Assembly: GCA_951406725.2 (NCBI GenBank)
Contig: OX597821.1
Span: 24,428,001 to 24,492,000 of the forward strand
Source of the DNA: Octopus vulgaris
Taxonomy: Eukaryota
Direction: 5' to 3'
Length of the DNA stretch: 64,000 bases
Part shown: piece by piece, positions 1 to 64,000 of the stretch
How positions within the stretch are numbered: the first letter of the stretch is position 1
Layout of the letters: each line of letters starts with the position of its first letter
Position numbers and translations under genes: made by a program
Notes under the pieces: generated by a model
The model's input: only the letters and a program-made list of their open reading frames with translations
The model's database searches: none
What the model was told of the DNA's origin: nothing

Positions 1-58
<58 letters not shown>

Positions 59-1389
59 TTGAAAGAATGAGTAGAGATGGCTTCTTTGAGGGGATAATTT
101 TTAAACAACTGTTTATCTATAAAAGAGAGAATATGTGTGTGTGTGTGTGTGTGTGTACGTAAATGTAATTTATGCACGTCCACAAATTAGAACGCAGGTC
201 GCTTCAATTTTAGGAGGACATTCATCACGACCCTAGCTGGGTTTTGTCAACTTATTTTTCCCGAGACACCCATGGATAGTAGTAAAATTCGATTATCAAC
301 CATAATTTTTATCAATTTTGAAATTTGCTAACATGAGTTAAGTCCCTTCGTGCCATAGAGAAGTGAAACTGTGAGCGTGTGTTGTGTGTGTGAGGGTGAG
401 AGTTGTGAATTGATGTTATGTGTGTGTGAGGAAAGAGAGAGAGTTTGACACCGTCTAACAAAAAAAAAATGTAAAGAAAAAGTGTGTGTGAGGGAGAGGG
501 GAAAGAGTTTCACAGCATCTAATAAAAAAGTTAAAGACAAAATGTGTTTGAGGGAGAGAGGGTAAGTGACAGCGTTCACCAAAAATAAAAATGTAAGATG
601 TTTTTTTTTTCTTAAACATGAGATATAGTTTTCAAATTTAGGATGTTTTTGAAAGACACTACATTTTAGAATCAGATTATATATACTTTCTCTCACAACA
701 ATTAAAATATATTTATTTTAAATCACTTATTTATTGTAAATCGTTCATCTTTCTTCCCGCCTCTCATCTCTCACACACAATACTTTGGGTGCGAAAGAGT
801 TTTGTTTTTATTTGACGCCAAGGAAAAATGTGTTTTGTTGAGAATCCATTTATTTAACCAGAAAGAAACAAAGAAGTACGTAATAATTTGTCAGTGAATT
901 ACACAATATAAATGGGTAAAATTTCCGAGGCCTCCACCCCACCCACCCCGTTTTTCGAACCACAAAATGGTTTTGTAGTATATTAGGAGGCCAGGGTAGC
1001 TGATACCGCGCAAAAAATCCGATTTTTTTTTTGTCCTAGTGAAAATCATGCGAGTGTTATCTAAAAATTTACTTGCAGTTTTTCAAGGTAAATTTGAGAT
1101 TGAAAAAAGGTGTTTTCCATATTCTTAATCTCCGTATTTTCCCACGAACATCGAAAAATTGATGGTAAAAAGATCAATGAGTGTAGGGGGTGAAATTTCC
1201 GAGGCTTCCACCAAACCACCTCGTTTTTCGGACCACAAAAAGGGTTTTGTAGCATATTAGGAGTCCACGCAAAAAATCTGATTTTTTTCTTCTTGATGAA
1301 AATCGTGCGAGTGTTAATCTAAAATATACCAACATTTTTTTCATTCATTTCTGTTTATGAAATTCTCTGTAAGTAATTTTGCTTTCTCG

Positions 1390-1935
1390 GTAGTCAAGGC
1401 AAATGATGATTGACAAAGCAACGATACCTTAATGCTGACATTGGATACGATGAGCTGATCTATAATAATGCGCTGATTGAAATCAAGGATGCCTTGCTCA
1501 AAATGGGAGGGGCGGCATCGAATACATTCGGTTTGCCATCCTCATTGCGACAAGACGCTAACAGACTCGCACCAAAGCTACTTCTGGAGTTGCCGTATGA
1601 TGCCGATGGCCTTGAGTACCTGAGAGTAAATGAACCGAAATTGCTCCCTGATCAGAGGCTGACTTACGAAACTGTCGTCAGTGCCGTTGAAAAACGGGCG
1701 GACGGCATCTTTTTCCTCGAAGATCCTGGAGGTGCCGTCAAAGACTTTGTAATTCATCGCGAGAAACAAATTTCGCTAGCCGTTACCTCTTCGGGAATCG
1801 CTGCTACGTGTTGCCGGGAGGTAGGACGGCGCACTCGGCATCCAGGCTGCCTTTGAATTTGGTGAGGGTCGAGGTTCCTACTTGCAACGTTGGCAAAAAT
1901 TCAGAGGAAGTTGAAGTTCTCAGACAGTGCCGTGT
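1390..1935 (+). mobile_element. Helitron RepHel PIF1-helicase fragment (frameshifted)
   Basis: IFFLEDPGG (degenerate Walker A region) and LAVTSSGIAATxLPGGRTAHS...LPLNL...TCNV are PIF1/Helitron motifs. The upstream 900-1330 region has a duplicated subterminal-type unit. Confidence 0.85.
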
Positions 1936-2049
1936 CCCTTGTTTTCATTGGAGCCCCCCCCACTTGTCAGAAAACAGCTTCAAAAGTTGTGAAGAAAGAA
2001 TTTGTACGTAGTCTGTTTCTGAGCTATTCTATTGGACCTCTGTCTAATT

Positions 2050-2990
2050 ATTAAAACATGTTGGTGAAATCCTCTTAAATAGTTAAGAGACCTGAAAGTG
2101 ACCTGTTGTGGTTGTAATAGTAGTGATTGGAATTATTCTGAATAAATTCATGGGTAGTGACTGTTCTGAATATATCGTTTTTAATATATTTGCGTGGATA
2201 TTATTCTAAGACCCTTGTAATAGAGTTATTTGTGGTGGGCGCATTCAAAAGGGGCTTATATTTTGTGATAAAATTTGACTCTTTACTGATGCGCTGACTA
2301 CAGGTTGCATCGTCCCTGACTTTATAGAGGGGAAAGATTCTGAAGCTGAGTTGTTTGTTAGTGGTGCAAATGTCGATGTGTTCGCTGAATGCTATTTTTC
2401 TGTATTACTGAATCTTGATCTGGGAAATATGTAGAGCCATCCTTTGACGTAGACTGCTTTTGGTTTCGCTCATGTATTGCTCTCGACATCCAAAGCAAGT
2501 TAATACATATATTAAGTTCTCCGAAGCACATTTGAAGCTGTTTTTCACTGTAAAACGTTGACCCTGTTTGAAAGAGAACTACGATCCTTCAATTAAGGAG
2601 ACTTTTCATAGATTTGGTTTATCTTTTTCTCTTTATGACGGTGTGCTTTTGGAGGATTAAATTCATTCTGTGGTCCCTTTTTATTAGGGGAATGTTCTGG
2701 AGCGTCGAAGGCTTCATTGTTAAGAGAGTTGTGTGGAGATGTATTGTAGGGCTTTTGGTTGTAAATCCTTCTTTGATTTTGGATGCCTAAGTTCGTGGCT
2801 GTTGAGTTATAGGGCATGTTGAAAGCCTATATCAATTTGTGATGGTGGGTGGTTCCTGGTAATGAGTATATCCTTTAGATCATGTAGTCGTGTGTCCATG
2901 GTGCTTGTATTAGAAACTATAGTACAAATCCTTTTTGCTTGGTTGAAAGATATTCATTCTAATGTGTCTGTGGTGGCATGAATGGCATGA
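2050..2990 (-). mobile_element. Decayed Penelope-like element (GIY-YIG C-terminal part)
   Basis: The - strand gives HIDICTTNKQLSFRIFPLYK...RISKESNFITKYKPLLN, typical of the PLE endonuclease C-terminus. Multiple stops. Confidence 0.6.
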
Positions 2991-3270
2991 GTCTCTGGTG
3001 GTATAAATCGATAATTGGAAACATGCGAATTAACTCGAAAAACGACCGAACTCAAAAGAATCTTTAAAACTTTATTAGTATATGTATATTTATTAATATA
3101 TAACTCTTGAAGGGATGATTACATCCAAGATTACATTGGTTTTATACCTTATATTGGTGGGGTGGGGGACATATACACAAAGTAATACACTAAATAATAA
3201 AAACAATTTCACATATTTAGTTTGTTGGAAGAACAAATTGTTCATCATGTAATTCTTTAATGTCTAATAT

Positions 3271-3366
3271 TTCCCTGATGATATTTTGCTAATAACTTAT
3301 GAATGCAAATTTATGTAATAAATTTGTAATTCATTAATTGAGAATTAATTGAAACAGTTGTAGGAA
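3271..3366 (+). ncRNA. Type I hammerhead ribozyme motif
   Basis: TTCC-CTGATGA-(long AT-rich stem II region)-GAAA-CAGTTG-TA-GGAA; GUA cleavage triplet. Confidence 0.55.
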
Positions 3367-3519
3367 TGATTATCAATAAGTTAAATTAATTATTAACCAT
3401 TAACTCTTAATTTTATTCTTTTAATTGATGCTATATATACATACATACATACATGCATACATACATGCTTACATATATATATAACTGATAAGAGTAGGTA
3501 TTAGACCTTGATCATAATC

Positions 3520-3569
<50 letters not shown>

Positions 3570-4649
3570 TTAAATTAATTATTTTTTGTTTATTTTTAGT
3601 AGTTTTGACCGCATTGGTCCCTCTTAGCGTGTTGGTATCTACGAATAGTAGTACCCTCAATATAATATAAAATAATATAATATATATATATATATATATA
3701 TACACTGTGATAAAATATAATAATGTAATGATTGTTTTCAAATTTTGGTACAAGGCTTGCAATTTCGGGGGAGGGATTAAGAAGATTATATGAACCCCAG
3801 TGTTCAAATGGGACTTAATTTATCGACTCCGACAGGATGAAAGTGAACATCAGCATCGGTAGTATCAGCATTTGAACTCAGAATGTAAAGAAGTATGAAA
3901 GCCGCTAGACATTTTGTCCGGGGCGCTAACGATCCTGCCTGCTCGCCAGCTTGCCACATTGACCACAAAGTCAATTAATTGCTGATAGGACATTACAAAG
4001 ACAAATTACAAAAGAGTAGTTGTTGTTGGGGAGATGTTCGTTAAAACAGATATTAGGACAGGCATAATAAAAACAGTATAAAAGGACTGGCACTTGATGT
4101 TGAACAGAATCCCGCAGTTCCTGCCACCTGTGAAGATAAAGAAAAACTTTAATAAAAATCACTAATATCATGTTACATAAAGAAACTGGGATGGGATAAT
4201 TAAAGCAGACTAAGAAATACCACAGAATTGATGCAACTATACAGTACAACACACACATGAAAGAATAAGGTTAGGAAGAATATTAGAGACACGTAACGTA
4301 TATACTTAAAACACCTAAGTGCAACACATTGGTGGTAGGTATTAATACTATAATTGTTGTAGTAATTAGCTATGGGTATGATGTAATATTCTGAAATGAA
4401 TGCAAATTGAATTTTAAAATACAGCCAGGAATACAAATAAAATAATAACTGTATTGAGAATACACCACTCAAAACCTAACACAGAACGATTAAATTTATC
4501 ACTAATACAGGGTCTTCTGTAACTAGAAAACGATAATATATATATATATATATTTAAAATTGAATAAGGGTAGAAATTGATATTAATCAATTAAAACCAG
4601 TGGCACAGCATATTAAAAAAATCCGAAGATTAAAATATTTTTTACATAC

Positions 4650-5119
4650 AAAATTTAAAGGACTGACCACTAAAAGTGGACAGTCAATATGCTAGATATA
4701 GACGTCAAAATCGCTATTTTCCACGAAGAATGTGTTCTCAAGAAAAAACTCAGCAAAAAACCAAAGTGTAAAAAATAAGCAAGACAAATGAAAATATACG
4801 AAATAAAAAACGATTACCTATGTACTAATCTGCAAGATCATCAGCATAGTCTGTCGTTCACAAATCATAATTCCCAGAACTAGATACAGAACGCTTGACC
4901 GGAATCCCGCATGCATAGAGTTCAACAAATTATATTTATGTGTATCTTTCAAATGCCTTCACTGTGGCGCGCTGAGATCGGAAATCTACTCTGCAGTTAA
5001 TAAATTACAGCGGTCAATTTACCGGTTAGAGAACATTTTTTTTATTATTCGTGGAAAATAGCGATTTTGACGTCTATATCTAGCATATTAACTGTCCACT
5101 TTCAGTGATCAGTCCTTTA

Positions 5120-5125
<6 letters not shown>
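4650..5125. mobile_element. Inverted-repeat element (about 80-bp arms) with a degenerate hammerhead, probably a PLE pLTR remnant
   Basis: 4650-4728 and 5047-5125 are reverse complements. The - strand has ctatg-CTGATGA...GTA-catag at 4818-4849, lacking GAAA. Confidence 0.55.
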
Positions 5126-5166
<41 letters not shown>

Positions 5167-6038
5167 AAGTTCCAAACATATCTAGAAGAAAGTGAAACAG
5201 TGACAAATAGCGACATTATCACAACGAAAACTATTGTCTATGTTCTAGGAAACCAAGAAATATAATTTAAGAGTTGAGATAAGAGAGAATAGTTATGAAG
5301 GTAGAGAAATAACAGAAATTGTTAACAATTCAATACGGAGTTGAAAATCGGTTAACAGAATGTCATTTTAAAACGATTACAAGATAAAACCCTGCATAAG
5401 CAATATCTTACAAGATTAAATAAAGCAGAAGCGAGAGTTATTTCTTTTTAAAAATGTACTGGCTGCAAAGCGAAATTACTTAAATTTTAAGACTGAACAT
5501 TGGTAGATTACTTATTAATACAAGACCAAAAGCTTCCTTCTGGGAACAGCCAGAATTATATAATTTCAAATTTTGGCAAAAAGCCAACATTTCTAGGAAG
5601 AACGGAAAGTTGACCCTAATCTTTAACTGGTGCTTAACCAAAGATGAAAGGATGAAAGGTCAAGCTGAACACAAAATGTAAAGCTCGATGAAATGCTGCT
5701 AAGCACTTTTCCGGAGGGCAAACGAGTCTGAAATTTCACCGCCGTAACAGTCCTTTCTCCTATAGGCACAAGGTCGGAAATTTTGTGCAAGGGGCTACTC
5801 GATAATGTTAACCCCAGTGCTCAAATTGTACCTTCCTTATCGACCTCAAAAGAGTCAAAGACAAAGTCGACCTCGGCGGAATATCACCACCATAACAATA
5901 ATAATACTTTCGACATCTTTGTACACACACATACACATATGCATATACGCACACATATCAATATACATACATGTAGGTATATACATACTTATATGCATAA
6001 ACATATATAATTACATATATATACTAATGCTTATGTAT

Positions 6039-6081
<43 letters not shown>

Positions 6082-6792
6082 AATATATATATATATACGT
6101 ACATAAATATGTGTTTTTATTTACACACACACACACACAAACAAACAAACACACACACACACACACACGTATGCACACATAATTCCAATTTTTGGAATCA
6201 TGACCTTAAATTGAACCTCTTTTGCTCTTAGACATAAAGACTACATTATTACTCTTTTATTCGTTTCCCTTAATTCTTTTGATAACGTAAAAATACTACC
6301 CACCCCACCCCTTTACTTAATTGGTGTAAAAGGAATTTTCTCATTTGTTTCCTCGTTCTGTCAACCAACTTAAGTTGGTATATAGTATCGAACTCAATTA
6401 CTATACTCCTCTGTTGGTTTCAACTCTATTATACATTTTCTTACGTAACGATTATCGTACAACGTTGTGGTGTTTGCTAGCGAAACACGTTGTAATAGAA
6501 ACATTTAAGCAAACTCTCGCGTTTTATTCAACTCCCTTATATACATAGACACACACACAGACGCACACATGTAAAGAGATAGGACAGAAAGAGAGAGAGA
6601 GGGGGAGGGAGGGAGGAAGAGAGAGAAGGACACAAGTATATCAAACACCATGCAACGTAGATTCATGGTTTATTAAAATTATCTGTCTCGAGAGGATGTC
6701 GCAATCATCAAATGGCAACAGAGTCCAGCTCCATGTTAGAAGGAGAGATGATCAAGAATTTTCCAAACTTGCCATGCAATATCACACACACA

Positions 6793-6883
<91 letters not shown>

Positions 6884-6938
6884 GCACACATTCTTAATCT
6901 TACACACAATCGTTGTAAGAGGGGAAAACGACACATAC

Positions 6939-7449
6939 CGTTATATTGTTTTGTGTAGTTCGAAGAAGATGTAAAGTTGCCTGGGCATTCACAATATTCT
7001 TTGTTTCCTTCAAAAATACAATTGCCAATTGAGCAGTCCCTCAGGCAAAGCTCAGAGCAGTATTCTCCTGTACATGGTTGTTTGGAGTAACATGACATAT
7101 ATCCGTCCTCGTCAAAACCACAAAAGCCAGTGACACACTTGTCACAAAAGTACTGTTCTTTGTAACTTAACTTACGGCACTGTAAACTACTATTATATAT
7201 TACATACATTTCACCGTTTCCACAATGAGTCGAATTCATGGTACAGATCTTGGGTGAAACAAACGAAGGTTGAGACGTCCCTTTTTTGGTGTGGTTCTCG
7301 ACGTCATCTTCAATGTTGTTATTGTTGCTGTTGTTGTTCGTGGTTGTGTTGTTGCTGTCGTTGTTCTTGACATTAACGGTGCTAGTGTTGATATACATCA
7401 GACATGCCATCAATGTGACAATAAGTAAGAGTACAGCTTCTTTCTTCAT
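6939..7449 (-). CDS. Paralogous EGF-ectodomain exon (gene B): signal peptide, one 4-Cys module, 2 degenerate EGF domains
   Basis: MKKEAVLLLIVTLMACL...SPKICTMNSTHCGNGEMYV...CECPGNFTSSSNY aligns with gene A. Donor AACG|GTATGT at 6938 is at the same position and phase (1). Flanking UTR and intron are homologous to gene A in inverted orientation. Confidence 0.8.
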
Positions 7450-7960
7450 AGTTTCTTCTACAGATATGATGCTATGTTGCTGCGATGTTGTTTGGCCGAG
7501 TGTACAACAGAGAATGATCCTGGTGCCAAGCTATTGAGGAGCACTTATCAACACAAATAATATCTGTTACACGGAAAAACACAAAAGATACACTATTCAT
7601 ATTGATGGTGGTGAGCTGGCAGTGGTGGTGGGATTAATAGTGGCGCAGGTCATTATAGTGGTATTATATATGCATGTATGTATGTATGTATGTATGTATG
7701 AAGGTAGGTATATATACTCTTTACAGTCAAATGACTGAAACAAGTAAAAGAGTTTACTCTTTTACTTGTTTCAGTCATTTGACTGTGGCCATGCTGGGGC
7801 ACCGCCTTTTAGTCGAGTAAATCGACCCCAGGACTTATTCATTGTAAGCCGAGTACTTATTCTATCGGTCTCTTTTGCCGAACCGCTAAGTTACGGGGAC
7901 GTAAACACACGAGCATGGTTGTCAAGCGATGTTGGGGGACAAACATAGACACACCACCAT

Positions 7961-8044
<84 letters not shown>

Positions 8045-8374
8045 TTACGAAGGGCTTCTTTCAGTTTCCGTCTACAAAATCCACTCACAGGGCTTTGTTT
8101 TCGTATACATTCGCTGCTTTCTTCCAAGGAATCTACTGCTCTTAGCTTAGTTTTTCCTTGGGGCTGGCCAGATTGGAGCAATCTCGAGTATAACCAGCCG
8201 AAATTGCAAAGATAACCTGGAACTCGACTGAGGAAAGAAAACTCCGAATGACCCGTCCTTGTTTCCCTTTTTGTATTATCTGTCTGGATGTTTTGCGTTC
8301 TTGTCCTATTTTTTGTATTTGGTCTCTTATATGCAATCTTATATGTAAGTACACACACACACACATAGACACAT

Positions 8375-8486
<112 letters not shown>

Positions 8487-8589
8487 TGTACGACTTTCTT
8501 TGTTTCTATCAGCTCCTTCACACTTACTTCGTTTTTTCACTCTTTCTTTTGTTTCCCATCTCTCAAATTCCCTGGCTTTCTCTTCATTT

Positions 8590-9322
8590 GGAAGAAGGCA
8601 GCCTGGGTCAAACGCTTCTTTTGGCTGTCCCCACATGTATAATCGGCCGGTTGTCGGAAATAAGGTAAAGGATGACTCGTCCGAGAAAATAACATTCTTC
8701 CACTGCTCAAGGGACCTATTTTGTAGGTTTTTACTCCACTCTAAACGCTTTGCAATGTTTGTTTTTGAAAATAGTGGTTTTCTGATTGCAGCCCTCCAGT
8801 GAAATCAGGCTTTGTGCAGCTCCCGGCGAACAGATTTTGTGGAAACTGGGTTCTCGAGGTGGTCGTTAAGCCCTGCAATAATTTTAGGAGCAGTAATTTT
8901 GTGATCCTTTCTAACAATTCGTGTAAGAGTCCGACGGTCTCTATTTGAAAGTTTTGGTTTTCTCCCAGAGTTTTGTTTTGACGAGGAGGTTTTCCCCTCT
9001 TTCTCAAAGGCTGTCATTACTTTCGAGATAGTACTTCTGATACACTAAGCATTTCGGCAGTTTTCGTTACGCTAGCGCCTGTCATACGAGCACCAACAAT
9101 TTGACCTCTTTGAAAGTCCGAGAGATCTGTCATTTTAATGAATAAAATTACCTTTTTCTGATGGTGTCTGAAAAAGAAACAGCAATTTTAGCAAAACATA
9201 TTAAGCAACATTAATAATAAACCAAAAAAAACAAAAAAAAAAAATAGTATACCAATAAACAAGCTTTTGACGGTTTTATAGATATTTCGAAATTATTATG
9301 CTATGATTTTGTCCAACCCCTG
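8590..9322 (-). mobile_element. Tc1-family transposon, 5' half
   Basis: TIR TA|CAGGGGTTGGACAAAATC. MTDLSDFQRGQIVGAR...SGRKPKLSNRDRR...WKNVIFSDES with frameshifts. Confidence 0.9.
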
Positions 9323-9407
9323 TACATACATACATACATACATACATACATACATACATACATACATACATACATACATACATACATACACATGCACACC
9401 CATAGAC

Positions 9408-9438
<31 letters not shown>

Positions 9439-9472
9439 CATACATACATACACATACACCCATAGACTATAC

Positions 9473-9556
<84 letters not shown>

Positions 9557-9623
9557 TAAACACCCATATATGCAATCGGACATACTGCCATTGGTATATT
9601 TGCACAACATATGATAATATATA

Positions 9624-10333
9624 TTGGGTTGTCCGGAAAGTTCGTGCGGATTTATAATAGCTTACCTTTCGACTTATTTTAGAACATGGTTGAGTCCATA
9701 AAATAGGATTTGACTACACGTCCATTTAGAACACAGTTTAAGCTATCTTTTCGGGGAAGTTTTATGTTCCTATAACCTGTGTTAATTCTGCAACCCTTTA
9801 AAATGGAAGATAAGAAAGTTCATTTTCGGCACTTGATTCTTTTCTTTTTCCGTAAAGGGAAAATACCTCACAAGCAACCAAAGAAATATGCGCAGTTTAC
9901 GGTGATGTGTCTTTATCCGAAAGAACTGTACGGAAGTGGTTTGTGAAGTTCCAAGCTGGAGATTGTAGCCTTATTGATAAAGAGCGATCAGACAGACCAT
10001 CCACTACAGATGATGAGCAAATCAAGTCATTAACTGAGAATAACCCAAATTGCACAACCCGAGAATTGGCAGAAAGCCTCAACCTATCAAAATCCGTCAT
10101 TCATGAGGACCTGGTAAAGCTTGGGTACACAAATCGCTACGATGTTTGGGTATCACATGAATTGAATGAGAAGAAACTTTTAGATCGCATTTCCATCTGT
10201 GATTCACTTTATAAACGGAATGAAAACGCGCTTTTTAAAAGCATAATTGTGACAGGTGATGAGAAATGTATTATCTACCGAAATGTTCAGAGAAAGCGAT
10301 CCTGGAGTAAGCGACATGAATCACCCTTAGACA
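9624..10333 (+). mobile_element. mariner transposon, 5' half
   Basis: TIR TA|TTGGGTTGTCCGGAAAG. TVRKWFVKF...WVSHELNE...IVTGDEK. Truncated by a Helitron-like insert at 10334. Confidence 0.9.
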
Positions 10334-10776
10334 CTAGCAAAATAAGAAATAATGATAGACTTTATCAATCGCATTCTCACTTGGAATCGATTTTTGTAAT
10401 TTTTTTCAAGACTTATACACGCCCTGATACAGTCGGTATCTACATATCAAATTTGAGCGCAATCGGATGGAGGATGCCCGAGATCCTAGAAGACACACAA
10501 ACAGACAGACAGAACGGATTTTATATAATAGATATATATATATATATATTTCTTTATTGCCCACAAGGGGCTATACATAGAGAGGACAAACAAGGACAGA
10601 CAAAGGGATTAAGTCGATTACATCGACCCCAGTGCGAATCTGGTACTTTTATTTATCGACCCCGAAAGGATGAAAGGCAAAGTCGACCTCGGCGGAATTT
10701 GAACTCAGAACGTAACGACAGACGAAATACCGCTAAGCATTCCGTCCGGCGCGCTAACGTGTCTGCCAGCTCGCCT

Positions 10777-10816
<40 letters not shown>

Positions 10817-11500
10817 GATGCATGCATGTGTGTGTGTGTATGTATGGATGCATTTGTGTGTGTGTATGTATGGATGCATGTGTGTGTGTATGTATGGATG
10901 CATGTGTGTGTGTGTGTATTTATGTGTATGCATACACGTATAAACTTATATATATGTGTGTGTACGTATGCCTATCTATGTGCAAACATATGATCAATGA
11001 CACACGTATGCGTAACTATGTATTCGATGTTCATGTCCCCAAATCTTAATGGATTAATCTAAAATATGCATTTATATATACTAATCAATAACGGTCGATC
11101 AGTAAGTTTCACTAGAAACGCCTATTACAATGGTTATGTTTACAATTTTCATCCATTCTCCATCCTCCATCCTCATCATGTCATATCTATCATTAAACAA
11201 ATAAGAATAATCTATAGGTTTTATTTTTAGTCTATTTTATCTTATTTTATTTTATACTATTTGGTTTTCTGTTTTTATGTTTTTACTGTCATTTTTATTT
11301 TTTTAATCTTTAACTTGATTTTAATTTTTATGCATACTTTATTTGTCTTCAAATTATAATATATAGTATATTCACAAATATATAAAACCCATGAATCAAA
11401 TACACTTACAATATATAGCTTTTATCCTTTTAAACCCACTTATACTCTACGCATCCTTCAAAAGAAAAATGATTACCAAAGATCCATGAGCACTATATTA

Positions 11501-11615
11501 AACCTGAAGATGTCCTACCACCATATGGTTAGAATATGGTAACCTTCTCAGCATTAAATCGAATGCTTGGAAACTCTAGTCAACTAGGTGATAGGACTGA
11601 AACATATATGTAGGT
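11501..11615 (+). ncRNA. Type I hammerhead ribozyme motif
   Basis: CTGAAGA, stem II gtccta/taggac, GAAA, palindromic stem III ACATATATGT, GUA triplet; weak stem I. Confidence 0.55.
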
Positions 11616-12330
11616 ACTTTATTTTATTTTATTGCAATCAATTTATTTATACTGCTATTTTTTTTAAAGAAATCTTTTATTTTATTGTAACAAATAAATT
11701 ATTCATTCAGCCATTTCTTCTCCATTTTCTTCTTGTTTTTCCTCATATATATGTATGTGTGTGTGTGTATGTGTGTGTGTTTGTGTTTGTGTGTGTGTGT
11801 GTGTATGTGTGTGTGTATGTGTGTGTGTGCGTTTGTATTTGTATGTGTGTGTTATCACCAAGTTAACATGGCAGTCCACGAAAATAGGACGAATGCTGCC
11901 GTTGATTAGCTCCAAGAGGCCATCGCCTCTAGCTAGCTATGAGACACACAAACCTCCATCAAATGTAAATAATGTCAATAATGAAAATGATAGCTTCCAA
12001 ATTCTGTTTCCTTACTGGGCTACCGCGCAGGTGGACAGTCGAAGTAAATAAATTGACAAAATCCTTTCACTTTTATAAAAGGATTAAAAATGTATGGGAG
12101 ACCCTACATGCAAAACACTATGCCCATTTAGGTCCATTTACGCGGGAGTTCTAGACAAAATGTTATAGTGTATGACAATCCTTCGTAGAATAAAATTTAA
12201 CAGTATTATTTAAAATGAAAACATAACTTATCTTATCGAAGAAATTCTATTGTTTATTGTTAAAACACGTATTTTTATATATTCATTAGTTAATTATAAG
12301 TTAATATACGTACATTTATTATATTGTTTA

Positions 12331-12969
<639 letters not shown>

Positions 12970-13206
12970 TTTACTATTTATCGTTTATGTACTTTATTGA
13001 TTTTTAGAATAATGTTTTCTATAGTATATTTCACTTTTTCTATATGGTGTGAATAGCGTCTTTCACTATTGAATTGTTTAATAGAGGTCTTTCTCTCAAT
13101 TTTACATATATATATAATATATATATATATATATAATATATACATATATATATAATTTAGAATCGCTAAATTGAATTTTTCCCTGTAAGTTTGGAATTAT
13201 ATCCCC

Positions 13207-13275
<69 letters not shown>

Positions 13276-13776
13276 TTATATATATACACGTATATGTATA
13301 TGCTCGTATGTATGTATTTGTTCCTCCACCATCGCTTGACAACCGATGTTGGTATGCTTACGTCCCCATACATTAGAGGTTCAGCAAAACAGACCGATAG
13401 AATAAGTACTAGGCTTACAAAGAATAAATCCTGCGGTCAATTTGTTCGACTAAAAGGCGGTGCTCCAGTACGGCCGTAGTGAAATAACTGAAACAAATAT
13501 AACAATAAAAGAATATATATGTATATCTGAGATGTCTTGTGAAATTCCTAGAGTAACTAGGAATATATATATATATATATATCCTAGAATAACTAGGAAT
13601 ATATATATATATATATAATTAATTAATAAGGGTGAGAGAATTAGATACTAATTTAATAGTATATCTATTCAACACCAAGTGGCCCAGTGCTCCGAGAAAC
13701 CTGGATTATTATAATATTTTATAATATATTATAATATTTTTACAAAATAAATATAAGAGAGTGGTCATCCAGATAG

Positions 13777-13858
13777 TTTTGGCTGAGGAGCTACAAGTGG
13801 ATTTTTTTGTAAGTAAAATTACATTTAATTCATTAATAGCGAAACAATTGTCCCAAAA
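13777..13858 (+). ncRNA. Intact minimal type I hammerhead ribozyme
   Basis: Stem I TTTTGG/CCAAAA, core CTGAGGA, stem II GCTA/TAGC, GAAA, palindromic stem III ACAATTGT, GUC cleavage triplet. Confidence 0.75.
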
Positions 13859-14007
13859 TAATCTGTATTTTTGTTATTTTTTATTTGCCCTGTTCGTGTG
13901 AGCTAACAATCGTACTGACTTTCATGGGAAACATGTATTTTTGTGGTTGAAACCTTTTGGATTAACTAGTGCTAGAGTGAGCCATATAGTGACCACTCTC
14001 TTATATT

Positions 14008-14068
<61 letters not shown>

Positions 14069-14078
14069 TATGTATATG

Positions 14079-14149
<71 letters not shown>

Positions 14150-15978
14150 GTATGTATGTATATATATACATAATACATACACATACATATAGGAGCAGTG
14201 TGGCTGTATGGTGAGAAGCTTGCTTCTCAATCACATGGTTCTGGTTCAGTCCCACTGCGTGGCACCGAGGGTAAATATCTTATACTATACCTCCGGGCCG
14301 ACCAAAGCCTTTTGAGTGTCGATTTGTTCAACTAAAACCTTGCAAGGCTGTGCTTCAAAAACCCCGCACTAAAATGACTGAAACAGTAAAAAGGATAAAA
14401 GAATTCAAACAACGTTGGCCTCGACCTAAAATAGAAGGAACAAAAGCGAAGTTGATCTGTAGGAAAGTTTGGTTTAATATCCCACCATACATTAGATGTT
14501 GCTATTTTAGCAATTACACTCACACCAGCCACACAATCATGGTCATAAAATGCATTCACTTTCTTGAATGCTTCTGTGAACCTGTATGACACATATCAGA
14601 AACAGAAAATCCCACCAACCGACGCACCTACATTGAATAGAGACTTGTGAACTTCGGCAGGTAAATTTTAATTCACGTTAGGTATTTCAACATAATCACA
14701 GCTATGTCACAGGTAATGGATGCTATGTATCTGAATTCTACTGAAATAAACAATGAACCTCAGGAATACAACGTAAAGAGAATATGGAATATTTACTTCA
14801 AGTTACTCTAGGAATTTCACAATACATCTCACTAGGTGCCTCGGTGACTATTCACTTTTTCTGCGACCGTTGAACTAAAGACAGTTGCTTGCTTATCCAC
14901 ATACATACGTAAACACGCAGAAGAAAGACATGAACAGAGAGGAGATAACATAGGACAGATGTTCTGAACATAATAGTGCGGAACTGAGAAGATTTCATGG
15001 AACGAAGTTGACGGAAGGTAGTGTAATAAGCGTGGGTTGTAGGTGTGTGTTACTGGCCAGCTCCCAGGAACAGATACCGCTGATGGAAACAAGCCATAGT
15101 AGTGACATTTATGTATCTACATTACAAAACAACAACACCATTCTAATAATAATTGTTTCAAATTTTGGCAGAGTTAGATTATATTGACCTTTGTCAACCC
15201 CGAAAAGATGAAAAACAAAGTCGTCCGCGGTGGAGCATGAACACAGAACGTAAAGACTAAGATTGGCGAAGTATTTTGTCCGGTGTGTTAACGATTCGGC
15301 CAGCTCGCCGCCATAACTTTACCAAGAAAATATTAGCAGCTATCTTTATTTTCTTACATTTCTGTGTTCTACAATGCAATACATACGAGATTCCAATGGT
15401 GAGCCTGCTAAACTTCTTATATGAAAGTACTTCTCATACTTACAGTAATTTTTTAAAATCCTGGTACTTATTCCATAGGCCATTTTTTCTTGAACCGCTA
15501 TCTTACGGGGACGTAAACATGCAAATACCGATTGTCAAGCCGCGGTGGGAGAAAAATAAACAAACACGCGCGTCGCACACACACTCACACACACACACAC
15601 ACACACACACACGTATACATAAAAACACACATACATACAAACACACAGATACAGACACAGACACACACACACATACACAGACAAACACACACACATTCAC
15701 ACACACACAAACACACACACATACACACACACACACATACACACTCACGACGGTTTCTGTCTACCAAATCCACTCACTAAGTTTTGGTCGGTCCGAGTCT
15801 ATAGCAGAAGAGACCAAAATTGCCTGAATCCGGGACCACGTGGTTGGAAAGCAATTTCATACCACACAACCACGCCTGGGCCTGTATGTGTGCGCGTGTG
15901 GTGTGCGTGTGTGGTGTGCGTGTGACTGCGCCCGCGTGCGTACGTAGTGCATCGATATATGCACGCATGTATCTACTA

Positions 15979-16039
<61 letters not shown>

Positions 16040-16079
16040 CCTACCTTACTACCTATCTATCTATCTATCTGTCTGTCTG

Positions 16080-16225
<146 letters not shown>

Positions 16226-16305
16226 TCTATCTGTCTGTCTGTCTGTCTGCCTGTCTGTCTATCTGTCTGTCTGTCTATCTGTCTGTCTGTTTGCTTGTCC
16301 ATACA

Positions 16306-16404
<99 letters not shown>

Positions 16405-16796
16405 ACATTGTATACCTTAATATAAAATAGATTCGTGGATAGATCGTCATCATCGTCGCCATCATCATCATTTTCATTATCAACATCCGTAATTAGACTG
16501 AGCAAAAAGTACCAGAGAAATTCTCCACTGAATAGCATAGTAGTCATTATTATAAGCAAATGATCAGAACGAAATAAAGGGCAGTGAGAGAAAGGAGAAA
16601 AAGGTTCAAGTTTTAGAATATGTAACGAATGCAGAAAGGAGACGAATGTTTGCAAAAGAAAAAATAGCTTTCAATCTCTATAGCTTGCGATGCATTGTTC
16701 ACGGGAGATAACTTATTAATAAAGTGTCGTTCGTAATCTTCCTTACATTACAGCTTATTTCTTTCTTTCTTTCTTTCTTTTTTGTGCATGGTAGTA

Positions 16797-18225
16797 CAGT
16801 AGAACCTCGCGGTACGAGTGCAGCATTGTACGAGTAATTTGTTGTACCAGCCGAGGTTCGTGCGAATTCATGTCTTGAAGTACGAGCGGAAATCTGCAGT
16901 ACGAGTGAGTTTCCTACAAGCGACCGCTAGTCGGCGCTGAGCTCGCACACGCTCTTGCCAACAAGCTCAGTCCACAGTGTTTATCTTGCTGTGGCAGCAT
17001 CGCTGTTCTGTTTTCCCCAATGTTTTTGTTTAGTTTCGTACATTTTTGCTATTATTTTATAATAGTTAGTTATGTTAGCCATGGATTCTAAAAAGGTTGG
17101 TGCAAAGGTCAGTGTTGAGGAGAAGAAGAAGAAGAAGAAGAAGAAGAAGAAGAAGAAGAAGAAGAAGAAGAAGAAGAAGAAGAAGAAGAAGGAGGAGGAG
17201 GAGGAGGAGGAGGAGGAGAAGAAGAAGAAGAAGAAGAAGAAGAAGAAGAAGAAGAAGAAGAAGAAGAAGAAGAAGCTAGTTACGATGGAATTGAAGAAGG
17301 AAATCACCGATAAACAAGAGTGGGTCGTGCGTGTAGTGGATGTAGCCCGTCAATACGACCGAAGCACGTCGACGATCTGCACCATCCTGAAGAAAAAGGA
17401 CAAGTTCAAGGCTTTTACAACAGCAAAGGGTGTCTCCAGGTTCTCTAAGCAACGCACATCTGTCCACGAAAGGATGGAAAAGTTGCTTCTCCTGCGGATC
17501 AACGGGGAGCAACTCGCAGGGGATACAATTACGGAGACCATCGTCTTCGAGAAAGCACGAGCGGTATATGGGGATCTCCCGAAGCAAAGCCCTGAAACAT
17601 CGACGGAGGAGACATTAGCAGACGCATTTGAGGCCAGTTGTGACTGGTTTGATTATTTCAACAAGAGGAGTGGTGTTCATAGCGTCGTCAGGTATGGAGA
17701 AGCAAGGCGTTCTGACACGAAGGTAACTGGAGATTTCGTGCGAGATTTCCGTCTGCTCATCGTAACCGAGGGATACATCGCACAACAAGTATTCAACTGT
17801 GATGAAACTAGCTTGTTTTGGTAAAATAAATGCCTAGGAGAACCTACAAAACTGCAGAGGAGTAAACGTCAGGCGACAAATCTATGAAAAGTAGGCTAAC
17901 TCCCGCCCTTTGTGCTGATGCGAGTGGAGACTTGAAGATTAAGCCGCTCCTTGTCTACCATTCCGAAAACCCACGAGCGTTCAAGTCACACAAATCGTGA
18001 AGGAGAAGCTGCAGGTTATGTGGAGGACAAACGTTAAAGCTTAGATCACCAGGCAATTCTCCTCCGAGTGGGACAACTTTGTCTTCGAACACAACATTGA
18101 AAAAGTACCTCTGGAGAACAGTCTCCCTCTCAAGGCCCTCCTCATCCTCGACAATGCTCCTACTCACCTTCCTAACCTCGAAGATATCCTGGGGGAATCA
18201 AAATTTATAGAAGTTCTGTACTTTT
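16797..18225 (+). mobile_element. pogo/Tigger transposon, decayed, with (AAG)n/(GAG)n expansion in the ORF
   Basis: TA|CAGTAGAACCTCG terminus, CENP-B-type HTH (STSTICTILKKKDK; FEASCDWFDYFNKRSG), QVFNCDETSLFW, LLILDNAPTH; internal stops. Confidence 0.9.
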
Positions 18226-18602
18226 CACGCCACATATCGATTCCATCCCCCACTGCTCACCCCGTGATTATTTTATCGACCACCGAAAGCATGAATGGCA
18301 AAGTAGATCTCAACGGCATTTGAACTCAGAACATAAAGACAGGATAAATGCCGTGTAGTATTTTATCAGGCCTTCTAACGATTCTGCGATTTTGCCGCCT
18401 TCATTTAGTTAGTAGTTTATCCTTCTAGCATTTAAACCTAGCCATATCCGGCCAAAATAGTGTTCCTGCTGCATGTTGTTAAAACCGGACAGAAATTGAA
18501 TTCTCAAGGTTACGCGACAATACATAAATTCAAAGCAATGAGGAAAAAGAAGCATTACATTTGACAGAGTAATTTGAATGATAAAGGGTTAAATATAGAG
18601 TA

Positions 18603-19014
18603 TCTATATAATAACCTGCTTGTTCGATCGCCCATTACACATTAGTTAGTTAGAGACGTGGAGGTGGATTGGGTGAGAGGTGGAGTAGGAGTGAGAGAGA
18701 TGGAGGAGCGAAAAAAGAAGAGAGGAAGAAGTAGAGAAAGGTGATTGAAATTAATATACCTGGGCCAAGCCAAATGGTCACGTGGTCAGCTGAAGGTGAG
18801 GCGAAGAACGAGAGAGAAAGACGACGAGAGAAAAATAGGGAGAGAGAAGTGTTAACGACGAGTGGTAGGGTGGGGGAAGGAATACTTATTACGCGGTTAA
18901 AAAGTTAGCTGAAGGGGAAAGTAGATAGAGAGAGAGAGAGAGATTCGATAGGAGACGCAGTTATATTGAGAGAGAGAGAGAGAGAGAGAGAGATTCGATA
19001 AGAGACGCAGTTAT

Positions 19015-19069
<55 letters not shown>

Positions 19070-19500
19070 GGCAGACAGACAGAGACAGAAAGACAGCGGT
19101 GGAGTGCTGATACTGAAAAGGATTTTTTTCATTGAACTAATTTTTTTATAGCGACCATTGCATATGCATAAGTACAGTTATCGTCTGCCCGCTTAAAAGA
19201 TTGATATTTGTTTATAAGGGTTAACTTAGCTTACTCTCTAGATTCACAAAATAAAAAAAACAGTGCAAACTGCCCGAGAAAGGTTGCGCAGATATAGAGC
19301 ACCGGATGAGAAAGGAACAGCGAGAAGATTATAATAAAAAGAGGAAAAAGACAACGACGGCGGAGACGTGAGGAAATGAATGGAGACGAACGTCAAGAAT
19401 ATTTAAAGAAAGCTAAACTATGGATATCATAAAAATGCAAATCGTCCGCTTTTTCTTAAATAGGGCCTCTTAATTTTTTCCATTCCGGGGAATTTCCACG
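18603..19500 (+). mobile_element. Helitron-like insertion present in duplication copy 1 only
   Basis: Absent from copy 2 near 62120. Starts A|TCTATATAATAA and contains (GA)n and an E/R-rich ORF remnant. No clear CTRR end. Confidence 0.5.
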
Positions 19501-19715
19501 AGCTCTACTGTAGCTTTAGATAAAGGCGCCTTTGATAACGATACTAAGTTTATTTTCTTTCAGAGTATTGTAATTACCCCGAGAAATCTTTAATAAATCA
19601 CAGGAGAAACGTGATTAAAAATTAAAAAAGCAAAGCGTGGTTTTGTCAATGTTTGCGTCTGTTTAAACAACCAAAAGTAACAACGCCAACAACCACAGCA
19701 ACAACGAAGTGAGTA

Positions 19716-19877
19716 TTAAATCAATGAAGTTTTAATCTGAATAAACAAGCTCAGCCAACCGTAACATTCCCTGTCGTATTCCTTGTCACCACTGACATAT
19801 TGGCCTTTTTTACCTCCGGGATGTACATCACTAGTTTGGAACACTGTTACTCCATAGGACAAGAGTGTCTCACATAT
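19716..19877 (-). pseudogene. Duplicate gustatory receptor-like terminal exon, copy 1 (+1 frameshift in tail, real or assembly error)
   Basis: Same acceptor context. Translates ICETLLSYGVTVFQTSDVHPGGKK..., with one extra base relative to copy 2 near an A6 run. The homologous frame ends ANMSVVTRNTTGNVTVG* (TGA 19751-53). AATAAA on the - strand at 19549-19554. Confidence 0.6.
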
Positions 19878-20287
19878 CTGGGAAAGAAAGAGAAGAAATA
19901 AGAAAGGCAGAATAAGTTCAGATTAACAGTCCAAAGTCATTTCATATTCTATTTAATAGCGAAATAAATATTCTAGGGTCATTGTACAGTGTTTGTTGAC
20001 AATTTTACAGTATGTGCGGGTCAGCGTAGATAATATGGTAGTCTCTCTAGATTATCTTGTACAGTAATTGATGATCGGTAGATTATTTGGTAGTCAGTGT
20101 TAATTATTTAGTGGTCACTGTAATTATTAATTGGTTAAATCAGGTTACTTGGTGATCAGCTTAGAGTATTTGTAAAATAATTTAGTGAAAGTATTACATT
20201 AGAAATTAAAATTAATTATCATGCAGGGAATTAAATAATATGCTTAGAATTTTTAAACATTTATTAGGAATTTCCATTAACCAATTA

Positions 20288-22626
20288 AACTGTGTTATAA
20301 AATTTTGCAAAAGTTTTCTTATCCTAATTTTCTAAGTGTTTATATGCAAATTTTCGCTCCAATTCCGAAAATTATCTGACTTTTTCTTGACCATCGACTG
20401 TCGCTGAAATATATGAAACTACGCTAATTAATAACAAACGTATTGTTTATGGGAAAGGCCATCTGCTCATTTGTAATTGTACCCAAAATTTGAGATAGCT
20501 AGGAAAAATCGTGCTTTTGGTTTAATATAAACCTCTAATGAATGAACAGTGATAAGCTACTCCACTTTTCATGGTACTCAACAGGTATGCCAATTTCATT
20601 TCAGTCTGTCAGAAATGACGGACTCCCTTTCTGTGTAGTAAAGAGCCTATTCATTAAGGTCCATATTGATATGATACTAATATATTTTCTCCTTCAGCTT
20701 TTGTATTGTGAGTATTTCTCTAAATTTTCTTGACCATAGTTACTAGAGGGTACAGAAATTCTCCAGAATATTTCTGTTATGTGTGCAGGTAGTATGTTGG
20801 AACAAAGCATGCATCACATAAAATCGTGAAAGGTGCCAAATACGGAATCGTTTACAGACTCTACTTTGTAATGAATTTAGGTGACCAAAGTAAGCCTTGG
20901 GCCCCCACATGTGGAAGTTGTCGATCAAATTTAGAAAGAAGATGGAAGAAGGTGTATGCCTTTTGCCATCCCAAGTGTATGGCAAGAGTTACAAAGCCAT
21001 CACGATGGCTGCTGTCTTTACATGATTGACGTAACAAAGTACAGACAATTTATAGAAAGACAAGCACTTCATTATCCCAGCACCTGTGCCACAAGATGAC
21101 AAATTACTGGTATCACAACCATCAGAGAATGTTAGAAAATCCCATCACAATGCTTCAATCGAATTTGAATTTCATATGACAAAAGAATCAAAATTCAAAG
21201 GTTAAAAATATTTAACTCAGTTTTCTTTTAATGTTATGGTCACTAATAAAACTCATACTATAGTTCAAGTCATTGTATGCAAACATTTTATCTTGTCAGG
21301 TAGAAGATACTATGGAGCTGTCACCTGGATAGTCCGAAGGTAGCAGCAACCAAGAGATGGATGAAGCAATCGAGCCAAGAATGAATATTCAACCACACTT
21401 TCCAAATCAACGCGTACTGGACGATCTCATCGGGGTTTAGGCCTCACCAATTCAGGAGCTGAATTTGTAGCATCCAAGCTGAAGGAGCGGAATTTGTTAA
21501 AGGAGGACTACAAATCAACAGTATACAGGAAACGACGTTTTACTACACAATGGAAATCAGTATACATCTCTGCCTATCGCATGCTCTTTTCAGATGAAAG
21601 AAAAATATGAAACTGTCAAAAAGCTTCTTCAGAAAGACTATAAGTGAGATATTTGTGGTTATTTTAAGAAGCTTGTCTTCTTCCTAGGATTGCAGAGTGG
21701 ATGCACAAAATATTCATGTTTTCTTTGTGTATGGCACCGCAAAGCCGATCATACCGTAAGACTGAGTGACCCCCCTCCCTCCCTAAGAAATGATATGCAT
21801 CCGGGAATGTTATAAGACAACCTCTTGTAGAGTCTGCCAATGTTTTGTTACCTCCACTTCACATAAAACTGGGTTTGGTCAAACAATGTGAAGGCTTTTG
21901 ATCATTTTGGAGAAAGCTTTCAAGAAATTCGTTTGCTCTTTCCAAAGCTATCTGAGACAAAGTTTAAGGATGGCATTTTTACTGGACCACAAATAATGAC
22001 AATACTGAGTTCAGAGAAATATGATAAAGCAATGAGTGATATCGAAAAAGAGACATGGTGTGCAAATCACGGCATATTCTATAGTTTCCAAGGTCAGAAC
22101 AAAAGTCCCAACTACAAGCAGCTGCTGGCAACGCTTAATTAGATGTTTTAAGAAGTTAAGTTATCGAACGTCCTTAAACGTGCACTTCATGAATTCACAT
22201 TTAGACTTCTTCCCAGGTCAGTAAGGAGCATGGTCAGAGATGCCATCAGGACATTACTACACTGGAGAAGAGATACCAAGGAAGATAAGGCACTATCATA
22301 ATGAGAGACCGTAAAGATAAAGGAAAACACAATCTTTAATGCATTTCTAGTGTAATCTCAGCATATGTCTACTTAGATTTTCTGTGTAGCTTAAAGTGCA
22401 ATGCAATAAATGATGACAAAAATATTTCTTGATTGATATTGTAGCACAATGTGAATAAGGTCAATATAGCACTACCGTATCAAAATATGTTTTTCTTCCA
22501 GTATAAAACCATGATTATTTCTTAAGATATCGATGGGAAGCAAAATCTAAGGGCATTTTTAAAATCAGAAGAAGAACACCAAGGAACATTGAAAACATTT
22601 AGAAAAACAAAATTGGTGTTACAGTG
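20288..22626 (+). mobile_element. Chapaev (CMC superfamily) DNA transposon, decayed
   Basis: LGDQSKPWAPTCGSC, LGLQSGCTKYSCFLC, LLPPLHIKLGLVKQ, FPKLSETKFKDGIFTGPQI, VHFMNSHLDFFP, HQDITTLEKRYQG. Ends CAGTG. Starts where the duplication homology stops. Confidence 0.8.
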
Positions 22627-23877
22627 TTATCGAAAATGTCTTGTTTAGAAAGACAGCACGGTAGGATTTAAGGAGGATTTGGTTGCTATTTTTACCTGGT
22701 CGAGCGACCACATAAATGTTTACTGATTCTGCAATGTATAGTTCACTTGTACTTTGCTGATATTTTTTTATTCCTCCCGGAATGTGTATACAATCAATTC
22801 ATATGAGTTACCGATTTGCATTTACGTATACATATACACATTCTCATGACCGAATTCAAAATAATATTCTTAATATTCCCAACCATATATTCACACGTCC
22901 ATTAACACACCTTTTATCACAAACAATCATCAACATCTCCACATACGCACAAGGACACACATGCTCACACATACACACATACCAGCGCACCCCGTACGCA
23001 TACACATTCGCGCACCTGTGTCTTAACCAGTCATCAAGCCGTTTACAAAAACCTGTTGTTACAACTCAAATTATTTGTCGTAACTCTCTCTCTCTCTCTC
23101 TCTCTCTCACTCACTCACTCATTCTCTCTCTCTCACTCACTCTCTCTCTCTCATTCTATCTATTTATTTATCTCCCTCTCCTCTTTCTCCAATCTATTTA
23201 TTTGCACTCATTGTGTGTATGTATGTGTGTAGGTGTATGTATAAATACACACTCACACACACACATACATACATACATACATATATACATACATACATAC
23301 ATACATAATACATGGGAAGAAACAAGGAGACAGCGAAAGACAGGGAAAAAAGGGAGAGCAAGGGTGGGGTGAGTCAACACTATGATTACTACCATCATTG
23401 TTTTTATCACCATCAGTAAAAGTAGAAACAGCGACAATATCAACACCTCTAAGAAAGAGGGGAGCGAGTCTGGGAAGGAAACAATACCGAAGTCACTCGA
23501 TTGTCAGAAAATAGCAGCTAAATCTCCCTTAAATCATTCATTCTAACATATTTTAACACAGTCTTTGATAGCTCTAAAAAAAAAAGCGGTAACTGTTTGA
23601 ATGTCCTTGAGTATTGGTCGTTAGTATTAAGACTGACGTGGGTTAAACATCAAGTGAGAAAAGTTATACAACAAAAGGATAAGAGAAAGAAAAGACCAAC
23701 AATTTGAAGTGGCTGATATTATAACGATGTCCTAGTGTACACAGACAGTATGGCGACGGGCTGGTATTACGTTTACCCCTGTTGAAGGGCCAGGTAACAT
23801 TTTCCCCATATTTTCCTACACATTATTTCACAAATATTCAACACACATACTCAACACACACGCACGTACGCGCGCAC

Positions 23878-24026
<149 letters not shown>

Positions 24027-24300
24027 ACACACTCACACACATAACACACACACACACACACAATTGTTTGGATACCGAAAAGAAATTTAGCCTGTCTGAT
24101 AAATACTCACATTTGGTTTTACAAACGGGGGCAAACCTAATACCCCTATCTTTATGTTCTCAGTTCAAATGCCGCCGGGGTCAACTTTGGTTTTCATCCT
24201 TTCAGAGTCGATAAATTAAGTACCAGTTGCGTACTGGAGTCGATCTAATTGACTGGCCACTTTCCCCAAAATTTCAGGCCTTGTGCCTATAGTAGAAAAG

Positions 24301-24377
<77 letters not shown>

Positions 24378-24532
24378 AGTCAGCGAACTGGCAGAATCGT
24401 TAGCACGCTTAGCGGTAATTCGCCCGTCGCTACGTTCTGAGCTCAAATTCCGCCGAGGTCGACATCGTCTTTCAGGGTCGATAACACTCATCCCTCCCCC
24501 AAAACGGCTGCTCCTGTAGCACAATTTGAAAC

Positions 24533-24587
<55 letters not shown>

Positions 24588-24602
24588 ATTATTATTATTA
24601 TT

Positions 24603-24647
<45 letters not shown>

Positions 24648-24649
24648 AT

Positions 24650-26330
24650 TTATATTCTCACTTTATCACAGGTTTTGTTTGAGTTCCTGGAGTCTTGCAT
24701 GCGAAGCGGGCTTGCTACCTGCAACCTACGGTACCATGCTACTCATTCTTTTCTGCTATCTGATATTTTCCTGATTATTCTCGTCGTGCCAAGCAAGTAA
24801 ACCTTTTCTAACAGTTCTACTAGGTACTCTATTCCAATTTCCTTGATATTCCTCTTGATGCCTTCTGATACTGCTCCCAAGGACCCAACAATAATTCGCA
24901 CTGTCTTCACCTTCTTCATTTACTATATCCGGATTATTTCGTACTTAAGAGGCTTGTATTTTTTCGCCTTCCTTCTTGACTATTCGTGGGTCAAAGGGTA
25001 TGCAACATCAACTACATAGCAAACGGAGTGCATCTTGTCGACCACCACTAGGTCCAGTCTGTTATGTTCTAGCACTTGATCTGATTGGAGTGGGAAATCC
25101 CAGTGGATTTTGCTAGTCTCCAACTCCGCTACTCTCAGCCATTTGTGCTCATACCACGTCTTGCCTTTCACTAGCCCTTACTTTTCGCAGTTTCCAATTT
25201 AGCTCTTTTCTTACCTGATCATGTCGCCACAGCTTGTGGTGGTTTTGGGCAAGTCTACGGTATTCATTTGTGATATGGGCAATGGTTTCATCGACTCTAT
25301 TAAAGAAGCGACACAGCGAAATCACTTGTTCCTTCCTCAGATTAAACCTCCAGTTCGTGGCCAAAGCCTGGTCTTGCGCTGGCAGAATAGTGCTCTCGGG
25401 ATTTTTTTCAGCTTATCCCATCTACTTTTTTCAGCAAATTCCGTTGTGGCTACATGAAATTGATTGTGTAGTCCCTTGTTGTGTAACTCTTCTTCGTATC
25501 CTTTTTGTACTTCTTCCTCTGTTTTTCATTTTTTTTTTCTGCTTTCAATGCTCCCTTTTTTCTGCTTTCAATGCTCCCTTTTTTTCTGCTTTCAATGCTC
25601 CCTTTTTTCTGCTTTCAATGCTTTCAAAGCTCACTAGAAAGTTTTCCTTACTTTGGGTTAGGTATTTCATTGAGCTCTCGAGTTCGATACGTACACAGTA
25701 TTCCACACTTGTCAGTCCTCTTCTTCCAGTTGCTCTCTTCATGTATAGGTGATCAGTGTCTGCACGTGGATGATGGGCTCCATGCATCGTTAGGAACTTT
25801 CTTGACTTCCTGTCCATCTCCTTTAGCTCATCCTCTGTCCACTTCAGGATTCCTGCGCCAGACCGTACTACTGCGACTGCGTGCAAGTCTTATTTCCGAA
25901 ATTATGTTTCTGGTAGTCAGCTTTGAAGTCAGTATTTTTCTCAATCGCCGCAGGTACTCTCTTTTTGTCTTTTTCTTCATGTCGTCGTGTTTAATTCCAT
26001 CTGGCTTAAGTATGCCCAGGTATTTATAGCTGGATTAAGGTTGAATTGCCTTAATCATTTCACCACTTCATAAAATTATGCCTTCTGTCCTGACAAGCTT
26101 TCCTCGTCTCATCACCATCGTAGCACATTTTGAGAACCCAAACTCCATCTTAATAACACCAGAGAAATCCGCAGTCTGGACTAGGCTGTCCAGTTCTGTC
26201 TCACTTTTTGTGCTGCTACTCCATATATTGCCATTGTTTTTATCATCCAGGTGTGTGTTATCATATCGTATGCTTTTCGATAGTCAACTCATGCCATGCT
26301 CAGGTTTGTGTGTCTTCTCTTGCAGTTTCT
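24650..26330 (-). mobile_element. R4/Dong-like non-LTR retrotransposon fragment (RT C-terminus and REL)
   Basis: YKYLGIL, WTEDELKEMDRKSRKFLTMHGAHHPRADTDHLYMKRATGRRGL, RHDQV, WDFPLQSDQVLEHNRLDLVVVDK. Confidence 0.85.
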
Positions 26331-26678
26331 GATAATTTAATTATCGATTAAGAGCTGATCCGTTGTACCCAGGCTCCTCTTTCGGTACCCTTTCTGTTCA
26401 ATATGTAGCAGCGAGTATATGTGTTTATGTGTGTGTGTGTGTGTGTCTGTGTGTGTGTCAGCCAGCCCAACACCGCCATCCCATCACCACCCCGCTCCAC
26501 CATCAATATGAATCGTGTATCTTTTGTGTTTTTCAGTGTAATCTGGTGATTTTTGTATTGAGAAGTGCTCCATTAATAAGTTGGCACCGGGATCTGATGT
26601 TAATCTCACTTCATTCTCTGTTGTACACTTGACCCAGCAACATCGCAGCAACGTAGCATCATATCTGTAAAAGAAACT

Positions 26679-27822
26679 ATGAAGGAAGCAACTGTTCTGT
26701 TATATATTGTCACATTGATGGCAAGTGTGATACATATCGAAACTAGCAGCTTCATCGTCAACAAAAGAAATATCATCAGTAACGTCAACCCCAAAATCAT
26801 AACCTTTAACAAAACAGTGGATTTAATTGTTAAAGCGGCGACCTGCCACCCGGTGTGGAATGCGTGTAAAAACGGCAAAAAGTGCATTCGTGACAGTAAT
26901 GATAGAATATACAAATGCCGTTTGGTCAACAATAACAACACTGACGGCAATAACAGCAACAACAACGAGATGAATACGAACGTCACCATCGCCAACAACA
27001 ATACTGACGACATCAAGAACATTACCAACAGCAATAGCAGCAGCGATGCTATCGATGCTAGCATCATCAACAACAGCAACACTAGCAGCAGCAACATCAG
27101 CATCACTGACAACAACGAAAGCTACAGTAATAACTCCAATGGTATCATCATCAACAACAACAACAACAACAACAGCAACAGCAGCAAGAATGACAACACG
27201 AACAAGAGCACCACCGTCAGCATCATCAATGACAGCAGCAACAACAACAGAAATGAGAGTAACCACAACGACGGAAGCTTCAACCCCAAAATCATAACCT
27301 TTAACAAAACAGTGGATTTGATTGTTAAAGCGGCGACCTGCCACCCGCTGTGGAAAGCGTGTAAAAACGGTAAAAAGTGCATTCGTGAAGGTAATGATAA
27401 AATATACAAATGCCGTTTGGTCAACAATAACAACACTGACGACAACAACAACAACAGCAACAACACCACTGACAACAACGGGACCTCTGAATCTCCAACT
27501 GTTTCACCCAAAATCTGTACCGTGAATTCGACTCATTGTGGAAGCGATGAAACGTGTGTGAAATACAACAATAGTTTGCAGTGCCGTAAGTTAAGTGACG
27601 GAGAACAGTACATGTGTGATCTATGTGCCAATGGTATATGTGTGCTTGGGAAGGACGGAGATATGTCCTGTAGTTGCAAACCACAGTGGACAGGAGATCT
27701 ATGCACTGAGCCTTGTCACAGGAACTGCACAATTGGCAATTGTATTTTGTTACGATATGAAGAATATTGCGAGTGTCCAGGCAATTTTACGCCTTCTTCG
27801 AACTGCACAGAACAATACAAAG
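26679..27822 (+). CDS. EGF-TM-TIR receptor (gene A), coding exon 1: signal peptide, 3 four-Cys EGF-like modules, N/S/T-rich linkers, 2 EGF domains
   Basis: ATG at 26679 with hydrophobic N-terminus MKEATVLLYIVTLMASV. EGF patterns CDLCANGICVLGKDGDMSCSCKPQWTGDLC and CHRNCTIGNCILLRYEEYCECPGNFTPSSNC. Donor AAG|GTGAGT at 27823, phase 1. Upstream acceptor ttttcAG at 26535-26536 implies a 5'UTR exon further upstream. Confidence 0.88.
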
Positions 27823-27880
27823 GTGAGTCATTTTGCCCCACTTACAACAATTGTAAGATTATGAATGTATATATGTAATG

Positions 27881-27932
<52 letters not shown>

Positions 27933-28131
27933 TGTATGTATGTATGTATGTATGTATATATTTGTGTGTGTGTATTTGTATTTGTATTTGTACGTGTGTA
28001 TTTGAAAACCTTAGCTGTTAAGTCATATGGTATGTCAACTATCTCCCCTTCTCATATGGACCTGGTCTCAGTTGCCATTTGATAATTGTGACACATCCTC
28101 TAGAGACAGATAATTTGAATAAATCAAGAAT

Positions 28132-28437
28132 ATATTTCGTTTTTGTATCTGACTTGCAAGATTCTTTATGTGAATTCGTGTGTTGAAACAAATTTTATTG
28201 TGTCTAGAGATAATCACTATGCCAATTTAATTAACACTGTTTCAATTCCACTCATTTATTACTAGTAGTTAGTTGGTTAAATAACCGATTGTTTTGCTTT
28301 TGTTTGTTAAAGTTATTTCGTTGCTACTTGCAACCTTTTCAATAACAAACAAAAACAAAGCAATCGGATATTTGACCAATTCACAAACCATAAATGTGTG
28401 TGTTATTTATACTGGCATAATGAGTCTCCCTAGACGT
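28132..28437. mobile_element. MITE-like insertion with 9-bp TSD in gene A intron
   Basis: ATCAAGAAT at 28123-31 and 28438-46. Empty site in paralog B near 6660. Internal inverted repeats; related copy near 53990-54130. Confidence 0.6.
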
Positions 28438-29228
28438 ATCAAGAATTTATGCTACATGATATTTGATATACCAGTGTTTCTCTCTCTCTCTTTCCATCTT
28501 CTCCCTATTTCTCCCTTTCACTCTCTCTTTCTGTCCTATCTCTTTACATGTCCAATCTTTCTGTCCTCTCTCTTCCTCTCTCTACCCCCTCTCTCTTTAT
28601 ATGTGTGTGCCTGTGTGTGCGCGTGCATATATCTATTCTTTTAGTCTTTTACTTGTTTCAGTCATTTGGCTGCAACCATGCTGGAACACCGCCTTAAAGG
28701 GCTTTAGTCGAAGAAATCGACCCCAGGACTTATCCTTTGTAAGCTTAGTACTTATTCTATCGGTCACTTTTGCCAAAACACTAAGTTATGGGAGACGTAA
28801 ACACATCAACATCGGTTGTCAAGCGATGATGAGGGGACAAACACAGAAACAGAGACACAGACACATAAATATATACATACATACATACAAGGCTTTGGTC
28901 AGCCCGAGGCCATATAAGAAGACACTTGCCCTAGGCGCCATGCAGTGGGACTGAATCTGGAGCCATGTGGCGGTTGAGAAGCAAGCTCCTTACCACACAG
29001 GAGTAGAATGAAACAGGAGAGTTTGCTTAAGTGTTTTTATTACAACAACGTAAATTACTTAATCTTGTTTTTCCTTAATAAACACGACAAAGTTGTACGA
29101 TAATCGTTACGTAAACGAAGACATAATAGAGTTAAATGCATGACAGAGTTGAAACCTACAGAGGAATATATTATATCATATAATATATTATTACATACCA
29201 AAATTTCTGCCCTATCTCTTTACTTGTG

Positions 29229-29540
29229 AAGGCGCGTGGCTTAGTGGTTAGGGCTTTCGGCTCACGGTTGTAAGGTCGTGAGTTCGATTCCCGGCGACGC
29301 GTTGTGTCCTTGAGCAAGACACTTTATTTCATGCTGCTCCAGTCCACTCAGCTGGCAAAAATGAATAGTACCTGCATTTCGAAGGGCCAGCCTTGTCACA
29401 CTCTGTGTCATGCTGAATCTCCCTGAGAACCACGTTAGGAGTACGCGTGTCTGTGTGGATTGCTCAGTCACTTGCACGTTAATTTCACGAGCAAGCTGTT
29501 CCGTTGAGCTGGGACCCTCGACGTCGTAACCGACGGATTG
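29229..29540 (+). mobile_element. tRNA-derived SINE
   Basis: A box TGGCTTAGTGG, B box GAGTTCGATTCC, body gtgtccttgagcaagacacttta. Relatives at 40766-41150 (-, TSD AGTTAACATTT) and 58582-58850. Confidence 0.85.
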
Positions 29541-29965
29541 CTCATACATACCAAACTTGGTTGGTTGATAGAGCGAGGAAACAAATGTGCGTAAACTTAA
29601 GAGAAAATTCTTTCTATACCATTTAAGGGGTAGGGTAGTATTTTTATGTTATCAGTCAAATTAAGAGAAAACATGTCAAAAAGTAATAATGAAGCGCCAT
29701 GTCTAAGAGCAAAAGTGGTTCAATTAAGGTTATAATTACAAAAACTTTCTACGGATAAATGGTTTAGAACGGAGTCATGGTGTGGACCGTATAATAGTTG
29801 GGAAAAGCGGTCGGATATATATGCTGTAAAATTAGCCAAATTGTACAAATTTTATGATCGCGATAATATTTTCTATATCTTTGTACACACACACACACAC
29901 ACGTATGTATATATACGTGTGTGTGTTTGTGTGTGCGCGTGTGTTCGTAAATATTATATATACAC

Positions 29966-30006
<41 letters not shown>

Positions 30007-30017
30007 ATATATATGCA

Positions 30018-30060
<43 letters not shown>

Positions 30061-30328
30061 ACGACCAAACTCAAACCGCTTTGGGTAAATGTTTTTATTT
30101 CTCTTTCAATTTCAGAATTACAACTATTTAGCGGTTTGCGTTTCACTGCTCTTTCTAGTGAGTCGAATGGCCTATTAGGGCCATTCCTTATATTGTTGAA
30201 TGTATATTATATAGTCTTTGACTATCTTTTCTCTCTCACTAGACCGCTGGTAGCGGAGAATTTTTTCTAGAATTTTTCTATAATTTTTTTGCTACCCTTA
30301 TATTTATTAATATATATATATATATATA

Positions 30329-30456
30329 TTTATTATATAGAAGGAGCTTCTACAGGACTAGAACTGTTTCATTCAAGAGAAATCTTCAGGTGCTTCCTGA
30401 AGATTTCTCTTGAATGAAACAGTTCTAGTCCTGTAAAGCTCCTTCTATATAATAAA
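30329..30456. repeat. Near-perfect palindrome (about 60-bp arms, 5-nt loop) with hammerhead-like cores in both arms
   Basis: ...gaactgtttcattcaagagaaatcttcagg-tgctt-cctgaagatttctcttgaatgaaacagttc... Confidence 0.85.
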
Positions 30457-30523
30457 TTAATTTTACTCTGCTATGTATTGAGTACCTTATTTACTGTGGT
30501 TAACCCCGAATCAACCCGGGACC

Positions 30524-30568
<45 letters not shown>

Positions 30569-30595
30569 TCATATATATTCATATATGTATTCAGG

Positions 30596-30652
<57 letters not shown>

Positions 30653-31129
30653 ACATATGCATATGTATACGTATATACGCCTGTATATACCTATATGTAT
30701 TAGTTGAACGTTCGGGTCGATATAACCGACTTACTCCTCCTCGAGAAAAGTTGACTGTTTGCCAAAATTTGAAGCCATCATATGATCCTGGTTGTTCAGA
30801 TGGGAAGCTTTTGATCTTGTGTCAATAAGTAATCCATTAGTTTTCAGTTTTCAGTCGATACTTTGTTTTATAAATAACTCCATTTCTGCTTTATTTAGTC
30901 TTGTATGATATTGCTTATGCAGGATTTTATCTTGCAATCGTCTTAACATCCTGTTAACCGATTTTCGACGCCGTTTTCAAATGTTGATAATTTCTGTTGT
31001 TTCTCCACCTTCGTAACTATTCTATGTTATCTTAATTTCTAAATTATATTTCTTGGCTTCCCAGAACAAAGACAACAGTTTTTCGTTGTGATAATGCAGC
31101 TATTTGTAAGTTTCACTTTCTTCTATATA

Positions 31130-31373
31130 TTGGATTGGTGCATAATTATTGCGGCTTTTTATTCAACAAAAATAATAACAATATTTAACAAAAACATCTT
31201 TAAATGACGGTCTGACCGTCTGCCAAGCAAATGGGAAGCAGTAATTGAAGTAGATGGTGAATATGCTCCGGAATAATCATCTAACGATGTTTTTGTAACA
31301 TGTTGTTATTATTGTTTTTGTTGAATAAAATTTGTTAAAAAAAAAAAGCCTCAATAATTATGCACCAACCCAA
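31130..31373. mobile_element. mariner-derived MITE
   Basis: TIRs TTGGATTGGTGCATAATTATTG / CAATAATTATGCACCAACCCAA flanked by TA. Empty site in paralog B near 5180. Confidence 0.85.
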
Positions 31374-31399
31374 TATGCTTTGAACTTCTACGGTATACT

Positions 31400-31584
31400 C
31401 TTTACTCTCTCTTTTACTCTTTTACTTGTTTCAGTCAGTTTGACTGCGGCCATGCTGGAGCACCGCCTTTAGTCGAGCAAATCGACCCCAGTACTTATTC
31501 TATCGGTCTCTTTTGCCGAACCGCTAAGTTACGGGGACGTAAACACACCAGCATCGGTTGTCAAGCAATTCTAGGGGGACAAAC

Positions 31585-31621
<37 letters not shown>

Positions 31622-31808
31622 CACATATATACATATATATACATATGTACGACAGGCTTCTTTCAGTTTCCGTCTACCAAATCCACTCACAAGGCATTGG
31701 TCGCCCCGGGGCTATAGCAGAAGACACTTGCCCAAGATGCCATGCAGTGGGTCTGAACCCGGAACCATGTGGTTGGTTAGCAAGCTACTTACCACACAGC
31801 CACTCCTA
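31400..31808 (-). mobile_element. Octopus-type tRNA-derived SINE with internal (TG)n microsatellite
   Basis: Head aggagtggctgtgtggtaag...ggttcag..cc on the - strand. Many family members at about 7750-8095, 13310-13500, 14190-14400, 15470-15875, 28645-29000, 32370-32560 and 41860-42211. Confidence 0.85.
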
Positions 31809-33091
31809 TATTTTATTATCGTTTTCCAGTTACAGAAGATCCTGTATTAGTGATGTAATCGTTCTGTGTTGGGTTTTGAGTGGTGTATTCTCAATACAAT
31901 TGTTATTTTACTCGTTTTTCTGATTGTTCTTTCAAATTCGATTTGCATACATTTGAGAATATTACACTATCATAACCACAGCTAATTACTACAACAATTA
32001 GAGTATTATTTAGCTCTGTTTTAAATATTAATATTAATTAGTGTCTTTAATATTTTTCCTAATCTTTTCTTTCATTTGTGCGAGTTGTACTGTATAGTTC
32101 ATCAATTCTATGGTATTTCCTAGTCTGCTTTAACTCTCTCATCTCTTTATATCTCTTTATATATCATGGTATCAGCGATTTTTATTTATTTAAGTTTTTC
32201 CCCATCTTAACGTTTGCCAGGACTTGCGAGATTCTGATTTTAACGTCAAGCACCTGTCCGCATATTGGAATGTTTCATTTAATTTGTTTTTATAATATTT
32301 TTTATCATACCTGTCGTATATATGTATATATATGTATGTATGTGTATGTATATGTTTGTGTGTCTGTGTTTGTCCCTCTAGCATTGCTTGACAACCGATA
32401 CTGGTGTGTTTACGTCCCCGTCACTTAGCGGTTCGGCAAAAGAGACCGATAGAATAAGTACTGGGCTTACAAAGAATAAGTCCCGGGGTCGATTTGCTCG
32501 ACTAAAGGCGGTGCTCCAGCATGGCCGCAGTCAAATGACTGAAACAAGTAAAAGAGTATACCTGATCTCATATCTGTTTTTATGGACTTCTCCTCATCTC
32601 AATTACTCTTTTTTAATTTGTCTTTTGTAATGTCCTATCAGCTATTGAACTTGTTACTGAGGCGGCGAGTTCGCAGAATTGTTAGCACGCTGCGCTCAAT
32701 GCTTAGAAACATTTCGTCGGTCTTTGTGTTTCGAGTCCGCTTTGCCTTTCACACCTTTCGGGGTTGATAAACTAAGTACCAGTTGAATACTGGGGTTGAT
32801 ATAATCGACTTAATCCCTCACCCGAAATTCCAGGCCTTGTGCCAAAATTTTAAATCATATTTATAATTATAATGTTCTTTATTTTTATATTTTATCACAC
32901 AGTGTGTATGTATGTATATATATTAGTAGTTATCGCCAAGCTAATATGGCAGCCCAGAAATATAGGACAAATGCTGCTGTTGAATAGCTCCAAGAGGCCA
33001 TCGCCTCTAGCTAGCTATGTGACACACGAACCTGTGTCCATTACACCCTTCGAACAGGGGAGGTCAGCCGCTTCCCCTTGCTGGTCAGGCA

Positions 33092-33133
33092 TCTGCAGAC
33101 TAGTTTCAGGGTATTTGCCCCTTATCAATGCAG
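33092..33133 (-). ncRNA. Minimal hammerhead ribozyme motif (degenerate core)
   Basis: TCTGCA-TTGATAA-GGGcaaataCCC-t-GAAA-CTAG-TC-TGCAGA, with palindromic stem III ACTAGT. Lies in a repeat partly shared with 11850-11955. Confidence 0.5.
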
Positions 33134-33150
33134 AACAACCGAACCTAGCA

Positions 33151-33271
<121 letters not shown>

Positions 33272-34429
33272 TATATACATGTATATGTGTGTGTGTGTGT
33301 AAACTGTAGCAGACTGGGTCTAAAAATACTGGTTGCCAGGAGACAAAGGATCCCACCCGCAACTACAATGCTATCATTTAATTTTTGAAAAAAATATTCT
33401 CTCACTAATTACACTGTACATGTACTGTGCATATTACTGACAGCGTACGGTGATACCAAATGTAAATACAGAATGTTATAAGGGGGTTATTAAATAAATA
33501 TTTACGCGAAAGTATAGTATACTGTTATTTTTGAAGTATAGTGTTGTTTTGAAAAGTTTTAACCAAGTTGAAAATAAAGTCCAGTAAATTTATAAATCAA
33601 TTTCAGTATTTTTAATGAAGAGTCTTAATAGCAAGGGGTCAATCCAGGTTCATTGCGTGTCATGCATTGGGAACGAATTTGAACTAGAGACAATAACTTC
33701 TTTTTATCTTTATGTATCTTTATATACATTCATACTTAAACTCTCACACACTCTCTGTCCCTTACTCTCTTTTCTTTTCTCACTCTCTCTTTCTCTCTTT
33801 TCTTCTCTCTCTCTCTCTTATTCTTCTCTCTCTCTCTTATTCTTCTCTCTCTCTCGCACACACACATACAGACACACACAAAGATACATACATGCAACCT
33901 ACATAAATACATCAATTACAATTTTATTCAGGAGTGTTTTCCTTTTCTCTGCCTTTCTATTAATTCTCTGGGGAATTGTTTGACCTTCTGCTTTGTTTAA
34001 CTGTTTTTGTTTTGTTTTGTTTGCTTTTCGTTTTCAATTTTTATTCTTTCTCAAGGCTTCAAATATTTTCTTTGAAAGCAAAATTTTTCCGTCTCTTAAG
34101 TGTAAATTCATTCTAATGCCCCGATGATAACTGGTTCTGTTCTATTCTTATTTTGCTTCTCGATATCACCACATTTTGTAGACTTCTACTTTTATTTGAG
34201 CTTGTATCGAGATCTTTTTACTGCTTTACAATGTCTTAGTCTGAAGAAATTGTGACTTCTGTTATGTGATATTCTCTTTTTTATATCACGTGTTCAATTG
34301 CTGCTTGTTGGGCTATCAAAATTCCATATAATGTTTAGTTTGCCAGGTTCAATTTCAGCCTTTTCTGTTCTGCATCTGTGACATTTGTTTCAAGTATAGT
34401 ATCTATATGTTTTACAGAGTAACCAAACC

Positions 34430-35200
34430 GTTTCATGATGAGGTGATGAGGTGGGTTAAAAAGTAGTGTTAAAGGAAGAAGCCGTGGCAAATTATAAGGC
34501 GCAGCGAATATAATTTCAGAAAGTTTTACCAGCAAATAACACGAAGATCGACATTTATATTACGAATTTAAGGAAGCTTGGACAGTTTGAAATACTTGGA
34601 CAAAGTTTGAAATGCTTGGACTTATCTTGAGTTTATATACCAGAAAAGTATGGTTGTACTGTTGACATACCTGTTCCAAAGACAGGTTCGTGAGCTGCGG
34701 AACACGACACACTGTATCATGTGCCAGAGCTCTGTGAGACAGAAGTAACATGCTCATGTAGGAGTTTCACAACATGTCCGCTGAACGGCTACTGTAATAC
34801 GGAAATCGTCGTATACGAAGTAAAGGTAACAGTAATCGGATTAAATAGGCAACTAAACGTGCGAAAGTACGTAGGAACAACTGAAGGCCTCTTCAGGATC
34901 CGCTATCACAACCACAAGTCATGCTTCAACATCTTGGAGAGATCTAACGCCATAACCCTGGTCAAGCACGTATGGTCATTGAAAGAAAGCGCTGACAAGT
35001 ACAGCATAAAGTGGAGGATTTTAGAGAAATGCAAAGCATACTTTAATAGCAACGGGAAGTGCAGGTAATGCCTGGCTGAGAAAAGAGCGATATTAAGGAG
35101 CTCTCAGCATCCAGGAATCTACCTGAACAGCAGAAGTGAAATTTTTAATCCCTGCCCATACGAAAGGAAGTACATCCTGTCATACCTGCGTGCCCCATTG
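34430..35200 (+). mobile_element. Penelope-like element, GIY-YIG endonuclease fragment
   Basis: CSCRSFTTCPLNGYC..IVVYEV..YVGTTEGLFRIRYHNHKSCF..HVWSLK..KWRILEKC..CRxCLAEK. Confidence 0.85.
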
Positions 35201-36506
35201 TAGCTATAAACACCAATCCCCCAGCTTCATCTCTTCTCCCATCAATACCTGGGAATCCGGAAGAGTGTTTGACCAGAACATACACAAACGCACTCACAAA
35301 CACACATGCTCTAACACGGCGGACATTCACTCAATAGACCCTTTTTCACCTCCTCCAATATAAGCCCCTACACTTATTGTATCCCTACACACAGTTCCAT
35401 GCATACATAAATGCCCCAAAGAATTTAACCAAAGTTTTAACCAAAACATAAAAGAAAAAAAACACACACTAACGAGCACAGATGTATATGCGGCCATTTC
35501 TACAAAAACTCTAACCCTAAAACATACACACCTTTCCCATACACTCTTTTCCAGAAAACTGTTGTCGCCTTGCAACAACTCCAGAGATGGTGTTTTGGTA
35601 TCAAGGGACATCACTCTTAACCTAACTCTTGCTCGGTTCGTTTCCTCTTTTTCACATCAACCACATACCGGATATGTCTGTTCACCTCTAATAACAGAGA
35701 TCAGTTGCCATATTTCATTCCATAACTGCCACCTCTGAAGCGGACGGGGTTTTATAATCAGATTGTTACCTAACACTCCATCGAAACCTCTAGTGCGAAA
35801 CCGATCGGTAAGATCGGTTGTAATGGATATATGATACTGTATACTTCGAATAATATACCCACTCAACTGACAAGCATACGAGCGCATTTTTTCTGATTTA
35901 TGGATTCTTAGACGGTATACGCAACCGTATATAGTTATATATCTGTCGATGAGTTCGTGCATATATAAAACTGAAAACTAATGGATTACTTATTGACACA
36001 AGATCAAAAGTGTCTGTGTGTATATAGTTGTGTGTGTGTGTGTGTGTGTAGGTTAAAGTAGTGAGGAAAGGTAAAAAATTAGGCAAGGCATGACAAGCAT
36101 ATTTAATTTAAGTTAATCTAATTTAGCTACATAATGAACGGTAAAAAATAGTAAAAAGTATGTATGTGTATGTGTGTATATATATATATGTATGTTTACA
36201 TACATACACACACACACACATACACACACTTCTTTAATGTTAGCTATCGGGAATAAAAGAGATTACTCAATACTGTGGTAGAAATTAATGATATTTAATT
36301 TTGGTCAAGTCAGCCTGTTGCTATTCTGAGTTTCAACTTCACGTAAGTTGTGATACTACTTGCCTTAAAAATCTTTGTGATTAAAGGTGAAACTCAGATT
36401 AGTAAGAGCCTGGTTTGGCACAAATAACACACACACACGTGGAAGATTAAGAACTATATACCATAGCAAGCTGCACAAACCTATTTCTGCGCATGCATGT
36501 GTTTGT

Positions 36507-36578
<72 letters not shown>

Positions 36579-36858
36579 GCGTGAGTGTGCATGTAGGCGA
36601 GTCGAAAATTGAAAATAATAAAACAATAAAAGTCAAAAGGACCTACACATCGAATGTGTTAGGTTGACGCTCAGTATAAGACCGAAGGGTGTATAAAGTT
36701 TCGAGCATTGCTCTTCGTCAGAAAGAGGAGAGAAGACATGCCCAGGGAGAAAGAAAAAGTCCAAGAAAAGCACGTGTGTGGTTACATGGCTGAAGTGACC
36801 GTAAGTGGAGAGAGATAGAGATAGTGCTTTCTTGAGGCAGGAGAATGCGAAACTACCA

Positions 36859-36889
<31 letters not shown>

Positions 36890-37539
36890 AGTGTGAGTGT
36901 GTGTGTGTGTTAGTAGTGTGTTTATGTTAGTGATGCATGCGTATTTTGTTTATTTTCTGTCTTTTTTCTCTTTTGTTATTTGAACCTTCAACCTTTTTAT
37001 AAGAGCAAATTTGTAACTGTAATTCATATTTCAAGAAATGTTTGATGATGTGGTTATTAAACACGATAATATAATTCTTGTTATATGATTATAATTGAAA
37101 TTGTAGTATTACATAAAAAAAAAATTATTGAAATAGTTGTAGAAATGAATATTTTGAAATATCCCTGATATTGTTTCCTGTCCTTCTTTCATCCATATGC
37201 TTGTATATTTACTTGTGTACACAGAAGAAAAAAAAGGAACGACAGAGAGAGAAAAAAAGAGAGATGCCAGTGTATATTCGTATTTAACGTTTACATGTAT
37301 GCGGATAATACACATCCTGGCTTTCTTTGTGTCTATCCCCACTTGTTGGCGTGTGTGACAGAGAGTGATTCCTTTTATGGTGTATTAACGAGCACTTTTA
37401 CTCACTCATAACTCTGTATATTTATTCTTTCATTTCTGTTTCCTTATTTACTTCTTGAAATCTTCACTGACTTAAGTGTCTGAAAGCATAATAACACATA
37501 GTACTTTATTCAACCTAACAACGTATGCTATCTTTTCCT

Positions 37540-38350
37540 ATCGCTCTTTAAATTTCCTACACTGACCACAAACTAAACTGATATTTACTAACATGATGTC
37601 AACATCTGCATCTATAACTCCAAACATCGGCACTCTCCACCAGTGAACATCTTTCAACTGCATTGAGAGGTGTTGAGTAAATTTTTGACTGACTGATATC
37701 TTAGATCTTTGACTTCGAATGCCTAAAATGTGACATGTGTATGCGTACATACAGATTGTTGCCCGAGCCTTCTATGATGTATCGCACCATATGAAGGTTA
37801 CTGTGAATGAATCTATTGGGAATCGCACACATTTTTGATTGACCGACCAATAAGTAACGACCATTTTGCTAACACCTTACCCAAGGTATTGAATACTGCA
37901 TTTAGAGGGATTATGGGTTGGAAATTATTTAGATTATCTCCTTTATTGGTGTTTGTTTTCCACCAGAGCTAACACAACAAGGCTCACAGAATTGATCTTT
38001 AACCGAACAAGATGAGCGTGTGGTACTCAGTTCCGGTAACCGCCCAATCCCGTTAGACCACAAGATCTGTGTCTAATAGTTGTCAAAAATGGAGATGAAT
38101 GTATGTGTTCCAGAGTTTCTGGTTCCAGTAATGGTTACCACATCTATATTTAGTGATCAGAACTCGCCGAGCAAGTTGTTTGACTTTCAAGCTGAACCCA
38201 AACCACGTACATTTACACATCCTTCTCTGCGTGAAAACAGGAGAGGTTACTCAACTTCGTCATCGAGAATGGCAGATCATTTGAATCCTTTCCCAGAAGG
38301 TGGATGTTTCTTAAAAAGTCCTTGTAATACTATTTTTCTCAAACTTGCAA
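37540..38350 (-). mobile_element. Decayed L1/Tx1-like LINE RT fragment
   Basis: GDNLNNFQPIIPLNAVFNTLGKVLAK and AIPNRFIHSNLHMVRYIIE resemble RT domain 0-2 motifs. Confidence 0.65.
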
Positions 38351-39004
38351 CACTTCCTGGGATATTGTCCCAGTATAATAATTGACATTTGACGTTTTCG
38401 TTAATTATGATATATTTTTCTAATTAACTATACCTTTCACATCACATGAAGAAGTATATAATGTTATTGTAACCATAGCTTAAAATGACATCTTTTGTCA
38501 TAGTTTCTCTTACACAGCACCAACAATGATTCATTTCACAAATGTTCGCGAGCACTTTGGGAATTTATGGACACAAAACATGTCCGTTGAATAATATCAA
38601 AACATACTAAACCTGTTCAGTGATATCTTAAATTACTTAAATTGAATGCAAATGATAATATATATAGGCAATCAATTAGCACTAATTTGAAGCAAAATGT
38701 TGAAACGAGCCCAGGAATCAGGCCAACAGTTTGTATATAGCTCTTGTCTGGTAATCATATTACAGATTTACTGCCAAGTGCCTTCGTCTCTAATTAAATA
38801 TGATTTGTTTCTGGTATTTTAAGTGTACTATTGCATTGTATAAAAGAAAGAGAGGTGGAGAGAGAGAGACAGACAGACAGACAGATGGAAAGACACTATT
38901 TATTTCATTTTTGACTGATACCTGACCTGATTGTAAATAAGTAACACAGCTACGTAGGCTGGATACATTACAGTTAAATGTCTTATCATTGGTTTGGTAC
39001 ATTG

Positions 39005-40270
39005 CAAGGTGACATCAAAAGGTTCTCGAACTAGTTACGTTTGATAAAAAAAATAACTTATTTACCTAAGTTTTAACATTATATCCTTCCAAATGGTCAC
39101 CGTGCGCAGCAGTACACCGGTCCCAGAGTTCCTGCCACTTTGGAATCCATCCTGAAAGTCATTTTCCGTAAGGGAGTCGAGCACCTTCTGCGATTCTCGA
39201 AAGCGGAGTTAAAGTGAGCTGCCTTTTTATCTTGGGGAAGTGATGCAAGTTCGCAAGTGCTAAATCTGGCGAATAGGACGGGTTCGGAAACGATGCCATC
39301 TTGCTTTTTGTGAGAAACTCACGAGCGAAGGGGAGCTCGGTGACAAGGTGCATTGCTGTTGTGAAGAAACCAATTCTTCGCGCTCCACAGATCCGGTTGC
39401 TTTCGCAATAGAACTATCGACGGACAGTCAGGTCCTGGAGAATAAATTCTCGATGAACAATACTGCGGATGTCAAAGAAAACAATGAACATGCTTTTGAT
39501 TGAACTTCGGCTCTATCATGCCTTTTTGGGTCGTGGAGATGAAGGGTGCTTCCATTGTGATGACTGCTACTTCATTTCAGGATCGTATGAGTAGACCCAA
39601 CTCTCGTCACTGCTGTTGATCCTCGACATGAAGGATGGGTCACCAGCGGCACGCTGGAAGAGATCTTGAAACACTTCGACGCGATGTTCTTTCTGCTCAG
39701 TTGTCGGCAGACGGGGGACAAACTCGGCAGAGACACGCTGCATGTTCAATTTAAACGTTAGGATTGCCTTCGAGGAACCATACGACAGACTAACAACATC
39801 AGCAATGTCGTTGATTGTCCTCCGACGATTTTCATGCACAAGCTGATTGATTTTCTCCACATTTCAGTGAGGAGATGCTCGCATCAGGTCTTCCAGATCG
39901 CTCATCGTCTTCCAGGGACGTTCTTCCATTTTTGAAGCGCCTGTTCCACTTGAAGCATTGCGTACGACCCATTGCCTCGACGCCGTAAGCATACCGAATA
40001 GTGCTCAATGTCTCTGTAATAGATTTCCCACGTTTAATGCAAAATTTCACATTGGTTCTTTGTTCCAACTTCCTGTCAATAACAAAATCGCTGACTACAG
40101 AATATACGTGATGACAAAAGCACAAATTTCACAACTTGCGAAAGAAACACAGCAATGTCAATTGGTACACTGTTTCATGACGGTCACTGTTAGCTCTCAC
40201 TGCGCAACCGTGTACTGCCATCTGTTGACGCGCTACAAAACTAGCCTGGGAACTTTTTGATATCACCTTG
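39005..40270 (-). mobile_element. Full-length decayed mariner in gene A intron
   Basis: TIRs CAAGGTGA(C/T)ATCAAAA, EQRTNVKFC, LEDDERSGRP, SSDESWVYSYDPE, PSYSPDLA. Partial relative at about 45100-45525. Confidence 0.92.
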
Positions 40271-40561
40271 TATTATACCTACATACATATCTTATTTCTT
40301 TACTACCCACAAGGGGCTGAGCACAGAGGAGACAAACAAGGATAGACAGACGGATTAAGTCGATTATATCGACCCCAGTGCGTAACTGGTACTTAATTTA
40401 TCGACCCCGAAAGGTATTATACCTACATGCAGCTAAGTGGATTAAACAGGTCATGCACATAATACAGTAAACTGTTAACAGCTTAGTGTATTAAGCTGTT
40501 TATATTTAAATATGCGTTCGATTATTTAAATAGAAGTAACACCATCCGTTCTTAATTACAG

Positions 40562-40729
40562 GCGGTCCTGAAGGAAACAAGAAGAAATTATTCCCAATAG
40601 ATATTATTTTAACTGTTACAGCAGTTACTGTGATTGTCTTAATTTTACTCGTAATGTGCCTGATGTGGAAGAGACGGTTTCGATTCTTTATGAAGTTTGC
40701 ACACTATTTTCAGCCTTACGTAGACAAAG
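40562..40729 (+). CDS. EGF-TM-TIR receptor (gene A), transmembrane exon
   Basis: Acceptor ttacAG (40560-61), donor AAG|GTAAGT (40730), 168 nt, phase 1-1. Translates xGPEGNKKKLFPIDIILTVTAVTVIVLILLVMCLMWKRRFRFFMKFAHYFQPYVDK: a 22-aa hydrophobic helix followed by KRR. Not in the ORF track. Confidence 0.9.
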
Positions 40730-42239
40730 GTAAGTTTCGTATGTAATAACTGAAAGTTAACATTTGGGAAGCACTCCGTCGGTTACGACGATGAGGGTTC
40801 CGGTTGATCCGAATCAACGGAACAGCCTACTCGTGAAATTAACGTGTAAGTGGCTGAGCACTCCACAGACACGTGTACCCTTAACGTAGTTCTCGGGGAT
40901 ATTCAGCGTGACACAGAGAGTGACAAGGCCGGCCCTTTGAAATACAGGTACAACAGAAACAGGAAGTAAGAGTGAGAGAAAGTTGTGGTGAAAGAGTACA
41001 GCAGGGATCACCACCGTCCCCTGCCGGAGCGTCGTGGAGCTTTAGGTGTTTTTGCTCAATAAACACTCACAACGCCCGGTCTGGGAATCGAAACCGCGAT
41101 CCTATGACCGCGAGTCCGCTGCCTTAACCACTGGGCCATTGCGCATCCACAGTTAACATTTAGATAATGGAGTGTTGCATTATAACTTCGATTGTGTGAC
41201 AGTGTGCTATGTATATTATCGGGAAACAACTGGATATTTAGAACAGTGTTTTGAAGCTGTTGCTGGTGTATGTCTGCAAGAAATCCATGAAACAAGGAGG
41301 TCCATGGTGCGTAGAGAGTGAGTCGAGTGAAAATCTATAAATTTATAGTTTGTTGTGAAGGGATTCGATTCCAGGAAGGACTGTCTTTAGTCATGATATC
41401 CTTAATTTAGGTTTTATGCACTAATGCATTTTAATCTAGTTAGACACTGTTTTGCTCTTTCTGACATATAAAGATGGATCATATCTGATACAGTGTTACA
41501 GTCAAGTCTATGCATGTTGTACTCACACTATTGCCTATTCTTATGCAGAAGCAGTCAAAGCGAATGCAGTCCGAATCTGCTTCTCAGCTTTACAAATTAT
41601 TAGTACTCTGTATGCCACCACTGTGCTGGGGGCTAATACCGCTGATTATGTTGCTGCTGCATTACTGCGATTGCTTCATTTTTTTTTATCAAGTAGGTTA
41701 GGTTTAGGGTTCTCAGTATACTGTTGTAGTAGATTTCTGGTGTATTGTATTTTGTAGAGGTGTGGATGCTTGCAGGGACAAGGAAGGCAAGATTGGGCTT
41801 TGCTGCAATATTTTTTCAGAATTCTGTTTTTGACAGTTTAAGGAATAGATCCTTCATCGGCCATGCAGGAGCACCGCTTTTAGTCGAGCAAATCGACTCC
41901 AGGACTTATTCTTTGTAAGCCTAGGACTTATTTGATCGATTGCTTTTGCTGAACCGCTAAGTTACGGGGACGTAAACACGTAAACACACCAAAATCGGCT
42001 GTCAAACGATGGGGGGGGGGACAAACACAGACACACACACACACACACACATAGGACAGGCTTCTTTCAGTTTTCGTCTACCACATCCATCCACGAGGCT
42101 TTGGTCGGCCCCAGGCTATAGTAGAGGACACTTACCCAAAGTGCTACGTAGTGGGACTGAACCCAGAACCATGTGGTTGGTAAGCAAGCTACTTACCACT
42201 CAGCCACTCCTGCGCCTATACATACATACATACATGCAT

Positions 42240-42286
<47 letters not shown>

Positions 42287-42305
42287 CACACGTACTACTA
42301 CTACC

Positions 42306-42369
<64 letters not shown>

Positions 42370-42384
42370 GTTTTCCATTTTCAG

Positions 42385-42528
42385 AGGAGAAGTTATACGA
42401 CGTATTTATTTCGTACAAATCTTCAGATGCAGACGAAAATTGGGTGAAAAACATTTTGTTTCCGAAAATCGAAGATGACATGGGATTGAAAGCATGCGTT
42501 CACTTTCGGGACTTCGTCCCGGGTGAGA
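42385..42528 (+). CDS. EGF-TM-TIR receptor (gene A), TIR exon 1 (box 1 to BB loop)
   Basis: Acceptor ttttcAG (42383-84), donor A|GTAAGT (42529), 144 nt, phase 1-1. Translates EEKLYDVFISYKSSDADENWVKNILFPKIEDDMGLKACVHFRDFVPGE, with TIR box 1 (YDVFISY) and box 2 (RDFVPG). Confidence 0.93.
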
Positions 42529-44094
42529 GTAAGTATCGACTAGTGTGAGTGGAATATGCCAGTTCAACGATACTACTGGTGATCGAGTTTTATGATGTGT
42601 ACACACACACACACACACTCACACACACATACACATACACACACGCACACTTACACCCACACGCACCACCCCACACACATACACACACATACACAACACA
42701 TACACACACATACAAACACACACATACACACACACACACACACACACATACACACACGCACACTTACACCCACACGCACCCCCACACACACATACACAAC
42801 ACATACACACACATACACAACACATACACACACATACACAACACATACACACACATACAAACACACATACACACACACTTACACACGCACCCCCCACACA
42901 CATATACATGGTGAAGGTACATTTGAATGGATTCTTCCATGCTGATAAGTTCTAAAGAAGACCGAAACATGTCCATGTCTGTCCTTTTGCTACCAAACAA
43001 AGGTCAACCTTTTCGATAAACCTGTATAGTCTTCGTGTAAAGTCATACAAAGGGCAATCTGACTGGTTGTTAGAGAATCGAATAAATTTTCTTAGGGCAT
43101 TTGTTCCGACTTCCTGCCCTCTGAGTACAAATATCACGCTGGTTAACTTCGCTTTTTATTATTTCGGGGACGATACAGAAAGTATTAAGCCAGGCCTGTG
43201 AAGTGTTGGAAGTGTAAGAACCTTAGATCAGATGTTTTATGGTATTCGTTCTGGCTCTTAACGTTGTGAGTTCGAACTCCGGTAAATATAATCCATAGCT
43301 GACACTTTCAGTGACTTTAGCGGAGTTCCCGTATTACAAACATTCGAGTCAGGATTCTTGTTCGAGGATACCTATTTCTTTCCTACCCATAGGGGGCTAA
43401 ACACAGAGAGGACAAACAAGGATAGACAAAGGGATTAAGTCGATTATATCGACCCCAGTGTGTAACTGGTACTTAATTTATCGACCCCGAAAGGATGAAA
43501 GGCAAAGTCAACCTCGGCGGAATTTGAACTCGGCAGACGAAATACCGCTAAGCATTTCTCCCTGCGTGCTAACGTTTCTGCCAGCTCGCCGCCTTGTTCG
43601 AGGATACCGTCTCTCCCACCCCCAAGACCTCAGAGGATTTTTAATGGTCGTCTTGACCAAAAGATAAAAAAAGGTTTATTAATTTTCAGCGTTTGATCCT
43701 TAATTTCGTAAAGTTACCTCCCCTCCTCCCCTTTCTCAAAGAATCGCTAATAATTAATCAGTTATTGCTAAATATGTTAAACTAGCTTATTTTATACAAA
43801 ATGCTTCGCTAAATACTGGTGGATGCAACATAACTAGTTGTACAGTATCCCGCGTGCAAGGGACAGAAACAGGATGGGTTGAAACGATCGTTGTATTGAT
43901 TAAATATTCTTGCAAACTCCATTCTCCGTTGCGTCTATCCATTATAAGCTCAACGAACACCGCGGAATTCCTGAGTTAGCTCCAATGGCATTTACATCAA
44001 AACTGTGGATGACCTCAGGTAGCCTAAACGGTGAAAGTGCTTAAATCGGCATACTACTAACCATATACTCAAGGTTGAAATAATTATTAATATA

Positions 44095-44413
44095 CTAGCA
44101 GTATGACCCGGCAACGCCGGATCATAGTGATAGTGCATGCATATGCAGCTGCGTGCGTGCGCACATACACGCGAGTACTCTCCAAATCTCCGACCAATCA
44201 CATTCTGGCATTCAATTGACGTATCAAGTTTCGGCCATTTTGATTGGGTTTTGGATAGAAAATTCACAAAATAAGCAACTTCTATTGATTTTTAAATGGC
44301 TTTGCGGGGTGACTGGGGAAATGTAAATATGTGCATGACCACCCTTGGACGGTTTTGAATGACCATAGAAAGTGCGAGCCCTCTAACTGAAAAATTGTGG
44401 ATTTGTACAAAGG

Positions 44414-44465
<52 letters not shown>

Positions 44466-44490
44466 ACACACACATTTTGCCGTTTATATA
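44095..44490 (-). mobile_element. Non-autonomous Helitron in last intron of gene A
   Basis: 3' CTAG (44095-98) preceded on the - strand by the hairpin TATGATCCGGC-GTT-GCCGGGTCATA. 5' end A|TC..TATATATAAAC with (TG)n. Similar elements at 10334-10532 and 59699-60590. Confidence 0.75.
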
Positions 44491-44500
44491 TATAGAGAGA

Positions 44501-44567
<67 letters not shown>

Positions 44568-44613
44568 ATGAGTGAAATTTTTTCTAATCAATGATTTTCT
44601 TGTACATTTACAG

Positions 44614-44945
44614 CTATTTCAAACAATATCATAGAAAGCATACAAAACAGCAGAAGAACGCTTCTGGTGCTAACCAATGATTATATAGACAGCGAGTGGA
44701 CCCGGATGGAATACCAAGTAGCCCAACAGGAAATGTTCAAACTTCGTCACAGAATTATTCCTGTTATTCTCGGTAATTTCAAGGATTTAGACATCAAAGA
44801 TAAAAATCTAAAATTTATTTTGGAAACAGTGACCTACCTACAATGGCCATCAGACTCAGAGGGCACTCATCTTCAAACTGCATTCTGGAACAATCTGAAG
44901 AAGACTTTACGAAATAAATACCAGTCGAAGCAAGTTTCTACTTAA
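44614..44945 (+). CDS. EGF-TM-TIR receptor (gene A), terminal TIR exon
   Basis: Acceptor ttacAG (44612-13). In-frame continuation TISNNIIESIQNSRRTLLVLTNDYIDSEWTRMEYQVAQQEMFKLRHRIIPVIL...TYLQWP...AFWNNLKKTL, including TLR-type box 3 FW. Stop TAA at 44943-45. Confidence 0.93.
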
Positions 44946-46078
44946 TTTTCTCTAAACTGACTCTCTGCTACGAATTTTCAAAAATATTGAATTTATATTT
45001 ATATATGTCTACAAGAGATATTATCTCTGTCGTGCCTTCTTCGGTCGTGGAGATCAAGGGCTCTTTCATTATGACGACTGATACTTCGTCTCAGAATTGT
45101 ACCCGGAATTTTTTCCTAATTTCCAGGGATAACGCTCGTAGCAGGTCTTCCAGATCGCTCATCGTTTTCCAGAGTCACTCTTCCGTTGTTTTTGAAGCCC
45201 CCCATTCTACTCGAAACATCGCGTACGACCCACTGCTTCGTCTTAAAGGATGCTCAATGTCTCTGTAGCAGACTTCGCATTTTTAAAAATCAAAATTTCA
45301 CGCTGGTGCTTTGTTCCTACTTTCTGTCCATTACAAAATCGTAAACTACGGCATACATGTGATGACGAAAACAGAAATTTCACAACTTGCGAAGTAAACG
45401 CAGCAATTTCACTCGGCACACAGCCACGTGGATGTCACTGCTTGTCCTCACTGCACACGCAACCGTATGCTATCATCTGTTGGCGGGTTACAGAACTAGT
45501 CCGGGAACTTTTTGATGCCACCTTGTACGTACTTTGTTCCAAGACATGAATTTTAAGGAAGTAAATGATGAGACAACATGTAAGTTTCCCTGATTATCAG
45601 AATATTGTCACTAGATATCATGCAACGAATGCTGGTTACATACAACACACGTGTTGCTGATTACCGGACACTGATGTAAGTTCAAGACATTGGTCATACT
45701 GATGACATATTTCTTTTGTGGTGGAAGACCTATTATCTCTCAAGTTAAACATTTCATGATTGGAGGTGAGAAAGGTCATTTGCAGGTGCTATTTTTTGTT
45801 GTTGCTATGTATGTGCGGACCATACGGGATTTGTAGCGCAGTATCCTCTTTTAAATATCTCAGTCTTATGTTTGTTATATTCTCACGTGATTTATCAACA
45901 AATATTCTAAATAAAGGGGATTATTGCAAACAGTAACATAGATATTATCTCATCCTGGGACAAAATATCTGTCTTTATCGAGGATAACAGCTACAGCCAG
46001 AGCTTTCATTAGTGGTTGGAAAATCTTTGATTTTCTGTAAGTATTCACGGATGGACATTGTACAGTGGTATTCCAAAA

Positions 46079-46309
46079 GGCAGCGAGCTGGCAGAAACGT
46101 TAGCACGCCGGGCAAAATGCGTAGCCGTATTTCGTCTGCCGTTACGTTCTGAGTTCAAATTCCGCCGAGGTCGACTTTGCCTTTCATCCTTTCGGGGTCG
46201 ATAAATTAAGTACCAGTTATGCACTGGGGTCGATGTAATTGACTTAATACCTATGTCTGTCCTTGTTTGTCCCCTCTATGTTTAGCCCCTTGTGGGTAAT
46301 AAAGAAATA
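46079..46309 (+). mobile_element. Young tRNA-derived SINE with 12-bp TSD
   Basis: GGTATTCCAAAA on both sides, A/B boxes, core ctttcatcctttcggggtcgataaattaagtaccag. Relatives at about 10550-10780, 24380-24490, 40300-40415 and 43375-43595. Confidence 0.9.
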
Positions 46310-46705
46310 GGTATTCCAAAACCCAAAATGTTTATTTCGTCTGTAATAAAGATAATTTTTTCAAGATTAAGAGTTAAACCATATTTGACATATAAAGCAA
46401 ACTATTTGGTGGAAAATACTTCTAAGTTATTGGCTTAGTCGATGGAATCCATCAACGTACTTGGTTTCGACGTGTGCTTCTGAGACTATTTCATGAAATC
46501 TAAAAGCTGGTACCAAAAACAATGTAACCATCAAGAACTGTGCAATATCGGTATTCACCGCGCAGAATTCTGACTTAAGTGTTAATGCCTATCTTCCTTA
46601 TACATTCGGGCAATCTGATGACCATTCCAGACATCAAATACAGTCTTCTTTCTTCCTTTCTTGCTTTCTTTCTTTCTTTCTTTCTTTCTTTCCTTCTTTC
46701 TTTCC

Positions 46706-46736
<31 letters not shown>

Positions 46737-46870
46737 TGTCTCTTTTTCTTTCTTTCTTTCTTTCTTTCTCTTTTTCCTTCCTTCTTTCTTTCTTTGTCTT
46801 TTTCCTTCCTTCTCTTTTTCTTTCTTTCTCTTTTTCCTTCTTTTTTCTTTCTTTCTTTCTTTCTTTCTTC

Positions 46871-46911
<41 letters not shown>

Positions 46912-46942
46912 TTCCTTCCTTCCTTTCTTTCTTTCTTTCTTC

Positions 46943-47003
<61 letters not shown>

Positions 47004-47899
47004 TTCTTTCTTCCTTCCTTCCTTCCTTCCTTCTTTCCTTTCCTTTTTTCTGAGTTGAAATAAATATCAAATATCCAGAGATATCACAGAGCCACCAACA
47101 AGAGCAGCTTCAAGTCTTGATCGAGCTTCGTCTTTTACCTCATTCTGTCGGTGGAGTGGAACAAGATAGAGACAAGAAGGCAGCAGGTTTAGCTTCAGAG
47201 TTGATTATGAGCGCTTGTGGTGTATTTTTCAGTATTGGAAGTGTTGCTGGTGTAACGGTTTATGTAATGATATATGTTGGTGGTCGGCAGTTACCAATTG
47301 TATCGGGTGTTGATGTTGCAGATGTGCAAGATTAAAGAACAGTGATCGAACTTATAAACACTGTTACATGTTGTTGTAGCCAAACCGCGACAGGCTGGCA
47401 GAATATAATTCGTAAAGCATGCGAAGTAAAGAGAGATATCGTATATTTTCCTTGTATAGAGTGTGTTCTCGTCATTGTGTAGTAGTAAATCAAAGTTAGA
47501 GATAGGGTAATGTTGTAGAGAAAAGAAAGTGAGCCAGTAAAAGTGGGAATGGTGGGACGAAACAACAGCTTCGTTTTGTGAGATACCATAGTTGTCTCGC
47601 TGTGCCTTTTCATTCCGTTGATGGCATTTCGTTCAGCCGGTCAGCCAGACTCGATTCTCACTAACTGACTTTGGCTTACGGAGTTTTTGTATTTATAACT
47701 ATACAAAACTAGCTAGAAAATTAGGTATATTGGAGAGACCAAAAGATATTCTTTGTGGGTCGACTGTTATCTCAATTCCATTCTCCACCGCATACAAGAG
47801 GTTAGAAGGGTCTTACCTCCTAGTAGCTGAGATCTCAACTTTATACGTTTGTAGGCAACCTTATTTGAATCCAGTGTCGTCATGTTTTAATAAGAGTCA

Positions 47900-49300
47900 T
47901 CTTGAGTTATTATCCCTATCACATCGTTAACAACTAGGTGGCGCTCGTTAGATAGATATAAAAAGACTCGCACAGCCAAGTAACACCCTCGTCTCCTCTT
48001 CCACGCGGCATGCAGCTAACTACGTCTTCTACATTTCTGTTCCTGCTACGGGACATTTTGTTAAATCTATACCATTCATGGAAGGCGGCAAGACATAAAC
48101 CTTTTCTTATTCAACTTCTATTCTGTTCTGTTGAATGTTAATATACAAGCTGTGTAAAATGCTCTCATCCCGGATCGGAATAAATACTCCATGTACATGA
48201 AGTCTTCGAAAACTCATGCGAGTTGTTGTTGTTCCTCACTGGATTAACTCCTACAGCTATCGAAGTATGACCGAACACTATATTAAATTAGTGGACTAAA
48301 AGCTCGCTAAAGTGGTGACCCCGACGTTGGAAACTATCTGCCGGATAGTTTCCTTAAAAAAGAAAAAAAAACAAAAATGCAGGAGTTACGCGTTAAAACA
48401 AAAAAAATGTATTTTAAATAGTTCGTTCTCCTTTTCGACACCCACGTGCGTGAAGATTCTGTTATTTACAACATGGCGGATGTCTTTCGTCTCCATTGCG
48501 TGACCATGTGCTTCACGCATGCATCCTAATGCTTTGCCTCGTTTTCGCCTGGATTTTGCCCTTTCGCCGCCATTGCTCAACATACAAATTTGGAGTGAGA
48601 CTACGAGTCACGAAGATTTTGTCGGACTGCGCCTGTTTGTTTCTGTCAATTTCGACTTCAGTCGCAATGACTTCAGTCACCGTTACCAGCTTTTAGTGGT
48701 AATGTGCGGCTCTGATTTTCTCAGTTGGACTCGTACTTTGCGGCGAGTGACAGTTCGTCCGAGCGGCTGCAACTGCATGTTCTACTGAGTTCCATCCCTC
48801 CATCACTAGCGAATAGTCTCAAGGATATCATCATTAACACTGCTAAAGATGCCACGTATTCATCCGTCAAGAGAGAGATTATTCACAGGACGGCCGTACC
48901 CGAGACTAAGCGTTTCCGCACGCTAATTTGTGACAAATATTTGGATGGCAGGACGCCGACTCAGCAGCTGCGCAGAATGAGAGAGCTCACCGAGGATTCT
49001 TCCAAAGACAACTCCTTGCTAAAACAGCTCTTCTTCTCCTGTTTGTCTTCGCACGTGCAGGGGATACTCACCTCTAGCATGGACGTCACTCTCATCGACC
49101 AGTTGGCCTTGTCTGCCGATAGAATTTTGGAGTACACTGGAAATGGAACTGCGGACAACAAATTGGCTGCTGTTTCTCGTTCTCCCTCAACAGTCGTAGC
49201 TTCATTTCAGCAGCCTGATTCCACTCAGGCGGACACTCTGCAGGCTATTAGGGAACTTACCGAGCAGGTGAAGAACTATAGTCGGGTCCTGAACAATGAC
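47900..49300 (+). mobile_element. Ty3/Gypsy LTR retrotransposon 5' fragment (LTR remnant, tRNA-Trp PBS, gag)
   Basis: PBS TGGTGACCCCGACGT at 48313-48327. Gag-like LDSYF...LKDII...YSSVKREII...RTPTQQLRRMREL...LKQLFFSCLSSHVQGIL...LALSADRILE. Confidence 0.85.
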
Positions 49301-49884
49301 GGTGTCGAAATCTGTAAGATACTTCTTCGCAGGAGTCAAAATTTATAATTTAAATTATGTGCTTACCCTGGTTCAGGCTTTCTGCTCGAATCTCGATTCC
49401 GTAGCGTCAGCTCTCTTCGATGCGCTAAGACATATATCAAGTGGTTAATGTTATCGTAGGTTGTTTTCATACCTCTACCCTTAGGGTCTTCAAATATCTG
49501 TTAGCGATTTCATTTACTGCTGCTAATTCTAATTTACTGGATTTCAACTGACCGTTCTGTCTGTCCATCAGTGGAAGAGGGATGACTATCTTCAATGGTT
49601 AGTTACTATGAATTGGATATCTATTGGTTAGATGTATCAATTTACATCTGATAATACGTTTCGTTAATTCGTTTAATTGTTTTGGGTGAAAAAAATCTAA
49701 TGCTTGGTGTTTAGAGTTCCACAATGTTTTTTTAGCCTTCTAGGAGTCAGTTTGCATATATGCCTCATATAAATTTTTGGTAAGTTCGTAAGTTCATTAT
49801 ATACAGTGATTGTAGTCGCGATTAGGTTGAAGGAGACTTATACGTTTATCCATGATGACTTTGGCTATTCACTAAAATAATATA

Positions 49885-51171
49885 TCGGGTTGAGTAAAAA
49901 AGTAAGCAACGTTTTGAATCATGAAGAATTAGTACCGGATTTTTGCAGAGTTTTGAATGTTCTTTTTTTTTTTTTAACATTTTTCACAATTGTCTGATAA
50001 TTCAGGCATAGACTTGCCCAAATGCATCAATAAATTAACATTGATATATTTTTTCACCATTGTTACAATCATCTGAAATGGAACTGTCAAAGCGCGATAT
50101 TCGAGCAATTTTGCTATTCAACTTCAAAATAAGGACGTAAAGCAGCTGAAACTGCTCGTGATATCAACGAAACGTTTGGTGAGGAAACGACCAGTGAGTG
50201 GTCAGCTCAAAAATGGTTTAAACGATTTCGCAGTGGAGTACTGAGTCTTAAAGATCGTTAGTGAAGTGAACGTCTATCTGTCATCGATGATGGTCAATTA
50301 AAGACCGTCATTGAGAAAGATCCACGTACAACCACTCGAGAGCTGGCAAAAGAACTTCAAGTTAGCCAGAAAACTGCCGGCAACCATTTGCATGCGATCA
50401 GAAATTCAAAAAAGCTCGACAAATGGGTACCACACGATTTGAATGAAAATCAGAAAATGCGCAGATATGAAATTTGCTCGTCGCCTCTTCCCCGTAACCA
50501 GACCAAACCATTTCTCGACCGTATTGTAACTTGCGATGAAAAGTGGATTCTGTACAACAATAAAAATGTTCTTCACAGTGGCTGGACCAAAATAAAGCAC
50601 CGAAAACCTTCCCTAAACCCGAGCTCTTCAAAAAGAAAGTTATGGTGACTGTTTGGTGATGTACTGCTGGACTCGTCCACTATAATTTCTTAAAACCCGG
50701 AAAAAACCATTACTGCGGAAACATATTGCCATGAAATTGCCAAAATGAACGAAAACCTGCTGCTCCTCCGCCCCAGACTGAGGGCCAATCCCTTTTCATG
50801 ACGATGTTCGACTACACGTTTCACTAATGACGCACCAGAAGTTGAGGGAACTTGTCTTCGAGTTCTTTCCCACCAAGCTTATTCCCCAGAACCTTCTCCT
50901 ACCGACTACCACTTTTTCAAGCACCTTGATGGTTTCCTGCGAGAGAAGGAGTTCAGAAATCAAACTGAGGCTGAAAGTGTGTTCGAAGAGTTCCTCAGCT
51001 CCAGAACTCAAGATTTTTATGTTACCGGAATAAACAAACTTGTAACTCATTGGCAAAAATGTTGTGCTGATTGTAATGGTACTTACTTTGATGAATAAAA
51101 TTACCGCATTGTTGAAATATATTGTGATGAATTTCATGCTTCAAAACGTTGTTTACTTCTTACTAAGCCTG

Positions 51172-51172
<1 letters not shown>
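49885..51172 (+). mobile_element. Full-length decayed mariner
   Basis: Matching TIRs flanked by TA; KWVPHDL, RIVTCDEKW, HDDVR, YSPEPSPTDYHFF. Confidence 0.92.
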
Positions 51173-51219
<47 letters not shown>

Positions 51220-52030
51220 ACTTTTGTTTTTCAAAATAGGTAATTATCATCTTTAAAAGTTTCGGTAAAGTTTTGTCAGAATTAAATTTAAAGCTGTTCC
51301 CAGCTTGGGTAATCTTACTTTTTAGCTTGTTTCTAATTCTACATTTGCATTTAAACGTACACACTGAGCGGTGTTTGTATTTTTCGTAAATTGTTTTGAA
51401 ACGTTGACTCATTTCTTTATGTATGTAACGCTATGGCGCTGTGTTTATATAAATGTGTTAAAGATGTATGTATCATTTATATAGATATACTACTGTATAT
51501 GTAATCTTTAAAACACTCATGTAGAAATATTCGTATGTAATCTTACCGTTCCAATATTAGGTACGCTGTTATTATATGAGCAGTAATTACACACGTCTGA
51601 GGATCGGACTGACCAAAATGGTCACCATGTTTAGTACATGCGTGCACGTACGTACGTATGTATGTCATTATTCAGTTTATTTCAAGATTTCTTCTCAATA
51701 CAGAAAGAATCCATTTCTAACCTAGATCCAAGGTTCCTTCATTGGAATTTCAACATCAACAATAGGGTATTTTGGTACGTACTTATGTAATTATGTACTT
51801 ATGTAATTATGTACTTATGTAATTATGTATTTATGTACTTATGTACGTATGTAATTATGTACTTATGTAATTATGTACTTATGTAATTATGTATTTATGT
51901 ACTTATGTACGTATGTACGTATGTATGAATGTATGTATGTATGTATGTATGTATGTATGTATGTATGTATGTACAGATTTGTATGTTTTTAGTATGTATT
52001 CTCATGCATGTAGTTACATATCTAGGCATA

Positions 52031-52986
52031 CCGTAAATCCTGGAGTATAATCCGCATTTTTGTCCTATAATTTAAAGGTCAAAATCCCTAGTGCGTACTA
52101 TATACGAGGTTAAAATGAAAAATATTTTCTAAGCAATGTCCGAGTCTCTATTTGCTGTCCGGCAATGTTTATTCAGATGCATTTTGTGATGTCGGGCGCG
52201 AAAATACCTTAAGCTAAGCCTGACAGCAATGAAGTCATAAAAGAATCATCCATAACTTGCAGTAAGCAACATTTATTAAAATAAAAGTAAGCAGAACACA
52301 GAATAACATGTAACAAAAACAATTTGCAAACATATTTACATTCCCATATAACAGTTAAGAACATCACTATTATTGTATTACGCATGCGCGTAAGTGTTTG
52401 TTCGACTAGGTGCTGTTGGCTTAATTACGCACGAATTGTGCTTAATAGTTTAGCGCTAAATAGTTCATTCTGCTGTTTGTATTGGCAGTTTGCATCATTA
52501 CCGTGGCAAACAATAGATACTTAATTAAATACCAGTATTAAATGTTTGAACTATTGTGGGTCTTTACTAGGGTTTTTTTTATAAGCGGGACTTAAACCTG
52601 TGCATTAATCTCCAATAAAACATTTTATACGTTACAGGCCAATAAAATGCCTCGTAGATCTTATTCAACTATGTTTAAACTTGAATTTATATCATATGCT
52701 GAAGAGCATGGTAATAGGGCCGCCGAGAGAAAATTTGATGTTGACGAAAGCAATGTCAGGTTATAGAGAAGAAATTAAGATGAAATTAAACAGATACCAA
52801 AGATAAAGAAGGCAAGAAGGCAGTAATAAAGGACGTTACCGTATACATTTTTACAAACCAAGGATGTTATATAGACCTCCTTGACTCAAGTATTATACAC
52901 AAGGTTTAGGGTTTTTCAGAGGTACAGACCTCTAAAATTCCCCTGCGTATTATACTCAAGGGCGGACTATACTCGAGGATTCACGG
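52031..52986 (+). mobile_element. Internally deleted pogo-like element
   Basis: TA|CCGTAAATCCTGGAGTATA ... TATACTCGAGGATTCACGG|TA; HTH remnant YAEEHGNRAAERKFDVDESNVR. Related MITE at 59360-59540. Confidence 0.8.
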
Positions 52987-53049
52987 TACATATATATTTA
53001 AATGATAAACTTCTTGAAAGTTTTGCAGATTTTTACAGTGATGGGTTGG

Positions 53050-53700
53050 ATCTGTAGTCTTTAAATTAGCTTTCTCCTTTCCGGTTTTGAGAAGCCTAAT
53101 TTCATAAGATTGGTATTTAGGCAGTGTGTTACATATTCCAGGGCCCCAATGATTACAGGTATAGACTTGAACGTGTAATCAGGATAGAGGAACTACAAAT
53201 TTTTCAATAGTTCAGCATAGGCGTTCTCTTTTTCACTGATCTTCAGCTTTATGTTAACATCCACTGGACAACTAATTTCCACCACTGTGCAGTTTCTCTT
53301 CTCAATCCCTAATCATTATATCAAGTCTGTTTTGCTTACATTTTACTGAGGTCTTCACTGGTACATTCCACCAATATTCCTTTTTATTATGACAGGCTAT
53401 GGATTCTACCATATTGTGGTTTCTTATTTCTTTGTCCTCGGGATTATCCTTCCGACGGATTTCATTATAGAGTGTCCTAGCTACAACGTCATGTCTCATC
53501 GATAGATAAAACCGTGGTGACATTTTCGGACAACTGCTTATGATGTGGATGAAATCTTCAGTGTGAACTTCACAAAATCTGCATCGGTTGTCACATTTTA
53601 CGGCTTTTCCTGCATCTCTATCCCTTTTGTGCATCAAGTACTTGATTGATATTTCCTGTTCATGGATGGCAAACACACACGCTTCAAAGTGAGAGGTAGT
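53050..53700 (-). mobile_element. REL-type non-LTR retrotransposon fragment
   Basis: CRFCEVHTEDFIHIISSCP...RHDVVAR...WWNVPV...NRLDI (CCHC knuckle and REL). Confidence 0.8.
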
Positions 53701-54255
53701 AATCCGGCTATTCGTCTATGTATGTATGTATGTATGTATGTATGTATGTATGTATGTATGAGTAAATGTGTGTATGTGTGTGAATATATGCATGTAATGG
53801 TACACTCACTGTTACATAAAATCTTTTGAAATAAGATCATTCTATTGTAAATCATTGATGCGTTAGCGACATCTATCATTCTTTGGTCTCTCAGGCTTTA
53901 AGTTACACACACACGCACGCACACGCACACGCACACACAGATATATATATGCTTGTTTTCAGACTTTTTTTTAGTTGACCATCGTTTCGTACTTTTGTAG
54001 TGTCTAGGGAGGGTCATTATGCCAATATAATTAACACACACACACACACTAGTTCAATTCCACTGAATTATTAAACATCCGATTGTTTTGTTTTTGTTTG
54101 TCACAGCTCTTTCGTTGCTTCTTGCAGCCTTCTCAGTGTCTAAATCCGTTACAGAGGCCGCGTTTGTTTGATTTGTTGCGTGCATGCCAGCGTGCGCGTG
54201 TGCTTATGTATGTATGTATGAATGTATGTATGTATGTATGTATGTATGTATGTAT

Positions 54256-54290
<35 letters not shown>

Positions 54291-54401
54291 ATGTATTGTG
54301 TGTGTGTGTGTGTGTGTACCCTGCATATTCATGTATTTGTGTATGTGTCCGTGCTTGTGTGTTTCTGTCTGTCTATCTGTATGTATGTATGTATGTATGT
54401 A

Positions 54402-54436
<35 letters not shown>

Positions 54437-55087
54437 ATGTATGTATGTATGTATTGTGTGTGTGTGTGTGTGTGTGTACCCTGCATATTCATGTATTTGT
54501 GTATGTGTCCGTGCTTGTGTGTTTCTGTCTGTCTGTCTGTATGTATGTATGTATGTATGTATGTGTGTGTGTATGTATGTATGTATGTATGTATGTATGT
54601 ATGTATGTGTGTGTGTATGTATGTATGTATGTATGTATGTATGTATGTATGTGTGTATGTATGTGTGTATGTATGCATGTATGTATGTGTGTGTGTGTGT
54701 AATGTGAGTGCTAATGCGTGTATCTCTGCTTCCTTGTGTGTGCGTGTTTGAGTTTGTCTATGCGTATGAGTCTGTGTGAGTATTCCCGTGCGCATGTTAT
54801 GTATGTATGTATGTGTGTCCATATTGTTTCATACGCTCTGAATCTCACCTTTTATATGTCTCAAGTTTCACTGGTGGCTGAAAAAATATTAGGAATACAT
54901 CGATGCCAGGTTAATATGTCCTGTTTATCACATGTGATACGCAAAACAGGCAAAGTGATCATAATAGTTATATCACATTTGAGCTGAGATCATTTCCCCA
55001 GTTAGAGGTAAGTAAACCAACAGTGGAAATATTTCAGCCGTAGCCATCCCGTCTTTTTTTTTCCATGTGTCCTTCATTTATTACGAG

Positions 55088-55272
55088 CAGGGGTGTAGCT
55101 AGGGTAAATGGCGCCCAGGGCAAGCATCAAAATTGCTCCCTACCACCCAACCAAAATGTGGAAACTCGCATAGAAATGGCTTAATTAGAAAATTATCTTG
55201 GCCAAAATCGTGCCCTTTCAAAGTGGCGCCCAAGGCATGTGTCCTATTTGTGCCACCCAAACTACACTCCGA
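55088..55272. mobile_element. hAT-type MITE
   Basis: CAGGGGTGTAGC start, degenerate inverted end, ATTACGAG 8-mer on both sides. Confidence 0.55.
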
Positions 55273-55529
55273 ATTACGAGAGTAGAAATGTGATACAAGG
55301 AAGATTTGGCTGCCGTTTCTAACAGGTTAAACGACCATGCAGAGCAGGCATGGAAAGCCATTTTCGAGAAGAGCGTTGCATATCATTCGGCACATCAGGC
55401 GGACCGCACCACCGGAAAAAAAACATTCAAGGTATCTTTTCGTTAGGTCTACCATTCAGAAAGTCTCGCGGACGGACTTTTGAGCATGACGAGCATCAAA
55501 GTCTCGTATTTCATTTGTCAAATGTGTTT

Positions 55530-56880
<1,351 letters not shown>

Positions 56881-59800
56881 ACTACAGTGGGATGACATAA
56901 AAGAGAGATTTCTGGCTGCAATTTCTAGCAAGTCGCATTATTATTCAGGCTCCCTATTTAGTTCATGTTTCATTTGTTTTCGAAAATGATCTTTTTCTCT
57001 CTTTCATCACCGAGCTCCCCCCCTTTTCCAATCACCAGAAATCCATAAATGAAAAGAAAGCTTACAAATTTACAGATTTCTATTTACTTAAATAAAAATA
57101 ACTCTTATCTCACTGAAATTTGATGAACTCAATGTTGATTAAGTTTGTTGAACTAAGGACGAACTCTGACCAGATTCATTAGTCTCTTACTTTTCTTAAG
57201 ATAATCATTTGTGAAATAATTTAAAGGGAACGAAAGAAAATTTAAAATTCGTACGTAACAATACTAACATATACACAAAAGTCAGTTATAGTACAAGGGA
57301 AATAACAATCGAATCTTTTAATAAGTTATCTCCCTTGGACCAAACTGCTAGCATTCCCTTCTTTTCTTTCGTATCTGTTTTAACTGCATTTTAGCATTCG
57401 ACTTTTTTCAGTACTCGCTTGAGGAATATATATTCTAAAACCAGGATCATTTCTCTCCTTTCTATCACTGCTCATTATTTCGTTCATATTTCTTTATCAT
57501 AATATTTCTTTATCATAATTTCTCTTGTACTTTTTGTACACTTTAATTACGATGTTGATAATGAAGATGATGATGATGATCCATCTTCACGTCCATTTAT
57601 AGACGTACATACAGTGTACGCGGGCGCAGCTGTGTGTATTTTTGTGTTTAAAATTATACAAATGTGTCCTACTGATTAAAAAAAAAATTCTATTTATTTA
57701 TTTATGCAGCTGAGGATAGCCCTGCATTTAAATTGATATAATGATTGCATTGTTCAATTAAATGGAGTCGCTTGAAACTGTCGTACTGCATCACCTCTGG
57801 ATATCCTGTTGCTTATTTTGATTAGATAGGTAAGTAGGTAGGTAGGTATGTAGGTAGGTAGGTAGGTAGGTAGGTAGATAGATAGATAGATAGATAGATT
57901 AATGGATGCACACACACTTCCTCTCTTTCTCTCTCTTTCACATACACGCACATATGCACATGTATGTGTGTCACTTTATAGTCATACATACAGTGTATGC
58001 GTGCGCAGGTATGTGTAGGTGTGTGTTTATGAATAGATTTATAGATATATGCATGCACACACACACGCGTACATACATACACATGTATGTATGTATGTAT
58101 GTATGTATGTATGTATGTATGTATGTATGTATGTATGTATGTATGTATGTATGTGTGCATGCGTGCATGTATATACGTAAGTATGTGTCTTTGTGTACGC
58201 ACATAATATATTCATAATAGGCGACCTGTTTTCAGAGTCCTTTAGAGTGTGAATAAATTGCTGCCTGCGCTTTGAGTTCAAATCATACCGAGGTCATTTT
58301 CACCTTTCAGCCTTTCGGACTGGATAAACAAAATACCTGTGCCTTACTGAGATTGGCTTAACTTCTTCCCCTCTCACTCTCTTCCAGTCTCATTTCTCTC
58401 AGAAGAAGAGAAAGATCCGACGTTGTTAAGACATGATTGCGATTATTAACATAGTTATCAAAAGTTTCCGTATCAAGACATATTTTCATATTCTTTTATT
58501 TAAAGTAGCAACTGAACTGGAAATATATTGGCGAAATACCTTATTTACGTACACGAACATCTCGGGCTACATATATAGTGAGGGCGCATGGCTCAATGGT
58601 TAGGGGGTATTCGACTGACGATCGTAAGGTCGTACGTTCGATGCCCGGCAGTGCTTTGTATCCTTGAGCAAGACACTTTATTTCACGTCAAAAATGAGTC
58701 ATACCTGTAATTCAAAGGGCCAGGTTTGTCACGCTGTGTCTCCATCTCTGTGTGTATGTGTGTATGTTCAGCCATTTGCCCGTTAACTTCATGAGCAGGT
58801 TGTTCTGTTGATCAGATTAATTGGAACAGTTGTTGTAATTGACGGCGAGCCAGGAAAAAGATACATCAATGATTTGAGAGTTTCAAAAACGATTTGCAAA
58901 TGTGGTAGAGAAGGAGTAGAGCCCAAAACAAAAGAAATAAAAAAACGATCGAATTCATTTAATAACCCAATACTTTATACCGAATTTAGTTAACAACTCT
59001 GTGATAGGTTACAGATTTCTTTCGGTGAAGTCTCAAGTTCGCCGGATTAATAACAGTTGAACTGAAAAGAGAGTTTGTGTAACTCCCTGTAAAACAAAAA
59101 TTACGGGCGACTTCGTCTGTTTATTCCATTTTCTCGCTAACGTTTAAATCATTCGTTTCGGGGCGAGCTTCAGCAAAGTCTAAACACGTAGTTAGCCGTT
59201 ATATTGCCTTCTAAGAAGGATCAGATTGTCCTACAAGCATATAAGTTACTTTCGTGGAATTAATTAATAATTTCTTAAATGATATCCTCTTAGAAAGTCG
59301 TTAAGAAATATTAGTAGAATTATCTTTTCTGTCTCCAACTAAGGGGACATTTTCAATTACCGTATTTTAACGTGTATAAGGAACCCTCGTGTATAAGGAA
59401 ACCTAATTTTGGGGGTTTATAATTTGGAAAAACGGTTTTGTAAGAGATTATAAAACTATCTATGTATAAAAAAAAATCCTATATTTTTTAAACCTAAGTT
59501 TTGAAAGAAAAAAAGGTTCCTTATCCACGTTAAAATACGGTAATTTAATATCACTTGCTTAAATAATTCAGTACATCAACCCCTGTGAGTTTTATCTAAA
59601 TTAATATTATTGTCCAATTTAAATTATTTATGTGCACGAAAATTCCATGTACATAAATAAGGTATTTAATCAATATATTATAAACATAATTAGTAATACT
59701 AGCAAAAGGACCGCCCTCCGAGCGGTTTTCCGCAAGCCCCTTCATAATATTTTCAATTTTGATTCCCATTTCTAATAATTTTTATATTTACGTCTAATTA

Positions 59801-61105
59801 TTTCGTTATGTAATAGTGCTCATTTACTTAGTAAATATTGCTTTCATTATTTTATCACAGTCATAATTTCTCTTTTTTAAACAAACATCACTGTAGTCCA
59901 ACAACAGAGGGAGAAGCAGTTTGTCAAATTTTACCTTCCCTTCAAAGCAACATAGAGATTTCAAATTCAGCAGCCCATCTGTAAACTTTGCAGTGTATGT
60001 GAGAGAGAGAGAAAGAGAGAAAACATTGCAAACAATGAATGAAATAAACATGAAATGAAAAAATCGTATTAATAAAAGGGCATTACATCAGATGTATACG
60101 CCTCCGACTTTGCTGCCTCATAACTTCGAGAAAATGGATACTTTTTAACAAAATTTTCTACAAATGTTAGATGTTGTGGTTTCAAAGTATATAGAGACTT
60201 ATGGGAAATTTTGTAAGGGGGTAGAGAGAGGAGTTTCAGAAAATTCACACGATCTGACTTTTTTCCTCATATCTTTCAGGAAGGTGGGTATCTTTTAATG
60301 AAAATCTATGCAAATCCCTTTCAAACGACATAGATTACGATTATAAAGAAATTTGTGGGAAGAATTTTTTCGAGGATTTTCCCCTTTTTGTTTTTTCTAA
60401 TCCACAGCCTTCGAAATAATGGGGTTGGCGGGGGGGGGGCATCTTTGTATGGAAAAAGTTTTGAAAACCTTTTTTTTTTACACACCTCTCCCTTATCATC
60501 CCACTTCGGACTTATTTTGGCCAGGTTTTTTTGCTTGCACTTCAAAGCCATGGGAAGAGCATTTTCGGTAAAATTGTTTTTATATTGTTAACATTTTGAG
60601 AGGGAAAAGTGACTTAAGGGCGATTTGGCTGTTGTTTCTAGTACATCGAAAGATAACGATCCTCGTTTCTTTATCACTCTCGCACGTATTAATGTTTTTC
60701 AGTAGTTTTTCCCCATAAATACATTTATATGCTATAAAAAAGAAAATTTCAGGAATTAGGAATTTTTTGCAACCCCACTCCCTGCCCCCGATTATCTCTG
60801 TTTAGAAATTAGAATATTGGAGAGCCTTAAAAGGTCATTGCTGGCATTTATCCACAGTGTTTTAAAAAGTTACGGAGATGTACTTGCATAGCAAATGACT
60901 TGATCCGTCTTCGTGTGCTTAAACAAAAACGATTGCAGCGTGAAATATGTTTGTAAACCATTCAAGAACACACAAACACCGTTAGTTGCACTTCAACATT
61001 ACAGCTTCGTTTTTGTGAAAATATTTTCGTCGCTTCGAAACCGCGAGCTGATCAGTTACAAAACCTAAAAAAAGTGATGCAGCACGAAGTTGTATCAACG
61101 AACAG

Positions 61106-61162
<57 letters not shown>

Positions 61163-61754
61163 ACACACACACATACACGTTCACGCACGCACTCGTACAC
61201 ATACGTGCACACACACATACATTGCCTTTCATTTGTGCGTATGCGTATATATGTGTGTGCGCGAGTGTGTATTGGTATGTGTGTGTATTGGTGTGTGTAT
61301 GTGTGTGTGTGTGCGTGTGTCTGACTGTTGAAGTTGTGTCTAGAAACTGTGAATAAAGTGCAAGATTGGAGTACTTATCGGTAACTTTTTGTCTTTTTTC
61401 TCCTCGTCTTCTAATCGTAATTTCCCCACTTCCTAGGCTCTTCTCAACGCTTTCCCGCGTTCAAAAGTTTTCATTCAATAAATAATGTTTTTAAATTACG
61501 TATACATTAATAGCGAATTAAAACTTGAAAGAGAAAGTGAGACTTTGCAAATGAAAATGGAATACTCCGCAGTGAATGCAATGAATATTTAAATTTGTAA
61601 TGAATTGGACGCAGTGAATATTTAAACTTGCAAGAAACCGGAGTTTAGGAATTGTTGCGTACTTATTTAATAAGTAGCTTTCCCCACTATAGAAAATTTT
61701 TGAAAATTTTGGAACAAAGCCAGCGATTTCGAAGGAAAAGTGTGAGTTGATTAC

Positions 61755-62925
61755 ATCGACTCCATCCTCCATTGTTCAACTCGTACTTATTTTATCGACC
61801 CCCGAAAGCATGAAAGGCAAAGTAGATCTTAACGGCATTTGAACTCAGAACTTAAAGACAGGATAAATGCCGTGTAGTATTTTATCAGGCCTTCTAACGA
61901 TTCTGCGATTTTGCCGCCTTCATTTAGTTAGTAGTTTATCCTTCTAGCATTTAAACCAGCCATATCCGGCCAAAATAGTGTTCCTGCTGCATGTTGTTCA
62001 ACGCGGACAGAAATCGAATTCTCAAAGTTACGCGACAATACATAAATTCAAAGCAATGAGAAGAAAGAGGCATTACATTTGACAGAGTAATTTGAATGAT
62101 AAAGGTTTAAATATAGAGTATTTATTATAGCTTTGGATACAGAAACTTTTGATAACGATACCAAGTTTATTCGCTTTCAAAGAATGTTACAAGAAATCTT
62201 TAATGAATTACAGAAGAAAACGTGATTAAAACTTAAAAAAGGAAAGTGAGATTTTGTCAACCTTTGCTTGTTTAAACAACTAAAAGTAACATTGACGGCG
62301 ACAACAACCACAGCAACAACGAAGTGAGTATTAAATCAATGAAATTTTAATCTGAATGAACAAACTCAGCCAAATGTAGCATTCCCGGTCATATTCCCTG
62401 TGAACGCCGTCATATTGGCATTTTTATCACATGGATGTACAGAACTAGTTTGGAACACTATTACTCCATAGGACAAGAGAGTCCCAGATATCTGGAAAAG
62501 AAAGAGAAGAAATAAGAGAGGCAAAACAAGTTCAGATTAACAGTCCAAAGTCATATCATATTCTATTTAATAGCGAAATAAATATTCTAGGGTCATTGTA
62601 CAGTGTTTGTTGACAATTTAACAGTATGTGCAGGTCAGTGTAGATATGATGGTCACTCTAGATTAGAGTTCACATTGTACAGTAACTGGTGATCAACAGA
62701 TTATTTGGTAGTCAGTGTTGATTATTTAGTAGCGAGTTTAGGTGCTAATTGGTTAAATCAAACTATTTGGTCGTCGGCTTAGATTATTTGCAAAATAATT
62801 TAGTCAGAGTATATGACATTAGAAATACGAGAAAATTAATCAAAATTAATTATCATGCAGGGAATTAAATAACACGCATAGAATTTCTAAACAATTATTT
62901 ATTAGGAATTAAATTAACCAATTTT
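61755..62925 (+). repeat. Direct segmental duplication, copy 2 (pairs with 18240-20286)
   Basis: Shared strings such as gaaagcatgaa-ggcaaagtagatct, ccatatccggccaaaatagtgttcctgctgcatgttg and gttcagattaacagtccaaagtcat. Confidence 0.9.
62366..62491 (-). CDS. Terminal exon of a putative gustatory receptor-like (7TM chemoreceptor/ion-channel superfamily) gene, copy 2
   Basis: Long pyrimidine tract and CAG acceptor on the - strand (62492-62520). The phase-0 frame gives ISGTLLSYGVIVFQTSSVHPCDKNANMTAFTGNMTGNATFG*, matching the TM7 (T/S)YhhhhhQ motif. AATAAA on the - strand at 62166-62171. Confidence 0.7.
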   Translation of the reverse strand: MSGTLLSYGVIVFQTSSVHPCDKNANMTAFTGNMTGNATFG

Positions 62926-62979
62926 TTTAAAGTATTGATTTATCAACTATTGAACTTTGTAACTATTGATTGCCTAAAC

Positions 62980-63217
62980 CAGAGCTTCTCAACCATTTAA
63001 CGCTTTTGGTTTCTATTTTACTCAGGTGGACCCGCTCATGTTTAAAAACATCCCTTTATATTTTTATAATTAAATATTGTTAGGACCTGTATGAATAAAT
63101 TGTTGAAATATTTTGTGTTTAGTAGAAGTATAACCAAATTATTGTGCATTCATTTTAACTTCAAAATCTTATATGGACCCCTAAGAGCCTTACGGATCCC
63201 ACGGCTGAGAACCACTG
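62980..63217. mobile_element. hAT/Charlie-like MITE
   Basis: CAGAGCTTCTCAACC ... GGCTGAGAACCACTG termini; a second similar start CAGAGGTCCCCAAC at 63351. Confidence 0.6.
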
Positions 63218-63547
63218 CTCCAAACTACTCATTTCTTCTGTATCGGATTGTCTTAATATTTATTTGTCTAACAACTTTATACGGAAAAAAAAATCATCAT
63301 TATTAATGGTTAAGATTTCTCACTTGCGAATAGTATATTATAGCCTAAAGCAGAGGTCCCCAACTACCGGACCCGGACCAGGATTGCACCGGGGTTAATT
63401 TGAACCCAGGCCGCACACAAAGAATATATCTTAATAGTTTGTTTCTATTTTATAGACCACCGCAGTCTACATGGTGGTTTATTTTGAAAAACTAACACTT
63501 CTGTCCGTGCCACTTACCCGCACCTGCCTGAAACAGTTTGTAAATAA

Positions 63548-63676
<129 letters not shown>

Positions 63677-64000
63677 AACTAACCTAAAAGCCGCACTCCG
63701 TGAGGACATTTAAGTTGGCTCCTGCTGGGGGTTAATTGAAGAGAACTAATTATTATCACTATAATACGTCTATTATGACTATATGCCCCGGCAGTGTTTG
63801 ATTAGAAGTTAACGACAGGTGAGAATTAATTCTGTAATACAATCATTCTGTGGTTCCAGTCCCTGTTTAATTTCCAACTGTTGGCCAAATTGTACTAAAG
63901 TTCTCATCTCAACGTAAAATTAATGAAGCGAATGACATTTATCTCCCCCTTGATCTCTGACGTCATCTGACAAGCGCCAACCAAGATGGCATTAATCAGG

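Follow-up and report, generated by a model that had tools for sequence, protein, structure and literature searches.

A separate promoter for each first exon is a property of the insect type of alternatively spliced gustatory receptor (Gr) locus. Alternatively spliced Gr/Or loci are described from insects, the largest Gr locus reported for the cockroach Blattella germanica having 13 isoforms, Gr60a-m (PMC6175461), and in insect GRs the pocket is placed within S1-S6 and the pore is said to be lined by S7b (PMC12635824). Gr-like proteins (Grls) are known from molluscs as well (PMC7746228, PMC5850775). For cephalopods and gastropods, the chemoreceptor classes that a 2024 bivalve paper names as studied are chemotactile receptors, GPCRs and ionotropic glutamate-type receptors (PMC11682238); the chemotactile receptors, derived from nAChRs, are a clustered, octopus-expanded ionotropic family with 26 members in O. 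bimaculoides (PMC11526382, PMC9068888). Variable first exons and shared final exons are also the splicing logic of vertebrate clustered protocadherins, which are unrelated proteins, and coleoid protocadherins are reported to have expanded by whole-gene duplication instead (PMC9068888). The splicing design and molluscan Grls are therefore already known, and some octopus proteins are in the databases, where a few bear the automatic names 'Gustatory receptor' or 'Odorant receptor'. Searches of openly readable full texts returned no paper that describes Grls as a family in octopus or this architecture outside insects; in the main texts, 'octopus' has no occurrence in PMC5850775 and PMC7746228, nor 'gustatory' in PMC9068888 and PMC10700109.

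The locus described here was reached through its last exon, in a 64,000-nucleotide stretch of Octopus vulgaris DNA (the window). Like the insect spliced Gr loci, it has tandem long first exons and one set of short shared final exons, and transcripts join different first exons to the shared ones, as seen for 2 of 6; unlike them, it belongs to a mollusc, in which nearly the whole repertoire found uses this design, in two places on one contig, and the largest array numbers 29 first exons against the 13 isoforms of the cockroach (PMC6175461). With the animal Grl/7TMIC proteins (PMC7746228) the family shares a predicted fold, the (T/S)Y..Q motif and 3' introns, but it is large (about 68 intact first exons), its motif ends in QT, and most tested members of its second cluster miss the Pfam family 7tm_7. 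Limpet Grls, judged by locus tags only, appear to be tandem whole genes, whereas those of octopus form shared-cassette arrays. The chemotactile receptors have an unrelated fold and are whole-gene duplicates whose function is experimentally established; the present count of Grl first exons, candidates known from sequence in a different Octopus species, is more than twice as high. Coleoid protocadherins having expanded by another route (PMC9068888), the present locus shows that the variable/constant design is nevertheless in use in octopus, in a different family.

Results

The terminal exon and its gene

The first-pass annotation had proposed that a strong - strand acceptor and a 41-codon phase-0 exon mark the end of a Grl gene, its remaining exons being located past position 64000. 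The AG does end at 62492, and 62491-62366 translates into 41 codons and a stop as written (exon C3; Table 1); phase 0 was borne out by comparison with the upstream exon C2. A lack of spliced reads using this acceptor had been named as a refutation; contigs from 4/4 runs (three studies) cover C3 from 62102 or 62130, stop exactly at 62492 and then run on into C2, with no mismatch on C3 in three contigs and one in the fourth. None of the runs is recorded as RNA, and it is the exact joining at exon borders that shows the contigs to be spliced transcripts. Among 145 acceptor-led frames of the window (at least 15 codons, with at least 15 pyrimidines upstream), (T/S)Yhhhhh(Q/K/E) near the start was present in one, C3 itself; with this control and the exact splice joins in all four runs, a chance exon was rejected, and 62366-62491 is confirmed as a genuine spliced terminal exon. 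An AATAAA exists downstream, as the annotation had noted, but all four contigs extend beyond it (3' ends 62102, 62106, 62130 and 62130), so that the second AATAAA, next to which a repeat starts near 62125, is the likelier candidate for the poly(A) signal.

The motif had been given as TYhhhhhQ(F). Its Y and Q are present, but it reads SYGVIVFQT, with T rather than F in the last place. The positions (T/S), Y and (Q/K/E) are occupied by S434, Y435 and Q441, as in 17/17 terminal exons, whereas at the final position, the hydrophobic gate (F/L/M), each of the 17 octopus exons has T. Because that position is reported as diagnostic but not definitive, some GRs/GRLs diverging at motif positions (PMC7746228), the QT ending was filed as a variant. 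The three N-x-T sequons announced for the tail are at full-protein residues 453, 460 and 464, and sequons in the C-terminal tail occur in 11/13 proteins checked.

Table 1. Features of the Grl locus, its duplicated 3' end and the second cluster. Coordinates above 64000 continue the numbering of the window; the position on the contig (C8) is the value plus 24428000.
Feature	Position	Strand	Description
Variable exon V1	122493-121372	-	374 codons from first Met
Variable exon V2	114055-112955	-	367 codons from first Met
Variable exon V3	101224-100202	-	317 codons from first Met
Variable exon V4	95197-94175	-	317 codons from first Met
Variable exon V5	88755-87712	-	324 codons from first Met
Variable exon V6	75046-74036	-	315 codons from first Met
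Constant exon C1	67301-67230	-	phase 0
Constant exon C2	66718-66632	-	phase 0
Intron C2-C3, part in window	62492..64000	-	phase 0, 4,140 nt whole; 62492-62520 hold the AG acceptor and its polypyrimidine tract
Constant exon C3, coding part	62366..62491	-	S7b pore helix with SYGVIVFQT, 26-residue tail, three N-x-T sequons, stop
3' UTR of C3	62102..62365	-	AATAAA at 62171-62166 and 62126-62121; contig ends 62102-62130
Duplicated terminal exon C3'	19716..19877	-	part of a copy some 800 bp long (19511-20286), 82% identical
Cluster B	C8:106,233,130-107,284,130	both	83 variable exons (62 intact), 14 complete constant cassettes

Extension of the sequence to the right, by 200 kb, and construction of the gene, as the annotation had advised, yielded C2, C1 and six paralogous long open exons (V1-V6) on the same strand, upstream of the single C1-C2-C3 set. 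In each of the six V exons the reading frame stays open to the border GCT|GTA(T/C)GT, and the introns V|C1, C1|C2 and C2|C3 are all of phase 0. A full-protein search of the genome gave nine matches, namely the six V exons and one each of C1, C2 and C3; C1 and C2 are single copy in that search and in 264 kb, and no further V exon was found in 141 kb beyond V1. An upstream ATG is kept in V1 and V2 and lost in V3-V5. A database protein of Octopus vulgaris matches V1 and C3 at 100% and also contains C1 and C2. The idea of a Grl gene continuing past the window was thus upheld by the spliced protein, by Pfam 7tm_7 and by the predicted Orco/Gr fold. The gene had also been called hidden, but it is not entirely so: RefSeq contains orthologous loci, labelled 'uncharacterized', with several isoforms, and UniRef names one O. 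bimaculoides entry of the locus 'Odorant receptor'. Neither the sharing of C3 by six alternative first exons nor a larger second cluster had been foreseen.

Alternative splicing

Runs X1 and X2 each have one contig with C3-C2-C1, which continues for another 496 and 1,294 letters, respectively. The 30 letters past C1 are exactly those of V1, with 3-10 mismatches to the other five V exons, which gives a V1-C1 intron of 54,070 nt that skips V2-V6. In X4 and X5 the corresponding 30 letters match V5 exactly, with one mismatch to V3/V4 and four to V1; another animal having been sampled, and V3/V4 differing by that one mismatch, this first exon is called 'V3-5 type'. The contig of X4 ends one base before the site that distinguishes V4 from V3 and V5, which fits a branch in the graph, although alleles could also explain it. 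Two different first exons are joined to the common constant exons, transcript joins being seen for 2/6 first exons (four runs, three studies); at contig depths of 3.7-9.8, which are low, expression could not be ranked. The V1-C1 join, together with transcripts that skip five V exons to reach a single cassette, led us to reject separate complete genes at the window locus.

In RefSeq, where both loci are 'uncharacterized', isoforms X1-X3 of O. bimaculoides LOC106874590 have distinct N-terminal parts and one C-terminus, and isoforms X1-X5 of O. sinensis LOC118764548 differ in their N-terminal part. Isoform X2 of the latter (P0004) looks chimeric, its variable region resembling V1 N-terminally and V2 C-terminally; it appears to be a model artefact, an internal splice or a gene conversion.

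Family membership and predicted fold

The search for 7tm_7 proposed earlier placed 6/6 spliced isoforms at 31.8-57.7 bits against a cut-off of 26.6; four C3-bearing proteins reached 48.5-57.7 bits and the spliced protein about 50 bits, and the 41 residues of C3 alone matched no Pfam family. As a genome search, 7tm_7 was nearly blind, giving 36 matches at E<=10 with the cluster-B exons absent; its sole match over the cut-off lies on the contig labelled C2 (not exon C2) and has an internal stop, and V2, the runner-up, stayed below the cut-off. Of 21 PDB matches to a profile built from 36 relatives, 16 are Orco/OR/Gr (best E 2.5e-16).

Comparison of an AlphaFold model (pLDDT 76.6) with known structures, also suggested in advance, gave 23 Foldseek matches at E<=0.001, all those listed being OR/Gr. 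The model has six long helices followed by S7a (393-406), a hairpin near 413-419 and S7b (422-443), that is, the seven-helix Orco/Gr fold with S7 split in the same way. With VIA-align it superposes on Orco at Z 31.0 (rmsd 3.6, 371 residues aligned), and eight OR/Gr chains fall at Z 24.8-31.0 over 314-371 residues, the next chain at 8.6. The octopus protein shares the S7a-hairpin-S7b arrangement of the insect Orco/OR/Gr tetrameric channels (PDB 8z9a, 6c70, 7lic, 8jm9, 8jme, 8vc1) and may, by prediction, also form a tetramer via anchor and S7b, but it is only 9-14% identical to them, has T at the gate and, at the window locus, a glycosylatable C-terminal tail. GPCR entries were weak in the fold searches, and that identity was rejected. 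The fold match implies, for the model, an intracellular N-terminus and an extracellular C-terminus; the V/C1 junction follows residue 374, inside S6.

Four copies of residues 225-448 were predicted to assemble with a score of 0.68, against 0.00 for the best of three controls, with at least 91% of contacts agreeing between runs and pLDDT of at least 74; 36/45 named interface residues of one copy fall in the constant exons. The mark used is reached by 21/30 solved pairs and 0/23 single chains (eukaryotes 17/29, animals 7/16), but by only 1/7 without an older relative, so the pass may reflect likeness to the solved Orco/Gr tetramers. The products are predicted to be tetrameric channels with a pore lined by S7b.

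A second cluster on the same contig

A distant octopus match to C8:106.2-107.3 Mb led to cluster B (1.05 Mb; 1.2 Mb examined), where 83 V-exon 3' ends were detected with an iterated profile, 80 with a phase-0 donor (63 GTAAGT). An exon was counted as intact if it has a start Met, a donor, a length of 280 codons or more and a single open frame across the profile; the intact exons have open frames of about 300-390 codons, and 21/83 are broken. With or without splice filters, 16 C2 and 15 C3 copies form the 14 complete pairs, and an unfiltered six-frame search (71,576 frames) found no C2 or C3 inside the large arrays. C1 is divergent, and its profile, in an incomplete search, found only a handful of plausible copies. 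The largest array spans 266 kb with 29 V exons, 19 of them intact; in another, 12 of 13 are intact, and both arrays are mostly outside repeated units. Three cassettes are incomplete, lacking a detected C2 or C3, and a weak extra C2 (E 0.71) could split one array. Evidence for splicing in this cluster is genomic and from RefSeq models, among them O. sinensis LOC118764608 X1-X3, in which three different exons of the 29-exon array are joined to one cassette.

Aligned with the eight OR/Gr chains named above, a model of a cluster-B protein scores Z 22.9-18.0 (next 8.0), and its best Foldseek E is 6.6e-4. Pfam 7tm_7 was matched by 1/7 cluster-B queries, three other cluster-B proteins carrying a precomputed 7tm_7, and the cluster-B profile matched Gr43a in the PDB at only E 0.075-0.11. 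The match between the alignment profiles A2 and A1 (100%, E 1e-39) is not independent, P0025 and P0030 being in both alignments.

At 106.76-106.98 Mb there are near-identical tandem units with many broken exons, including eight terminal exons (106.80-106.97 Mb) identical in peptide, which may reflect a recent duplication or an assembly error. One intact V exon (106,755,485-106,756,618, +) is without a nearby cassette on its own strand; its grouping in the tree with five exons at 107.25-107.28 Mb suggests that the - strand block between them was inverted. Five proteins searched against the genome gave no copies outside the window locus and cluster B, the counts being lower bounds. In total there are about 68 intact first exons at the two loci on one contig.

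Duplicated 3' end and other features of the window

The 3' end of the Grl locus is duplicated 42.6-43.5 kb downstream of the original, 62128-62923 being the source counterpart of the C3'-bearing copy and a second piece (18236-18607 against 61755-62125) being 94% identical. In C3' a Gly ahead of the motif is changed to Glu, and the tail is frameshifted and lacks sequons; this exon may be decaying. It is the last exon in 4/5 O. sinensis RefSeq isoforms, and joins to it were found in none of the transcript contigs of four runs, which were selected for containing C3.

Elsewhere in the window, two long single frames, 26604-27875 (+) and 6739-7530 (-), have similar signal-peptide-like starts and resemble a pair of paralogs, secreted or membrane-bound, encoded on opposite strands; in Pfam the former has weak EGF-like matches below the cut-off and the latter none. 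The start of a TIR domain at about 42395-42545 (+; Pfam TIR E 0.0024, below the cut-off) is likely an exon of a + strand gene between C3 and C3'. Mariner/Mos1-type transposase remnants lie at 9856-11046 (+; HTH_48 match) and 50265-50645 (+; judged by eye), and a DUF7041 frame at 48716-49345 (+). Beyond the window, an open frame of 462 codons (221135-222520, -) that has no relation to the Grl exons is probably an exon of the next gene.

Relatives and selection

At E<=0.001 there were 44 representatives, of which 22 were looked up: four belong to the octopus window locus and 18 are more distant, those named being cuttlefish, octopus, bivalve, gastropod, nemertean and tardigrade proteins. The nearest relatives outside cephalopods are bivalve and gastropod proteins (20-28% identity). 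Two proteins of the cuttlefish Acanthosepion pharaonis on one contig, known from gene models and not from reads, have an identical 87-residue C-terminus starting late in S6, whereas only 68/178 residues of their N-terminal parts are identical, so that these models follow the octopus design; the cuttlefish motif also ends in QT. In a quick tree (83 rows, SH-aLRT support only), V1-V6 and three O. bimaculoides rows form one clade (SH-aLRT 99), sister to two decapodiform-type exons, one of them named cuttlefish (SH-aLRT 95). As part of the broader reading given in the Discussion, we suggest tentatively that the variable/constant design may predate the octopus-cuttlefish split. Because the first-exon clades are cephalopod-specific, in a tree without named insect rows, the arrays likely arose independently of those of insects.

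Among V1, V2, V5 and V6, identity is 0.80-0.85 in the cytosolic S4/S5 and 0.21-0.52 in the outer helix halves. Values of dN/dS are 0.38-0.57 in 13/15 pairs of the window locus, and medians in cluster-B arrays are 0.64 (168 pairs, 21 above 1), 0.51 (54 pairs) and 0.49 (18 pairs), for pairs limited to dS 0.05-1.5. Against O. bimaculoides, the constant core is identical at 65/68 residues and V1 at 307/374. From these comparisons, the approximately 68 intact modules appear to be under purifying selection while diverging in the predicted pocket.

Discussion

By itself C3 is an ordinary Grl last exon, and its value lies in the array-encoded family reached through it. The explanation that we favor, and consider probable, is that C3 is the shared last exon to which at least two of the six first exons are spliced, and that the products are predicted tetrameric ligand-gated cation channels, likely chemoreceptors. 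Following what is described for insect GRs, each first exon probably has its own promoter, and it would be spliced to the next cassette downstream, as is shown for two exons and modeled in RefSeq for others. By the same comparison, S1-S6 with an outward ligand pocket would come from the first exon, and the constant exons would supply the last part of S6, the S7a anchor and the S7b helix of the pore. With the pocket of insect GRs placed in S1-S6 and their pore lined by S7b (PMC12635824), the pocket likely belongs to the variable exon and the anchor and pore to the constant ones, in keeping with the conserved cytosolic S4/S5 and the diverged outer helix halves. Given variable S1-S6 and a shared pore module, isoforms would differ in ligand, share assembly and could co-assemble, and a new receptor would arise by the duplication of a single exon.

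That octopus Grl channels act as chemoreceptors is, by analogy, a good probability. Chemoreceptor families usually evolve by birth-and-death and contain many broken copies. Such a pattern is seen in cluster B (21/83 broken), and together with the concentration of divergence in the outer helix halves it argues against a reading that accepts the same structure and fold but assigns the window locus a non-chemosensory role (metabolite, temperature or development), leaving cluster B alone, or neither locus, as chemosensory. We regard this as unlikely, though it is the most serious of the alternatives: the early-branching NvecGrl1 is reported in body patterning (PMC5850775), Gr28b(D) is described as thermosensory (PMC11526382), and the window locus is the older and more stable one, being sister to the cuttlefish locus and having orthologous first exons in O. 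bimaculoides.

It is far less probable that the arrays are mostly leftovers, with one or two first exons used per cassette and the rest silent or pseudogenes, partly inflated by the assembly. Joins seen for V1 and the V3-5-type exon only, the broken cluster-B exons, the peptide-identical terminal exons in near-identical tandem units and the loss of the upstream ATG in V3-V5 would all suit such a view, but 62/83 frames are open, the donor is kept in 80/83, median dN/dS between diverged paralogs is 0.49-0.64, RefSeq models of two other species use several different first exons, and the 13- and 29-exon arrays are largely outside the repeated units. Least credible of all is that each long exon is a separate gene with small 3' exons of its own that escaped detection. 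The divergence of C1, with few plausible copies in cluster B, and the three cassettes without a detected C2 or C3 could be read in that way; at the window locus, however, it is refuted by the V1-C1 join and by transcripts that bypass five V exons to reach the single cassette, and the absence of any C2 or C3 within the large arrays of cluster B, among 16 and 15 copies, speaks against it there.

The favored explanation of a shared last exon in a family of likely chemoreceptor channels can be carried further, with considerably more reserve. Octopus may have a second large, as yet undescribed ionotropic chemoreceptor system of about 70 Gr-like modules, in arrays of up to 29, outnumbering the chemotactile receptors and serving smell or taste in the olfactory organ, suckers or lips, with diversity arising from promoter choice and hetero-tetramers, a design older than the octopus-cuttlefish split and convergent with that of insects; we hold this whole, at somewhat under even chances, as a possibility. 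Such a family is easily missed, because annotation collapses the arrays to single 'uncharacterized' loci and most tested cluster-B members fall below 7tm_7. A variable/constant Gr design known from insects is here seen in a distant phylum, one probe per constant cassette could map whole arrays, and the approximately 68 intact Gr-like modules are concrete candidates for octopus smell and taste.
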